The translations under genes and the position numbers were made by a program. Under the pieces are notes generated by a model that had not been told where the DNA came from, did no database searches, and saw nothing but the letters and a program-made list of their open reading frames with translations. A stretch of DNA of 63,969 nt, the filler included, from an uncultured Methanoregulaceae archaeon (lineage in GTDB: Archaea > Halobacteriota > Methanomicrobia > Methanomicrobiales > Methanospirillaceae), in NCBI GenBank assembly GCA_964530035.1. It is 6 parts of 6 records of this genome, joined end to end, with 100 filler letters (N's around TTAATTAATTAA, not from the genome) between each part and the next. Parts side by side here need not be neighbours in the genome. Positions count along the whole stretch, not along the records: positions 23,893 to 35,589 come from CAZGXZ010000071.1; 5 more parts are not named here. One strand, given 5' to 3'. Positions within the stretch are counted from its first letter, which is position 1. Every line of letters starts with the position of its first letter. Positions 1-63,969 of the stretch are shown piece by piece.

Positions 1-488
1 ACCCTGAACCTGTCCGCGAGGTTGAATGCCTGGACGGTCAGTTCATACATTTCCTGGACAGAGGCAGGAGAGAGAGCGATAATGCTGTAATCCCCATGCG
101 AACCGAACCGGCATTGAAGCATGTCGCCCTGTGCAGCCAGGGTGGGCTGGCCGGTACTTGGGCCCCCTCTCTGGATATTGACGATAACACAGGGTGTCTC
201 TGTCATCGCTGCAAATCCTATATTCTCCATCATGAGTGAAAATCCTGGTCCGCTCGTGGCCGTCATCGCCCGTGCACCCGTCCAGGATGCTCCGATGACT
301 GCGGCAATGCTTGCTATCTCGTCCTCCATCTGGACAAAGACACCTCCGCTCTTTGGGAGCCGTGCCGCCATGTGCTCAGCCACCTCGGTGGACGGGGTAA
401 TGGGATACCCACCGAAAAAACGACAACCTGCGGCAAGGGCACCCTCAGCGCAGGCTATGTTTCCCTGGAGAAACTGGATCTTCGTCAA
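1..488 (-). CDS. korA: 2-oxoacid:ferredoxin oxidoreductase alpha subunit (partial, runs off window start)
   Basis: Not in the ORF track. Manual translation from TTG at 488 gives MTKIQFLQGNIACAEGALAAGCRFFGGYPITPSTEVAE...QMEDEIASI...ATSGPGFSLMMENIG...QRGGPSTG, the OFOR-alpha motifs. The start overlaps the upstream ferredoxin stop (TTGA). Confidence 0.9.
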   Translation of the reverse strand, partial: MTKIQFLQGNIACAEGALAAGCRFFGGYPITPSTEVAEHMAARLPKSGGVFVQMEDEIASIAAVIGASWTGARAMTATSGPGFSLMMENIGFAAMTETPCVIVNIQRGGPSTGQPTLAAQGDMLQCRFGSHGDYSIIALSPASVQEMYELTVQAFNLADRFR

Positions 489-757
489 AACTCCACCGCC
501 ATCCTTTTCCGCTCACCCGCTTTTTCGTCCTCCCAGGATATGGCCTGGTCAGGACAGATCATCTGGCACATTCCACAGAGAGTCCTTCCATACAGTTTAC
601 CGAGACGGCAGTTGGAACACCTCTCCGGGCGGTCTAGGACCGGTACGAGTATCCCTTTAAGGTTTGGACGGGTTCCCGGCCTGAAAATATGATATGGGCA
701 TACCATGGTACACAGGTTGCATCCCTTGCATCGCCGTTCGTCGATGGAAATTTTCAT
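485..757 (-). CDS. korD: 2x[4Fe-4S] ferredoxin, OFOR delta subunit
   Basis: CKGCNLCTMVCP and CSNC...CGMCQMICP motifs; likely start MKISIDERR at 757; coupled to korA. Confidence 0.8.
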   Translation of the reverse strand: MKISIDERRCKGCNLCTMVCPYHIFRPGTRPNLKGILVPVLDRPERCSNCRLGKLYGRTLCGMCQMICPDQAISWEDEKAGERKRMAVEF

Positions 758-971
758 GAGATCCCTCTTATAAAGTCCGGTAAGCAGGCAAAGGCTAATC
801 TGCCCTTTATCCGGTGACATGTCCTGAAACAGGGGTCCAGTTCACGCGTGTAGGCTTACACGTCTTGACATGCCATGCCGTGAAACCCCGTGGTATATCA
901 CATTCGTTCCGGATCGCTATATATCATGCGATACGGCGTCTGATAGGACGAAAAAGAGATGGGAGGTATGT

Positions 972-1478
972 TCAGGCCCGTGCGGAGATAACAACGTGCG
1001 AGGGAGTAGGAAGCTTGTGCCCGCCATGCCTGAGGGCGTCCTTGCTCTTGTCGACGTATTGGGTTGAGGTCCAGATCGTCAGGACTTTCTGTCCGGGATC
1101 AACACGGGCGGCCGTCCCGACGGCCTTTCCAAATGCAAGTCGCATCCCCTCCGATACACGGTCTGCTCCTGCACCGGTAGCCTGCTTGTTCTCCCTCAGG
1201 ACATGGTGGGGGAAAACCCGCACCTTGAAATAGAAGTTCATCCTCCCGACCTCCTTCATCAGGCGCCGGTTGATGGTCGTACGGGCAGCCTCAAGTGCTG
1301 AGTGCCGTATCTGACAGGCCTCTTCCACGATCAGGCTTACTTCAACGGGAAATTCCTGTGAGAGGTTGCCCATGTCGTACTGGACTATTTTACTCCCCGG
1401 GACACCACCCATGTACTCGCGACGCGTATACGCTTTCTTGGAAATATTTCTATACATCTTGGCCGGTTTACGTACCAT
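972..1478 (-). CDS. rpl10e: 50S ribosomal protein uL16 (L10e)
   Basis: [35 protein letters not shown]...[15 protein letters not shown]. Confidence 0.97.
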
Positions 1479-1547
1479 TTCTGTCTCCCTCGTGAGCCTC
1501 TATGTGCTGTATAAGATGGCGAAGAATTATCATAAACCTTCCGAGAC

Positions 1548-2294
1548 TCAATGCTCTTCCTCAATAAGTGTAAGTACCTGTCTCCGCAAAAGGGCACACT
1601 CGTTGCATGTCCTGTCCCGCGGCCGGTCTGCGGTCACATTGATTATCTTTCTGATCCTGCCAGGGTTTCTTGAAAGGACGACAATCCGGTCAGCCAGGAA
1701 AACTGCCTCATCAACGCTGTGCGTCACGAAGAGGATGGTCTTCCGTGTCTTCTGCCAGAGGTCCAGGAGTTCCTTCTGGAGCATGTTCCTTGTCTGGGCA
1801 TCCAGTGCACCGAATGGTTCGTCCATAAGCAGGACGGACGGGTTGACCGCAATGGCGCGTGCAACGGCCACCCGCTGACGCATCCCTCCTGAAAGCTCGT
1901 AGGGATAGCTCCCTGCAAACTCGGACAGGCCTACCAGGTCAAGGTATTTCTTTGCCTGATCCACCTGTTCCGAGTGTGGCAGCCCCTTGCATTCCAGCCC
2001 GAAAAGGATATTTTCTAACACTGTACGCCAGGGAAAGAGAGAATATTCCTGGAAGATCATGGCAAGTTCGGGGGTCGGGCCTGAGACCTCCTTCTCATTG
2101 ACCAGCACGGTCCCGCTTGTAGCCACCTCGAGCCCGGCAATGATCCGCAGGAGTGTAGTCTTGCCGCACCCGGAAGGGCCCAGGATGCAGAGAAACTCTT
2201 CATCTTCCACCTGGAGGCTGATATCTTCAAGGACTGTCAGTTCTATGCCTCTCCGGATGAACCGCTTGGTGATCTCCTTGAGCGTGAGGCTCAT
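1548..2294 (-). CDS. ABC transporter ATP-binding protein, NitT/TauT (SsuB/TauB) family
   Basis: Walker A GPSGCGKT, LSGGMRQR, LLMDEPFGALDAQTR, VTHSVDEA. Confidence 0.93.
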   Translation of the reverse strand: MSLTLKEITKRFIRRGIELTVLEDISLQVEDEEFLCILGPSGCGKTTLLRIIAGLEVATSGTVLVNEKEVSGPTPELAMIFQEYSLFPWRTVLENILFGLECKGLPHSEQVDQAKKYLDLVGLSEFAGSYPYELSGGMRQRVAVARAIAVNPSVLLMDEPFGALDAQTRNMLQKELLDLWQKTRKTILFVTHSVDEAVFLADRIVVLSRNPGRIRKIINVTADRPRDRTCNECALLRRQVLTLIEEEH

Positions 2295-3121
2295 CGGTCG
2301 AGCTCCCTCCAGCCGAAACGCCGTTTTTCAACATACTTGAACAGGCTGTCTACACCAAGGCCGATTATCCCGATGACAATCATCCCGGCGATGATGACCT
2401 GGACCTGCCCCCAGTTGTAGGATGTCATGATGAGGTACCCGATACCCGAGTTCGTCCCAGGCATCATTTCCGCTGCAACAACGCACATCCAGCAGATGCC
2501 GAACCCCACGCGGAGCCCGGTCCAGATGGTGGGGGCGGCACCAGGCAGGACGACCCGCATGAGGATCCCCTTCTCCGAAGCTCCGAGGGTTGTTGCAGCC
2601 TCAATCCATGTTCTCCTGACACTTCTGACCCCGTCAATGGTGTTGAGGAGGATGGGAAAGAAGCCTCCGAGGGCAATGATGAATACCATCGAGCTCAACC
2701 CGATTTTAAACCATGCGAGCGAAAGGGGGACCCATGCAAGGGGTGGAATGGGTCTGAACATCTGGACAACCGGGTCGAAGAGGGTATGTACTATCTCCTT
2801 GCGGCCCATGCCTATCCCGAGGGGTATGGCAATCAGGGCGGCAACGACAAAACCAATAATGACCCGTTCGAGGCTGATGAGTCCGTTACTGATGAGACTC
2901 CCGCTCCCGAGAATATCTGCTGCCGGGTGGAGCAGTATTGAAAGGACAGACTCGATGCGGGGGAGGATAAATTCATTGTTCAACAGGATAGCGGCGAATT
3001 CCCAGATGACCAGGAGCAGGACCGGGAGTGCCAGGCGGAGGAGGGGGGAGGCTTTCTGGGGCCTTACCTCCTCCCGTTCATGCTCCGCATGAGGTATCAC
3101 CATATCCTCTAATATTGACAA
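2291..3121 (-). CDS. ABC transporter permease, NitT/TauT (SsuC/TauC) family
   Basis: Multiple TM helices, RPIPPLAWVP, EAA loop (IEAATTLGAS), CVVAAEM. Confidence 0.92.
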   Translation of the reverse strand: MSILEDMVIPHAEHEREEVRPQKASPLLRLALPVLLLVIWEFAAILLNNEFILPRIESVLSILLHPAADILGSGSLISNGLISLERVIIGFVVAALIAIPLGIGMGRKEIVHTLFDPVVQMFRPIPPLAWVPLSLAWFKIGLSSMVFIIALGGFFPILLNTIDGVRSVRRTWIEAATTLGASEKGILMRVVLPGAAPTIWTGLRVGFGICWMCVVAAEMMPGTNSGIGYLIMTSYNWGQVQVIIAGMIVIGIIGLGVDSLFKYVEKRRFGWRELDR

Positions 3122-3128
3122 TACGTGC

Positions 3129-4379
3129 TCATGAAGATTCTTTCACGGTCACACCGCTCTTTTCAAGGGCATACTTGAGCATGACGTCCTGGATCGAACC
3201 TTTCGATGGCGCTGCTATCTTCACGGGTTTACCTTCTGCGGTCCTCTGTCCCGCATAGGTGATGAACCCGTTCCAGTCCTTGACAGGGACGGATGTTGTG
3301 ATAACGACACCCGAGCCCTCGGTGTTGATCGGGTGAAGGATCTTGATAGGGGCACCCTTGTCAATTGCCCCTATTGCCGGAGGAGCGCCGGCAAACCCTA
3401 TCTGGACCGTATCCGTGGACTCCATCTGCATCAGCTCCGGACCTGCACCGGCTGCTACCAGTCTGATCTCTGCAACAGGCTCCCCGTTCACGATAAGGTC
3501 CGCGACCTCAGGCTTAGCCGCCGTAAGGTCCCGCGGCTTGATTGCAATATTGTACTTGTCGTTGAAGTACTGCCATTCCTTGACGGCAATGATCATCGCG
3601 GCACCATGCATATCCCCTTTAAGGTTGCCGAGTGTTACCGGTCTTGCCTCTTTTGGCGGAGTCTTGATCTTCCCTTCTGCGATCATCCTGTTGGCAGCTT
3701 CGTATGGCCCCCGGGCGAAGAGGATAGTATCCCACTGTGATTCGCTCGTGTTCTTCAGCTGACCGGTGATGTATCCGAGGTCACGCTGGGCTGATACGAA
3801 TTCATGGGTACCTGTTGTCCACTGGTTGTTTATCTCGGTGGTGTAGTTCACGGTCGGAAGGGCCTTTTTCAGCACCGACACTGAGGAGACCGATACATTT
3901 CCGTAGGTGAAGTTGCCTTTGCCGACCAGCCAATCGGCAACGTCTTCTGCAGCCTTGTCAGGGTTTTCGGTGATCCACCTGTCAGCGAGTATGGTCTGGG
4001 CGCTGATGGCGTTGACGAGGTCAGGGTTACGGGCAAGGAGGTCGTCTCTCACGGTGAGGACGCAGCACGGGTGGTTTTTCCATTTCCCTTCAGGAGGGAG
4101 GTCCTGGGACTCAGTGATGATGTTTCCGATCCTTGCCTCGGTGGCAATAGATGCGAAAGGCTGCCATGCAATATACCCGTCAACCTGGCTCGTTGACAGG
4201 AGCATGGGCATCGGGCCGACCCCGTTTGCATACATTACTGTCACCGTGGTCCTGCCGTCCCCTGTAAGTGCGGGAGTCACGTTGACCGGCTTCGAACCGT
4301 TTTCAATGCACCCGGATGCGAACGCCAGCAGGACAACTGCTGTACACGCGAGGATACTGATTAGCATCGCCGTCTTCAT
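3129..4379 (-). CDS. ABC transporter substrate-binding lipoprotein, NMT1/SsuA-like (apparently circularly permuted)
   Basis: Lipobox-like ASGC after a hydrophobic signal (start MKTAML at 4379); DGYIAWQP, HPCC, NTEGS and GSIQDV motifs; first gene of the ABC operon. Confidence 0.88.
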   Translation of the reverse strand: MKTAMLISILACTAVVLLAFASGCIENGSKPVNVTPALTGDGRTTVTVMYANGVGPMPMLLSTSQVDGYIAWQPFASIATEARIGNIITESQDLPPEGKWKNHPCCVLTVRDDLLARNPDLVNAISAQTILADRWITENPDKAAEDVADWLVGKGNFTYGNVSVSSVSVLKKALPTVNYTTEINNQWTTGTHEFVSAQRDLGYITGQLKNTSESQWDTILFARGPYEAANRMIAEGKIKTPPKEARPVTLGNLKGDMHGAAMIIAVKEWQYFNDKYNIAIKPRDLTAAKPEVADLIVNGEPVAEIRLVAAGAGPELMQMESTDTVQIGFAGAPPAIGAIDKGAPIKILHPINTEGSGVVITTSVPVKDWNGFITYAGQRTAEGKPVKIAAPSKGSIQDVMLKYALEKSGVTVKESS

Positions 4380-4589
4380 ACAACTCATTCTTAGGCAGAT
4401 GGGACTAAAAAGTCTATCCAAAATGACTACTTTCTTTATACAAAAAAACATTTTTAACGGTGATTTTTACCCAAAAAAGTAATATATTTCTGTAATAAAT
4501 AAAGAGGTAATGCACCTGCAAACCCTTTTCCCCGAAATGTATACCAATGGTGAATTTTTTCAGCCGAAGAAAGGGAGGAGTGCTGTTTC

Positions 4590-5123
4590 ATGCCCCAGAT
4601 GAATCCTGTAGACCGTCTTGTCAAAGGAGCGCTCAGTTCGGACGAAGAATTTGTTGTTGCCCTGGAACAGGTTATCAGGCACGACCTGCGCATCACGGTA
4701 AAGGACCTCGCTGAGGCGAGTGGCATCGCCCAGAGTTCCCTCTATAAAATCATCCATGGAGAGAGATCCCCGAACCTCTCCACGCTCCGCCAGATTGTCA
4801 GGGGTATCCGTTCGTTTTACCGCCAGGAGGAAGGAGATTTCATCGGTCTCATCGCGGCCCGTCCCGTACTCGAATCAGTCGAGGACCGCAAGACGGTTGT
4901 GGACGGACGACCGGTCATCGTGAGGGAGTATCCCGTCCACACCATAGAAGACGCCATTGTCGCGGCAATCAGGGCTGAACGCGAAGGTGCTGTCGCCATC
5001 GTCTGCGCTCCGATTGTTTCAGCGGTTATCGAGCAGATGGTGAAAATCCCTGTTGCCACGATAATTCCGAGGGACTCGGTGCAGAGAGCTATCGAACTGG
5101 CATCGCGCAAGGCGGGGCTTTAA
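4590..5123 (+). CDS. XRE-family HTH transcriptional regulator with C-terminal alpha/beta sensor-like domain
   Basis: ITVKDLAEASGIAQSSLYKIIHGERSPNLSTL is an HTH_3 motif; divergent from the ABC operon. Confidence 0.85.
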   Translation: MPQMNPVDRLVKGALSSDEEFVVALEQVIRHDLRITVKDLAEASGIAQSSLYKIIHGERSPNLSTLRQIVRGIRSFYRQEEGDFIGLIAARPVLESVEDRKTVVDGRPVIVREYPVHTIEDAIVAAIRAEREGAVAIVCAPIVSAVIEQMVKIPVATIIPRDSVQRAIELASRKAGL

Positions 5124-5159
5124 ACACCTCCCGGTTCCACCTGATCAGAGAACAGATTC

Positions 5160-6638
5160 ATGACCCGGGACGTAGTCAGGCAGGGAAGGCTTTCGACGGA
5201 ACGATCAGGTGAGATAGCATCATTCCTCTCGTCTATGGAGGCGGACAGGAAAATTGCCGGGCAGGACGTCCTCGTGGACCTCGCCCATGTCGTCATGCTC
5301 TCCCGCCAGGGGATCCTCGATGCGACTTCAGCCGGGAGCCTGGTCCGGGTACTCCTGGAAATGCAGAGGGACGGTGTTCCCGAAGAGGCCTTTGACCTGT
5401 CCTTTGAGGACATCCATGCAGGTATCGAGTCCTACCTTGTCAAGGTGCTTGGAAAAGAGACCGGGGGCCGCCTCCACATGGGGAGGTCCAGGAACGACGA
5501 GGTGGCGACCTGCATCAGGATGCGTCTCCGTGACGACCTTCTCGCAATCGCCGGAATGATCGCCGGACTACGGGAGGTGCTTCTGGAGGTGTCCTCCTGC
5601 CATTCCGAAACGGTAATGCCAGGCTTCACCCATTTTCAGCATGCACAGCCGACCACCCTCGCCCATCACCTCCTCGCATACGAAGAGATGTTCGGGCGTG
5701 ACCTTGGACGCCTGAAAGACTCCTATTCTCGACTTAACCTCTGTCCACTCGGTGCTGCGGCCTTTGCATCGACGACCTACCCGGTCGACCGTGGGATGAC
5801 AGCATCGCTTCTGGGCTTCGACGGGGTCTCGCTCAACACCATGGACGCTGTAGCATCGCGGGACAGCCTTGTCGAGGTGATGTCGGACCTTTCTATCATG
5901 ATGGTCCACGCAAGTCGCCTGTGCGAGGAGCTCGTTGTCTGGAGCAGTCCATTCGTGGGCTTTGCCAGGCTGGCAGACGAGTTCTGCTCGACAAGCTCAA
6001 TCATGCCCCAGAAACGCAACCCGGACACGGCCGAAGTCATGCGTGCGAAGAGCGGGCTGATGCTGGGCGAGCTTGCGGCTGCCCTGGTCGTTTTAAAGGG
6101 GCTTCCGCTGAGTTACAACCGCGACCTCCAGGACCTGACGCCGCATGTCTGGAGGGCGGTCGATACTGCCACCGGGTGCATTCCTCTCCTGGCAGGAATG
6201 GTCAGATCGGTGGTCTTTGACACGGAGCGCATGGCTTTGGAAGCGGGGAAGAACTTTTCAACCGCGACCGACCTTGCCGACCTCCTTGTCAGAAATGAAG
6301 GACTTCCGTTCCGGACTGCCCACAACATCGTAGGGCGCGCTGTCAGCAAGGGATCCCTTGACCTGGCAACGCTGGACGAAGCTGCCCGGGAGATCACCGG
6401 GGAGGTGCTCAGTGACAGGGGGCTTACCGAAGCCATGGTTGCAGGGGCTTTGGATGCCAGAAAGAGCGTAGAGAACCGCGATATTCCGGGGGGACCGGCT
6501 CCCAGGGCTGTCAGGGCCGCCATTCAGGAACGGAAGGGCTTATTGCAGGGGGACAGGGATTGGATCCTGGACAGGAACCAACGGAATGAACAGGCGCTCC
6601 AACGATTGCTTGCTGATGCAAGGAGGATAGCAGCATGA
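5160..6638 (+). CDS. argH: argininosuccinate lyase
   Basis: LHMGRSRNDEV, MPGFTHFQHAQP, STSSIMPQKRNPD, LPLSYNRDLQ. Confidence 0.97.
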   Translation: MTRDVVRQGRLSTERSGEIASFLSSMEADRKIAGQDVLVDLAHVVMLSRQGILDATSAGSLVRVLLEMQRDGVPEEAFDLSFEDIHAGIESYLVKVLGKETGGRLHMGRSRNDEVATCIRMRLRDDLLAIAGMIAGLREVLLEVSSCHSETVMPGFTHFQHAQPTTLAHHLLAYEEMFGRDLGRLKDSYSRLNLCPLGAAAFASTTYPVDRGMTASLLGFDGVSLNTMDAVASRDSLVEVMSDLSIMMVHASRLCEELVVWSSPFVGFARLADEFCSTSSIMPQKRNPDTAEVMRAKSGLMLGELAAALVVLKGLPLSYNRDLQDLTPHVWRAVDTATGCIPLLAGMVRSVVFDTERMALEAGKNFSTATDLADLLVRNEGLPFRTAHNIVGRAVSKGSLDLATLDEAAREITGEVLSDRGLTEAMVAGALDARKSVENRDIPGGPAPRAVRAAIQERKGLLQGDRDWILDRNQRNEQALQRLLADARRIAA

Positions 6639-7873
6639 ACCATGAGTATGAAGCGGGAGACCGCCTTGAAGCAGAAATCGGCACATCAGTGAGGCAGGCG
6701 ACGTATATCACGGGAAGGGATGGCATGGCCGTAGTCAAACTGGATAATGGCTACAACCTGGGCATCCCATACGATTCCTGCCGGTTTCTGGACCGGCCAG
6801 GGCAGGCTGACACCCGGAAGACCCTTGTGGCCCAGAGGGATGATCTCCCTGTTCTCTCAATCGTATCAACGGGAGGCACGATTGCAAGCCGGATTGACTA
6901 CCGCACCGGGGCAGTGACGAGCCAGTTCGATGCCGCGGACATCCTGCGGGCGATACCCGGGCTTTCGTCCATCGGCCGGTTCAGGACGAGGCAGCTCTAT
7001 ACCCTCCTCTCCGAGAACATGACCCCGGCGATCTGGCAGGAGCTTGCCCGGGCGGTCCATGAAGAGATCACCTCCGGGGCCAGGGGTGTAATCGTCACCC
7101 ACGGGACGGATACGATGACGTATAGTGCTGCAGCGCTTTCTTTCATGCTCGAGACCCCCGTCCCTGTGATTTTTGTGGGATCCCAGCGATCTGCAGACCG
7201 GCCAAGCAGCGACAACGCGATTAACGCCGTGTGTGCGGCAAAAACAGCCGTATCTGAACTTGGGGAGGTAGCAGTCGTTATGCACGCCGCCACAAGCGAT
7301 GATTCCTGCTCGGTTCACCGGGCAACCCGTGTCAGAAAGATGCACACGTCGAGGAGGGACGCATTCACCAGTATCGGTGTACCTCCGATCGGCTCGGTGC
7401 AGTACCCCTCGCTTGCTGTCACCCTTGCATCCCATGCACGGAAACGACGGGAGACCGAACCCATGGTCTTCCCTGACCTCGAACCGCGATGCGGCCTCCT
7501 CACCTTTGTTCCCGGTATGGACCCAGCGGTCCTGGATTCCTTTTCGGAATATCGCGGGCTCGTCCTTGCCGGAACGGGCCTCGGGCACGTCAGTTCGGCG
7601 TGGATACCCGCCCTTCGCACGCTTGTAAAGGATGGGTGCATGCTGGCGATGGCATCCCAGTGCCTGAATGGAAGGGTCTGTGACCGTGTCTATGATACCG
7701 GGAGGGATCTTATCTCCACAGGGGTCATCGAGGCGGAAAACATGCTCCCGGAGACAGCGCTTGTCAAGATGATGTGGGTGCTCGGGAACGAGGATGACCC
7801 TGATAAAGCTGCCAGGATGATGAAACAGGACCTGAAAGGTGAGATTGCAGCGAGGTCTGTCCATGGACTATAA
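6635..7873 (+). CDS. gatD: Glu-tRNA(Gln) amidotransferase subunit D
   Basis: STGGTIASRIDYRTGAV, THGTDTM, GSQRSADRPSSD, RKMHTSRRDAF. Confidence 0.97.
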   Translation: MNHEYEAGDRLEAEIGTSVRQATYITGRDGMAVVKLDNGYNLGIPYDSCRFLDRPGQADTRKTLVAQRDDLPVLSIVSTGGTIASRIDYRTGAVTSQFDAADILRAIPGLSSIGRFRTRQLYTLLSENMTPAIWQELARAVHEEITSGARGVIVTHGTDTMTYSAAALSFMLETPVPVIFVGSQRSADRPSSDNAINAVCAAKTAVSELGEVAVVMHAATSDDSCSVHRATRVRKMHTSRRDAFTSIGVPPIGSVQYPSLAVTLASHARKRRETEPMVFPDLEPRCGLLTFVPGMDPAVLDSFSEYRGLVLAGTGLGHVSSAWIPALRTLVKDGCMLAMASQCLNGRVCDRVYDTGRDLISTGVIEAENMLPETALVKMMWVLGNEDDPDKAARMMKQDLKGEIAARSVHGL

Positions 7874-9710
7874 AGCGGCCGGCCTGAAGGCGGGGATCGA
7901 GATCCACCAGCAGCTCGACAGCAGGACGAAACTGTTCTGTCGGTGTCCGACCCGTCTCCGTGAATTCGATGAGCATACCGATGAGTTCTTCCGTTTTCTC
8001 CGGGCTACCGAGAGTGAAATGGGTGAAATCGACGAGGCCGCCAGGGAGGAGATGAAGAACGAGCGGCGTTTCTGCTATTACACCTATGATACAACCTGTC
8101 TTGTCGAGGACGACGAGGAGCCCCCCCAGCCGCTCAACCCGGAAGCCCTGACCATCTGCCTTACCATTGCAAAGATGCTCGGGATGTCTCCGGTAGGCCA
8201 GATCCATACCATGCGGAAACTGGTCATCGACGGGTCGAACACCAGTGGTTTCCAGAGGACCGCCCTCGTGGCTCTTGACGGGGTCATTCCCTCGAATGTT
8301 CTCTCTGGCAGCGGGGGAATTGAAACGATCTGCCTTGAGGAGGAGGCCGCACAACGGATCGATGACAGTACCTTCTCCCTCGACCGCCTGGGGATCCCTC
8401 TCGTCGAGATAACCACGTCTCCCTGTATGAAAACGCCTGAAGAGGTCCAGGAGGTCGCAGGGTACCTTGGCATGGTCCTTCGTTCAACCGGAATGGTCAA
8501 GCGTGGCCTTGGAACGATACGCCAGGACATCAACATATCGATTGCAGGCGGGGCACGGGTTGAGATCAAGGGAGTCCAGGAACTCGACCTGATCGCAGAA
8601 GTCGTGCGAAGGGAAGTCCAGCGCCAGCAGAACCTCCTCTTAATCCGTGATGAACTGGTAAGGCGGGGCGCCGGCATACGGGAAGAACCCGTCGACGTGA
8701 CGCATGTTTTTTCTCACACCTCGTCAGGTATTTTGAAAAAGGCTGACAGGATCCTTGCCCTAGTACTGCAGTCTTTCGGTGGCCTGGTAGGCAGGGAAAC
8801 TCAGCCAGGGCGAAGGTTTGGCAGTGAACTGTCTGATTATGCGAAAAAATGTGGCCTCGGAGGGATATTCCACACCGACGAGCTGCCGGCGTACGGTGTA
8901 ACCTCTGATGAGGTCAGGGAACTGCGGACTGCCACGGGTGCATCCGGCGATGACTGCGTTATCATTGTTGCAGGACCGGAAAAAAAAGTGCAGTGCGCCG
9001 TTTTACAGGTAATAAAGCGTGCAAGGCGTGCCTTTCAAGGAGTGCCAGAGGAAACACGGAGGATGCTTGAGGGAGGGAGCACTTCGTATATGCGCCCTCT
9101 TCCTGGAGCGGCACGCATGTATCCTGAGACTGATGTTGAACCAGTCTACTCCCAGGATATCTGGGAGGCGATCGAGGTCCCCGAACTCATCACAGAACGT
9201 ATCGGGCGTCTGAAGGAGATCGGCCTTGATGCCGGTGTGGCCGAACACATCGGGTATTCCGAACAGTACCCCCTGTTTGAAAAGGCTCTTACGCAGGGTA
9301 TACCCCCGGTGCTCGCCGCCAGGACCCTTACCTCAACGATCAAGGAACTCCGGAGGGAAGGAATACCGGTTGACAAGGTCTCGGACGACGATCTCCTTGG
9401 CGCGCTTGTCGCAGTAGGAGAAGGGAGGGCCGCCAAGGAAGCGGTCCCGGAAATCCTCCGTGCCATCGCCGGAGGGACCCGGCTTCCAGAAGCGGTTGAA
9501 CAATGCGCGGGCAAGGTCAGTGCACAGGACCTGAGTGGCATCGTGAGGGCGGTAGTCAAGGAAAGGCAGCAATTCGTCATCGAACGGGGAATGGCCGCAT
9601 TGGGCCCGCTCATGGGGGTCGTGATGGCCGAGGTCAGGGGTTCCGTGGACGGTAAGGTTGTTAGCGATTGTCTCAGGGACGAGATCAGGCGCACCCTGCA
9701 GGAATCGTAA
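7863..9710 (+). CDS. gatE: Glu-tRNA(Gln) amidotransferase subunit E
   Basis: MDY..GLKAGIEIHQQL, IDGSNTSGFQRT, LDRLGIPLVEI, RGLGTIRQD, RPLPGAARMYPETD. Confidence 0.97.
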   Translation: MDYKAAGLKAGIEIHQQLDSRTKLFCRCPTRLREFDEHTDEFFRFLRATESEMGEIDEAAREEMKNERRFCYYTYDTTCLVEDDEEPPQPLNPEALTICLTIAKMLGMSPVGQIHTMRKLVIDGSNTSGFQRTALVALDGVIPSNVLSGSGGIETICLEEEAAQRIDDSTFSLDRLGIPLVEITTSPCMKTPEEVQEVAGYLGMVLRSTGMVKRGLGTIRQDINISIAGGARVEIKGVQELDLIAEVVRREVQRQQNLLLIRDELVRRGAGIREEPVDVTHVFSHTSSGILKKADRILALVLQSFGGLVGRETQPGRRFGSELSDYAKKCGLGGIFHTDELPAYGVTSDEVRELRTATGASGDDCVIIVAGPEKKVQCAVLQVIKRARRAFQGVPEETRRMLEGGSTSYMRPLPGAARMYPETDVEPVYSQDIWEAIEVPELITERIGRLKEIGLDAGVAEHIGYSEQYPLFEKALTQGIPPVLAARTLTSTIKELRREGIPVDKVSDDDLLGALVAVGEGRAAKEAVPEILRAIAGGTRLPEAVEQCAGKVSAQDLSGIVRAVVKERQQFVIERGMAALGPLMGVVMAEVRGSVDGKVVSDCLRDEIRRTLQES

Positions 9711-9794
9711 CCCTGTCCGTATCTCCCCGGGGCATTTTTAGCGCAGGTAAACCTTTATCAAACGACCCTGACAAACACTATAGGAGTTTTCATT

Positions 9795-10106
9795 ATGGGA
9801 AAGACAGGAACAACATCATGGGCCCAGGTCAAAGGGGTCAAGGGCCAGATCAGGCTCGTACCCAAGAAAGAGGGCCAACTTAAGAAACCGGGGCCAAACC
9901 AACGCTTCAGGGCAGGGATCACCGTTAAAATGGCAGACCAGCTCACCCAGGCAGATGGAAGGCCAGGCGGCCGTCGTGGCGGCAGGGGAGGTCGTGGAGG
10001 TGGCCGTGGCAGGATGGAAGGTGCCGGGCCCGCTTCACTGAACCGCCACCGGATGATGAGGCCCAAGGTATCCGCACTTGGCGCCAAACAGAAGTCCTCG
10101 AGATAA
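9795..10106 (+). CDS. small basic Gly/Arg-rich protein, probably DUF5350 family
   Basis: MGKTG..WAQVKGVKGQIRLVP N-terminus recalled as a Methanomicrobia-conserved family; RGG-rich centre. Confidence 0.7.
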   Translation: MGKTGTTSWAQVKGVKGQIRLVPKKEGQLKKPGPNQRFRAGITVKMADQLTQADGRPGGRRGGRGGRGGGRGRMEGAGPASLNRHRMMRPKVSALGAKQKSSR

Positions 10107-10203
10107 TCCTGGGACTTGCCCACCCAATATCTTTTCAAACGCCTTTTCAAGTGTTTTTCAACGATGGAAATCTAAATCTAATTAGCTGAAGTATATATGG
10201 GAT

Positions 10204-10560
10204 ATGGACAGGAAACTCGCGGTACGGTTATACCAGTTCGGCGAACGCGCAAAGTCCGAACTGATCATGGTATCCCAACTCCTCATGTTCCTGGGCGGGC
10301 TCCGTGAGGAAGAACGCGCCGGGGGAAAAAAGACAGTCCTCCAGGTGATGGACCTTGTCAGGAGCGAGAACCAGATGGCTGTCAGGGATACGGGGAGCCG
10401 TGAGTTTACAACGGTCGGCAACAAGATCGGCGAGGCAATCAGTCTCACTGAAAGTGAACGGTATGGAGAGGCATCCGTTTGTATCGGAGATGCCATATCA
10501 GCGGCAACCACTGCCGCCATGACCGGGTGGGAGACGCTCGAGAAGGATGGACTCCTCTGA
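10204..10560 (+). CDS. hypothetical protein (helical)
   Basis: 118-aa ORF after an AT-rich promoter-like region; overlaps the next gene, so likely first of an operon. Confidence 0.7.
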   Translation: MDRKLAVRLYQFGERAKSELIMVSQLLMFLGGLREEERAGGKKTVLQVMDLVRSENQMAVRDTGSREFTTVGNKIGEAISLTESERYGEASVCIGDAISAATTAAMTGWETLEKDGLL

Positions 10561-11074
10561 TTTCTTTTCCTTCCTTGCCGAAAGGTCATCTGTCCGCCAG
10601 TTCCTGGCAGAAGACGTCCCTGAAACGGTCGTGAGTTATCTCCTGGAATGCGCCTCGACAGGTCCGAGCGCAGGAAACCTGGAGTCATGGGATGTAGTCC
10701 TGGTCAGGGATCCAGAACTGAAGGAACAACTCTGTCATGCAGCCCTGTCGCAGGAACATGTCCGCAAGGCACCGCTGCTCATCGTCGTATGTGCAAATTA
10801 TGCCCGTTCAATGTCCCGATATGGTGAAAGGGGGATACTGTACGCACTTGAGGATGCAACCATCGCCACGACGTTCCTGATGCTGGCCTCCCATGCTGCA
10901 GGCCTTGCCTCCTGCTGGGTGGGAGCATTTGATGATGATCAGGTACGCACAGTCCTTGACCTTCCCTACCATGTCCGCCCGGTTTCAATCCTGACCCTTG
11001 GATATGGGTCTGGAAAAATGGCACCGTCCTCGCGTATGCCCCTTGATGAACACATCCATGAGAATGGATGGTAA
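10547..11074 (+). CDS. nitroreductase family protein
   Basis: RSSVRQF, PSAGNLESW, GLASCWVGAFD. Confidence 0.92.
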   Translation: MDSSDFFSFLAERSSVRQFLAEDVPETVVSYLLECASTGPSAGNLESWDVVLVRDPELKEQLCHAALSQEHVRKAPLLIVVCANYARSMSRYGERGILYALEDATIATTFLMLASHAAGLASCWVGAFDDDQVRTVLDLPYHVRPVSILTLGYGSGKMAPSSRMPLDEHIHENGW

Positions 11075-11101
11075 AGGTGCCCACCAGGAGAAGATAGTAC
11101 T

Positions 11102-11440
11102 ATGTCGGATTACCGTGTCACTCTTGAATCAGCCTGGATCGTACGGGATGTCAAGTCCCTTGATGACGCTATGGGAATTGCCATCAGCGAAGCAGGAAAA
11201 AGGTTGAATCCCTCGGCAAAATTCGTCGAGGTTGAAATAGGTCAGATCTCGTGTCCACTCTGCGAGGGAGAGCTTTCGACCGCGCTGGTTGTTGCAAATA
11301 CGGCTTTGGTAGGGCTCGAGCTGGAAATGAAAGTCTTCAAGGCTGAATCTCAGGAACACGCAAGCAGGATTGCCAAATCGGTTATCGGAAAGGCACTCCG
11401 TGATGTGCCGCTCAAGATCACGGAGGTCGAAGTCCTTTGA
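11102..11440 (+). CDS. UPF0212/DUF555 family protein
   Basis: [39 protein letters not shown]. Confidence 0.85.
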
Positions 11441-11894
11441 TAGAGGTCGTCGGTCACACGGCGACGGACCATATATGCAGGGTTCCCCGCCTGCCTGGGA
11501 GGAACCAGTCCGCCCTGATATCCGGACGGACGATTTTTTTCGGGGGAGGTGCAGCGAATATTGCCGCAGGGATAGCAACCCTCGGGGAAAGGGCGCGGCT
11601 TATCAGTGCAGTTGGCGGAGATTTTCAAGGAAGTCCGTATGATTCCTGGATGGATGAACTGGGTATAGAAAAGGAATTTTTCCTTGTCCGGGACGCGAAC
11701 ACGCCCACGGCGTTCATCTTTACCGATGATTCCGGGGACCAGGTCACGTTCTTTGAATGGGGTGCATCATCAGCTTTTGCCTCCTCCGACCCTCCCCATG
11801 TGTCATTCGTACACATGGCGACAGCCGATCCCTCGTTCAATGTCAAGGTTGCCGAACGGAGCGAGTTTGCATCTTTTGACCCCGGGCAGGACAT
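11437..11894 (+). CDS. PfkB-family carbohydrate/nucleoside kinase (3' truncated by contig end)
   Basis: [33 protein letters not shown]. Confidence 0.88.
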
Positions 11895-11994
11895 NNNNNN
11901 NNNNNNNNNNNNNNNNNNNNNNNNNNNNNNNNNNNNNNTTAATTAATTAANNNNNNNNNNNNNNNNNNNNNNNNNNNNNNNNNNNNNNNNNNNN
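11895..11994. other. artificial contig linker (N-TTAATTAATTAA-N)
   Basis: 100-bp N pad with a six-frame stop spacer. Confidence 0.98.
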
Positions 11995-12461
11995 ATCGTT
12001 CCAGAGATGATGATCGCTGCAAGGATCCCTGATAGATAGGTCCAGATGATGTAGAAGGCATAGGCCAGGACTACCCCGATACACAGAACCACAACGTCCC
12101 TCGCCCGGGTCATATCAAGGTCTGCACCCGAAAATGACAGGACCGCCATCGGCACAGCGATGAGGACCAGGCCCTGGAATGCCGACAGGAGGGCAAGGAG
12201 GACCGCCTGGGAGTCAGTTATGGCAAAGCCTGCTATCGCAATTCTGGCCAGGAACCACCCGAAGAAACCGGCGATGAGCCCCCAGGATCCAAGCCACAGA
12301 GCTACCACGAGGTAGACTGGCAGGAGAACCATGACCGCCCCGATAAACGGCAGGCTGACCGCTCCGATAATGACCAGGACCGCTTCGACAGCCATGATAA
12401 TGACCAGGACAATCCCATATATAAAAAGGGGGTATGGGCGGCGTTCAACCATTCTTGCCAT
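11995..12461 (-). CDS. multi-pass membrane protein (3' truncated)
   Basis: About 5 hydrophobic segments; ALWLGSWG motif; runs into the linker. Confidence 0.7.
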
Positions 12462-12541
12462 TTGTAGTCGTTTATGAATTGCAAGACTCAAAAAGATAGC
12501 TGATGGGAAAAGTGTACAACGAAGAGAGTACTAAATGGAAA

Positions 12542-12772
12542 TCAGTCACCGTCACTTAAGGCGGCATAGACTTCCTTGAAAACCTGGCGGGTCTCAAGTG
12601 CCTCGTCACGGGACAATTTCTGTATGGCAAACCCCACATGGACAAGCACAAAATCTCCGACAGCCACATCCACGAGATCAATCCTGACCTCCTGCCGCAG
12701 CTCGCCGTAATCGACAAGCGCAACATTTCCATCCCGGATTTCGATGATTTCTGCTGGAATGGCGATACACAT
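12542..12772 (-). CDS. hypC: hydrogenase maturation chaperone HypC
   Basis: MCIAIPAEI start at 12772; VGDFVLVHVGFAI; GGAGG RBS upstream. Confidence 0.95.
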   Translation of the reverse strand: MCIAIPAEIIEIRDGNVALVDYGELRQEVRIDLVDVAVGDFVLVHVGFAIQKLSRDEALETRQVFKEVYAALSDGD

Positions 12773-12801
12773 AACGGGTCCTCCTTTTCTACGGATGGAA
12801 A

Positions 12802-12886
12802 CGCCGGGGAAGAGATTTGAACTCTTGAGGTGGCAAGCACCAGTGGCTTTCAAGGCCACCGCCTTTCCGGACTAGACTACCCCGGC
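12802..12886 (-). tRNA. tRNA-Ser (anticodon TGA), intronless
   Basis: Reverse complement GCCGGGGTAGTCTAGTCCGGAAAGGCGGTGGCCTTGAAAGCCACTGGTGCTTGCCACCTCAAGAGTTCAAATCTCTTCCCCGGCG: acceptor stem GCCGGGG/CCCCGGC, anticodon stem GTGGC/GCCAC with loop CTTGAAA, long variable arm, GTTCAAAT T-loop. Confidence 0.95.
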
Positions 12887-12951
12887 ACTTCTTATTACAT
12901 TACCGCTACCCGGTAAAAATGTTATCTTTTAAGCCAGATATCCTGGCTTTT

Positions 12952-14079
12952 TTATGCTCTACGGCAATGCCATGCGGCAATCCCGGCAGAAACGATGACC
13001 CCGCCGATAATGGTCAATGGAGCTAACGGGCTCTTTGTCGGAGCTGCTGTCGGTGTTGAACGTGTGTCTCCGAATACCGGGGCAGCACTGGTTTCAATAA
13101 GGATCTTACCCACGTTATCGGCATACAGGGTGACATTTCCTCCATCACCGTAACTTGGATACACCTTTACTTGTACCATTTCTCCGTTCCCGTCAATATC
13201 TACCTGTTCTGCCGTAATTGTGCCTCGGTCGTTCACCTTGAGAACGGTTACTCCGTCAGCCGAGTATTCGACAACCCAGTCGATGCCGGTTGAAGTGTAT
13301 ATTTTCACAGGTCCTTTTTTTGTTGTTACCGAAAAGTAGGCGGGTTTTTCACGGGACGCGAACGCGGTGGCTGATACCGTTTCATCCCCGGGTACGATTT
13401 CCGTTTCGGCCGGTGTGATGGAGGTGACCGAGGGTGCAACGGTGGCAATGCGGACCGAGGTGAACTGGAAGGTCCCGATGAGGCCTTTCGCATCGGAGAA
13501 CGCGACATCATATACACCTGGTGAAGGTATGGTGATCTTTTTCGAAAATGTTCCTTCTTTGGTAGTTGATTCGTATTTTGGTCCGTATACGGTGTTACCG
13601 TTTTCATCAGAAACATGGATCTCTATGCCTGCCGCACCGTTCTTAGGTGCACTGCCGGCAATGATGAGACTGCCCGTAAAGTCCTGTTTCTGGGACGAAG
13701 TCAGCTGGATCTCGTCAGAACGGTCGATGAGCTGTACCACCTTGATGGTCTGGGAGTCCGACGACAACTCTCTGGAAGACTTGATCTCGACCTTGTAGGT
13801 CCCTTTCTTAAGGCCGGCCGTATCGAATTTAACCTTGAATTCCTTCTCACCCTGAATGGTGACCGGCTGGGTATTGATGAGGGTCTGGGTATATTCAACC
13901 AGGGAGAATGTCATCTCGGTACTGGTCCCGGCGGGAAGGTTCGTCGTGCCGGTTACAATAAGAGGCATGCCGACCTGGATCTCCTTTGGGGCATCCAGGA
14001 CAAGCTGATATGCAGAAACAACACCACAAAGCGCAATTAGCGCGATGAGGAGGATAAGAACTCGCGGTGGGTTCATCAT
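12952..14079 (-). CDS. secreted cell-surface protein with Ig-like beta domains and C-terminal PTKSP-TM-basic tail
   Basis: Signal peptide; VTGTTNLPAGT and FDTAGLKKGTY segments typical of methanogen surface proteins; Thr/Pro linkers; C-terminal TM followed by RR. Confidence 0.8.
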   Translation of the reverse strand: MMNPPRVLILLIALIALCGVVSAYQLVLDAPKEIQVGMPLIVTGTTNLPAGTSTEMTFSLVEYTQTLINTQPVTIQGEKEFKVKFDTAGLKKGTYKVEIKSSRELSSDSQTIKVVQLIDRSDEIQLTSSQKQDFTGSLIIAGSAPKNGAAGIEIHVSDENGNTVYGPKYESTTKEGTFSKKITIPSPGVYDVAFSDAKGLIGTFQFTSVRIATVAPSVTSITPAETEIVPGDETVSATAFASREKPAYFSVTTKKGPVKIYTSTGIDWVVEYSADGVTVLKVNDRGTITAEQVDIDGNGEMVQVKVYPSYGDGGNVTLYADNVGKILIETSAAPVFGDTRSTPTAAPTKSPLAPLTIIGGVIVSAGIAAWHCRRA

Positions 14080-14283
14080 AAGGACATGTCACCCAGAAGG
14101 TTTGTTTTCGGTTCCACATCCTAAGCATTTGAATGATAAATACTTTCTATTCCCGCCTTTCTGCGAAAAAAACTGTAGTTATCAGTCATTACCGGAGAGA
14201 CCCGCAGTCAGGGTTTCCTTGTTTCCCGGTCTCAGCATACCCATTCATGATGTTTGACACCCAAGAATCCCGACAGATCTGAC

Positions 14284-15264
14284 ATGGAGCAGTCCGAAGC
14301 GATTAAGCCGCTTGCCTGTTGGAAAGGGACCGAGTTCTTCGATGGATGCCCTCAAACCACGGTAACCGTCATCCTCCGTACCGCTGGATGTTCCTGGGGC
14401 CGGTGTCTCATGTGCGGATACCGGAACGAGCGCCACAATCCCGGCGGAGACCAGGAGTCCTTTGTCAGGGCTCAGCTGGCCTGGATTCAAAGCAATGTGC
14501 CGCTTGAGGGAATTTCAATTATAAAATGGTTCACATCAGGGAGTTTCTTTGACGATAGCGAAGTCCCTCCTTCTGTCCGGAAAGAGATCGCCCAATGGTG
14601 CAGAGGCAGGCGGGTTGTTGCGGAAACACGTCCCGAATATGTCCTTCCCGAACGGATTCTTCCCTTCCTTGAAGATGTGGATGATGGTTCGTTAAAAAAA
14701 CCCCTGTATGTCGCCATGGGGTTGGAAACCACAAATGACGTGGTCAGGAACAGGTCAATAAAAAAAGGATTTTCCTACAGCGATTATACCAGGGCAGCGG
14801 ATACAGCGCATTCGATCGGAGCAGGCGTCAAGGCATATCTCCTGATGAAACCCCCCTACCTGACGGAACGCGATGCGATTACAGACATGGTGGAAACTAT
14901 CCGCGGGCTCGGAGATTCTCCTGAGATCATATCCATGAACCCCTGCACAGTCCAACAGGGCTGCGAACTGGAATGGTTATGGAAGAGAAAGGAATACCGC
15001 CCGCCATACCTCTGGTCAGTCCTGTCCGTATTGCTGTCTGCGGACCGGTATGTTGCCTGCGATCCCGTGGGCGGGGGTTCCGTCCGGGGACCGCATAACT
15101 GTGGACGATGCGATCGGGAAATCGTGCAGGCCCTGCGTGATTATTACCGGGAAGGAGACAGGGCCAGACTCGAAGAGGCTGCTGCGATTCCCTGCCCGTG
15201 CAGGGATGAATGGAAATTTGTTGTTGAAAGGGAACACCCGCTCTGGATGCCCCTCACGCGCTGA
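14284..15264 (+). CDS. archaeosine-synthesis radical SAM protein RaSEA (TIGR01210-like)
   Basis: ILRTAGCSWGRCLMCGY, FTSGSFFD, ETRPEY, GLET, YLLMKPPYL, YRPPYLWS, RGPHNCGRCD. Start could be TTG 14254 or ATG 14284. Confidence 0.9.
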   Translation: MEQSEAIKPLACWKGTEFFDGCPQTTVTVILRTAGCSWGRCLMCGYRNERHNPGGDQESFVRAQLAWIQSNVPLEGISIIKWFTSGSFFDDSEVPPSVRKEIAQWCRGRRVVAETRPEYVLPERILPFLEDVDDGSLKKPLYVAMGLETTNDVVRNRSIKKGFSYSDYTRAADTAHSIGAGVKAYLLMKPPYLTERDAITDMVETIRGLGDSPEIISMNPCTVQQGCELEWLWKRKEYRPPYLWSVLSVLLSADRYVACDPVGGGSVRGPHNCGRCDREIVQALRDYYREGDRARLEEAAAIPCPCRDEWKFVVEREHPLWMPLTR

Positions 15265-16492
15265 TAGTACCGTTTAACAGGTCAATCTCTTTGGCAAGCG
15301 CGGGCATGAATGTCCCTGCATCGCTGACAACACCAATTGCCTGCATAGTCCCCCGGTCCATCAGTTTTGTAACCGAGGAGGGGTTGATATCGACGCAGAT
15401 GGTCTTCACCCTTGAGGGCAGGCAGTTGCCTACGGCTATTGAATGCAGGAGAGTGGCAACCATGAGGACAAGGTCGCAGTCCTTGACCTGGTCCCTGATT
15501 CGGTCCTGTGCGATCATTACGTCGGATATGACATCCGGGAGCGGACCATCGTCACGGATTGACCCGGCAAGGACAAACGGCACGTTGTGCCTGACACATT
15601 CGTACATGATCCCGCCGGTTATGATGCCCGTTTCCACGGCCGCACGTATCGAACCGGCCCTGATTACCTCGCTGATCGCATACAGGTGATGTTTGTGTCC
15701 ACCAACGACAGGTTTTCCCGTAGAAATGTCCATTCCGAGGGAAGTCCCGTAGAGGTTCAGCTCAATATCATGGGTCGCGAGCGCATTGCCGGAAAAAAGG
15801 ACATTGATAAAGCCTTTCCGGATCATTGACGCAACTGCTTCATCGCCTCCGGTATGAATTACCGCAGGGCCCGCTACGAGGCCCACCTTCCCCTTTTTCT
15901 TCCGGATGGCAACGATTTCAGATGCTATTTTCGAGATAATCGTTTCCGTAGGACGTTCAGATGAGACTGTCCCGTGCATGAACTCGAAGTTGGAGCGCTC
16001 CCGGGGACGCTCGGGAGGTGTCACCCTGACGCCCTGTTCTCCCACGACAACCTTGTCCCCTTTTCTAAGCTTGGCAATCGGGGTGCATAAGGCCCGGTAA
16101 TCTGACTCCCTGATGACAATCAGGCAGTCCATCTCGATCTCCTCCACGGGGAGCCAGACGCCTCCGTACTTTACGGAGGTGAAATGGTTCGTGGTCGAGT
16201 AAAACCCCTTGGGTACAACCCGGTCTCCTTCGGCCGGGACGATCACGACATCCTCGACCTCCGGCTGTCGTGCCCCGAAACGGTGTAGTTCAGAAAGGAT
16301 GCGGACAACCTGCTCCTCGTTTTCCGCATTGACCTTCAGCCTCGCATAGCTTGGGTCGGTTTTTCGCTTCCCCACGTTAAACGTGAGAATTTCGAAATTA
16401 CCACCCAGGTCCATGATAGTGTCAAAGATAGAGGTCATGATGCCTGAATCGATGATATGCCCCTCGACCTCTATCTCCCGTGAGGCTGTCAT
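15254..16492 (-). CDS. TIGR00300 family (LOR/SDH-like; archaeal ornithine cyclodeaminase-type) protein
   Basis: EGHIIDSG, PKGFYSTTN, FEFMHGTVSSERP, GNALATHDIE, LAGSIRDDGPLP, KLMDRGT. Confidence 0.85.
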   Translation of the reverse strand: MTASREIEVEGHIIDSGIMTSIFDTIMDLGGNFEILTFNVGKRKTDPSYARLKVNAENEEQVVRILSELHRFGARQPEVEDVVIVPAEGDRVVPKGFYSTTNHFTSVKYGGVWLPVEEIEMDCLIVIRESDYRALCTPIAKLRKGDKVVVGEQGVRVTPPERPRERSNFEFMHGTVSSERPTETIISKIASEIVAIRKKKGKVGLVAGPAVIHTGGDEAVASMIRKGFINVLFSGNALATHDIELNLYGTSLGMDISTGKPVVGGHKHHLYAISEVIRAGSIRAAVETGIITGGIMYECVRHNVPFVLAGSIRDDGPLPDVISDVMIAQDRIRDQVKDCDLVLMVATLLHSIAVGNCLPSRVKTICVDINPSSVTKLMDRGTMQAIGVVSDAGTFMPALAKEIDLLNGTISA

Positions 16493-16519
16493 ATCCACTA
16501 TTGTTGGCCCTGCATGGAC

Positions 16520-17152
16520 TTATCGTTTTGTACAGGCCTGGAACGGGTGTTCTCCAGGGAGTTCACCTTTATCTTTGAACCACCGTTCCAGGGCGGCATA
16601 TTCTTCCGGGGTGTTCAGGTTCAGCAGGCAGTCCGGTTCCTTTGTCAGGTACTGGAGCTCGGTCTGTGCCCGCTCCAGTATCCTCCCGTCGATGATGTTG
16701 AGCCCCGAAGCGACAGCCATCTCGTTCCCGATACTCCATGAATCAGGTCTCCCAAGACCGAAGTGGTCATACACGGAAACAGGGGTCCAGACAGAACAGG
16801 ACTCCCGTCCGGAGTGCAGGAAGGCTGACCTGACCTCCCCTATGAGTGCCCCGGAAAGTGTTGGAAGATCGCTTGAAGAGGTAAACAGAGGTGCCTTTTC
16901 CTCCACTTCACGAACAATTGAAAACAAATCCTCGCAGTACCCTTTCCCGTCTGAACGGACCACTTCTATCCCCAGTGCCCTGCACCAGTTTTTGGTGTAG
17001 GGGGTGTTATCTGACGTTGCTACCAGTATTTCATATCCGGAAAAGGCATCTATGACATACGAGATGAGAGGGTGGCCGTCCAGGAGAACAAGAGGTTTTT
17101 CATTGCACAAAAGACGCGTCCCCCTGCCACCGGCCATGATCAGGGCAAGCAT
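16520..17152 (-). CDS. cobY: adenosylcobinamide-phosphate guanylyltransferase (NTP transferase)
   Basis: ALIMAGGRGTRL..EKPL, GKGYCEDL, LNLNTPEE; coupled to the cobD-like gene. Confidence 0.82.
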   Translation of the reverse strand: MLALIMAGGRGTRLLCNEKPLVLLDGHPLISYVIDAFSGYEILVATSDNTPYTKNWCRALGIEVVRSDGKGYCEDLFSIVREVEEKAPLFTSSSDLPTLSGALIGEVRSAFLHSGRESCSVWTPVSVYDHFGLGRPDSWSIGNEMAVASGLNIIDGRILERAQTELQYLTKEPDCLLNLNTPEEYAALERWFKDKGELPGEHPFQACTKR

Positions 17153-18135
17153 TCCCTCATGACCTCAACGAACTGTTCATTTTCCGGGTGTTGTCGCACG
17201 GCAATACGGATTGAAAACGGGAGGCCGAATGAGGTACAGTCCCGCACAAGGATGTCTTTTTGCCTGAGTGTTTCTGCAATCTCTGAAGCCGGGCGTTTGC
17301 CGGTGGCAAGGATGAAGTTAACCCTGGAAGGCAGGCACCGGAACCCTGTGAGTTCAAGCTGATGCTCAAGGTAGAGTCTTTCCTGAGCAATCCTGTCACG
17401 CGATGAAACCAGATCATCCAGTCTGCTCATCGCCTCGATCGCGAACTTTTCAGCTACGCAGTTGACTGTCCAGGGTGGGCGGAGCGCCTCCATATGTTGT
17501 ACGAGTTCCGCGTCTCCAAAACCATAACCGAACCGGAGTCCCGGGACGGCAAAGGACTTCGTAAGCGACCTCATGATAAAAAGTCCGTTCTCTTTCACCT
17601 TGACAACCGACTCGTCCCTGTCGGAGAGCTCCATGAACGCCTCGTCTACCATCGTTAATTTTCCATCTGCTGCCCTTTCCCGGACGAGCGAGATGATTTC
17701 GGCTCGATCCTTCAATTTTCCATCAGGGTTGTTCGGGTTGCAGATAAAGAGGACATCGGCTTTATCCGGATACTGTGAGGGAGTGGCACCGGTAAGCCGC
17801 GCAGAATAGGCATATTCTCCAAAGGTCGGTTCGATGGTCCCGTATGTCAGGCCTTTACCGAGGACAGCCTGGCAATAGGTCCGGAGGACCTCAATTGAAC
17901 CGTTGCCGACCGTAATTTCCGTGGGTTCTCTATCAAATTGTCTACTGATTGCCGATTTAAGGAGAACATAATCGTCATCAGGGTAGGACCTGACTGCAGC
18001 CGGGTCGAGTGTCGGCAGGATATCAGGTGGAAAAGGGTTGATACTGGCGGAAAAATCCAGGAGCCTTCTGCCCCTGAGAGCCTCCTCTGTTTTCAAACGC
18101 CCTCCATGGATTACTTTTCCTGGTACCGGCTGCAT
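17140..18135 (-). CDS. cobD: threonine-phosphate decarboxylase (PLP class I/II aminotransferase fold)
   Basis: HGG...LDFSASINP, CNPNNPDG, VDEAFMEL, RSLTKSFAVPGLRFGY, VRDCTSFGL; adjacent to cobY. Confidence 0.8.
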   Translation of the reverse strand: MQPVPGKVIHGGRLKTEEALRGRRLLDFSASINPFPPDILPTLDPAAVRSYPDDDYVLLKSAISRQFDREPTEITVGNGSIEVLRTYCQAVLGKGLTYGTIEPTFGEYAYSARLTGATPSQYPDKADVLFICNPNNPDGKLKDRAEIISLVRERAADGKLTMVDEAFMELSDRDESVVKVKENGLFIMRSLTKSFAVPGLRFGYGFGDAELVQHMEALRPPWTVNCVAEKFAIEAMSRLDDLVSSRDRIAQERLYLEHQLELTGFRCLPSRVNFILATGKRPASEIAETLRQKDILVRDCTSFGLPFSIRIAVRQHPENEQFVEVMRECLP

Positions 18136-18202
18136 CAAAACACCAAGACCTGCCTTAGAACTAGGGAGGCCTGTCGCCAAAAAGCCAGCGTTTGGAAAAT
18201 AC

Positions 18203-18217
18203 GGAAAAATATATATA
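18203..18217 (+). promoter_or_regulatory. BRE/TATA promoter for cdrS-ftsZ (may also serve divergent cobD)
   Basis: GGAAAAA followed by TATATATA, about 110 bp upstream of the cdrS start. Confidence 0.55.
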
Positions 18218-18250
18218 CAATACAGTTATATTCTGTGACTATCTGGTAAG

Positions 18251-18314
18251 TGTCAGACATGGAGGTTCCAAATGTCAGACAAATGTCAGACAAATGTCAG
18301 ACAAATGTCAGACA
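18251..18314. repeat. five TGTCAGACA palindromic boxes in 11-bp phase (putative operator array)
   Basis: Copies start at 18251, 18273, 18284, 18295 and 18306 (spacings 22, 11, 11, 11); unit AATGTCAGACA. Confidence 0.9.
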
Positions 18315-18325
18315 TGTGATTAATC

Positions 18326-18505
18326 ATGATGCAGAGGATAACGCTCAGATTACCCGGGCAGCAAATCGATATGCTTGAGCAGATGGTGGCGGCAGGAGAG
18401 TTTCCCACCGTTTCTGAAGCGGTAAGGGATGCTGTCCGTGAGCTTATCGAACGACGTGCCAACCGTGTCTTAAAGGAAAGTGACCAGGTATCATTCAAGG
18501 TGTAA
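18326..18505 (+). CDS. cdrS: ribbon-helix-helix cell-division regulator CdrS (59 aa, below ORF-track cutoff)
   Basis: [62 protein letters not shown] pattern; directly upstream of ftsZ as in the euryarchaeal cdrS-ftsZ2 locus. Confidence 0.88.
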
Positions 18506-18516
18506 GAGGGTCCAGC

Positions 18517-19674
18517 ATGCAGAGCATCATTAACGAGGCGTTGAAAAACGCGGAGATCGAAAAGGAGATGAAAAGCCCCGCGAACAACCTCGACGACGAC
18601 ATTGTGGGAAATCCCAGGATTGTCATTATCGGTTGTGGTGGCGCAGGCAACAACACAGTCAACCGCCTGCACCACATGGGTGTTTCCGGGGCGGAAACAA
18701 TCGCGATTAACACTGACAAGCAGCATCTGGACATGATTCAGGCCGACAAGCGTGTCCTTATCGGAAAGTCCCTCACCAGGGGTCTTGGGGCCGGTGGATA
18801 TCCGGATGTCGGGAAACGGGCGGCTGAGATGGCACGTCCGACACTCGAGGCGCTTCTCGAATCGGCCGATCTTGTCTTTGTTACTGCAGGAATGGGCGGT
18901 GGGACCGGTACCGGTTCGGCACCCGTTGTAGCGCAGGTCGCCAAGGAACAGGGGGCAATCGTCGTTGGAATGGTCTCCTACCCATTCATGGTCGAGAAGG
19001 CCCGCCTGGTTCGTGCCGAGGAAGGTCTCGAGGCATTTGGCGCTGCAGCTGACTCGGTCATCGTCCTTGACAACAACCGGCTCAAGAATTTCGTCCCGAA
19101 CCTTCCGCTTGGCCAGGCATTTTCGGTAATGGACCAGCTGATCGGTGAAACGGTCAAGGGAATTACCGAGACCATCACCGAGCCATCGCTTATCAACATT
19201 GATTATGCCGATGTCAGGGCGATCATGAGCAAGGGAGGGGTGGCCGTCATGCTTGTCGGTGAAAGCAAGCAGCAGAACAAGGCCGAAAGCGTTGTCAGGG
19301 AGTGCCTCTCGAATCCCATGCTTGATGTCGACTACCGCGGTGCGACAGGGAGTCTGATCCACATAACCGGTGGAAGCGACCTCACCCTGACCGATGCCGA
19401 GGAGATTGCAACGTCGCTTACCTATGAACTCGATCCCCATGCCGATGTTATCTGGGGGGCTCGGGTGAGGAACGACATGGAAGGTAAAGTTCGTGTGCTT
19501 GCCATCATGACAGGTGTCAAGAGAGGTGATGTTCTTGGAACACGCCAGTCTTACAAGAGCATCCTCCAGGAAATTGACGCCAAGACTCAGAACCCGAAAG
19601 CACCCGAGATGCCCAAGGCGAAGAAGGCCCGTGAGATCGCCAGCGGAGGAGGTATCCTTGAGTGGGTAGGGTAA
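18517..19674 (+). CDS. ftsZ: cell division protein FtsZ (FtsZ2-type by cdrS linkage)
   Basis: [30 protein letters not shown]. Confidence 0.97.
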
Positions 19675-20114
19675 AAAACACCAACTGTCACCAATCTGCC
19701 TTTCCCGATGCCGGATTACCGGACAACTGCCATTGTTCGAACCGACTGCGGATACATTCATCCGGCATCCTCTTTTTTATAGGAAATTATTAAGCATTCA
19801 CATATCCTTATTATATACGCTTGCGTCACCTGCCAGGGTGATGTGCATCCGGCTGCCATTTTAAAGGCAGCCATGTACAGGGAGTTGAACATGTACCGCA
19901 GTATGACCACGCCTACGATGAAGGCAGGCTTTTTTTCTCCGCAGATCATTTCAGGAAGCCAAGGATCCCTCCTCAAGCACAGGAGCGGGGAGTTCCGGGA
20001 CAGGAACCTGGGTGTGGCAGACCCCGGGATGCAGAGCGAAAAACATACACGGTATAATGGACGAGCAATCCTGGCAACAACGCAACAAGTACCGCCATAC
20101 GAGGTAAGAAAAGC

Positions 20115-20975
20115 ATGCTGAACGATCTTATTGAAAAACGCAAAAAAATTTTGGCCGAGTCAGAACAACATAAAAACCGGAGAAATGAGCTCAACGCCCT
20201 CGCAAGCAAGTATGCACGTGAGCGCAACACCCTCAACAACCTTACACGTGAATACGTTGAAGAGGCCCAGAAAAACAAGGAACTGCGGGATAAATACAAC
20301 AATGAAGTCCAAAGCCTTAAAGAGAAGCGTAATGAGCTGAACGACCAGGCCAATGCCATATTCACCGAGATAGAGGCGTTTAAAAAGGAGCATGGCGGTA
20401 TCAGGAACCGTGGCATCAAGGAACTCCAGAAACAGATTGAGCACCTCGAGTTCCGGCAACAGACCGAGGTATTCTCGGTTGACAAGGAACGAGAGCTTAT
20501 TGACAAGATCAAGCAGATTAAGTCAACCATCAGGGAACAGGAAGCTGAACTGGAGCAGAACAAGGAAATACGGGGAAAAATCGGCAGTGCCCGCGACCTG
20601 CGAAAGGAGGCCTCGGATATCCATGCCCATGTCACTGAGCTTGCCGAACTTGCACAACAGCACCATGATTTCATGGTCGAATTCTACCGCAAGGCTGACA
20701 AGTCCCGCGAGGATGCTGACCTCTCCCATAAAAATTTTGTCGAGGCACAGGAATCTGCGGATTCCGAGCATAAGTACTTCATCGCATGCCAGAAAGAACT
20801 GCGGGACTATGATAAGGTGATTTCCGGTCTCCGCAAGAAAACCAAGAAAGTCAAGATGAGCAAGGAGCAAAAGGCGGTCAGGAAGGAAGCAGAGCAGATC
20901 TTCAAGATGTTCAGGTCTGGAGAAAAGCTGACCACCGACGACCTCCTGCTGTTGCAGAGGTCAAAACTCATATAA
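20115..20975 (+). CDS. archaeal coiled-coil protein (COG1340-like)
   Basis: All-helical heptad pattern; LEFRQQTEV...KERELIDKI; C-terminal FRSGEKLTTDDLLLLQR. Confidence 0.85.
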   Translation: MLNDLIEKRKKILAESEQHKNRRNELNALASKYARERNTLNNLTREYVEEAQKNKELRDKYNNEVQSLKEKRNELNDQANAIFTEIEAFKKEHGGIRNRGIKELQKQIEHLEFRQQTEVFSVDKERELIDKIKQIKSTIREQEAELEQNKEIRGKIGSARDLRKEASDIHAHVTELAELAQQHHDFMVEFYRKADKSREDADLSHKNFVEAQESADSEHKYFIACQKELRDYDKVISGLRKKTKKVKMSKEQKAVRKEAEQIFKMFRSGEKLTTDDLLLLQRSKLI

Positions 20976-21034
20976 CCTTCTTTTTTCAGAATAACACTAC
21001 ATATTTATAGATTTGACTCACTTTTCTATTAAGA

Positions 21035-22159
21035 ATGCCTCCGGCGCGGACACTTGTCCTCTCCGTTGATCGTGACGACGACATCGGTTTCAAGGCCGAT
21101 ATAAAAAGCCCGGTTATCGGTAGAGAAGGAGCACTCGATGCAGCGATTCAGCTTGCCCTTGCCGATCCCGAGGACTCGGACATTAATGCAATATTCCAGA
21201 CAATAAAAATATTCGATGAGTTACTGGAAAAGGGAGAAGACGTAGAGATAGCCGTGATCTCTGGCAATCACCTCCATATGATCGAGGGCGACAGAAAGAT
21301 CGCTGAATCACTCGAGACAGTCGTGGAAAAAACCGGAGCAACTCACTGCATCCTTGTGGCCGATGGTGCAGAGGACGAGTTCATCCTGCCCATTATCCAG
21401 TCAAGGATGATGGTTACGAGCGTCAGGAGGGTTATTGTCAACCAGATCCCAAACCTCGAAGGGACCTATTACATCATCAAGAAAGTTATCAGTGACCCGA
21501 AATTTTCAAGGTTTGCCCTCATACCTCTCGGTCTGGCGATGCTCCTGTATGCTGCGAGTTATTACTTCGGTTATCCACAGATCGCCACCATTATTGTCGT
21601 GGGTGCAATCGGCAGCTATCTCCTCTACAGGGGATTCGGCCTCGATGAAAACGTTCATGAATTCGTTGACGGACTCAGGGTCCAGCTCTCGAGGGGGCGT
21701 TTTTCCTTCGTTACCTACGTCGCCGGAATTATCATCATTGCCATAGGCATAATCATGGGCATGATGAGTGTCGTCGCTCATGCACCGAGCGGGTCATTCG
21801 GGCTTCTCCTCTATCTCATGAGCTTCCTGTATGGTGCAATCGAATGGTTCGTTGTTGCAGGGATTCTCATGTCCCTTGGGACCATCGTGGATAATTTCTT
21901 TTATGAACGGGAAAACATGCCTAAAGTTGTCATTTATCCGTTTTTTTTAAGTGCCGTAGGCCTTATCGCCTTTGGCGCCAGCACGTACGTGCTGTCGGTC
22001 AGCAAGGTTGCCCAGTTCCCGGTATTGCCCGAGGAAGCCTTCCAGTATATCCTCTATGGGACAATCGCCGGGTTAATCTGCGCATTTATAGGAGTAGCGT
22101 TCCAACTGCTCCTGACTCGTTGGATCCACTCAGGAAACCGGGCCGACGTGTCAGGATGA
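21035..22159 (+). CDS. DUF373 family membrane protein
   Basis: LVLSVDRDDDIG, ADPEDSDINA, VADGAEDE, NLEGTYY followed by several TM helices. Confidence 0.88.
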   Translation: MPPARTLVLSVDRDDDIGFKADIKSPVIGREGALDAAIQLALADPEDSDINAIFQTIKIFDELLEKGEDVEIAVISGNHLHMIEGDRKIAESLETVVEKTGATHCILVADGAEDEFILPIIQSRMMVTSVRRVIVNQIPNLEGTYYIIKKVISDPKFSRFALIPLGLAMLLYAASYYFGYPQIATIIVVGAIGSYLLYRGFGLDENVHEFVDGLRVQLSRGRFSFVTYVAGIIIIAIGIIMGMMSVVAHAPSGSFGLLLYLMSFLYGAIEWFVVAGILMSLGTIVDNFFYERENMPKVVIYPFFLSAVGLIAFGASTYVLSVSKVAQFPVLPEEAFQYILYGTIAGLICAFIGVAFQLLLTRWIHSGNRADVSG

Positions 22160-22175
22160 CATGAAACCCATAAGG

Positions 22176-22625
22176 TCAGATCTGCTGGTAGTACCCTATG
22201 CCTTCAGGGACTGAATCAGTCATCCTGAAATATTTCAGGCCCTGTGGAGTCCGGATGGTCAGATTTGGAACCGCTGCTGAAAAAGTGTGCCGAGGGTAGT
22301 AATACATCCCCGTGCCATAGATGGCGGCCCCATTTCTGACAACGACATCCGCACGGCCCGTATCACAGTATGTGACATCACCTGATGGTTCATCAATCAG
22401 GGTAAGGACACGGTTTTCAAGGTCATTTAACCCGATGAAGAGGAACAGAAACCGCATTCCGTCATCAATGCGATAGGTCAGGTGATACGTTGCCGTCCCG
22501 TGGTCCAGATCAAGGAATACCGATTCAAGGGACATGTATCCGAACCGCGAGTCACCTGCTGCTGCCACCACCTGGAAACTCAGTAAAATGAAAAGGATGG
22601 CAACGATAGGGCAGGCCCGGTGCAT
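22176..22625 (-). CDS. hypothetical secreted protein
   Basis: N-terminal signal-like hydrophobic stretch; fills the intergenic space. Confidence 0.65.
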   Translation of the reverse strand: MHRACPIVAILFILLSFQVVAAAGDSRFGYMSLESVFLDLDHGTATYHLTYRIDDGMRFLFLFIGLNDLENRVLTLIDEPSGDVTYCDTGRADVVVRNGAAIYGTGMYYYPRHTFSAAVPNLTIRTPQGLKYFRMTDSVPEGIGYYQQI

Positions 22626-22782
22626 CGGTGTAGGGTATTGTATTCAGGTGACAAATACCTTGGCCAGGTCAGAATCCCCACTCCTTGCATACCGCCTACC
22701 GGGGGAGCAGCAGGTTGTGAAAAAATCGCATCTGACACAAACCAGAGTCACCAGGACTGCCTGGGAAAATGAGGAGAGAAGA

Positions 22783-23064
22783 TTACCTGGGTGCCGCGAG
22801 GACTATCTCAATACTTGATACATTTGTCTTTCCGTCCTCTGTCTGGATTACTTCTGTTCCGGTAGAGATGGTTTTTTTTGTAACTCCGTTCAGAAACCGG
22901 GACAGAGCAATTTCCGCAGTATCAACAGCACGCGAGATTGCCTTTCCACGGGCTTTTATCGCTACCTCATCGGCTCCGTTGTTGAACTGGGTGACAACTG
23001 CCAGTACATAATTCATGACCGGTTTGTTCCCGACAAAAACAATATTGTCTTTCTGTTGTTGCAT
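22783..23064 (-). CDS. albA: DNA/RNA-binding protein Alba
   Basis: [40 protein letters not shown]. Confidence 0.97.
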
Positions 23065-23081
23065 CCGTGTGTCTCCGGAGA

Positions 23082-23792
23082 TCACAGGTACTTACGCGAA
23101 ACAATGAGCTCGGCATTGAGGATTGAAGCCCCGGCGGCTCCACGGATGGTATTATGGCCCATTGCAACATAGCGCAGTCCCTTACGGATACGTCCTACCG
23201 ATACCGTCATACCTCTTCCCCTCATCCGGTCAAGACGCGGTTGCGGCCGGTTGTCAGCATCATGGAGATATACAGAAGATGGTGGCTGCATAGGAAGGCC
23301 CGATATCGGTGGGTTGAATGTTCTGAACGCTTCACGCACCTGTTCAGGGTCCTCTTTGATGTCGAGCCAGAGCGCCATGGTATGCCCATCAAGTACGGGG
23401 ACGCGGTGACAGCTCGCACTCACATTGACGGGGGCGTTTTTCACCTCGTTTCCGTCGAGGGAACCCATGATCTTGAGAGTCTCCATCTCCATCTTCTCTT
23501 CCTCCTGCCCGATAAACGGGACAACGTTGTCATAGATGGCCATGGCCGCCACGCCGTTGAAACCTGCTCCGGATATTGCCTGCATGGTGGCAACCTGTAT
23601 CGAGGAATAGGAGAACTTCCGAAGAGGTGCGAGGGACATGGTCATCATGATGGTGGAACAGTTCGGATTGGTAACCACGAAACCGTTTACTCCCTGGTCC
23701 CGCTGGACATCGATGAGACCCAGGTGATCAGGATTGACCTCCGGGACAACCAGGGGAACCTCAGGCCGCATCCTGTTGGCACTCGCATTGCT
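23082..23792 (-). CDS. asd: aspartate-semialdehyde dehydrogenase (5' truncated by contig end)
   Basis: [48 protein letters not shown]. Confidence 0.95.
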
Positions 23793-23892
23793 NNNNNNNN
23801 NNNNNNNNNNNNNNNNNNNNNNNNNNNNNNNNNNNNTTAATTAATTAANNNNNNNNNNNNNNNNNNNNNNNNNNNNNNNNNNNNNNNNNNNN
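23793..23892. other. artificial contig linker
   Basis: N pad with TTAATTAATTAA. Confidence 0.98.
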
Positions 23893-25969
23893 CGTCACGA
23901 GCACCGGCATGGGCTCCGAGGTAGGGCATATCGCCCACATGCTCACGGAGCAGAAGGAGGAGAAGACTCCGCTCACGAAACAGATTGACCGCGTCACCCT
24001 GTTCATTATCGGCATGGCGGTGCTCGCCTTCGTAAGCATTGTTGCCATCGGCCTCTCGCAGGGAGAGTCATTCACCACGCTCTTCAATATCGGCATTTCG
24101 CTTGCCATCGGCTCGATACCTGACGCCCTGCCGGCGGTCGTCGTCGCCATCCTTGCCATGGGGACGGTCGCTATGGCCAGCAAGAATGCCATCATCAAGA
24201 GCCTGCCGGCGGCCGAGACGCTCGGGTCGACCTCGGCTATCAACTCGGACAAAACCGGGACCCTCACCATGAACCAGATGACCGTCCGGGTCATCGAGAC
24301 AGTGAATCACCGGTACAGCGTTTCGGGAGAAGGCTACAGCTTCGAGGGCAGGATCCAGCGGACGGAGGGCGATGCCGGGGAGGACCTGGACCACGTCCTC
24401 TTTCCCTCCGCCCTCTGCATTGACACCGATATCAGGGACGGGCAGGTGATCGGGGACCCGACGGAGGGGGCCCTCTATGTCCTCGCCGAGAAAGGCGGCG
24501 TGAACGTGCAGGAGTTCAGGAGGAACAACCCGAGAATTGCCAGCATCCCCTTCGACTCGGACTACAAGTTCATGGCGACCTTTCATGCCATGAAGGGGAT
24601 GGGAGGAAAGGAGGTCGTCCGGGCGTACATCAAGGGGGCCCCCGATGTCATCCTCTCACGGGCCACCCACGGCCTGATGCCGGACGGCTCCACCCGGCTC
24701 CTGACCGGGGAGGACCGGGAAAAGGTCCTCGCGGAAAACGAAAACATCGCCAGCTCGGGGCTCAGGGTCCTTGCATTTGCTGAAAAGGAACTCGACCCGG
24801 TGTCCTTTGACCCGAAGGCCGACCTCATGCCCCTCATGGAAGGCCTCGTCATGACCGCGTTCGTCGGCGAGGTGGACCCCCCGCGTGCCGAGGCGAAGGA
24901 CGCCATTGCAAAGGCGAAAAAGGCCGGGATCCAGGTCAGGATGATCACCGGAGACCACGCGGTCACGGCCGGGGCCATCGGCCGCGAACTCGGGATCGAG
25001 GGGCGTGCCATCACCGGGGCCGAGTTTGCCGCCATGAGCAACGAGGAAGCTGCACGGGAAATCGACGGAATCGGGGTCATTGCCCGTGTCTCTCCCGAGC
25101 ACAAGGTGAAGCTCGTCAACGTGCTCCGGGACAAGGGGAATATCGTCGCAATGACCGGCGACGGGGTGAACGACGCCCCGGCGCTGAAGGCGGCGGACAT
25201 CGGGATTGCCATGGGCATCACGGGAACGGACGTTGCAAAGGGTGCTGCCAAGATGATCCTCACCGATGACAACTTCGCGACCATTGTCACCGCCATCGAG
25301 GAGGGCAGGAAGATCTATGACAACCTCCAGAAGTTCCTCCGCATCCAGATCGCGAACCTGTTCATGTTCATCCTTGCGTTCCTCGGTTCTTCGGCATTCG
25401 CCATCGCCGGGACCGCCCTGTTCTCACCGGCGCAGGTCCTCTTCATCCACATGCTCATCGTAGCCCCGATCGGGGCGATGCTCGGGATGGACACGGCCTC
25501 ACCGGGGATCATGGAACGAAAGCCCAGGAGACACGACGAGTCAATCATCTCGAATGGTATGTATATCCGGCTGTTCCTCGCCGGGGCGTTCATGGCAGCG
25601 TCCGTTCTCCTCCTCTACCGCATCGGGGAGACTTCGTATGGTTCCTGGCAGACCGGCCAGACGATGGCGCTCATCTCTGTCACACTCATGAACATCTTCG
25701 TGACCCTGAACCTCAGGTTCCCGTCAGATACTGCGTTCAGTCGTTCGACGTTTTCCAACCCGAACCTTCTGTATGCCTATCTCTGGGTCCTGGCGAGCAC
25801 CCTGCTCATGACCGAGACAAGGCTGTTCCAGTACTTTTTCGGGACGACGTCCCTTACCGCAGACCAGTGGCTCATCTGTCTTGTCCCGGGAGTGGTCCTG
25901 CTCTTCGTCGGTGAGACGTTCAAGCTGTACCTGAGGCACAAGGAACGGCGGTCGGTTGAAGCGGTGTAA
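23893..25969 (+). CDS. P-type cation-transporting ATPase, P2A (Ca2+/Mn2+-type), 5' truncated
   Basis: DKTGTLT, GDPTEGAL, KGAPD, MITGD, TGDGVNDAPALK; TM4 reads IPDALP instead of the usual PEGL. Confidence 0.93.
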
Positions 25970-25975
25970 AAAAAC

Positions 25976-26688
25976 GGCTCCGTTGAAATCCTCCCGGTCT
26001 TCATTTTTATCCACTCCATTATGAGAGGTCTCCTTCAGCGGCGATTCCGATCAGGAGGTTTCCTATGGGAATGCAAAAAATGGCTACATAATAAGGATAT
26101 TTGAAGGGGAATTTTCATGGTTCGGGTGCGAACTTCAGTTCATTTGCATTTTAACAGAGTCGATTTTTTGGCTTTTACTTTTCACGAGCAGAGGATCAAA
26201 GGGATGAGAACCGGGGGGCTGCCACCCCCCAAACCCCCTGCATACGATAGCCATGGCAAGCCGTTGGCGATTTCCTGACAGCTGTTATTCGGGTTTATTT
26301 TCTCTCACTTTATCTGACCTTGGCGAGGTTTTTACCCTCTTAAAAGGCCGTGAGACCGCCGCCGGGGCGCCCGTCGGGGGCAGCGGGGTATCTTTTCGGG
26401 GGTGTGGGGGTATGCCCCCACTGAAGGGGTCGTGATTATAGAATAGCGGGAAAGATGTGCCTTCGGGTATTCGGGAAGGTCTGGAAGAATTCAAAAACGC
26501 CTGAAAAATTTCAGATCCCGTTTCTTCAATCATGCAGATTACATGCTAATTATGTCAGGGAAGGAGGAATTATTCAGAAAAATGAGATTTTTAGTTCTGT
26601 TAAAATCTTCTCTCTCTTCACTTTTATTTATCCTATTATGAGAGACCTACATCCGCTGCAATTCCAATCATAGGATCTCAACAGAGTA
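25976..26688. mobile_element. non-coding composite repeat element, copy A (186-bp TIR module + 431-bp core + 96-bp TIR module)
   Basis: Reverse-complement homologue of 31409-32131; module ends GGCTCCGTTGAAA / TTTTAACAGAGTC and AGTTCTGTTAAAA / TCTCAACAGAGTA. Confidence 0.75.
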
Positions 26689-26953
26689 AAAAACAATAAA
26701 AATCATTTTAGACCCCTGTATTCCTTCTTTTAAAAGGATGATGACCGGGTTGGGCATAAGGGATCCTGATTAAGAAACGACATTCATTTCACGGGATTGC
26801 GGTGACAGGGACAGGAAAAGGCCGTGTTTCCAGTCATTGAAAGGCAAGTCCGGGAGTCCTGGAATTCGTATCATAGAATTCCCTGTCAAAAAGAAGGTGT
26901 GCTCATTGGTTGCCGGGTGGGTTCGGACCTGATGAATCCCAGCTCCTTTCCGG

Positions 26954-27496
26954 TCATCCCAGCCGTATCTTTTCAGCAGCCTTTGCTCCTTCTGCCAGTT
27001 GTGCACCGAGATATACCAGCTCAAGGGGAGAAATAAAGCCGTTGGCCATGACGATACCCTTCTGCCTGATGGCTATTTCCTTCAGTTTTTTGGCCCAGAG
27101 ATGTTCGACGAGCATGATGCCTGCCGCGGTACCATTGGGCATGTCCTTGGCGATCGTCAGGAGTTCCTTTTTACTCAGCCCGAAGTCCTTCATGGCGGCC
27201 ATCTGGGCACCGACTTCAGCCCCAGCTGCTGCACCTTCTTTTCCTCCGGCCCCAAGGCCTATGAGGGCACCGACAACAGCACCAAGCTTGATCCGCTCCT
27301 CTTCAGGGAGCTGGGTGATTTTTGCAATGGCAACGTTTCCCTTTTCATCCTTGATTATGCCCGAGAGCCCGATGACCCTGATGAGCCCTTCCTGGCTCAG
27401 CGAGAACAGTTCTTTTAAAAGATCGCCTTTCAGGTTGTCGATCTCCGGGAATCCGATTGCTATCAGCTGGATTGGACCAAATTCTACCATTTTCAT
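26954..27496 (-). CDS. DUF1269/DUF6325-like protein with glycine-zipper segment
   Basis: GPIQLIAIGF, GLIRVI, GAVVGALIGLGAGG, LVEHLWA; related to 32510-32956. Confidence 0.75.
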   Translation of the reverse strand: MKMVEFGPIQLIAIGFPEIDNLKGDLLKELFSLSQEGLIRVIGLSGIIKDEKGNVAIAKITQLPEEERIKLGAVVGALIGLGAGGKEGAAAGAEVGAQMAAMKDFGLSKKELLTIAKDMPNGTAAGIMLVEHLWAKKLKEIAIRQKGIVMANGFISPLELVYLGAQLAEGAKAAEKIRLG

Positions 27497-28079
27497 GTCT
27501 CCAATATTTCAGGATACTGTCTCATTGATTTCATCATATATAAAAGGAGTAACTGCCTGGAGGGACCACGGGGTGCATCTATAAAGTAGTCTTATGTTTT
27601 GACGGTTTGTTTCAGTTTATTTTTAAAAAATGGTGTTCATCCAAGTTATTTCCCCTGCAGGGGATACCTGTGTCAATCAGTTTGTTAAAGCCTGTCCCAT
27701 CAGCATACATAAGAAATTTTTTTCAGGTGAGGCTTACATTTTCCAGATACGAGACGAACACCTGGTTAAGCACTTTAGGTTGACGAGCAGATGTCTGCGG
27801 GGCCGTTCATTTTTCCATCCATGTCATTGACCCGATGCGAAAAATAATCACATTGGTCGCTGAGTGAATGCAGAACTACCTGGAATCCTGGTATCGGGGT
27901 AGTATCTGTGGAACCGTGGGTGACCCCCGGTTGACCTGGTTGGAATGGCCGATACCCGAACAAATAACGAGGTCACATTGCGTTGCCCGAATACTAACGT
28001 TCTTTATCGCAAGAAAGCCCGTACCACAGACAGGTTAAGAATATAACTGAATACCGTACAGTCTCATAGTGTTTCCATT

Positions 28080-28658
28080 ATGACTGAAGCGGAGACTCCT
28101 TCAATGGGCATCACGCCGGGCATCCCGGTGTTCCCCTGGTGGCTGATCCTTATCCAGGGTATTATCACGCTTATCCTTGGGATCATGTTCCTCACGTATC
28201 CGTACGGGACCCTCCTCGTGCTCGTCACGTTCCTTGGTGCCTACTGGTTCGTCAGCGGCCTCATGGGGCTTATCAGCCTCGCGTATGACAAGTCGAACCT
28301 CGCCTGGAAGGTCGTCTTCGGGGTCCTCGGGATCATCGCAGGTATTGCCATCCTCGCATACCCGCTCTATAGTGCCTTCTTCGTCCCGTTCATGCTCCTC
28401 ATCTTCGTCGGGGTATGGGGCCTGATGATGGGTTTCATGAGCCTGTTCGCGGCATTCAAGGGCGGCGGCTGGGGTGCCGGCATTATGGGGCTCCTCCTGA
28501 TCATCTTCGGGTGCATCCTCCTTGCAAATCCCTACGTGGGTACACTGGTGCTGCCATTCGTGCTCGGGGTATTCGGGATCATCGGCGGGATCATCGCCAT
28601 CATCGGGTCCATCTACCTGAAGGGGCACCCGATGCAGATCCCCGAGCCTTCCCCCTGA
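28080..28658 (+). CDS. HdeD/DUF308 family membrane protein
   Basis: WWLILIQGII..ILG...P repeat architecture, about 6 TM helices. Confidence 0.85.
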   Translation: MTEAETPSMGITPGIPVFPWWLILIQGIITLILGIMFLTYPYGTLLVLVTFLGAYWFVSGLMGLISLAYDKSNLAWKVVFGVLGIIAGIAILAYPLYSAFFVPFMLLIFVGVWGLMMGFMSLFAAFKGGGWGAGIMGLLLIIFGCILLANPYVGTLVLPFVLGVFGIIGGIIAIIGSIYLKGHPMQIPEPSP

Positions 28659-28961
28659 TACTTTTTTCATTCATGCAAACAAGACCGGCAGCACCGGTCT
28701 TACGGCTCACACGTATTAAATAGGTCCCGCCCGATAGGATCGATCACAATACCCTGCTTCAGGTGGTTCTCATCGCGGTGATTCGTTTCATTTCAGGACG
28801 AATTGTCCATTCCCTTGTTGCCCCTTTTTTCAAAGGGATGAACATCTTCATTTCCGTGATTGTCCTTTGTACTCATGATGCTTTCACCAGGCAGCATGCC
28901 CTGAAGGTCGGGCTGGGAGCCGGTTCATGACCTCCGGAGGCAGATACAGGCAGGAAATACC

Positions 28962-30245
28962 ATGAGTCCCTCGACTTCGGAAGAGATGCCGGAAAAGGTG
29001 GGCCATCCAAAAATATGGCAGATAGTCCTGATCGCAACAGTCGCAATCGGTTTCACCACGATCTTCCTCGAGGGGTATCTTGTGGTAAATGGTATCATCT
29101 GGGAAAACGGATTTGTGAAAACCAACCGGTGGATTATTCCGGTTATCGTCGTTTTCTTTTCGTTCCTTGTCGGGGTCTGCCTGAAATACTTCAAAGCTCC
29201 CGATGTCATCCATGGGAACCTGACTGATTCGATGAAGGGGGAAGAGGCGCACTCGGATTACCGGATCTTTCCGGGGACGCTCCTGTCGGCGTTCTTCTCC
29301 CTGGTATCAGGGGTGAGCGTCGGTCCCGAGGGCCCCATCGCCATTCTCGTCATGGAGATCTCGGCCTGGTTCCGGGAGAAGCTGAAAATCATCAACGAGG
29401 TCAGCATCGGGTTCGACGTGGCGGCACTCGCCTCGGCCTATAACGGGATTATTGGAAACCCGCTGTTTTCGGCAGTGATAGCAACAGAGTTCAATGTCGG
29501 CAATAAGAACGCCCTGAAATTCATTGCCTGGAACCTCCTTGCCGGCGTGATCGGGTTTCTTCTTTTCAAGCTCTTTGGTTTCGCCTCCTTTGCGAGCTTC
29601 ATGGAGTTCCCGCCCATCGGGACGGTTACTCCGATGCACATCCTCTATGCGGTCATCCTCGGTGTCCTCGGTGCCGGCGTCGCCGTCGCCATCGGGGCCG
29701 TCATGCGGGGTGTGGGACAGTTCACTGAAAAGGTGTTTCACGGACGTGTCATGGAAAGGGTACTGTTTGCAGGTGTAATCATGGGTATCGTCTGCACCTT
29801 CATCCCGGAGCTCCTCTTTTCCGGGGAGTCGTCGATCCATGGCATTCTGAAGGAGCCAGCCATGTACGGGGCAGCATTCCTGCTCCTCATGGCTGTCCTG
29901 AAAATCGTGTTCCTTGCGCTGTCTTTCAAGAGCGGTTTTCTGGGTGGCCCGATATTCCCGACAATATTTGCCTGCACCATGATATCACTCGCGTTGAGCC
30001 TGGTCTTTCCCGGAATCCCGCTTGGTATCCTGGTGTTATGCCTTGAGGTGGCGGTCATAACCTGTGCTCTCGGGATACCCCTTACCGCCATCCTCCTCGT
30101 AGGTGTCATCGGGAATACGGACCCCCTTATGCTCTCGCTCCTCGTCATCTCTTCAACGGTCGCCCTTGTCCTCGGGATGGCGGTGCGGGAAATGAAAGAA
30201 AGTCCTCCTGAAGGTAACTCGGATACACCCGGTCAGGAGTCGTGA
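28962..30245 (+). CDS. ClC chloride channel/transporter-like protein (short YfeO-like form, no CBS domains)
   Basis: GVSVGPEGP, LLFSGE and GFLGGPIFP motifs; about 11 TM helices. Confidence 0.8.
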   Translation: MSPSTSEEMPEKVGHPKIWQIVLIATVAIGFTTIFLEGYLVVNGIIWENGFVKTNRWIIPVIVVFFSFLVGVCLKYFKAPDVIHGNLTDSMKGEEAHSDYRIFPGTLLSAFFSLVSGVSVGPEGPIAILVMEISAWFREKLKIINEVSIGFDVAALASAYNGIIGNPLFSAVIATEFNVGNKNALKFIAWNLLAGVIGFLLFKLFGFASFASFMEFPPIGTVTPMHILYAVILGVLGAGVAVAIGAVMRGVGQFTEKVFHGRVMERVLFAGVIMGIVCTFIPELLFSGESSIHGILKEPAMYGAAFLLLMAVLKIVFLALSFKSGFLGGPIFPTIFACTMISLALSLVFPGIPLGILVLCLEVAVITCALGIPLTAILLVGVIGNTDPLMLSLLVISSTVALVLGMAVREMKESPPEGNSDTPGQES

Positions 30246-30472
30246 GGCTACTCCCGGATTATTCCGGGCTGTTTCCTTCATAATCTCAGCTGTTGTGAAC
30301 ATAACGGGATGTCCGCCGGACCGATGAAATCGTATCTCTTTCAATCCCGGCGTAGTGCGAAAGCCCTCCGGACCCTCTGAAATGACCTTCTTTCTTATGG
30401 TGAATTTCCCTTCCCGCCTGGCTCATCCCTGAATCATCAGGCTATATCTAGTCTCACGGCCAATGAAGAAGC

Positions 30473-31393
30473 ATGGAAATCGCACTGGCCGTCCTTACAA
30501 TAGCAGGGCTGGTGCTGTTCGAGACTATAACGAGCATTGATAACGCCATTATCAATGCGGAGGTCCTCAACACGATGGGGGCCCGCATGAGGAGGTGGTT
30601 TCTCACCTGGGGCATCCTCATCGCGGTTTTTTGTATCCGGGGTGCGCTGCCGTGGCTCATCGTCTGGTTTTCAACACCATCCCTCGGGCCGGTCGGCGCC
30701 CTGACCGCGACATTTTCAAGCGACCCCTCGGTCATCGCCGCGATCGAGGCATCGACGCCAATCCTCCTCATCGGCGGGGGGACATTCCTGGTATTCCTGT
30801 TCTTCAACTGGATATTCCTTGAGACGAAGTACTACGGCCTCCGTGTCGAGCGGTACATCGCCCGGAAGGGTGTCTGGTTCTATGCCGTCGTATCGGTCCT
30901 CCTCGCACTCATCGTCTGGTTCTCTCTCCAGAAGGACCCGATGATGGCGTTTGCCGCTGTTATGGGCTCGACCGCCTTTTTTATCGTCCACGGTTTCAGG
31001 CAGAACGCAGAAGAACAGGAACGGAAGATGCTCGGCAGCGAGATGTCCGACATGTCGAAGCTGTTCTACCTTGAGGTCATCGACGCCACGTTCTCAATTG
31101 ACAGCGTTATCGGTGCCTTTGCATTCACCATGTCGGTGCCCCTGATCATCATCGGGAGCGGGATTGGAGCGGTTGTTGTCCGCCAGATCACCGTGTCGAA
31201 CACGAAGACCGTCAAGAAATACCATTACCTGAAAAATGGGGCGATGTACTCGATATTATTTCTCGGCTCCATCATGATAATGGACAGTTTCGGCTTCCAT
31301 ATCCCTCCGTGGGTCTCTCCGGTGATCACCTTCGCCGTCGTCGGATACTTCTTCTGGAAGTCAGCACGGGAGATCAAGGCAGAAGAGAACTGA
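30473..31393 (+). CDS. DUF475 (TerC-like) integral membrane protein
   Basis: SIDNAIINA, WFLTWGILIAVF, YLEVIDATFSIDSVIGAFA, YLKNGAMYSI. Confidence 0.88.
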   Translation: MEIALAVLTIAGLVLFETITSIDNAIINAEVLNTMGARMRRWFLTWGILIAVFCIRGALPWLIVWFSTPSLGPVGALTATFSSDPSVIAAIEASTPILLIGGGTFLVFLFFNWIFLETKYYGLRVERYIARKGVWFYAVVSVLLALIVWFSLQKDPMMAFAAVMGSTAFFIVHGFRQNAEEQERKMLGSEMSDMSKLFYLEVIDATFSIDSVIGAFAFTMSVPLIIIGSGIGAVVVRQITVSNTKTVKKYHYLKNGAMYSILFLGSIMIMDSFGFHIPPWVSPVITFAVVGYFFWKSAREIKAEEN

Positions 31394-31408
31394 TTTTTTC
31401 TGTAAAAC

Positions 31409-32131
31409 GGCATTGTTGAAACATTAAGATCGGAATTGCAACTGATGGAGATCTCTCATAATGGGGTGAATAAAAATGAAGATGAGGATGATTTCAACAT
31501 AGTCAAAAAATCTCAATTTTAACGAATAATTCTTTCTTGCCGGACATAATTGTCAGGTAATCTGCATGATTGAAGAAACGGGATCTGAAATTTTTCGAGA
31601 CCTTTCTGAATGTTTCAAATCTTGCCGAATACCCGTAGTCACCTTTCACGATATCCGATAAACATCAGCCCTACAGTGGGGGTGTGCCCCCACACCCCCG
31701 AAAAGATACACCGCCGCCCCCGAAGGGTGCCCCGGCGGCGGTCTCATGGCCATTCATTGATATTTCGATTTGAAAAAAATCGCTGAAGACATAAAAAAAT
31801 ACGATAGCCATAGCATAAACAACCCTGATAAGGCAATCGACAACGGCTTGCCATGGTTATCGTATGCAGGGGGTTTGGGGGGCGGCTGCCCCTCAGTTCG
31901 AATCCCTATAATCCTCTGCCTGTTAGAGGTTAAAACCAAAAAATCGGCTCTGTTGAAACACACCTGAACAGGAGTTCACACCTAACCATGAAAATCCCCC
32001 TACAAAATCTCCATATTATGAGGCCATTTCTAGAATTTTCGTTGGAAATCCTATCATCGGAATTGCAACTGATGGAGATCTCCCATAATGGGGTGAATAA
32101 AAATGAGGATGTGGAGGATTTCAACAAAGTT
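31409..32131. mobile_element. non-coding composite repeat element, copy B (96-bp TIR module + 441-bp core + 186-bp TIR module)
   Basis: Module ends GGCATTGTTGAAA / TTTCAACATAGTC and GGCTCTGTTGAAA / TTTCAACAAAGTT; the two modules share a ~70-bp direct repeat (31430-31499 vs 32057-32126). Confidence 0.75.
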
Positions 32132-32247
32132 AGTAAACCTCTTTTTCAGGCAAATCCCCGTCGCGTTCCTCTTTTTAACAGCATTCAAGGATAGTCCGGG
32201 GGGCAATCACTTCTCCGTGGTTCCCTGAAGCGGAAAAAAAGAGGTCC

Positions 32248-32508
32248 TTAAAGCCCCAGGAGTTTCTTCTTGGCTGCGGTGAACTCCTCGTCGGAAAGGA
32301 CCCCCGAGGAGTGAAGACCGGCAAGTTTCTGCAGTTCGGCGGTAACATTGGCTTCAGCGGGAGTGGCGCCGGCCTTGGCCTGCTCTTGCTGCTGGATCGC
32401 TGCCTTGGCACCTTCCTGCCTGTTTGCCTCGGCCTGGGCTGCGGCCTGTTCTGCATGCATCTGGCCCATCTTCCGCCCTGCCGCAAACATCAAAAGTCGT
32501 CCTCTCAT
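32248..32508 (-). CDS. SHOCT domain protein
   Basis: C-terminal ELQKLAGLHSSGVLSDEEFTAAKKKLL; Gln/Ala-rich linker; GGAG RBS before ATG 32508. Confidence 0.85.
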   Translation of the reverse strand: MRGRLLMFAAGRKMGQMHAEQAAAQAEANRQEGAKAAIQQQEQAKAGATPAEANVTAELQKLAGLHSSGVLSDEEFTAAKKKLLGL

Positions 32509-32509
32509 G

Positions 32510-32956
32510 TCAATACTCTCCTTTAGCCATGAGCTGCTCAGCCCTGATAATGGTTTCCGGGGGAATCCTGCCCATATCAACCAATTCGGCTTCTGCATTG
32601 AGCATTGCCTGTTTCAAACGGATAGCCCAGATATTCTCGAAGAGCAGGAGCCCTGCCGAGCAGTTGTTCGGAAGTGATTCGGCAAACGCCTCGATATCCG
32701 CCTCGCTGAACCATTCCTTGGCATTTTTTGCCAGTTCCCGGTAGGCTGCACCAGCCTCTCCATCCAGGTTCTTCGCCTCGATCGTAAGGATCTTTCCCTG
32801 CTCGTCCTTGATGATCATGACCATGTCGATAACCCTGATGATGCCTTTCTTCTCAAGATCGACCAGTTCCGGGGCGATCTTACCGCTGAACTTGTTCCCC
32901 GGAAACCTGATGATCAGGTAGTCCACCGGGCCGAGGATCGGATGATGTTCCGTCAT
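32510..32956 (-). CDS. DUF6325 family protein
   Basis: LGPVDYLIIRFPGNKFSGKIAPEL..L..KGIIRVID, LLFENIWA, GRIP; paired with a SHOCT gene. Confidence 0.8.
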   Translation of the reverse strand: MTEHHPILGPVDYLIIRFPGNKFSGKIAPELVDLEKKGIIRVIDMVMIIKDEQGKILTIEAKNLDGEAGAAYRELAKNAKEWFSEADIEAFAESLPNNCSAGLLLFENIWAIRLKQAMLNAEAELVDMGRIPPETIIRAEQLMAKGEY

Positions 32957-33290
32957 GTACGTCTCCCCTTACTTGAAAGAGTAATTGGTGATTATTATCG
33001 GGGAGTATATATGTTTAGCCTATCCCGGTTGTTTTTCCCTTGAATCCGGTGAAAGGCGGTATTTCTTTTCTCTCCTGAATATCGGCCGGTTTTCACCTGT
33101 ACAGGTTATCCTGGGTGAGGCATAAGGGAAGTGCCGTCCTGATTCGGACATCCTTAAAATGGATACAGAATATTTCGTTGAAGATGGCCGGCAAAAGTAC
33201 CCGGGAAAGCTATTCTGCCCTGGTCAGGGTACGTGAAAAAAGGATTGTCTCCCCTGAGGGAGGCCCGGCCTTCAGGGCCTGAAAATCTTT

Positions 33291-33644
33291 TTACTTCCCC
33301 TGGCTCGCAAGTTCTTTTTCGAGGGCATCGAGACGGTCCTCGAGTCTCTGGAGCGTGTTGTCGATCTCCTTTTCAAAGACGCGGAGGTCGGCGGCGTCTG
33401 ACTCGTTTCCTGCCAGGTTGTCCTCGTGTTCCCCGAGATACCGCTTCACCGCGGGAGTTCTCAGAAGACCCCATTCCGTTACGAGCGACTCGAACCTGCG
33501 GTCGAGGTATTCATCGACACGGCTCTCGACCGGGTTGGCGAGGGAAATGCCTGCCCTTGACGTCCCCTTGAAGAAATAATAGATGACAAAGGCGATGACG
33601 ATGATGATAATGATGAATATAAGGAAATACTCGAGTTCGGTCAT
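33291..33644 (-). CDS. membrane-anchored coiled-coil protein, 'YxD..EWxL' paralog 3
   Basis: N-terminal TM; RVDEYLDRRFESLVTEWGL; C-terminal heptads; ATGA overlap with the upstream gene. Confidence 0.8.
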   Translation of the reverse strand: MTELEYFLIFIIIIIVIAFVIYYFFKGTSRAGISLANPVESRVDEYLDRRFESLVTEWGLLRTPAVKRYLGEHEDNLAGNESDAADLRVFEKEIDNTLQRLEDRLDALEKELASQGK

Positions 33645-33859
33645 TTCAGGAGCGCCTCCACCCGCTTTGCCCGTGTCTCAAGCGATTCCAGGCGGCCAAG
33701 GGCGCTTCTCTCAACGCCGTCGAGCCTGGCGATCTCCGCACAGAGCGTGTCGATCCTCGCCGAATAGTCCCTGACCTCGGCTTTCGTGGCTAGCTGCCAC
33801 TCGTCGATCAGGAGCTTCATCCTCCGGTCGATGTAGGTGTTGAGGTAATTGTCGATCAT
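33641..33859 (-). CDS. small coiled-coil protein, 'YxD..EWxL' paralog 2
   Basis: YLNTYIDRRMKLLIDEWQLAT; heptads; ATGA overlaps on both sides. Confidence 0.8.
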   Translation of the reverse strand: MIDNYLNTYIDRRMKLLIDEWQLATKAEVRDYSARIDTLCAEIARLDGVERSALGRLESLETRAKRVEALLK

Positions 33860-34161
33860 TTCCTGGCACCTTCCAGTCGTGTCAGGGTAGTGTCGAGACG
33901 TGCGACCCGGTCGGCTATCTCGATTTTTCCCCGGCTGAGACGCTGGATCTCGCTTGTCACCCGGTTCAGCCTCCGGTCGAGCTCGACGAGGTCATCGTCC
34001 CTGAGGAGCCCCCACTCCTCGATGATCAACGGGAAGTTCTGGTCAAAGTAACGGTCAAGCTTGCGGTCAAGTGTCGGTATCTTTTCCTGCAGGTACCCGC
34101 CGACGTCTGGGAGGTTCTTCCAGAACGGTTCCCCTGCGGTTCCTTCCTGGTATTCTGACAT
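33856..34161 (-). CDS. small coiled-coil protein, 'YxD..EWxL' paralog 1
   Basis: KLDRYFDQNFPLIIEEWGLL; heptads; TAATG overlap with the upstream gene. Confidence 0.8.
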   Translation of the reverse strand: MSEYQEGTAGEPFWKNLPDVGGYLQEKIPTLDRKLDRYFDQNFPLIIEEWGLLRDDDLVELDRRLNRVTSEIQRLSRGKIEIADRVARLDTTLTRLEGARK

Positions 34162-34547
34162 TATTTCACCTTCTTTTCCTCAAGGTCAATCTTCAGGAGC
34201 ATCCGGTCGAGCTTTGCCTGCTGGACGAGGTTCTCGAGCTTTCTCAGTCGTGCCTCGACCATTTTCTGCTTGGCATAGATGTCCAGTTCAAGGGTATCGT
34301 TCGCCTCCTCGACCGCACGGAGCTCGGCAATCCTGTCCACCGAGAGTTTCGTGAACGGGTGGACCTTCGCCTGGGCGGAGATATCCTTCTGGAGGATCGA
34401 GAGTTTTTGTTTTTCAAGTTCGATCTCGGCATTCTTCGTCCCGGCGCTGGTATGCCGGATTGCCCAGACGATCACCAGGATGAGGATGATCGCGATGAGG
34501 ACGATGAACCCGATGATGACGAGGTCATTTCCGACCGTGATCTCCAT
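34161..34547 (-). CDS. single-pass membrane protein with long coiled coil
   Basis: TM near residues 9-30 then heptad repeats; start is ATG 34547 or TTG 34553. Confidence 0.8.
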   Translation of the reverse strand: MEITVGNDLVIIGFIVLIAIILILVIVWAIRHTSAGTKNAEIELEKQKLSILQKDISAQAKVHPFTKLSVDRIAELRAVEEANDTLELDIYAKQKMVEARLRKLENLVQQAKLDRMLLKIDLEEKKVK

Positions 34548-34549
34548 GC

Positions 34550-35314
34550 TCAAGCCCCTATGACCTTCACAGCCTCAGAAAGCCCGGGTTCAGAGCCAAT
34601 GAGGAACACCGTGTCACCGCCGAGGATGGCCAGGGTTGGCTGCTGGATCAGGACATCGTCGCCCCGTCTCACTGCTGCGACCGTGACCCCTGCGGGAAGC
34701 TTGATCCCGGAGAGCATCCTGACGGGAGCCCCGGAGGCAACGATCACTGATTTTACTGATCCTTCGTTCTCCTTCAGGATCTTCGCGAGTTGGGCGGCAT
34801 CCCCGGGAGTGAGTTTCTTTTTTGCGCTCTCAATCAGGCTGGTCACCTGTTCGGGGACGGGAATGGAACCAGCAGCTCCCGAGACCTGCGAGACCGCACC
34901 CGATACCGCCGCAGCACCGGTCATGAGGCCTTCGTCGATCTTTTTAACACCGGGGTCGATGGCTGCCCCTATCTTTGCACCCATCGCGTTGATTCCCGAG
35001 CCGACTGTCTTTGCCACGTCGTCGGTAGATTTCTTCAGCCCCTCGGAAATCCCGGCCTTTCTTCTGACGGCAAGGCGTGCCCCCTCACCAGCCCCCAGCT
35101 GGTCAAGGTCCGCCTTGTCAAGCCGTATGTACCCCTTCTCGACGTGCTGGTCCGCGAAAACGGTCACCACAAGAGGCTTCTCCTGGCCAGGGAGGGATAT
35201 CTCGATAGCTTCACCCTCCTTCACCGGGATGAGGTCGATGTCCCCGGTATTCAGGCGTGCCCTCCCTCGGCTTGGAAGTGCCCGTACCTGAGCGATTAGC
35301 TCCATATCAGCCAT
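34550..35314 (-). CDS. CDC48-N-like double-psi barrel / amphipathic linker / RCK_C (TrkA-C) fusion protein
   Basis: RGRARLN..I.....EGEAIEI...GYIRLD..DL..LGAGEGARLAVRR matches the CDC48_N pattern; C-terminal LPAGVTVAAVRRGDDVLI.QP...ILGGDTVFLIG matches RCK_C. Confidence 0.72.
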   Translation of the reverse strand: MADMELIAQVRALPSRGRARLNTGDIDLIPVKEGEAIEISLPGQEKPLVVTVFADQHVEKGYIRLDKADLDQLGAGEGARLAVRRKAGISEGLKKSTDDVAKTVGSGINAMGAKIGAAIDPGVKKIDEGLMTGAAAVSGAVSQVSGAAGSIPVPEQVTSLIESAKKKLTPGDAAQLAKILKENEGSVKSVIVASGAPVRMLSGIKLPAGVTVAAVRRGDDVLIQQPTLAILGGDTVFLIGSEPGLSEAVKVIGA

Positions 35315-35513
35315 ATGAAGAACTATCCCTCGATCATTAATAGGACTACCGGTCATGTCCCGGAATGCCTGTCATAAAATTTTATCTTAATTTTAGGATA
35401 AAAAGTAGTAAAAAGAAATCACCTGACATGATGCGATCTTATGGTGATTTCCGCCGGGAACATGTCACTGGCGCGGTAAAAAAAAGATTTCCGAAAATAC
35501 CGGAAAAATGCTC

Positions 35514-35589
35514 TTAGAGTATCCCGAAGAACACGACCCCGGACATGGTGACCATGATGACCAGGATGACGGCCCCGATCTTGGCCTGG
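35514..35589 (-). CDS. C-terminal fragment of a membrane protein (truncated by linker)
   Basis: Reads QAKIGAVILVIMVTMSGVVFFGIL* with coding-like codon usage. Confidence 0.5.
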
Positions 35590-35689
35590 NNNNNNNNNNN
35601 NNNNNNNNNNNNNNNNNNNNNNNNNNNNNNNNNTTAATTAATTAANNNNNNNNNNNNNNNNNNNNNNNNNNNNNNNNNNNNNNNNNNNN
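35590..35689. other. artificial contig linker
   Basis: N pad with TTAATTAATTAA. Confidence 0.98.
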
Positions 35690-35870
35690 TCCTCGTCATC
35701 CATGAGCAGGATACTGCCCGTTACCTGGTCTTCCTGAGACATGTCCGCGAGATAGGGTGGATACAGGACGTGAATTGAAAGCGGCAGATATCTGGTATCG
35801 GGAGTGCCCCTGCCGGGTCCTGTGTATAGATCAATATAACCATCATGTTTTCTCACAATAAAAAATGCCC
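35690..35870 (-). pseudogene. remnant of hybrid histidine kinase (end of HATPase plus start of receiver domain)
   Basis: IVRKHDGYIDLYTGPGRGT...YLP followed by GSILLMDDE; no intact upstream kinase frame before gyrA. Confidence 0.55.
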
Positions 35871-36119
35871 CGGTACGCTCCTCACCACAACTGTTCTGGT
35901 TCCCGGACCTGGGGCCTTATACGCCACCAGAATTATCCTGCCATTATCGCTCTGATGTCAGCAGGAACATGACCATTATCCGGACGACTCCTGTTTTCAC
36001 ACCATAATGCTGGGAATACGGCATTTTAATACTGGTCACCAGGGCGGTACCTGCCAGAAGATCTTTCCGGTAACGACAGTAAAACCGTACAATGGCAGAC
36101 ACTGATCAATTAAAAGGGA

Positions 36120-40617
<4,498 letters not shown>

Positions 40618-40727
40618 CTACAGTCCGGGTACGTTTCACAGTATACCTTGGTTGGCAGAGGCATAAAAACTACCGTGGTTTTATAAAAACACAGGAGACG
40701 CCGGTTGTCCCGGGCAGGAAACAGGTA

Positions 40728-41039
40728 TCACGGGTACTCACCGGGACTTGCGTCCGCAATACCAAGGTGGGCATCGACAGCAACCGATATCCGGTCCAGG
40801 ATCCGGATGATATCCTTCTGGTCCTCCTTGTCGTTCGAGCCGGGTGTATGCCAGAGTACCTTTTTCCGGAGCATGGTGACCAGGTCGGCAATCTCCGTGC
40901 CCTTGAAGCCGTCAGGGACGACCAGTTCGTCCAGGTGGTCTCCGGCCCCGATGAATGCCTGTTCCGCAGGCAGAGCGAAGTGACGTGACAGGTGCATCAG
41001 GCAGGTGATGAAACCCCTGGAAAAACGGCTTTTTTCCAT
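40728..41039 (-). CDS. hypothetical protein
   Basis: Start MEKSRFSRGF at 41039; co-oriented between cbiQ and gyrB. Confidence 0.65.
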   Translation of the reverse strand: MEKSRFSRGFITCLMHLSRHFALPAEQAFIGAGDHLDELVVPDGFKGTEIADLVTMLRKKVLWHTPGSNDKEDQKDIIRILDRISVAVDAHLGIADASPGEYP

Positions 41040-41079
41040 GATACCATGAATGGTGTCAGGAGGGAAAACAATAATGGGA

Positions 41080-41898
41080 CTAGTACATCCCCGACCAGCC
41101 GAGGAGAGGAATGACAACCGCTATTCCGAGGCCGAGAGCAAGCACGGCCCATTCGGCGGGCAACAACTGTTTTTTCGTGAGGTAGGCATGGCTATGGCGG
41201 CCGTACCCACGGCACAGCATGCTCTGGTAGGTCCGTTCACCCTGCTCATACGACCTGATGAAGAGGCTGCCGATGGTGTTGCCGATCTGGCGAAGCCGGT
41301 ACCGATAGGGAAGGGCCCGGTCAAACGGATCGAAACACCGGGTCATCAGGGCATGGTTGATCTTGCGGAACATATAGCCGAAGACAAAGAGGTACCTGAC
41401 CATCATCCCAAGGACAAGAGAAAATTCTGCAGGGAGTCCAAGCCTTCCCGCCCCTTCAAGGAGGTCCTTGATCTTCGTGGTCGATGAGAGGAGGATGATG
41501 AATGAAACCGATGCAACAAACTTCACCATCAGGATGCAGGCGAACTCCACGGATTCCGCATAAATATGGACCCCGAACGGCAGGGTGACAAGGGAATGGA
41601 ACTCGGTATAATACCGGTTCGTGAAGAAGACCTGGGCGAGGGCAAGAAATAATCCGAACGGGAGGATACCGGCGAGGCGGCGGAAATAGTGGACCGGAGA
41701 CAGGGCGCTTGCACCCCACAGGACCGCAAAATACACGAAAAATATCGCACACACCCTGAAAACGAGCGTGCTGTAGGGGATGGCAACGATTGCGATGATG
41801 GCAGAGAATGCGATGAGGATCTTGACACGGGCGTCGAGAGAGTGGACTACGCTTTCCCTGTACCCCTGCTTTTCAATGTAGAACAGCTCTTCGATCAT
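41080..41898 (-). CDS. cbiQ: ECF transporter T component (cobalt/nickel)
   Basis: HSLDARVK, MVRYLFV, GSLFIRSYEQGER.YQSMLCRGY. Confidence 0.9.
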   Translation of the reverse strand: MIEELFYIEKQGYRESVVHSLDARVKILIAFSAIIAIVAIPYSTLVFRVCAIFFVYFAVLWGASALSPVHYFRRLAGILPFGLFLALAQVFFTNRYYTEFHSLVTLPFGVHIYAESVEFACILMVKFVASVSFIILLSSTTKIKDLLEGAGRLGLPAEFSLVLGMMVRYLFVFGYMFRKINHALMTRCFDPFDRALPYRYRLRQIGNTIGSLFIRSYEQGERTYQSMLCRGYGRHSHAYLTKKQLLPAEWAVLALGLGIAVVIPLLGWSGMY

Positions 41899-42731
41899 GA
41901 AGCCCCATGGTATGCCTTCTTCAGCGCCAGAAGGGCCTCCTCGTAGGTGAATACCATGGGGACGGCGACACCTCCTTTCCTCAGGTCGGAAAAGAGTCTT
42001 GGGATGACCGGGACATCGAGGCGCACTGATCTGAGGAGGTCAGGTTCTGAAAATACCTCGTTCACTGTCCCGTGCCGGACGAATCTCCCCTGGTTCATGA
42101 CATAGACAAAATCCGCTATCTCGGGCACGAGTCCGACATCATGGGTTGAGAATATCACGGTGAGCCCATAGGTCCTCGAGAGTTCGTTGATACAGCTGAC
42201 AAGGTCATGTACGCCCTTGGGGTCGAGCCCGGCGGTAGGTTCGTCCAGGACGAGGACTTCAGGCTCCATGGCCAGGATACCGGCAATGGCAACCCTTTTT
42301 TTTTCTCCCCCGCTCAGGTGGTGCGGGACGCGGTCTTTCAGGTCCTCGATCGCAAGGAGGCGTAGGGCCTCGTCTACCCGGTGGTGTACCGTTTCGTCAT
42401 CGAGACCGAGATTCATGGGGCCGAAAGCCACGTCCTGTTCGACGGTGGGAGAGATAATCTGGTCGTCGGGGTTCTGGAAGACGATGCCAACGAACTTTCT
42501 CACCTCCTTGATGTTTTTTTTCGTGATTGGCTCCCCGCGGATAAGGACCTCCCCGGAAGTGGGGCGGAATATGCCGTTGAAGTGCCGGAACAGGGTGCTC
42601 TTGCCGGCACCATTTGATCCGATGACCGCAATGCGCTGGTTCCTGCCGGCTATGAAGTTGATATGGTCGAGAGCCGATCTCCCGTGGGAAACGTAGCTGT
42701 AGCAGAGATCACGGGTCTCGATGAGGTGCAT
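41895..42731 (-). CDS. cbiO: ECF transporter ATPase (cobalt/nickel)
   Basis: GSNGAGKST, FQNPDDQ, VAFGPMN, LSGGEKKR, LDEPTAGLDP. Confidence 0.9.
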   Translation of the reverse strand: MHLIETRDLCYSYVSHGRSALDHINFIAGRNQRIAVIGSNGAGKSTLFRHFNGIFRPTSGEVLIRGEPITKKNIKEVRKFVGIVFQNPDDQIISPTVEQDVAFGPMNLGLDDETVHHRVDEALRLLAIEDLKDRVPHHLSGGEKKRVAIAGILAMEPEVLVLDEPTAGLDPKGVHDLVSCINELSRTYGLTVIFSTHDVGLVPEIADFVYVMNQGRFVRHGTVNEVFSEPDLLRSVRLDVPVIPRLFSDLRKGGVAVPMVFTYEEALLALKKAYHGAS

Positions 42732-43036
42732 GATACAAATATCGGCAGAAAAAAGGGTTAAAGGTTATTGTTTGTTGTGTGAGGCAACTTTCACGAGTTT
42801 TCCTGCGCCGGATACCACGGGCATGGCAGTGGGGATTCCGATGAACAGGGCGCGTTTATTGTCGGCCCCTCCCGGGTTCCGTCCGGGGCATACACCGATA
42901 CCCGGGCATACTCCATCACCGTCCTTCAATTTCATCAATCTCCAGATTGTCAGGAGAATCCCTTGCGCATGTTTTCTGTCTGGAGATCATTCGGGTTGTT
43001 GTTCACAGCCAGGAGGTTATCCACGGGTCGTACCGA

Positions 43037-44275
43037 TCACCGGCGGTGCACGATGTCGGCCGCCAGTGCACGGATGAAAACCCCATACAAGCGTGCCATC
43101 TTCCGTTCCCTGAAGAGCGACATGAGCACCCGTGCCGGCCGGTCCATGTCTCCCTCCCTGATGATGATATCGATTACCTCAGGGTCGTCCATGACCCTGC
43201 ATATTCGTCCGATATCGGCAGGGCCCAGATGTGACCGGAGAGAGAGAAAGCGGAGCCCCAATGCAAGCTCACGCCCGAAATCAGCCTTCCATGCCTCCTG
43301 GTACCGGGCCATGGCCCCTTTTGAGAAATCCCCGGTCTTTACCGCAGAAGCCGCAACGAGAGCGGCATGGCGTGCTGAACGGATCCCCGTATAAACCCCG
43401 CCGCCTGATGTCGGCTTCGCAAGACCTGCCGCGTCGCCGACGAAAAGTACGGACCGTGCATAGGTCTGCGGCATCGGACCGAGAGGGATCGTCCCGGTCA
43501 CCTCGCTGATGATGGGCGCTTTCACCGGTGAGATGAAACGTTCGAACCGGTCCCTGACGTCAGTCCGGCTGCAGAGGCCTATCCGGGCATATCCCTTCCC
43601 GGCAGGGATTATCCAGCCGAAAAAGTCCGGGGCGGCATCAGGATGTATTTCAACAAGCCCGGGTTCCACATCACGGGCACAATCGACCTGGCGGCCGCCC
43701 AGGAAGTATTTTGCCCGCTGTAATCCGAGGATACGCGAAAACAGGCTCCTCGGCCCGTCAGCAGCGATGAGGACACGGCAGCGGACATGGCGTTTTCCAG
43801 ACACCCCGGTCGTTTCAACACCTCCCCCTGAAAAACCTGTGGCACTGGTCTTCAGGAGGAACTCCACACCGTCCTGTGCCGCGTGCACTGCCATCTCCCG
43901 GTCAAGAGCCCCCCGGTCAACGACGTACGCCTTCACCACACCGGCGTCGAATGAAAACGACCCGCCAAGAGACGATACTATCCGTGCCCCCCGGACGGTC
44001 TGGAGGACGCACCGGTCAGAAACCCCGCATTCCCGGAATGCGGCCGTTGAGAGAAGTCCTGCACACTGCACAGGGTGTCCTATGGTGCCGTGCTCCTCGA
44101 TGCAGAGGGTCGAAAGGCCTTCCCTGGCACAGAACCGGGCGGCAGACGTACCTGCCGGGCCTGCTCCCACTACCACCACGTCGTACGAGTCCCGTACCCC
44201 GGATGCATCCTGGATCGCTTGTCCCGGATTCGACCCGGCCTCCCTGCAGGCCCAGTCTATCATATGGTCAGACAC
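43037..44275 (-). CDS. geranylgeranyl reductase family FAD oxidoreductase
   Basis: VVGAGPAG, PVQCAG, FGWIIP, VGDAAGLAKPTSGGG. Confidence 0.88.
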   Translation of the reverse strand: MSDHMIDWACREAGSNPGQAIQDASGVRDSYDVVVVGAGPAGTSAARFCAREGLSTLCIEEHGTIGHPVQCAGLLSTAAFRECGVSDRCVLQTVRGARIVSSLGGSFSFDAGVVKAYVVDRGALDREMAVHAAQDGVEFLLKTSATGFSGGGVETTGVSGKRHVRCRVLIAADGPRSLFSRILGLQRAKYFLGGRQVDCARDVEPGLVEIHPDAAPDFFGWIIPAGKGYARIGLCSRTDVRDRFERFISPVKAPIISEVTGTIPLGPMPQTYARSVLFVGDAAGLAKPTSGGGVYTGIRSARHAALVAASAVKTGDFSKGAMARYQEAWKADFGRELALGLRFLSLRSHLGPADIGRICRVMDDPEVIDIIIREGDMDRPARVLMSLFRERKMARLYGVFIRALAADIVHRR

Positions 44276-44374
44276 ACTACGGCACCTGCATCGCGGGTGT
44301 GACCGCGATGTCGTGTCACCCTATGGGATGTTCAGAAAGATGTATCTCACCGCTCCCTGATTGATATACACACC

Positions 44375-44737
44375 ATGAGTGCCGAACCGGGCTTCAAGTG
44401 GAAACAGTGCCTTGTCATCAGAAACGACGTCAGCATGAGTTGCGGCAAAAAATGTGCCCAGGCGGCTCACGCTGCGGTATCTGCATACGAACGTGCCGGG
44501 GCCAGCGAGCGTAAGGCCTGGCTGTCCGAGGGACAGAAAAAGGTCGTGCTGAAAGCAGCAGACGAGAGGACCATTTTTGAACTGAAGAGCATCGCCGAAT
44601 CGCTCGGGATTTCTGCAGCAATCATCCAGGACGCGGGGATGACCGAGATCCCACCAGGCACCATAACCGCCCTCGGTCTTGGTCCCGCCAAATCCGAGGA
44701 CCTTGACAAGATCACCGGGAACCTTTCGCTCCTATGA
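44375..44737 (+). CDS. pth2: peptidyl-tRNA hydrolase Pth2
   Basis: KQCLVIRND..MSCGK..AQAAHA, GQKKVVL, IQDAGMTEIPPGT.TALGLGP. Confidence 0.96.
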   Translation: MSAEPGFKWKQCLVIRNDVSMSCGKKCAQAAHAAVSAYERAGASERKAWLSEGQKKVVLKAADERTIFELKSIAESLGISAAIIQDAGMTEIPPGTITALGLGPAKSEDLDKITGNLSLL

Positions 44738-46002
44738 GACCAAGCCCGCATCCGCTCGACAAGGAACTCGGGCTCCTCTACTACGCCACCGATACCCCGG
44801 GAACGGGCGGAAGGCTCCGTGCGGTCCCTGAAGACTTTGTAGTCCATGAGCAGGAGATACCCATCGAAGATGAAGGGGAGTTCCTTGTCGTCAGGATGAC
44901 GAAGCGGAACTGGGACCACCACCGGGCCCTCCGCGAAATAGCACGCAGGCTGGGGATCAGCCAGCAACGGATAGGTTTTGCAGGCACAAAAGACAAGAAC
45001 GCCGTGACTACCCAGCTGATATCAATCAGCAGGGTGACCGAGGCCCAGGTCTCCGCCCTCGGGATCAGGGACATCTCCCTGGAACCGGTCGGTCGCCGGA
45101 AAGAGCAGATCTCCCTTGGCTCACTCCAGGGGAACACCTTCCAGGTCGTCATATCGGATATGGATGCCCCCGATATCGCAGGACAGCTGGAAACCGTGAG
45201 CAGGTTCGCCTCGGCAGGATTGCCGAACTACGTCGGATACCAGCGGTTCGGTATCACCCGTCCGGTAACCCACCGGATTGGGGAGCTCATCCTTACCGGC
45301 AGGTACGAGGATGCCGTGAACACGTTCATCGGCTGGGACCATGAAAACGAGGCGCCTGAAACACGGCGGGCACGGCAGGAGTACGCCGCCAACCACGATC
45401 CTGCCGAATCTCTCCGTTCCATGCCGGTGTACCTGACATTCGAACGGGTGATGCTCCATCACCTGGTCGAAAAACCTAAAGACTATACCGGGGCCCTGAC
45501 AGGCATCCCGAGAAAGCTCGGTGCACTGTTCGTCAGTGCATTCCAGTCTCATTTCTTCAACCATGCCCTTTCAGCACGGATCTCTGAAGGAGCTGGCCTG
45601 CAGGAACCGCGGGAGGGTGACCTTCTCCTGTTCTCTGACGGAAAGCTGGACGTGGTGACCCAGCGGACGGTCCGGACAGCCGAGGTCCATATCAGGCGGG
45701 GGAGGTGCCATATTGCCATCATGATGCCCGGGAGGACGGTTTCCTCCATTCCGGGGAGGGAAGACGCATACACCTGGGAACTCCTCAGGGAACGCGGAAT
45801 AACCCCGGAAGACTTTGAACGGGCCTCGCGTCTTCTGAAAACGGCATATAATGGCGCTGCCCGCCCGGTCGCACTGAAAACCGATCTCAATACTACCGTT
45901 GACGGATCCCGGGCGACCATCTCATTCTCGCTTCCGCCGGGACAGTATGCCACGACTGTCTGCCGGGAGATCATGAAAAACGACCCTCTCTTCATGGTCT
46001 GA
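44734..46002 (+). CDS. truD: tRNA pseudouridine(13) synthase TruD
   Basis: PEDFVVHE, FAGTKDKNAVTTQ, NYVGYQRFG, FSLPPGQYAT. Confidence 0.95.
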   Translation: MRPSPHPLDKELGLLYYATDTPGTGGRLRAVPEDFVVHEQEIPIEDEGEFLVVRMTKRNWDHHRALREIARRLGISQQRIGFAGTKDKNAVTTQLISISRVTEAQVSALGIRDISLEPVGRRKEQISLGSLQGNTFQVVISDMDAPDIAGQLETVSRFASAGLPNYVGYQRFGITRPVTHRIGELILTGRYEDAVNTFIGWDHENEAPETRRARQEYAANHDPAESLRSMPVYLTFERVMLHHLVEKPKDYTGALTGIPRKLGALFVSAFQSHFFNHALSARISEGAGLQEPREGDLLLFSDGKLDVVTQRTVRTAEVHIRRGRCHIAIMMPGRTVSSIPGREDAYTWELLRERGITPEDFERASRLLKTAYNGAARPVALKTDLNTTVDGSRATISFSLPPGQYATTVCREIMKNDPLFMV

Positions 46003-46027
46003 ACCTGGCAGGGCAGGTGTGGTTTTT

Positions 46028-46714
46028 TTATTGAGCCCCGTAAATCACATCGTATTCTGTCACGAGATTGGTGCCGCAGAGGTAGTGGTTCTTCAGGGCC
46101 AGGGTAAGCATCTCTGACTCGGACTCGATATGCATCCCCCCCACAAGAGACGGCGTGTCCGCTCCCCCAACAATAAACGGGAGGTGGATGAGGCGTATTT
46201 CATCAACCAGGCGGTGGTGGAGCATGTGCCAGTTGAGCGTGGGACCGCCCTCGACGATAAGCTTCCTGATACCATGGTCCCGGTATAGCATTTCCATGAG
46301 GAGAGGGAGGTTTACCCGGTCTTCTCCGGCCGTTACCACGAGAGCACCGGTCTCCCGGATGGCACTGACCCTCCCGGCAGGAGCTTTTTCCGATACAGCG
46401 ATGATCGTCGGGGCGTCAGGTTTGAGGACGTTGGAGGTGAGCGGGATATCGGCATCGCTGTTGGGAATGATCCGAACGGGACTTTTTCCCTCGACCAGGC
46501 GTACGGTAAGAAACGAGTTATCGATCCGGATCGTCTGGGACCCCACCATGATCGCATCATACTCGGCACGGGTCTTGTGCAGAAGAACCTCGGTCTCCGG
46601 GGCCATGTGACGCATGAGGATCTTGCTGGACGCCCCCTTCTTGAGCGTGAGCTTGCCGTCAACGGTTATCTCCGACATCATCAGGACATGGGGCTTCCGC
46701 CGCTCCGGGGTCAT
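46028..46714 (-). CDS. RibD C-terminal / pyrimidine reductase-like protein
   Basis: TVDGKL, RAEYDAIMVGSQTIRIDNS.LT, LIVEGGPTLN, LVDEIRL. Confidence 0.85.
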   Translation of the reverse strand: MTPERRKPHVLMMSEITVDGKLTLKKGASSKILMRHMAPETEVLLHKTRAEYDAIMVGSQTIRIDNSFLTVRLVEGKSPVRIIPNSDADIPLTSNVLKPDAPTIIAVSEKAPAGRVSAIRETGALVVTAGEDRVNLPLLMEMLYRDHGIRKLIVEGGPTLNWHMLHHRLVDEIRLIHLPFIVGGADTPSLVGGMHIESESEMLTLALKNHYLCGTNLVTEYDVIYGAQ

Positions 46715-46842
46715 ATTCCGAGTCTCCTCCTTCCTTTTAGGTCAGGTCCATAATAGACGTTGTGTATCCGCCCCGGGGCAGATGGTTGCGGGATTATAAA
46801 ACCACTCATCTCATATGATATTGTGGCACATGATATAAGGCA

Positions 46843-47309
46843 ATGAACATAACCGCGATGAGGGGCAGGTTCATTCATTACCTTGAACCCCTTGCCGCCT
46901 TCTGCGTTTCCCTGGGCCTCTCGCCCAACCAGGTTTCCGTCCTCTCCCTCATCTGTGGTTGTGCAACAGCCGTGCTGTATGCCATGGGATATTTTTTTAT
47001 CGGCAGCCTTCTTCTTGCCCTGTCGGCCATACTCGACCTCGTCGACGGGACCGTTGCACGGATGACCAGGAGGGAGACAAAGTTCGGCGCCGTCTTCGAC
47101 TGGATCGTAGACAAGTATACCGATGCCCTTGTCCTTCTCGGGATAGGGTTTTCAGGCGTTGCGGTCATCCCGCTGGCACTCCCTGTATCGTACCAGTACA
47201 GCGTCGTAGGCCTGGCAATAGCAGGTTCCCTCCTCAATACGTTCATTAAACCTGTCGTATATGCCGAGATAGGATACCTTGAACGAAAAGAAGGAAAAAT
47301 TGACGACCC
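46843..47309 (+). CDS. CDP-alcohol phosphatidyltransferase (3' truncated)
   Basis: SPNQVS and DLVDGTVAR...FGAVFDWIVDKYTD signature. Confidence 0.92.
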
Positions 47310-47409
47310 NNNNNNNNNNNNNNNNNNNNNNNNNNNNNNNNNNNNNNNNNNNNTTAATTAATTAANNNNNNNNNNNNNNNNNNNNNNNNNNNNNNNNNNN
47401 NNNNNNNNN
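47310..47409. other. artificial contig linker
   Basis: N pad with TTAATTAATTAA. Confidence 0.98.
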
Positions 47410-47812
47410 ATGAACCTTGCCACAAGCCCGCATGTCTTTTCCGGGACGGTGCAAAGAGGGGGATACGGGTGGAGAAGGATTTGGATTCGGGCATGGGATA
47501 TTTGTAAGGTTACCATCGATGGACAATCGATCGGTTGGTTCATGCCAGGAACCAGGGACCACACAGCCACCCTCCTGTGCAGCATATCGTTTATCTACAT
47601 CAGATAATAAAATAGTTGCTATTAAAACCATGTTAATTAAACTTAGTAAACAATTTCCATAACGCTTTTTCATGTCAGTTCCAGTGACCCCCAATCCCTG
47701 GTCCCAGGTGGGCCACCCTCTGCAAAATCACGGGGAGTGCAACCCGGAAGCCAGGTATTGCCCATTTATTCCTGTCGCCTTGAGCCGCTGAAAAAAAATA
47801 GGTGTATAGGGC

Positions 47813-49048
47813 CTATTTAAAAATATCAAATATCTGGTCTGACCCTGTGGCTGACAGACGCTCACGTTCAGCTTTCTCATCAACAAGGGCGAGGAGCGGG
47901 AGCTTCATGTCAACACCGGGTTTGAAGCCGAACATATCCTCAAGGGCGACCTGCTGGGCGTGCATGAACAGCGAGTTCCTGATTTCCATCGGGCAGGTCT
48001 CCTCGCACTGGCCACAATTGACGCAGCTGTCGGCAATGTGCGAGAACCTGATCAGGTGGAACATGAAGCTTGGCGGGACCTCACCGGGAGGGACGAGATA
48101 GGGTTTTTTCGTGCTGCACTCGACGCAGTAACAGATAGGGCACTGCTCGATGCATGAGTAGCACTTGATACACCGGGAGGTCTCCTTCATGATGGTGTTG
48201 AGGCGCTGTCTTCCCTCGCCAAGCGCGGTAAAGTCCTTTTTCCGCCACTTTTCACCGAGCTTGAGCATTGCACCCTCGACCTTGGCCCGTATCTCAAGGC
48301 CTTTCGGGTTCGCCTGTTCGGTTGCGACCGCTCCCGCCTTGACCGCCGCGTCAAGAAGGGTCGCACCCTTCTCACTGCAGACTTCAACAAACGTAGCCTT
48401 GCCGGCCTTGTCTCCGATGACACCCCAGTTGCCACAGGCAAGGTCTGCCTGGCGAGGGATTTTCATCTTGCAGCGGCGGCAGTTCGTCCGCCGGCCGAAG
48501 CCCTCCTCTTCAAGCTCGTCGATGGAGATCCCCTTGTGACCACCCTCGTACTCGATGATGAACTGTCCCTTGTCGATCTCCTCTTTGTGGACCGTGTCTG
48601 GATCAACCTGGAACTTCGTCTTGATCATTTTCCTGGCAAGGACCGGCGAAACCGTCCCACCACAGTTCACTCCGATCATGAGGACGTTGTCGAGGTTGAT
48701 CTGCTGGCGTTTCGCCAGTTCGTACATCGCCATGGCATCACACCCCTTCACCGTGATCCCGAGCTTGTAGTCCTTTGCGCCGTCAAGATACTTCTTGACC
48801 AGTTTCGCGAGGAGCAACGTACCGCAGTGAAGTGACCCGGCGGTATTGTCGAGTTCCTCCGGATCGGTAACGAGGGTAGGCACGGCGTCATAGATATCGA
48901 CCCCGCGTTTCACTGCGAGGACCGCGTCCACCATCTTCGATTCAAGGGCGTGTTTCAGGAGCCCGGTTACCGCACCCCCACATTCAGCCTTCTTCGCAAG
49001 CTCCTGACTGGTCGTCCAGGCGTAGTAAGTATCTCCTTTTTGAGACAT
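47813..49048 (-). CDS. fdhB: F420-dependent formate dehydrogenase beta subunit (FrhB family)
   Basis: ECGGAVT, AGSLHCG, KGCD, GVNCGGT, RRTNCRRC, ADLACGNWG, two C-terminal 4Fe-4S motifs. Confidence 0.95.
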   Translation of the reverse strand: MSQKGDTYYAWTTSQELAKKAECGGAVTGLLKHALESKMVDAVLAVKRGVDIYDAVPTLVTDPEELDNTAGSLHCGTLLLAKLVKKYLDGAKDYKLGITVKGCDAMAMYELAKRQQINLDNVLMIGVNCGGTVSPVLARKMIKTKFQVDPDTVHKEEIDKGQFIIEYEGGHKGISIDELEEEGFGRRTNCRRCKMKIPRQADLACGNWGVIGDKAGKATFVEVCSEKGATLLDAAVKAGAVATEQANPKGLEIRAKVEGAMLKLGEKWRKKDFTALGEGRQRLNTIMKETSRCIKCYSCIEQCPICYCVECSTKKPYLVPPGEVPPSFMFHLIRFSHIADSCVNCGQCEETCPMEIRNSLFMHAQQVALEDMFGFKPGVDMKLPLLALVDEKAERERLSATGSDQIFDIFK

Positions 49049-49049
49049 C

Positions 49050-51122
49050 TCAGTTCGCCCCCTGGATCTTCTCTACCTTCACGGCACAGTGTTTAAGTTC
49101 AGGCATCTTGGACATCGGGTCAAGCGCGGTGTTGGTCAGGTAATTTGCACCCTTGTCAAAGTGCATCGCCATATAGAGCACTTTGGGTCCGATTTCATCG
49201 GTCACCCGTGCAATCGTTTCGATCTCGCCACGGCGGCTCTTCACCCGGATTTTCTCCCCGTGCCTGATGTTGAGCTCCTTGGCATCGGCAGTGTTCATCT
49301 GGAGGTACGACTCCGGGACTTCATAGTCGAGCACTCCGCACCGGCCAGTCTGCGTCCTCGTGTGGTAGTGGAAGATGAGGCGTCCGGTCATGAGGGTGAA
49401 CGGGTACTCGGCGTCCGCGACCTCTGCAGGGGGGCGGTACTCGATGCCGAACATCGTTCCAAGGCCGTCCGCTGCTGAGAACTTTTCCCTGTGCAGGATT
49501 GGCGTCCCAGGGTGTTCCACCGTCGGGCATGGCCAGTGGATCGATTCAGGTTTTTCCATCCGGGCATAGGTCGCCCCGGACATGGACGGCGTGACTGCCC
49601 GCATATCGTCCCATACGTCCTCGGCCGACTTGAAATCGAAGCCCTTCATGCCCATCTTCTTCGCAAGCAGCGTAAAGATCTCCCAGTCCGCCTTCGCATC
49701 TCCCGGGGGTTCGACGGCCTTCCTCACACGGTTGATGCGGCGCTCACCGCTTGTAAACGTCCCGTCCTTCTCGGCAAAGCAGGCCCCTGGCAGGATGACA
49801 TCGGCATACTGGCAGGTCTCATTCATGAAGATGTCCTGGATGACGAGGAAGTCGAGCTTGTCCAGCGAACGCATGACATGGTTCGAGTCAGGGTAGGATA
49901 CCACGGGGTTCAGGCCGAGGATATACATCGCCTTGATGGGGTCACCGCACTGGGTGATCTGCTCGGTCAGGGTCACGCCGTACCAGTCAGGGAGTGAGCC
50001 TTCCTTCAGACCCCAAGCATCCTCCATCTTCTTACGGGCTGCAGGATCCTCGCACTTCTGGTATCCGGAATACACGTTCGGGTAGGCACCCATGTCGCAG
50101 GCACCCTGCACATTGTTCTGACCCCGGAGCGGGTTGACACCGACACCCGGTCGTCCGACATTTCCCGTGAGGAGCGAGAGATTACCCATGGAACGGACAT
50201 TGTCGGTACCGGTCGTGAGCTCGGTGATGCCCAGGCAGTAGATGATGACCGCGTTCTTGGCTTCCGCATACCTCATCGCGATCTCCTTTACTTTTTCCGT
50301 GGGCACGCCGGTGATCGACTCAACGTCCTTGTACTTTTCGACGGTTTTCTTCAGGTCCTCGAAACCTTTCGTCCGCTTCTCGATGAACTCCTTGTTGTGC
50401 TTGTTCTCGTGGATGATCCAGTACATCATCGAGTTTGCCAGCGCGATATGGGTCGATGGGTTGAACTGCACCCAGGTATCGGCAAGCTTGGCCGTGGGGC
50501 TGAGCCTCGGGTCGACGGCGATGATCGGTATCCCCTTCAGCTTGGCCTGGACGATGCGCCTCCCGGCGAGCGGATGCGCCTCTATCGCGTTTGAGCCCCA
50601 GACGAGGATAAGGTCGGAGTTGAGGACGTCCTCGAAGGGATTCGTCGCCGCGCCGGAGCCGAATGACAGGGAGAGCCCGGCAACGGACGGTCCATGACAG
50701 ATGCGGGCGCAGTTGTCAATATTGTTCGTCTTGAATGCCATACGCGCCCACTTCTGCATGATGTAGCAGTCCTCGTTCGGCGTCCGGCATGAGACCTGGA
50801 AACCAAGCGCCTTGGGGCCGTGCTTGTCTGATATCTCCTTGAACTTCTTTGCTATAAGGTCAAGGGCCTCATCCCAGGATGCCTCCTCAAACGTGCCGTT
50901 CTTCTTGATAAGGGGCTTGGTAAGCCTGTCAGGGCTGTGGACAAACTCCCAGCAGGTCGCCCCCTTCGGGCAGAGTTTTCCCTCGTTGATGGGAGACCTC
51001 TGGACCGGGGCTACTCCGACCAGCTTGTCATTTTTTACCACGAGGTTCAGGCTGCAACCCACCCCGCAATAGGGGCAGGTTGTTGGGACATATCTTACAT
51101 TGAGATCCAATGGCTGACTCAT
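49050..51122 (-). CDS. fdhA: formate dehydrogenase alpha subunit (Mo/W-bisPGD, Cys ligand)
   Basis: CPYCGVGC...LCPKG, DNCARICHGPS, PLRGQNNVQG, AEKDGTFTSGERR. Confidence 0.96.
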   Translation of the reverse strand: MSQPLDLNVRYVPTTCPYCGVGCSLNLVVKNDKLVGVAPVQRSPINEGKLCPKGATCWEFVHSPDRLTKPLIKKNGTFEEASWDEALDLIAKKFKEISDKHGPKALGFQVSCRTPNEDCYIMQKWARMAFKTNNIDNCARICHGPSVAGLSLSFGSGAATNPFEDVLNSDLILVWGSNAIEAHPLAGRRIVQAKLKGIPIIAVDPRLSPTAKLADTWVQFNPSTHIALANSMMYWIIHENKHNKEFIEKRTKGFEDLKKTVEKYKDVESITGVPTEKVKEIAMRYAEAKNAVIIYCLGITELTTGTDNVRSMGNLSLLTGNVGRPGVGVNPLRGQNNVQGACDMGAYPNVYSGYQKCEDPAARKKMEDAWGLKEGSLPDWYGVTLTEQITQCGDPIKAMYILGLNPVVSYPDSNHVMRSLDKLDFLVIQDIFMNETCQYADVILPGACFAEKDGTFTSGERRINRVRKAVEPPGDAKADWEIFTLLAKKMGMKGFDFKSAEDVWDDMRAVTPSMSGATYARMEKPESIHWPCPTVEHPGTPILHREKFSAADGLGTMFGIEYRPPAEVADAEYPFTLMTGRLIFHYHTRTQTGRCGVLDYEVPESYLQMNTADAKELNIRHGEKIRVKSRRGEIETIARVTDEIGPKVLYMAMHFDKGANYLTNTALDPMSKMPELKHCAVKVEKIQGAN

Positions 51123-51407
51123 GTACAACTCACGCTCGCCTGAGATCGCACGAGCTGCATGCCACATGGAGACCCACAGCCCGCCGACACTACAAACATA
51201 ATTAACTTTACCTGATAATATTTATTTTTAAATATTCAATCGCAAAAAAGCGATCAAATCCATTTTTTACTTTTAAATACAGCTATTTTTCATGGACTCC
51301 GGTCATGGAATCCAGAAATACCCGCCAAATAGCATAAAACATACATCTTATGAAATGAAACGATAGGCATAACTTGTTATCAAAACCATAATGTTAAGAT
51401 AATTATC

Positions 51408-52055
51408 ATGAAAGGCCACAATGATTCTCCCCAGGAACTTCGTACAGCGATGGAATCGGCGGGACTGCCAGCAAGACTCCGGGAATACATGGAAAAATGT
51501 GCTGAGTTCCATACGTATCCGGCTCCCGGGCTGTTGATAGGAGTTTTCATGGTCGATTATGCCCTCGAGATGCTCTCTGCAACCCCCGATGAAAGGCTGT
51601 ACGCCGTTGTGGAAACCCGGAAGTGTGCCCCAGACCCTCTTCAGGTTATCACCCATTGTACCATCGGTAACAACCGCCTGAAGGTGCTGTCCATCGGAAA
51701 GTTTGCATTAACCCTCAACCGGCAGACGAGTGACCCGGAGGTCAGGGGTATCAGGGTGTACGTAGACCCCCTCAAACTGAAAGCATACCCTGTTATCTAT
51801 TCCTGGTTTGCCAACGAGCCAAAGGACAAACAGACTGCCGGGAGGGAGAAACTCCTGGGGGATATCTTCAGCGCGGGTAGGAATATCCTGTCTGCCGAGG
51901 AGGTCATCCTCGGTGTTTCTCAGAAAAAAGTCTGGACTTCATCCTTCTGCTCAAAATGCGGGGAAATGGTCCCTTCAGACACCCTCGAGGATGGGCTCTG
52001 CCCCGGATGCGGGTCTCTTTCCTATTACAGGAAACCGGCACACCCGGCCGTGTAG
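51408..52055 (+). CDS. FmdE family protein with C-terminal zinc finger
   Basis: EFHTYPAPG.LIG, ETRKCAPD, CTIGN, CSKCGE...CPGC. Confidence 0.88.
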   Translation: MKGHNDSPQELRTAMESAGLPARLREYMEKCAEFHTYPAPGLLIGVFMVDYALEMLSATPDERLYAVVETRKCAPDPLQVITHCTIGNNRLKVLSIGKFALTLNRQTSDPEVRGIRVYVDPLKLKAYPVIYSWFANEPKDKQTAGREKLLGDIFSAGRNILSAEEVILGVSQKKVWTSSFCSKCGEMVPSDTLEDGLCPGCGSLSYYRKPAHPAV

Positions 52056-52161
52056 CCTAAACCCTTACCCTATTTATTCAGACGCCACGCAAATCGTATA
52101 GACCGGATATGAGTTCCCATCCCCCTCCCATCCGTGACTCCCGGTAACCCATGACACCGCC

Positions 52162-53010
52162 ATGGCACAGTTCACTCTCGACCCCATAGGAATCATCCAT
52201 TCACCAGTCAGGGCCAGGAACAAAATGCCCATCCAGGGTACCATCGGGTGCATCGAGGTCTTCAAGGAGTACACGGATGCGCTCCAGGGTATTGACCATT
52301 ATTCCCATATCCTCCTGATAGGCTGGATGCACGAGGCTGACAGGGAACTCCAGCGTGGCACATCGCGAAAAATATCACCCGATCTTCCGAAAAAAGGGGT
52401 TTTTGCCCTTCGTTCACCTTCCCGTCCGAATCCGGTTTCCGTGAGTGTCGTAGGAATCCTCGCCTGCACCCGTGAAAGGCATCTCACCGTGTCCCACCTT
52501 GACCTGATAGACGGGACTCCGGTCATTGACATCAAGCCCTACCAGACAAGCTGGGACTGCGTCATGTCTGCGATGAACCCTGATCGGACCGACAAGATAC
52601 GCAGGACCACGAGGGAGCAGTTCCAGGACGGGCTTGTACGGGAGGCCTTCAACTATCACGGTGAGCTGTGCCCGGGTCTTGCCCTCGCCGTCCGCATGGC
52701 GTCCAGGGCGACCTCCGACCTTGGGGGAGACATCCATAGAAGTTCGATACGGTTCATGCCGGGCAAGGACCCGTGCATCAATGATGCCATCCTTGGGATG
52801 ACAGGGATACAGACGGGGAGTGACCGCATGATATCAGCGGGCTACCCGGTAGTTACCGGAAATTCCGATTCATACTCTTTTTTTTCGGCTGACAGGGGGC
52901 TCGTCTTCACCCTGAAAAGGCCTGTACCTGACACCCTGACCATCCTCACCACGAGCGAGCAGCGCCTTTTTACCACCACGTTGTTTCCTCGTTCCGGTTT
53001 TCCTTTTTGA
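52162..53010 (+). CDS. TrmO/TsaA-like SAM-binding domain fused to an FmdE-like domain
   Basis: PIGIIHSP, GVFALRSPSRPNP, LDLIDGTPVIDIKPY, then YHGELCPGLALAVRM and CINDAI. Confidence 0.85.
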   Translation: MAQFTLDPIGIIHSPVRARNKMPIQGTIGCIEVFKEYTDALQGIDHYSHILLIGWMHEADRELQRGTSRKISPDLPKKGVFALRSPSRPNPVSVSVVGILACTRERHLTVSHLDLIDGTPVIDIKPYQTSWDCVMSAMNPDRTDKIRRTTREQFQDGLVREAFNYHGELCPGLALAVRMASRATSDLGGDIHRSSIRFMPGKDPCINDAILGMTGIQTGSDRMISAGYPVVTGNSDSYSFFSADRGLVFTLKRPVPDTLTILTTSEQRLFTTTLFPRSGFPF

Positions 53011-53131
53011 TACGGCTGCCCGACATAAGGGAGGGCTGTTGCATCAGGCACCAATTCATTGTCAGCCAGGGTACGGAAATCCTGAAAAACCTTCCATCAG
53101 AGGGTAGAGAAAATTAAAAAGACAGTTCCGG

Positions 53132-53470
53132 ATGAATGACGGGAACCAGGGGTTGATCCACACCCTTTTCCTCGACCCGTGCCTATCACCCAGCATGGAG
53201 TACGACGAACAGGTCGTGGCGACCCTCCACGAAGGGATTGACACCCTTCATCCCGCGGTCCTCGACAGTATCCGTCACATGGATGAAACAACCCGGGGGA
53301 CCTATACCGAGAGGGAGCTGTTCATGCTGATGCTCGGCTGGAGCCTCATGGAGATGGGCCTGTCCCTGGTCCCTGGCAACGCCCGCATGAGCATCACCGA
53401 GAAGCTGTTCAGAAAGGTCCTCGAGACGGACCCTGTGGTTGGGGAGCGTGGCGTGGATAGCCAACCGTAA
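53132..53470 (+). CDS. hypothetical protein
   Basis: 112-aa ORF with coding-like codon usage in an otherwise empty interval. Confidence 0.55.
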   Translation: MNDGNQGLIHTLFLDPCLSPSMEYDEQVVATLHEGIDTLHPAVLDSIRHMDETTRGTYTERELFMLMLGWSLMEMGLSLVPGNARMSITEKLFRKVLETDPVVGERGVDSQP

Positions 53471-53576
53471 AGGTACGGCGGTCTCACCTCTATCGGAATG
53501 GCAATATCAGCAGTTCACATGAAAATTATGTCCCGTTTCTCAGCAGCAGGACGAAACCACCGGGATTAAAAAGGAT

Positions 53577-54149
53577 TCATGCAGATTGAAGTTCGCTGGC
53601 AAGTACCTGGACATTCAGGATACGGACACCGATATTCTCCATGTCCCTCACATTCGCCCGGTGGATCTCCTCTGACTGGGCTCCGACGGCATCATCAACG
53701 AGCCAGACATGGTAGTTGTAGGCAATCCCGTCGAACACGGTAGTCCTGATGCAGTTCGGGGTCTGGATCCCTACCACGACCAGTGGATCCGCTCCCAGGG
53801 ATCTCAGGAGCAGGTCAAGGTCGGTCCCGATAAACCCGCTCATCCTGATCTTCCTGATAATGAACTCTCCAGGACCGGGTGCGAGCTCCGGGATTATCGC
53901 CGCGCCTTCAGTGCCTTCAACCGCGAACGGGTGGTCCCTGAACCGGTCCTTCCTGATTATTTCAACATCAGACCCGTCACCCCGGTGAACCCGCACAATA
54001 TGAACTACAGGGAGACCTTTTTCCCGGAACATCCTGAGGACCTTTCTGATGGGCCCTATTACCGCTTCAGCTCCTGAAACCCGCATGGGTGATCCAGACC
54101 TGACAAAATCATTCTGCATGTCGATGATGAGCAATGCCGGAGAAGTCAT
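53577..54149 (-). CDS. isochorismatase-family cysteine hydrolase
   Basis: ALLIIDMQNDF, RKIRMSGF, GIQTPNCIRTT. Confidence 0.92.
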   Translation of the reverse strand: MTSPALLIIDMQNDFVRSGSPMRVSGAEAVIGPIRKVLRMFREKGLPVVHIVRVHRGDGSDVEIIRKDRFRDHPFAVEGTEGAAIIPELAPGPGEFIIRKIRMSGFIGTDLDLLLRSLGADPLVVVGIQTPNCIRTTVFDGIAYNYHVWLVDDAVGAQSEEIHRANVRDMENIGVRILNVQVLASELQSA

Positions 54150-54306
54150 TCCAATCACTACAGATGTTTTCCCGTACAACGATACAGGTTTTCCTGACAA
54201 CGGGTTATCATTGCTCCCATGAACAGAGTTGCGCGGGGGCCAGGTGCCCCCATCATGGACTGCAATACTTAATGTTTTATGTCTGAGTAAAATGCAGATC
54301 CTGAGC

Positions 54307-54726
54307 ATGGTTCAGCTGGACGGACTCATGGATCGGTTCGCCGTTAAGGAGATCAAAAGGCACTACCCCTCCTGCGAGGGCTGGAATATCAGGGCTGTAT
54401 CAACCCCTGCCAGGAATTGCACGATCTTCAGGGTCGAGAAAAAGGAAAAGAACGTCCTGACTGCGTTCTCAGCCCTGGCCTCATTTGCCGGGGTCCTTCC
54501 TGAAGAGGCAGTTGAAGCTCTCGGCAAGGAACCTGTAATCGCTCCAAAGGCCGCCTCCGGAAAGGTCAAGAACATCATCCTGATGCCCCTGAATGCAAAA
54601 TCCGCTGGTAAAACAGATTTGTTCAGGTTTATTCCCATGAAACAGTTTTCAATCGAGGGAAAGAGCCTGGCATGGGTCAAGAAGCCGGTGGTCAAGGCGG
54701 TTGAAGCCCCATCGGCAGGCGCATAA
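54307..54726 (+). CDS. hypothetical protein
   Basis: Start MVQLDGLMDR after a TATA-like AT-rich stretch; divergent from the hydrolase. Confidence 0.6.
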   Translation: MVQLDGLMDRFAVKEIKRHYPSCEGWNIRAVSTPARNCTIFRVEKKEKNVLTAFSALASFAGVLPEEAVEALGKEPVIAPKAASGKVKNIILMPLNAKSAGKTDLFRFIPMKQFSIEGKSLAWVKKPVVKAVEAPSAGA

Positions 54727-54810
54727 GGCTGCAGCTCGTACGGGACAGATGCCCGGTCATCCCGTTTTCCAAATTTTTGGGAGAAAAATAGTGGCAGAGA
54801 CCTGCCAGGA

Positions 54811-55668
54811 TTAAACCAGCGGTTTTGGTTCTCTCCCGCTGGTGACAGGCAATTGCGCCCCTGCAAGGTACAACGGGGTGGAGATTTCCGCACACTTTGC
54901 CAGGATAAGCTGTTTTCCAGCACGGGTCATTGCAAAGACAGGGACGCCTGAGCCCGCCTGAAGGAGTGCAACAGGCCCGGCAATTTCCCTGACCGCCCTG
55001 GACGCACAGGAGGTGATGATATCAGCGTTTTTAGCAAGGACACGCACATCCTCGTCACTCAGGCCGGTCGTATGCACCGCAATAACAAGTGCTCCGGGAT
55101 CAGCCTTTTTCACCGCCACAGCGATGTCAGCAGTCGCCACCGTGACCGCAAGGTGCCTGAACCCATGGTGATGAGCCAGCGAAATTGCTGCAACCGGGTC
55201 AATTGACGCCCGGTCCGGGTCAACCACGATCCCTCCCGCCTCAGCCAGGCGCCTTATGACGCCCTGGATCGGGGTAGTGCAGACCAGCCCCGACATTCGG
55301 CCGCCAGTCCCCTGGACGAGTTCGGGGGTTGAAGCAATGATAGATCCGGCCCCGTCACACGCGAGAATGGCCGCATCGAGGGTCCCTGCACGAATACCCC
55401 CGCATATCAGCTCCGATGCCCCGAACCCCACAAAATCGGCCCTGGCGAGCACCTCCCGGTCCTCCCTGCACATGCCAAATGCCTGGATCCTCCCGGCAAT
55501 GTTTGCCCGCGCCGATTCCCGGGTTATTGTTTCGACAGGTACGGCAAACCGTTTCGCAAGCGGACACTCGGTGATAAGGGGCTCTCCGACCTCTTCCACG
55601 ACCCCGTTCCGAATAACCATGCGGCACCTCCCGACGGCCTCAATCACGTGTTCATCCAGGTCTGTCAT
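54811..55668 (-). CDS. methanogenesis marker protein 8 (DUF2099)
   Basis: DEHVIEA.G, P.I.ECPL, FVGFGASE, CDGAG, VQG.GGRMSGL, VHTTG, CAS. Confidence 0.9.
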   Translation of the reverse strand: MTDLDEHVIEAVGRCRMVIRNGVVEEVGEPLITECPLAKRFAVPVETITRESARANIAGRIQAFGMCREDREVLARADFVGFGASELICGGIRAGTLDAAILACDGAGSIIASTPELVQGTGGRMSGLVCTTPIQGVIRRLAEAGGIVVDPDRASIDPVAAISLAHHHGFRHLAVTVATADIAVAVKKADPGALVIAVHTTGLSDEDVRVLAKNADIITSCASRAVREIAGPVALLQAGSGVPVFAMTRAGKQLILAKCAEISTPLYLAGAQLPVTSGREPKPLV

Positions 55669-55739
55669 GGTACAGTACTATCATTATTTCTCTTACATCA
55701 GGTATCTGGTACAGTATTTCCGGATAACGCCTGTCCTGC

Positions 55740-57161
55740 TCATGTCCGCCTTATCACCAGGATCCTCCCCTCGGTCATCTCCTCAATGGCGTACTTCGGA
55801 CCCTCCTTTCCCATGCCTGACCCTTTGATACCTCCGTATGGCATGTGGTCCATCCTGAAGGTGGGGATGTCATTGATGACAACTCCCCCGCACCGGATAT
55901 CGCGGTAAGCGGAGAGAATTCTTCCGATGTCGTGTGTAAAAACCCCTGCCTGGAGGCCGAATTCTGAAGCGTTCGTCCATTGAATGGCTTCCTCGAATGA
56001 ATCGTATGGCGTCAGCGTGATTACCGGGCCGAATATCTCGGTCCTGTTTACCTCCATATCAGGGGTGGTCTCCAGGAGGATGGTGGGGCTGACACACCTG
56101 CCGAGGCATCCACCGCCGGTCACCGCCACGGCCCCTCCCCCGAGGGCCTTCGTGATACTTGAAAGTACACGGTTTGTCGCCTCATCGCTGACAAGTGGGC
56201 CGATATCAGTCTCATGAGCGGAGGGGTCACCACATGACAGGTGGCTGCTCCGGTCCATGAGCTTTGAAACAAGGGCTTCAGCCACGGGCCGGTGTACAAA
56301 CACCCGCTGGACGGAAATACAGACCTGGCCGGAGAAGGAAAAACCCCCGGTCACGATCCTGTCGGCAGCCCGGTCAAGGTCGGCATCTGAGTGTACAATC
56401 GAGGCACCGTTTCCGCCAAGTTCAAGACAGGCCTTCTTTCGGCCTGCACGGGTCTTCAGGTGCCATCCTACCTCCGGGGACCCGGTGAAGGACAATACCG
56501 CGACACGGTCATCAGCGGCAAGCTTTTCTGCTATCGAGGTGCTGGAGGGCAGGACTGACAGGGCTTCAGGTACCATTCCCGCCTCGAGGAGTATCTCTCC
56601 AAGGATAAGTGCGGTCCTGGGTGCCTTCGACGATGGCCGCAGAATGACGGGAGCCCCGGCGGCAACAGCAGGAGCAATCTTGTGGCAGGCAAGGTTGACG
56701 GGAAAGTTGAAAGCTGTAATCCCGAGGACCGGTCCGACCGGGAACCGCCGGTAGATGCCGACATATCCCTCTCCGCCCGAAGACCAGTCGAGGGGCACCA
56801 CCTCTCCTCCGATCCGTCGCGCCTCTTCGGCCGCCGTCTGCACGGTCTCGCGTGATCGCTGAACCTCGATGGTTGCCAGTTTGATGGGTTTCCCCGTTTC
56901 GGCGGTGATCATGGCAGCGATTTCCGCCGCACGTTCCCCTATCCCGATGGAGAAATGGTTCAGGATGTCTGAACGCCTGAAGGCAGGCATCATGCGGGTT
57001 GTCTCGAATGCCCTGGAGGCCCGCACAAGGGCATCCTCCGCTTCAGGGTCTCCGGCAAGACACACCTGGTGGACCGGCTTACCCGTCCAGGGGGAGAGTA
57101 CCGGCAGGATGCTCACGGTCTGGCGCCACTCACCGCCTACAAGGCAAGGATATGTTTCCAT
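55740..57161 (-). CDS. aldehyde dehydrogenase family protein
   Basis: ITAFNFP, SFTGS, LELGGN, GQVCIS, EIFGP, MPYGGIKGSG.GKEG. Confidence 0.95.
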   Translation of the reverse strand: METYPCLVGGEWRQTVSILPVLSPWTGKPVHQVCLAGDPEAEDALVRASRAFETTRMMPAFRRSDILNHFSIGIGERAAEIAAMITAETGKPIKLATIEVQRSRETVQTAAEEARRIGGEVVPLDWSSGGEGYVGIYRRFPVGPVLGITAFNFPVNLACHKIAPAVAAGAPVILRPSSKAPRTALILGEILLEAGMVPEALSVLPSSTSIAEKLAADDRVAVLSFTGSPEVGWHLKTRAGRKKACLELGGNGASIVHSDADLDRAADRIVTGGFSFSGQVCISVQRVFVHRPVAEALVSKLMDRSSHLSCGDPSAHETDIGPLVSDEATNRVLSSITKALGGGAVAVTGGGCLGRCVSPTILLETTPDMEVNRTEIFGPVITLTPYDSFEEAIQWTNASEFGLQAGVFTHDIGRILSAYRDIRCGGVVINDIPTFRMDHMPYGGIKGSGMGKEGPKYAIEEMTEGRILVIRRT

Positions 57162-57220
57162 GACGTGAACCGTTCTGGTTCAAAGGTAAAAAAGGTAGAG
57201 GAGCCCTGCTACTCCTTTCG

Positions 57221-58150
57221 TTATTGGCGTGACCTGATAACCACCATGGCAGCGAGAATCCCACCGATGACCGGGATGATGCTCATCGGAGACTTCGTCG
57301 GGGTAGGAGATGGTGTTGTTTCCCTGGTTACGGGTTTTGTTGTCGGAGGTCTTGTCGTCAGGACCGTCCTGGGGGTGGGGGTGGCAGAGATCTCTGTCGG
57401 TGGGAGGGTGACGACCCGGAGCTGGTACATCTCGAGATTGTCAATATACCCTTCTGCATACCCACCGGTAGTTGAATAATCACCTACGGTAGTGAGGAGT
57501 ATCCGGTTGATATTCGTGAGTTCCGACCCGAGTGCCACATAGTATCCCCAGATCTGGAGGCCGGTGGATTTGTCGATGACCTTCATCGAGACGTTTCTCC
57601 CTGGTTTATTGTATGCGACGATGACATGGTAGGTGGTGTTTCCGGTAAATTCGGTCGTAGAGCCGCCGTAGCTTTCTCCTCTGCTCGTGACCTCCACCTT
57701 GTTGTTGTTCTGCGTTATCACTGACAGGGCCATGAGATTCCGTGACCGCTCGTTGTAAAAGGAGCTGATCAGGATCGGGCCCCGGGTGATATCCATCCTG
57801 TGGTCCCCGAGACCGAACCTGAAGGCCGTGTCTTTATCAGTCGTTACCGGTGTCACATCATACTCGATGAAACACGAATCCAGAGGGAATTCTACAGGGA
57901 CATAGGCATACGCTGCTGTTGCACCTATCATCCGGTAATGAAGTGCCTTGTTGGAAAAATCCCAGTTATAACTATTCTGACTGTTCGTCTTCCACCCTCC
58001 TTCGGAGGTAAAGGGGTCAATTGAAAAATCATTGGCATAGATAAGGTTTTTCCCATCGTTTGCGGCGACGGGCGAAGGAATGAGCAATGCCGCAAGGATA
58101 AGGAAGATACCTGCGGCAAGAATACAGAGAGGAGACTGTTTTTCATCCAT
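57221..58150 (-). CDS. secreted surface protein (beta-sandwich-like) with Thr/Pro linker and PTKSP-TM-basic tail
   Basis: Signal peptide; beta-rich domain; T/P-rich stalk; C-terminal TM followed by RSR. Confidence 0.8.
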   Translation of the reverse strand: MDEKQSPLCILAAGIFLILAALLIPSPVAANDGKNLIYANDFSIDPFTSEGGWKTNSQNSYNWDFSNKALHYRMIGATAAYAYVPVEFPLDSCFIEYDVTPVTTDKDTAFRFGLGDHRMDITRGPILISSFYNERSRNLMALSVITQNNNKVEVTSRGESYGGSTTEFTGNTTYHVIVAYNKPGRNVSMKVIDKSTGLQIWGYYVALGSELTNINRILLTTVGDYSTTGGYAEGYIDNLEMYQLRVVTLPPTEISATPTPRTVLTTRPPTTKPVTRETTPSPTPTKSPMSIIPVIGGILAAMVVIRSRQ

Positions 58151-58252
58151 AATACAATCCCGGACCATTGGTGAGTATACTTTGAGGTAGTACGCCTTCA
58201 GCCATATACTTACTCAAAATGCCCATATCATGGGCCAAATAAAAAAAGGTGA

Positions 58253-58950
58253 TTATTCCATCTTGTAGGACTCGGCGCCTCCACGGTACGTGAGGACGAG
58301 GTCCTTTTTATCCAGGTTCATCCTGCCCCAGGTGTCAGGTCGGAGTCCGGAAAAAACGATCCTCTTCGTCGGGTCGTCGGCGACTTTCGCTGCATTCACC
58401 GTCAGGTCGACGGGGTGTGATTTGCCGGGATGACGAGGGTCAGGGTGGAAATATAACTGTCATACTGCCTGATGTCAATGTTCGTTGCTATACCCCGGGC
58501 GATCTGCTTGCCATTGATGAACATGGTCACGTCATCGTAGGAAAGCTCGGTAATCTGCGTGTCTGAGGCGGTGAGGTGTATCTGGGTGCTCCCTCCAAAG
58601 ATCAGCTGGACAACATCATCCTTTCCGATACCATACTGGGTTCCTCCAATCTTGATGAACGAGTGGTCATCCCGTACCCTGAACTGGATAAACCCTCTCG
58701 GTTCGATAAATCCGTCCTGGCTGTTGATAAGATTGATATCAACAATATTTGGGGCCTTTACCGTTATATAATCCGAAAGGATCTTCGAATTGGAGCCGAA
58801 TGAATTCGTTACAGAGAGGCTTACCGAGTACGTCCCCGGGGTGGTATAGATATGTGCAGGGTTCTGTTCGACCGATCCCAGCCCGTCACCAAAGTTCCAC
58901 GCATAGGATGTCGGTCCTCCCGTGGAAAGGTCCGTGAACTGGACCGACAA
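58253..58950 (-). CDS. PKD-domain surface protein, 5' truncated, with a frameshift near 58412-58415
   Basis: VQFTDLSTGGPTSYAWNFGDG...QNPAHIYTTPGTYSVSL is a PKD domain; after the stop at 58402 a shifted frame continues VDLTVNAAK...YRGGAESYKME* to 58253. Confidence 0.8.
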
Positions 58951-59050
58951 NNNNNNNNNNNNNNNNNNNNNNNNNNNNNNNNNNNNNNNNNNNNTTAATT
59001 AATTAANNNNNNNNNNNNNNNNNNNNNNNNNNNNNNNNNNNNNNNNNNNN
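58951..59050. other. artificial contig linker
   Basis: N pad with TTAATTAATTAA. Confidence 0.98.
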
Positions 59051-60574
59051 TCCGGGACAGTTGTCCACCGTATCAGCTACGCCGTCATTGTCATCGTCAG
59101 GGTCAGAGTCATCTCCTATTCCGTCTTCATCAGTGTCCAGGCTGACTGTTACCGTCACCCACGCGATCACCGATTCCGCTTCTCCATCTGAAATGCTATA
59201 ACTGAATGCTGCCGTCCCGGTAAAACCTTCAGGGGGTGTGTAGGTAACAGAGCCATCAGGGTTCAGGGAGGCCTGACCGTTTTCCGGGAGGGAATGCAGG
59301 ACCACCAGAAGAGGGAATGCCTCGCTGTCCGAGTCATTGGAAAGGACCTCGATTACGACAGGAGTGTTTTCAAGGGTATTGGCAGAATCATCTACGGCAA
59401 CGGGAGCGTCATTGACCCATTCTGTAAACCAGAGCTCACCGTCCCACGAACCGGGCGTGTAGTCAGTGACCTTGTAAAACGCGATCCTGGCCCGGTCCTT
59501 CTCATTAAGACAGAGTGATGTGTATTTTCCGTCGTCACCGCCACCATACATATTCGTTGTCGAACCAAGGTGTTCTGTAACCGTGATCGGCTGTATATCC
59601 CAGATTTCTCCTTTCTGCCGGGCGTACTTCAGGTCGCCAGACTCGTAGAAATAGACGATGTTTGCCCGGTCATACGAATCGATAGCGAGCGATGAGAACT
59701 TGCCGACATCGCCCGTGACGGTCCCGTCGCTCCGGATGCCCTCCGATTCTACGACCTCCGTGTGCCAGCCTGACCCGTCCTTCCACGCATACACCAGGTC
59801 GTTTTTGGGATAATAATCAAAATAACTGATGCGGGGGTTGTTCTGACTGTCGAATGCGAGAGAAAGGTAGATACCAAAGGTATCTTTCACGACTTCCGTT
59901 TGCCATTCGGTCCCATCAAACCAGGCATATTTGACGTCCTGGTTATATGCGTCGAGATAGGCGATACCCGGGCGGCCGTTTCCATCNNNNNNNNNNCCGA
60001 CATCGTTGTTATTGTCGGTTACCGTAACATCCCAGCCAGCCCCCTGTGATACGGCGTACTTCAGGATGTCGTTCTGACCGACGGGATTATCATCGTAATA
60101 GGCGATATGGCGAGTGTTGCCGGCGTCAAGGACAAGTGAAGAATCCCATCCTGCTGATGTGTCGACCACGTGGATAACCCAGATCCCTCCCTCTTTTACC
60201 GCGTAATTCAGGGTATCATGGGTCACATCATAATAGGCGATCTCAGGGTTGCCCTCCTGGTTGAATGCCAGCGAGCTCGCCCTTCCAACGTCTCCCATCG
60301 CACCTGCCACATCCCCTGTGTCAACTGTTTCGACCTGCCACTGGGAACCGTCCCACCGTGCAAATTTGAGATCTCCCAGGGTTGCGTCATAATAACTGAT
60401 GCCAGGGTTTCCTGGCGGATCAAGGGCGAGTGATTGTGTCCAGCCCACATTTCCCTGGTCGTCAACCTTCTCAACGGACCATGAAGCGTTTACACCTGAA
60501 ATACAGAAAATTACAAGAAGAAATGTCAAAATCGTGCATGTAAGACCCACATGCCGGGTTCTGATCAAGTCCAT
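59051..60574 (-). CDS. large surface protein: beta-propeller-like repeats + Ig/cadherin-like (Big_9-type) domain + thrombospondin type-3 repeats (3' truncated; 10-N gap at 59987-59996)
   Basis: Repeated SLA.D..G.P.I.YYD....LKYA....W; NDAPVAVDD...VLSNDSD...DGSVTYTP; DTDEDGIGD..DPDDDNDGVAD..DNCP. Confidence 0.85.
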
Positions 60575-61198
60575 AATATTTTCTACTACCCATAGAGAAT
60601 AATTAAAATTTCGCAGAATATTAACATAAATCGTCATTTCTATCAATAAAACGTATATTTTATCGGATTACTTCCCTCGCCATCACTATATACCGGGGGA
60701 ACTACCTGTCCGACCATAATTACATTATGGGCAAACGGTCTGATAGGAGAATAAATAACCTGAAATAAGGGATTTATACTGACATCTCCATAAATTTTCA
60801 AGAATTATCCTTTTTTCGAGTGGGAGTTTCCGGATGAATACCTGTGTAAGACCACTCTATCAAATGGCCAAACCAGCAGCAACTGATGAATAGAGAAAAT
60901 CCACGAATCATCACCCTCTAACTGACCCAGATGGCGGGTGGTCCAACGGACCGGTGCCTTTGTTCACCAGGTCAGCCCAGCGGAAGCAGGCCTGATAGTC
61001 AGGTCAGGGCAGGCCTTCGGACCGACCGGGACATTCCGGGCAGATTGCGACAGTGCATATTAAAAAGGCGTATCATGGGCAGGTACCATCATGTACCTTT
61101 TTTCCCTTTCTTTCGCACAGAACCTGTCGCACGATACGTCGGTCCATGAACAGGCAACCTTCACCTCCCCGTCCAGATAAAAAACGGTAAATCCGGAC

Positions 61199-62710
61199 TC
61201 ACCGCTTGCTAAACGTGACCTTCCAGGTACTGAATTCAGGGATGAACAGGTTCGGGTTCGCCGGGCAGGTGTCGCAGACCCCTCTCGGTTCCTGGAGGTA
61301 CATCTCCTGGGAAACAGGGTCGTTCGTCGCCGGGGTGAACGGGATGTCCGTGTCGGTCTGGATGACGTAGCGGTATGGGTCGAGGCTTCCGAAGTAATAC
61401 TCCCTGAACTGTTGTCGCTGGTCAGGGGTCGCATTGTGGGACCAGTCGCCGCTCTCTGCCGCGGTGACGTCGACCGGGACCCACCCGTACCCTTCGAGGT
61501 AGTATTCCGCCCAGAAATGGGTCCCGGGTGTCCCGGTGATCATCTGGTAGCCTCCCACCGCCCGGGCCGGGATGCCAATGGAACGGCAGAGGGCGGTAAA
61601 GTACATGCTCTGGGAACCGCAGTCACCGACCCCGGTTGAAAGGACATAGGCGGACTCGGGAGTCATCGAAGCATCAAGCCAGGCATGGGGTGCCTTGCTG
61701 TACGGGAGGGTGGTGACGATATGCTGGTAGATCTTCTGTGCCCGGAGGTAGGGGTTTGTCTCGTTTCCGACGATTTCGAGCGCCTTTTGCTTCATTTCCG
61801 GCGTGATGACCGTATTTCTCCCGGGAGCGGTATACATCAGGTACAGGGGAGAGGTCGTGTTGTAGGGCTTCACCCGTGCAGGGTCGATGGAAAACCGCTG
61901 TTCGTGCTGGTCGTACCGGAACCGTGCGGTCAGGTTGATGAAGGGACCGGTCTCCTCATCCAGAGGGACCTCGAAATACCCGAGGCCGAGGTAGGCATCA
62001 GTACCGGTTGCGTATTTAGCATACTTCGCCGGCTCGACCGGGACGATGGTTACATTGGTCTGTGACCCGGTCGCCACCGGGAGGGGTATCCAGAGCCTGA
62101 ACGTCCCGGTCCTGGGAAGGGCGTCTCGCGGAAACGAGAGTTCCTCGAGGCCTTCATAGGAAACCGGCTCTCCATACGGCCCGGCCCCGGGCTCCCACGG
62201 TGTGGTGACCAGGGGGATAACCTCGTCGTAGATGGGAGTGTGGTTCATGGCAGCGGTTTTCTGCCGCATGAGGGGCAGGTTATGGTTCAGGATATTGCTC
62301 TTGATACCTGAGAAGTACCACGTTTCCCCGTCACTTTTCAGGGTCACATTCATCGGACCGTCCAGCCATGCTGCCCGTTCTGCGGCTGATGCGGTGGGGT
62401 AAGCGTCTGCGACGATCCGTTCGACCGTGCTCCGGTTGTACGGGAAGTCAGTCGTCATCATCCTGGCCGTCGCCGCCCGGTCACGGGCTTTTCCGGCTGA
62501 AACGGTGTCACCGGCTGCCAGGAACTCCTGCTGCGCCCGGGTGAACAACGCTTCGGCGGCATGGTAGTTGTGGTTTGAAAATTCGTTTTCTCCCTGGGCA
62601 AGGGGCGGATCACCCTTCGATGCCTGGGGGGTCGCCGGACCGGACGTGCATCCTGCGATGAGCACGGCGGCTGCACAGAGGATGAGGATGGGAATCAGGA
62701 GTTGTTTCAT
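61199..62710 (-). CDS. transglutaminase-like domain lipoprotein
   Basis: Lipobox IAGC; catalytic triad GDCGSQ / THFWAE / WVPVDVT; ALCRSIGIPAR. Confidence 0.9.
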   Translation of the reverse strand: MKQLLIPILILCAAAVLIAGCTSGPATPQASKGDPPLAQGENEFSNHNYHAAEALFTRAQQEFLAAGDTVSAGKARDRAATARMMTTDFPYNRSTVERIVADAYPTASAAERAAWLDGPMNVTLKSDGETWYFSGIKSNILNHNLPLMRQKTAAMNHTPIYDEVIPLVTTPWEPGAGPYGEPVSYEGLEELSFPRDALPRTGTFRLWIPLPVATGSQTNVTIVPVEPAKYAKYATGTDAYLGLGYFEVPLDEETGPFINLTARFRYDQHEQRFSIDPARVKPYNTTSPLYLMYTAPGRNTVITPEMKQKALEIVGNETNPYLRAQKIYQHIVTTLPYSKAPHAWLDASMTPESAYVLSTGVGDCGSQSMYFTALCRSIGIPARAVGGYQMITGTPGTHFWAEYYLEGYGWVPVDVTAAESGDWSHNATPDQRQQFREYYFGSLDPYRYVIQTDTDIPFTPATNDPVSQEMYLQEPRGVCDTCPANPNLFIPEFSTWKVTFSKR

Positions 62711-63024
62711 CGGACACCAGCCAGGGGCCTGATAAGTCCTCGGGAGCCATCCCCCATTAAGGTTGGGAAATGTTCCCGGCGGGATATTTTGAGCTCTTCA
62801 AGCTGCAACGCCATGAGAGGATGGTGAGCGTGTATCCTCCGGGCTGTCATTACAACCCAGTTCTTTTGAGTACTGTTTCGTTCCCCATCTGACGGATACC
62901 GGGACTCCCGGAAAAAAAGGACGGGACCCAGGTGCAATACCCGAATGCCCCTGCCAGCGCCTTCCCGGAGACGTATATCGGGTCTGGATACAATAAGGGG
63001 GACATCTTTGGGAAGAACGAGACC

Positions 63025-63378
63025 TCAACAGACCTCAATCTTCATGCCCTCTGACTCGAGGTACTGCAGCCCCCATTCGCGGATTGCCTCAAAAACCGGG
63101 AAGAGGGCCTTCCCGTACCCGGTCAGTGCATATTCGACGCGGGGAGGGATTTCAGGAAACACGGTCCTCGACAGTATCTTCTGTGCTTCAAGTTCACGGA
63201 GGTGAATGGTAAGGGTATTCGAGTTCACCCCATGCATCCTTTTCTGAAGATCGGTGAACCGGAGAGCATGGTCCCGGAGGTGCCAGATAATGAGGATGTT
63301 CCACCTGCTTCCCATGACCTCAATGAATAGTTCTACGAGGCACCTGGATTTTTTATTCGATTTGAACAAATTTATCAC
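63025..63378 (-). CDS. HxlR/DUF24 winged-helix transcriptional regulator
   Basis: C.VE....VMGSRWNILIIWHL, LRFTDL, LRELE, PPRVEYALT..G. Confidence 0.92.
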   Translation of the reverse strand: MINLFKSNKKSRCLVELFIEVMGSRWNILIIWHLRDHALRFTDLQKRMHGVNSNTLTIHLRELEAQKILSRTVFPEIPPRVEYALTGYGKALFPVFEAIREWGLQYLESEGMKIEVC

Positions 63379-63476
63379 AATAGTTATTTTTTCATTACTA
63401 TATTAGTTATCCTTCCCTATTGTATATAAGTAACTAAAAGGACATTGAGGTATAATAAAACAACAGGAGGAGGAAA

Positions 63477-63969
63477 ATGGAGAAGATGGGTCCGCAGTGT
63501 GCCCAATGTACGGTCCTGAGATGCGGTGCGGCAGAAAAGAAGGGAGCAATACCGCCATCCTGTCCCACGGTTGCATATGCGGATTTAATCGGGGAAATAA
63601 AGGAAAAGTACCGTCTACCTGAAAACAAGGCCGTTCTTGAGGGATGGCAGGGTATGATGGGCAGGGTCATGGACCCGGAAAAGCCCTGGCAAAAATTATC
63701 CTGGACCAGGGTTGACGAGGTCATGGAGTATGCACGGGTACGGGGAATGAAAAAAATGGGTATCGCCACGTGCTATGCTCTCCTGCCTGAATCAAAACTC
63801 CTGTCCGCTATCCTTGAGGCCAATGGGTTCGAAGTCGTCTCCGTTTCCTGTCTCTGCGGGGAAATACACCCGCAGCACATGGGAATGCAAGGGAATGTCT
63901 TCTGTAACCCGATTATGCAGGCCGAAGTGCTCAACCGCGAAAAAACCGACCTGAACCTCATGGTCGGAC
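63477..63969 (+). CDS. DUF1847 family Cys-rich protein (runs off window end)
   Basis: Not in the ORF track. Translation from ATG 63477 (AGGAGGAGG RBS): CAQC...C...CP...WTRVDEVMEYAR..GMKKMGIATC...SVSCLCG...CNPIMQAEVLN..KTDLNLMVG. Confidence 0.85.
   Translation, partial: MEKMGPQCAQCTVLRCGAAEKKGAIPPSCPTVAYADLIGEIKEKYRLPENKAVLEGWQGMMGRVMDPEKPWQKLSWTRVDEVMEYARVRGMKKMGIATCYALLPESKLLSAILEANGFEVVSVSCLCGEIHPQHMGMQGNVFCNPIMQAEVLNREKTDLNLMVG

Follow-up and report, generated by a model that had tools for sequence, protein, structure and literature searches.

Results and Discussion

Organization of the operon

The DNA analysed (the window, 63,969 nucleotides in six joined parts of the genome of an uncultured Methanoregulaceae archaeon, GCA_964530035.1) contains at positions 33291..35314 five open reading frames, A to E, all on the minus strand. 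Gene A (34550..35314) encodes 254 aa, comprising a double-psi barrel (DPBB), a linker with an 11-residue amphipathic period and an RCK_C domain; translation might instead begin at 35356, giving a longer protein, and the homologues favour 35314. Gene B (34161..34547) encodes 128 aa, or 130 aa if the TTG start at 34553 is used, while genes C (33856..34161), D (33641..33859) and E (33291..33644) encode 101, 72 and 117 aa, respectively. The junctions from A to E are, in order, TTGA or a 2-bp gap, TAATG, ATGA and ATGA. Coordinates and junction sequences agree with the first-pass annotation of this DNA, which had described five abutting or overlapping minus-strand genes.

About 270 bp separate the start of the operon from the end of the contig that carries it (G000:C71), and the DNA gyrase genes beyond position 35690 are, because of this contig end, not its neighbours. 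A promoter/terminator scan recorded 3 and 2 sites as against 1.1 and 2.9 expected, respectively, and was uninformative. Three RNA libraries yielded only read-sized pieces of ∼150-260 bases at a depth of ∼2.

Paralogous coiled-coil proteins and membrane topology

All three forms of the YxD..EWxL motif quoted earlier are present in C, D and E, and the proteins share a common module, in which an amphipathic helix bearing YxD..EWxL is joined by a short turn to a coiled coil. Profile-to-profile comparison (hhalign) gives probabilities of 98.4, 96.8 and 98.4% among C, D and E, so that the proposed similarity between the paralogues is upheld, and B falls outside the set (39.6%). In the tree, the three paralogues form stable separate groups. 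D is soluble and represents the minimal module, C is likewise soluble with its coiled coil at the C-terminus, and E is the membrane-anchored paralogue, with a transmembrane (TM) helix at ∼33570-33626. This helix is found in 35/35 E proteins and in none of the 35 C or 35 D proteins, as expected from the annotation that only E among the three carries an anchor. B also has a single TM helix (∼34467-34523), present in 35/35 homologues, which is followed by two cytoplasmic helices linked by a Pro-Phe turn. The helix is N-terminal in both B and E, with basic residues behind it; the mean number of K/R residues is 0 before the helix and 3.9 (B) and 2.9 (E) after it, which places the coils of both proteins on the cytoplasmic side. 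The predicted topology of B and E also speaks for the membrane tethering suggested earlier.

The coiled-coil matches of the operon proteins are generic. When D and B were searched against PDB sequences, only generic coils were returned, with CHMP3 among those of D at E ≥0.27; neither B nor E received a family name from the ESM Atlas. No row at E≤0.1 for a PspA_IM30 or Snf7 subunit was obtained among A-E with Pfam and NCBIfam. A search for related loci with C alone confirmed 0/600 stretches. Of 150 proteins listed in a separate search, ∼35 long ones resemble the coil only. The Pfam, Atlas and PDB searches of the operon proteins gave no match to a known complex, in line with the first reading of the locus, and the named homologues are all hypothetical proteins or bear stray automatic labels. 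A literature search, which did not extend to the source paper of Prok-RING_2 (the Pfam family of gene F, below), found no description of the operon. The coupling of the genes and their co-occurrence lead us to infer a hetero-oligomer of C, D and E, and the products of the operon probably form one membrane-attached complex.

Domain structure of A

The barrel of A (residues 1-85; 35060..35314, minus strand) is modelled by AlphaFold with pLDDT >90 and consists of the DPBB domain only. Its top Foldseek matches are the p97/VAT N-domain barrels, with rmsd values of 1.3-2.0 Å over 82-90 residues, and A matches CDC48_N with E 5e-6, below the cut-off. A thus shares the double-psi barrel of the Cdc48/p97/VAT N-domain, but it possesses only the first N-subdomain and no ATPase, and the barrel is followed by an amphipathic repeat tail. 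This tail is an Ala/Lys/Gly-rich linker (residues ∼89-167; 34814..35050, minus strand) with an amphipathic period of 96-100 degrees, i.e. 11 residues per 3 turns, which is evident in 17/17 homologues (p≤0.02 against shuffles); residues 95-152 of the linker are modelled with low confidence. Such an 11-mer amphipathic period marks the lipid-surface helices of the synuclein, perilipin and LEA types. The tail had escaped the first-pass annotation.

At the C-terminus (34559..34720, minus strand), A matches TrkA_C (PF02080) with E 3.6e-8 and 33.6 bits, above the cut-off of 27. Both parts of the CDC48-N/RCK_C fusion described for this A are therefore matched, but as a general description the fusion fails, as RCK_C is present in just 6/17 A homologues and the Thermoplasmatota-like A proteins lack it. 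RCK_C is, as judged from the homologues, a lineage-specific extra, and the notion of a 'ligand-sensing' adaptor is not supported as a general feature. Regulation of an ion channel or transporter by the operon via RCK_C, for example by c-di-AMP sensing, would draw on the resemblance of this domain to TrkA, on the diadenylate-cyclase domains found in 5/5 genomes searched (three in this genome) and on a CLC-type channel gene lying 3 kb away in this genome. It is nevertheless very improbable, since RCK_C is confined to those 6/17 proteins and channel genes are not among the conserved neighbours; the channel gating proposed earlier is for the latter reason not supported as a general feature. The likeness to the Trk/Ktr gating subunits ends at RCK_C: A has no TrkA_N match, the TrkA models score 14-22 bits against cut-offs of 289-384, and no transporter is found among the common neighbours.

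Gene F, a zinc finger

In the relatives, a sixth gene, F, follows E in 33/34 loci; in this genome it lies on another contig (G000:C104:7962-8129), and it was missed in the first-pass annotation. F belongs to Pfam Prok-RING_2 (PF14445), with 14/14 proteins above the cut-off (best E 2.6e-38; 86 bits for the copy of this genome), and the strong matches to this family coincide with the operon. Weak PF14445 matches occur in 17 genomes, and the one inspected is a 70-aa stand-alone finger. The ligands of F follow C-x2-C-x11-C-x2-C-x4-C-x2-C-x7-C-x2-C, i.e. eight Cys and no His ligand, in 13/14 proteins; the remaining one has Asp at ligand 5. The best 14 rows of the fold search with the F model are FYVE/Rab-effector zinc fingers, all at Z <8 and the best of them modest (Z 5.7, rmsd 2.0 Å, 51 residues), and the absence of RING or phasin families from such fold lists does not amount to their exclusion; Foldseek gave no match to this model below E 0.001. 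F is without RRHHC, the basic motif found in PI3P-binding FYVE domains.

The name of the family ('Prokaryotic RING finger family 2'), found in 14/14 F proteins, and the p97/VAT-like barrel of A invite the explanation that the operon serves an ERAD-like or ubiquitin-like membrane quality control, with F as a RING E3, A as a Cdc48 adaptor and the membrane proteins as anchors. F, however, is without the middle-pair ligand pattern of RING E3 ligases (C-x1-3-H); its ligand spacing is more FYVE/Rab-effector-like than RING-like, and its modelled fold appears to be so too. The missing ATPase and second N-subdomain of A tell against the adaptor. No AAA ATPase, E1, E2, ubiquitin-like or JAB gene was seen among the common neighbours, the neighbour families common to ≥4/24 loci having been read by eye for E1/E2/ubiquitin-like genes, and F was not found beside the operon genes in the Methanobacteriales and Thermoplasmatota-like loci. 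A RING/Cdc48 degradation role is not supported, and quality control is an improbable explanation. Prok-RING_2 is suggested instead to be a FYVE-like adaptor of the operon system and not a ubiquitin ligase.

Relation to phasins and granule coating

C, D and E had been likened to phasin-type and UbiK/BMFP coiled coils. They have in common with Phasin PhaF/PhaI (PF05597) and with UbiK/BMFP the same amphipathic helix, short L-x-T turn and coiled coil. D matches PF05597 with E 0.027 (14.9 bits against a cut-off of 28.8), and the best value, that of a distant homologue, is E 6e-6 (26.8 bits), still below the cut-off; all of these weak matches fall on the C-terminal model positions ∼74-125. When aligned to phasin-family proteins with hhalign, D scores 92% over 47 columns and a Methanobacteriales protein 66%, compared with 22% for the control, B. 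The likeness appears real but remote, and the YxD..EWxL motif alone is clear of the controls in just one of six phasin-family proteins. BMFP (Pfam) gave no row at E≤0.1 with C, D or E; an ABC1/UbiB kinase gene lies near one locus (L032) and is not among the common neighbours. C, D and E differ from PF05597 in lacking the N-terminal phasin segment, in their family-specific YxD..EWxL motif and in being three paralogues of one operon, one of them TM-anchored, and the comparison does not support their membership of the phasin family. Weak D matches occur in 8/401 genomes, and the five inspected are stand-alone phasin-family genes without the operon.

A phasin- or perilipin-like coat on a storage granule or lipid droplet would account for the repeated weak PF05597 matches, the alignment of D to the phasin family and the 11-mer tail of A. 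Against it, none of the five carrier genomes has a match to PF05597 or to PHA synthase, for which the class III model TIGR01836 only was used (the control matched in 1/14), and the granule coating suggested earlier finds no enzyme to go with it there. The membrane-spanning helices of B and E are fitted to a bilayer rather than to the surface of a granule, and the motif-only test is weak. Granule coating is accordingly held to be unlikely, to about the same low degree as quality control.

Distribution across archaea

The order ABCDEF is found in 33/34 loci of relatives and ABCDE in the remaining one; the five-gene order ABCDE, whose conservation had been proposed as a check, is kept in 34/34, which is far beyond chance. 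The 33/401 Halobacteriota genomes with strong matches to B are also those with strong matches to D and F, and presence is patchy even within one family (29/34). The system was not found in 368 of the 401 Halobacteriota genomes searched, so many methanogens can do without the operon. In the 24 long loci, no flanking gene family is common to more than six, which suggests that the operon is a self-contained unit.

Gene B is the most widely conserved of the operon genes. The Methanobacteriota have a two-gene core of B and one anchored E-like gene, not seen in the first-pass annotation; B is present in 197/201 of their genomes, leaving little room for a link to rod shape. In Methanobacteriales, the B homologue directly precedes the E-like gene in 77/80 loci, and extra copies of the two duplicate as a pair, one of which lies behind an Hsp20 gene. 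B and an E-like gene form the oldest core. In the Thermoplasmatota-like loci, A and three paralogues (one anchored) occur in 7/11, with 3 others cut by contig ends, and B adjoins the other genes in only 2/11. The operon genes are part of one gene set found across several distant archaeal groups, gut methanogens included.

A was not found in the 5/5 Methanobacteriota genomes searched. The Methanobacteriales E-like protein was considered as having absorbed the 11-mer tail of A and was rejected, as only 11 of 64 testable linkers were significant (78 proteins found, 65 parsed). With A not found in those five genomes and the E-like linkers mostly devoid of the 11-mer period, the putative lipid-binding tail is not universal.

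A tandem PRC-barrel gene (PF05239, over the cut-off) follows the operon in 8/11 Thermoplasmatota-like loci, the other 3 ending soon after, and PRC genes occur in 9/80 Methanobacteriales loci, all nine being additional copies outside the usual location. SepF is a binding partner of PRC barrels in Haloferax (PMC11188069). With the near-universal B of Methanobacteriota, this raises the explanation that the operon provides the FtsZ divisome with a membrane anchor or organiser that has escaped recognition, the coiled-coil pair reaching SepF/FtsZ via PRC-barrel adaptors like the archaeal CdpB division proteins. Such genes accompany the operon in two lineages, but none is present in the 34 Methanomicrobiales loci, ftsZ and sepF are not among the conserved neighbours, and the patchy presence in one family is unlike that of core division genes. 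Moreover, as many as 15 PRC genes are present in Methanobacteriales (bioRxiv 10.1101/2023.03.28.534520), which makes PRC adjacency cheap evidence; the passages of that paper on PRC neighbourhoods do not list the operon. The divisome explanation is rather unlikely. A wider form of it, also doubtful though marginally less so, would have an old archaeal B/E scaffold with remote phasin-like modules shape the septum or poles and join FtsZ-SepF via PRC barrels. If true, the machinery by which walled methanogens divide or take their shape would gain in this scaffold a membrane-integral component missing so far, and the Methanomicrobiales version of the scaffold would bring together a curvature-binding helix of the synuclein kind and a FYVE-like finger of prokaryotic type. 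Another lead, MK0749-0751 of Methanopyri/Methanobacteria, probably acts in pseudomurein synthesis (PMC1852104, PMC9635834), and no connection to the operon genes was found in the passages on it in these sources.

Proposed role

The explanation that we favour, tentatively and at a little under an even chance, is that the operon products build a scaffold without enzymatic activity at the cytoplasmic side of the membrane, and that stabilising or shaping this membrane is the job of the complex. C, D and E would assemble into a hetero-oligomer, for which three subunits are most likely and which the anchored paralogue would tether to the membrane, and the single anchored E-like protein of Methanobacteriota would form a homo-oligomer. 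B would be the obligate membrane partner of the C/D/E oligomer, and the amphipathic helices may lie on the lipid surface, bracing or bending the membrane. The small domains that vary between lineages (the DPBB of A, the FYVE-like F, the PRC barrel and RCK_C) could be exchangeable adaptors, which would target or regulate the scaffold. The scaffold would most likely stabilise or shape the membrane where it is strained or curved, as in envelope stress, at the poles or at the septum.

The analysis turns anonymous genes of three lineages into one testable system, and the Methanobacteriota with the near-universal B/E core include the main gut and rumen methanogens. Should the system be a membrane-shaping or division scaffold, it would bear on the identity of the membrane proteins behind archaeal division and shape, and it would offer a methanogen-specific membrane target.

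Comparison with bacterial membrane pairs

PspB/PspC, FtsL/FtsB and YtxG(FacZ)/YtxH are bacterial operon-encoded bitopic coiled-coil pairs in envelope stress or division, and YtxH-type proteins carry LEA-like repeats. The match to PspB is confined to the TM helix of E (E 0.006) and the Atlas rows lie below the naming bar, so that homology is not established. The coils of FtsL/FtsB face outward, whereas those of B and E are predicted to face inward. In their arrangement, B and E resemble all three, being similarly an operon-encoded pair of bitopic coiled-coil proteins.

Operon layout and conservation

Several contigs make up the window, and the operon lies on one of them, G000:C71 of the studied genome (window 23893-35589), starting ~270 bp from the contig end. 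The five minus-strand genes described by the first-pass annotation were all located as ORFs, namely A (35314-34550), B (34547 or 34553-34161), C (34161-33856), D (33859-33641) and E (33644-33291), and their junctions are as it had stated: TTGA or a 2-bp gap at A/B, TAATG at B/C, and ATGA at both C/D and D/E. Pfam and NCBIfam name no family for B to E, while A gives a sub-threshold match to Pfam CDC48_N and a match over the cut-off to TrkA_C. Named E homologues belong to Methanoregulaceae, Methanoregula and Methanospirillum, so the genome is assigned to Methanomicrobiales. Some 200 bp upstream of A, on the same strand, is the 3' part of a gene for a membrane protein (window 35515-35589), truncated by the contig end. 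Other genes of the contig, at window 26954-32956 (DUF1269/DUF6325, HdeD-like DUF308, a CLC-type channel, DUF475/TerC, SHOCT and DUF6325), look like a stress or membrane island, which is not kept next to the operon in relatives.

Gene C is present in 16/41 related genomes. The five genes, which had been taken as one unit, keep their order in 34/34 loci of relatives, 33 being ABCDEF with a sixth gene, F, and one ABCDE. Outside A-F, any one neighbour family is common to at most 6 of 24 long loci. When co-occurrence was scored in a single draw of 401 genomes of the phylum, D, F and B each had strong matches in 33, the same set for all three; weak matches were seen in 8 more for D, 17 for F and 1, with stops, for B. 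The carriers comprise the studied genome, 29/34 of its family and 3/9 of one other family of the same order. The coordinates listed put D and F no more than ~1 kb apart in all 32 relatives; in the studied genome F is detached, on C104 (G000:C104:7962-8129; L103:5840-6148), amid unrelated genes including one for a DUF6438 protein. The joint absence of D, F and B from 5/34 genomes of one family (completeness 95-99%) shows that the operon genes are lost as a block, despite the carriers being non-independent kin. The relative G019 has three operon copies, on contigs C131, C181 and C233 (L034-L036); both A genes seen there have RCK_C, and the two copies that include E have no adjoining F. An ABC1/UbiB kinase gene (L032:12563-14212) lies ~3 kb from one operon copy and is absent at other loci.

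Membrane topology of B-E and paralogy of C-E

Profile comparison by hhalign confirmed the paralogy proposed for C, D and E (98.4, 96.8 and 98.4%) and set B apart (39.6%). A strong TM helix is present in 35/35 B and 35/35 E sequences and in none of C or D, so that E is the only anchored paralogue, as had been claimed. No K/R occurs within the 15 residues preceding the TM helix in B or E, with means of 3.9 (B) and 2.9 (E) following it; under the positive-inside rule, this distribution makes both proteins N-out with the coil inside.

Gene F zinc finger

F is a ~100-aa zinc-finger protein whose gene overlaps the end of E. It is Pfam Prok-RING_2 in 14/14 cases, and its eight cysteines follow C-x2-C-x11-C-x2-C-x4-C-x2-C-x7-C-x2-C in 13/14. 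The first 14 fold-match rows of its predicted model (pLDDT 84) are FYVE and Rab-effector fingers, with a modest best Z of 5.7, and Foldseek gave no match under E 0.001. Among the families tested for the system, the sole membership found is that of F in PF14445. Prok-RING_2 reportedly goes back to Burroughs et al. 2011, which may mention the neighbourhood of F. A 70-aa stand-alone zinc finger over the Prok-RING_2 cut-off (L104:4630-4842) occurs in a genome without the operon, and similar weak matches in 17/401 genomes. The metagenome record P0089 holds a 196-aa E-F read-through or fusion with a degenerate finger, which may be a frameshift artefact.

Gene A: barrel, tail and RCK_C

The predicted structure of A comprises a confident double-psi barrel (residues 1-85), then a long helix that continues into a linker modelled with low confidence (95-152), and an RCK_C domain. 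The top-ranked Foldseek matches of the barrel are p97/VAT N-domain barrels, which would invite an ERAD-like role in degradation; this fails its direct test, as A has neither an ATPase nor the second Cdc48 N-subdomain, and is considered improbable. The channel gating suggested by the first-pass annotation likewise failed its direct test and is the least probable of the alternatives weighed here; RCK_C is present in 6/17 A homologues. Where present, RCK_C could read c-di-AMP, making it a candidate sensor in that subset of A, because diadenylate cyclases are present in 5/5 genomes searched. The studied genome has three diadenylate-cyclase-domain genes (G000:C64, C184, C207), three other RCK_C-bearing genomes have two each, and one where A lacks RCK_C has a single gene.

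In 17/17 A homologues, hydrophobicity along the Ala/Lys/Gly-rich region behind the barrel repeats with a period of 96-100 degrees (p<=0.02, 300 shuffles each), and linker lengths are often ~11 residues apart (35, 46, 57, 68). Synuclein, perilipin, apolipoprotein and LEA proteins are known for the 11/3 helix that has this period; the A profile matches apolipoproteins weakly (E 1e-4 to 4e-4).

Relationship to phasins

The match of D to five phasin-family proteins (L098-L102) from other phylum members reached 92% over 47 columns; the control, B, reached 22%. The five are encoded by stand-alone genes of the PF05597 family, carried by methanogens from a different family of the phylum; the two scanned both pass the PF05597 cut-off. 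With a coil-free motif model of 34 columns, which drew on 125 of 131 motif pieces, one of the six phasin-family proteins scored was clear (11.0 bits; 0 of 200 shuffles), four scored 1.4-2.4 bits (reached by 2-5 of 200 shuffles) and one gave no score, the maximum among 20 coil controls being 2.0 bits. Of the phasin resemblance noted earlier, a remote relationship of the C/D/E module is plausible, but the proteins do not qualify as members of the phasin family. The granule coating that such kinship might imply fails its direct test, as a search of 5 carrier genomes turned up no class III PHA synthase, and we consider this suggestion improbable.

Distribution in other lineages

A D profile search of 1.84 billion representatives found 162 proteins, of which 150 were listed; among the matches listed, distant short homologues form three groups. 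The first is a Methanobacteriales TM protein matching E at 99.1%. In the 80 of 109 genomic loci kept for Methanobacteriales, a B homologue lies directly upstream of this E-like gene in 77; the usual neighbours are what we take, from sequence, to be methionine aminopeptidase (59/80) and frhADGB (44-46/80). B occurs in 197/201 genomes of Methanobacteriota, being mru_2057 in Methanobrevibacter ruminantium, and extra copies in Methanobacteriales duplicate as a B-E pair. A was not found in any of the 5 Methanobacteriota genomes searched. In one Methanobacteriota genome, an Hsp20 gene with a long apolipoprotein/LEA-like N-terminal repeat (L205:4356-5153) sits immediately upstream of an extra B-E pair.

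Groups two and three consist of adjoining genes, and most of their named relatives belong to Thermoplasmatota. Of 11 such metagenomic loci, among which two pairs appear to be duplicates, 7 have the order short A, soluble, anchored and soluble paralogue, 3 others being interrupted by contig ends and L204 being without the upstream genes; in 8/11 a tandem PRC-barrel gene comes next, and B adjoins in 2/11. In the paralogue tree (60 rows, 76 columns) each paralogue group forms one side of a branch, and cross-lineage links are weak (E with the last Thermoplasmatota paralogue 91/80; C with the anchored one 87/77). Each three-paralogue operon, in Methanomicrobiales and in the Thermoplasmatota-like set, has exactly one anchored member, in differing positions.

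A role at the division site would fit both the PRC link seen in two lineages and the near-universality of B in walled methanogens. This role is nevertheless unlikely, since no PRC gene was found in the 34 Methanomicrobiales loci and PRC families are large in Methanobacteriales, where such genes occur in 9/80 loci, every one off the usual site.

Proposed function

The system is characterised by its topology, paralogy, block inheritance, B/E core and amphipathic tail, and by having no enzyme. The gene products probably form one membrane complex, in which C, D and E would associate as a hetero-oligomer, probably a trimer, with E as tether and B as membrane partner. The amphipathic helices would hold onto the lipid surface, and the double-psi barrel, FYVE-like finger, PRC barrel and RCK_C may serve as interchangeable adaptors. 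Membrane stabilising or shaping is tentatively proposed as the job of the system, at slightly below even chances.

The first-pass annotation recognised no described system of such composition, and no description of the operon was found in the literature searched, including passages of PMC11188069, bioRxiv 10.1101/2023.03.28.534520, PMC5898192, PMC9635834 and PMC1852104; supplementary material to PMC2812497 and to the same preprint could list these genes. This archaeal membrane coiled-coil system is real and old, and apparently undescribed. An archaeal cell biologist would find its distribution and composition surprising, and they provide a direct target in Methanobacteriales, although its function is an inferred one. 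The system most likely acts like bacterial membrane-anchored coiled-coil scaffolds.
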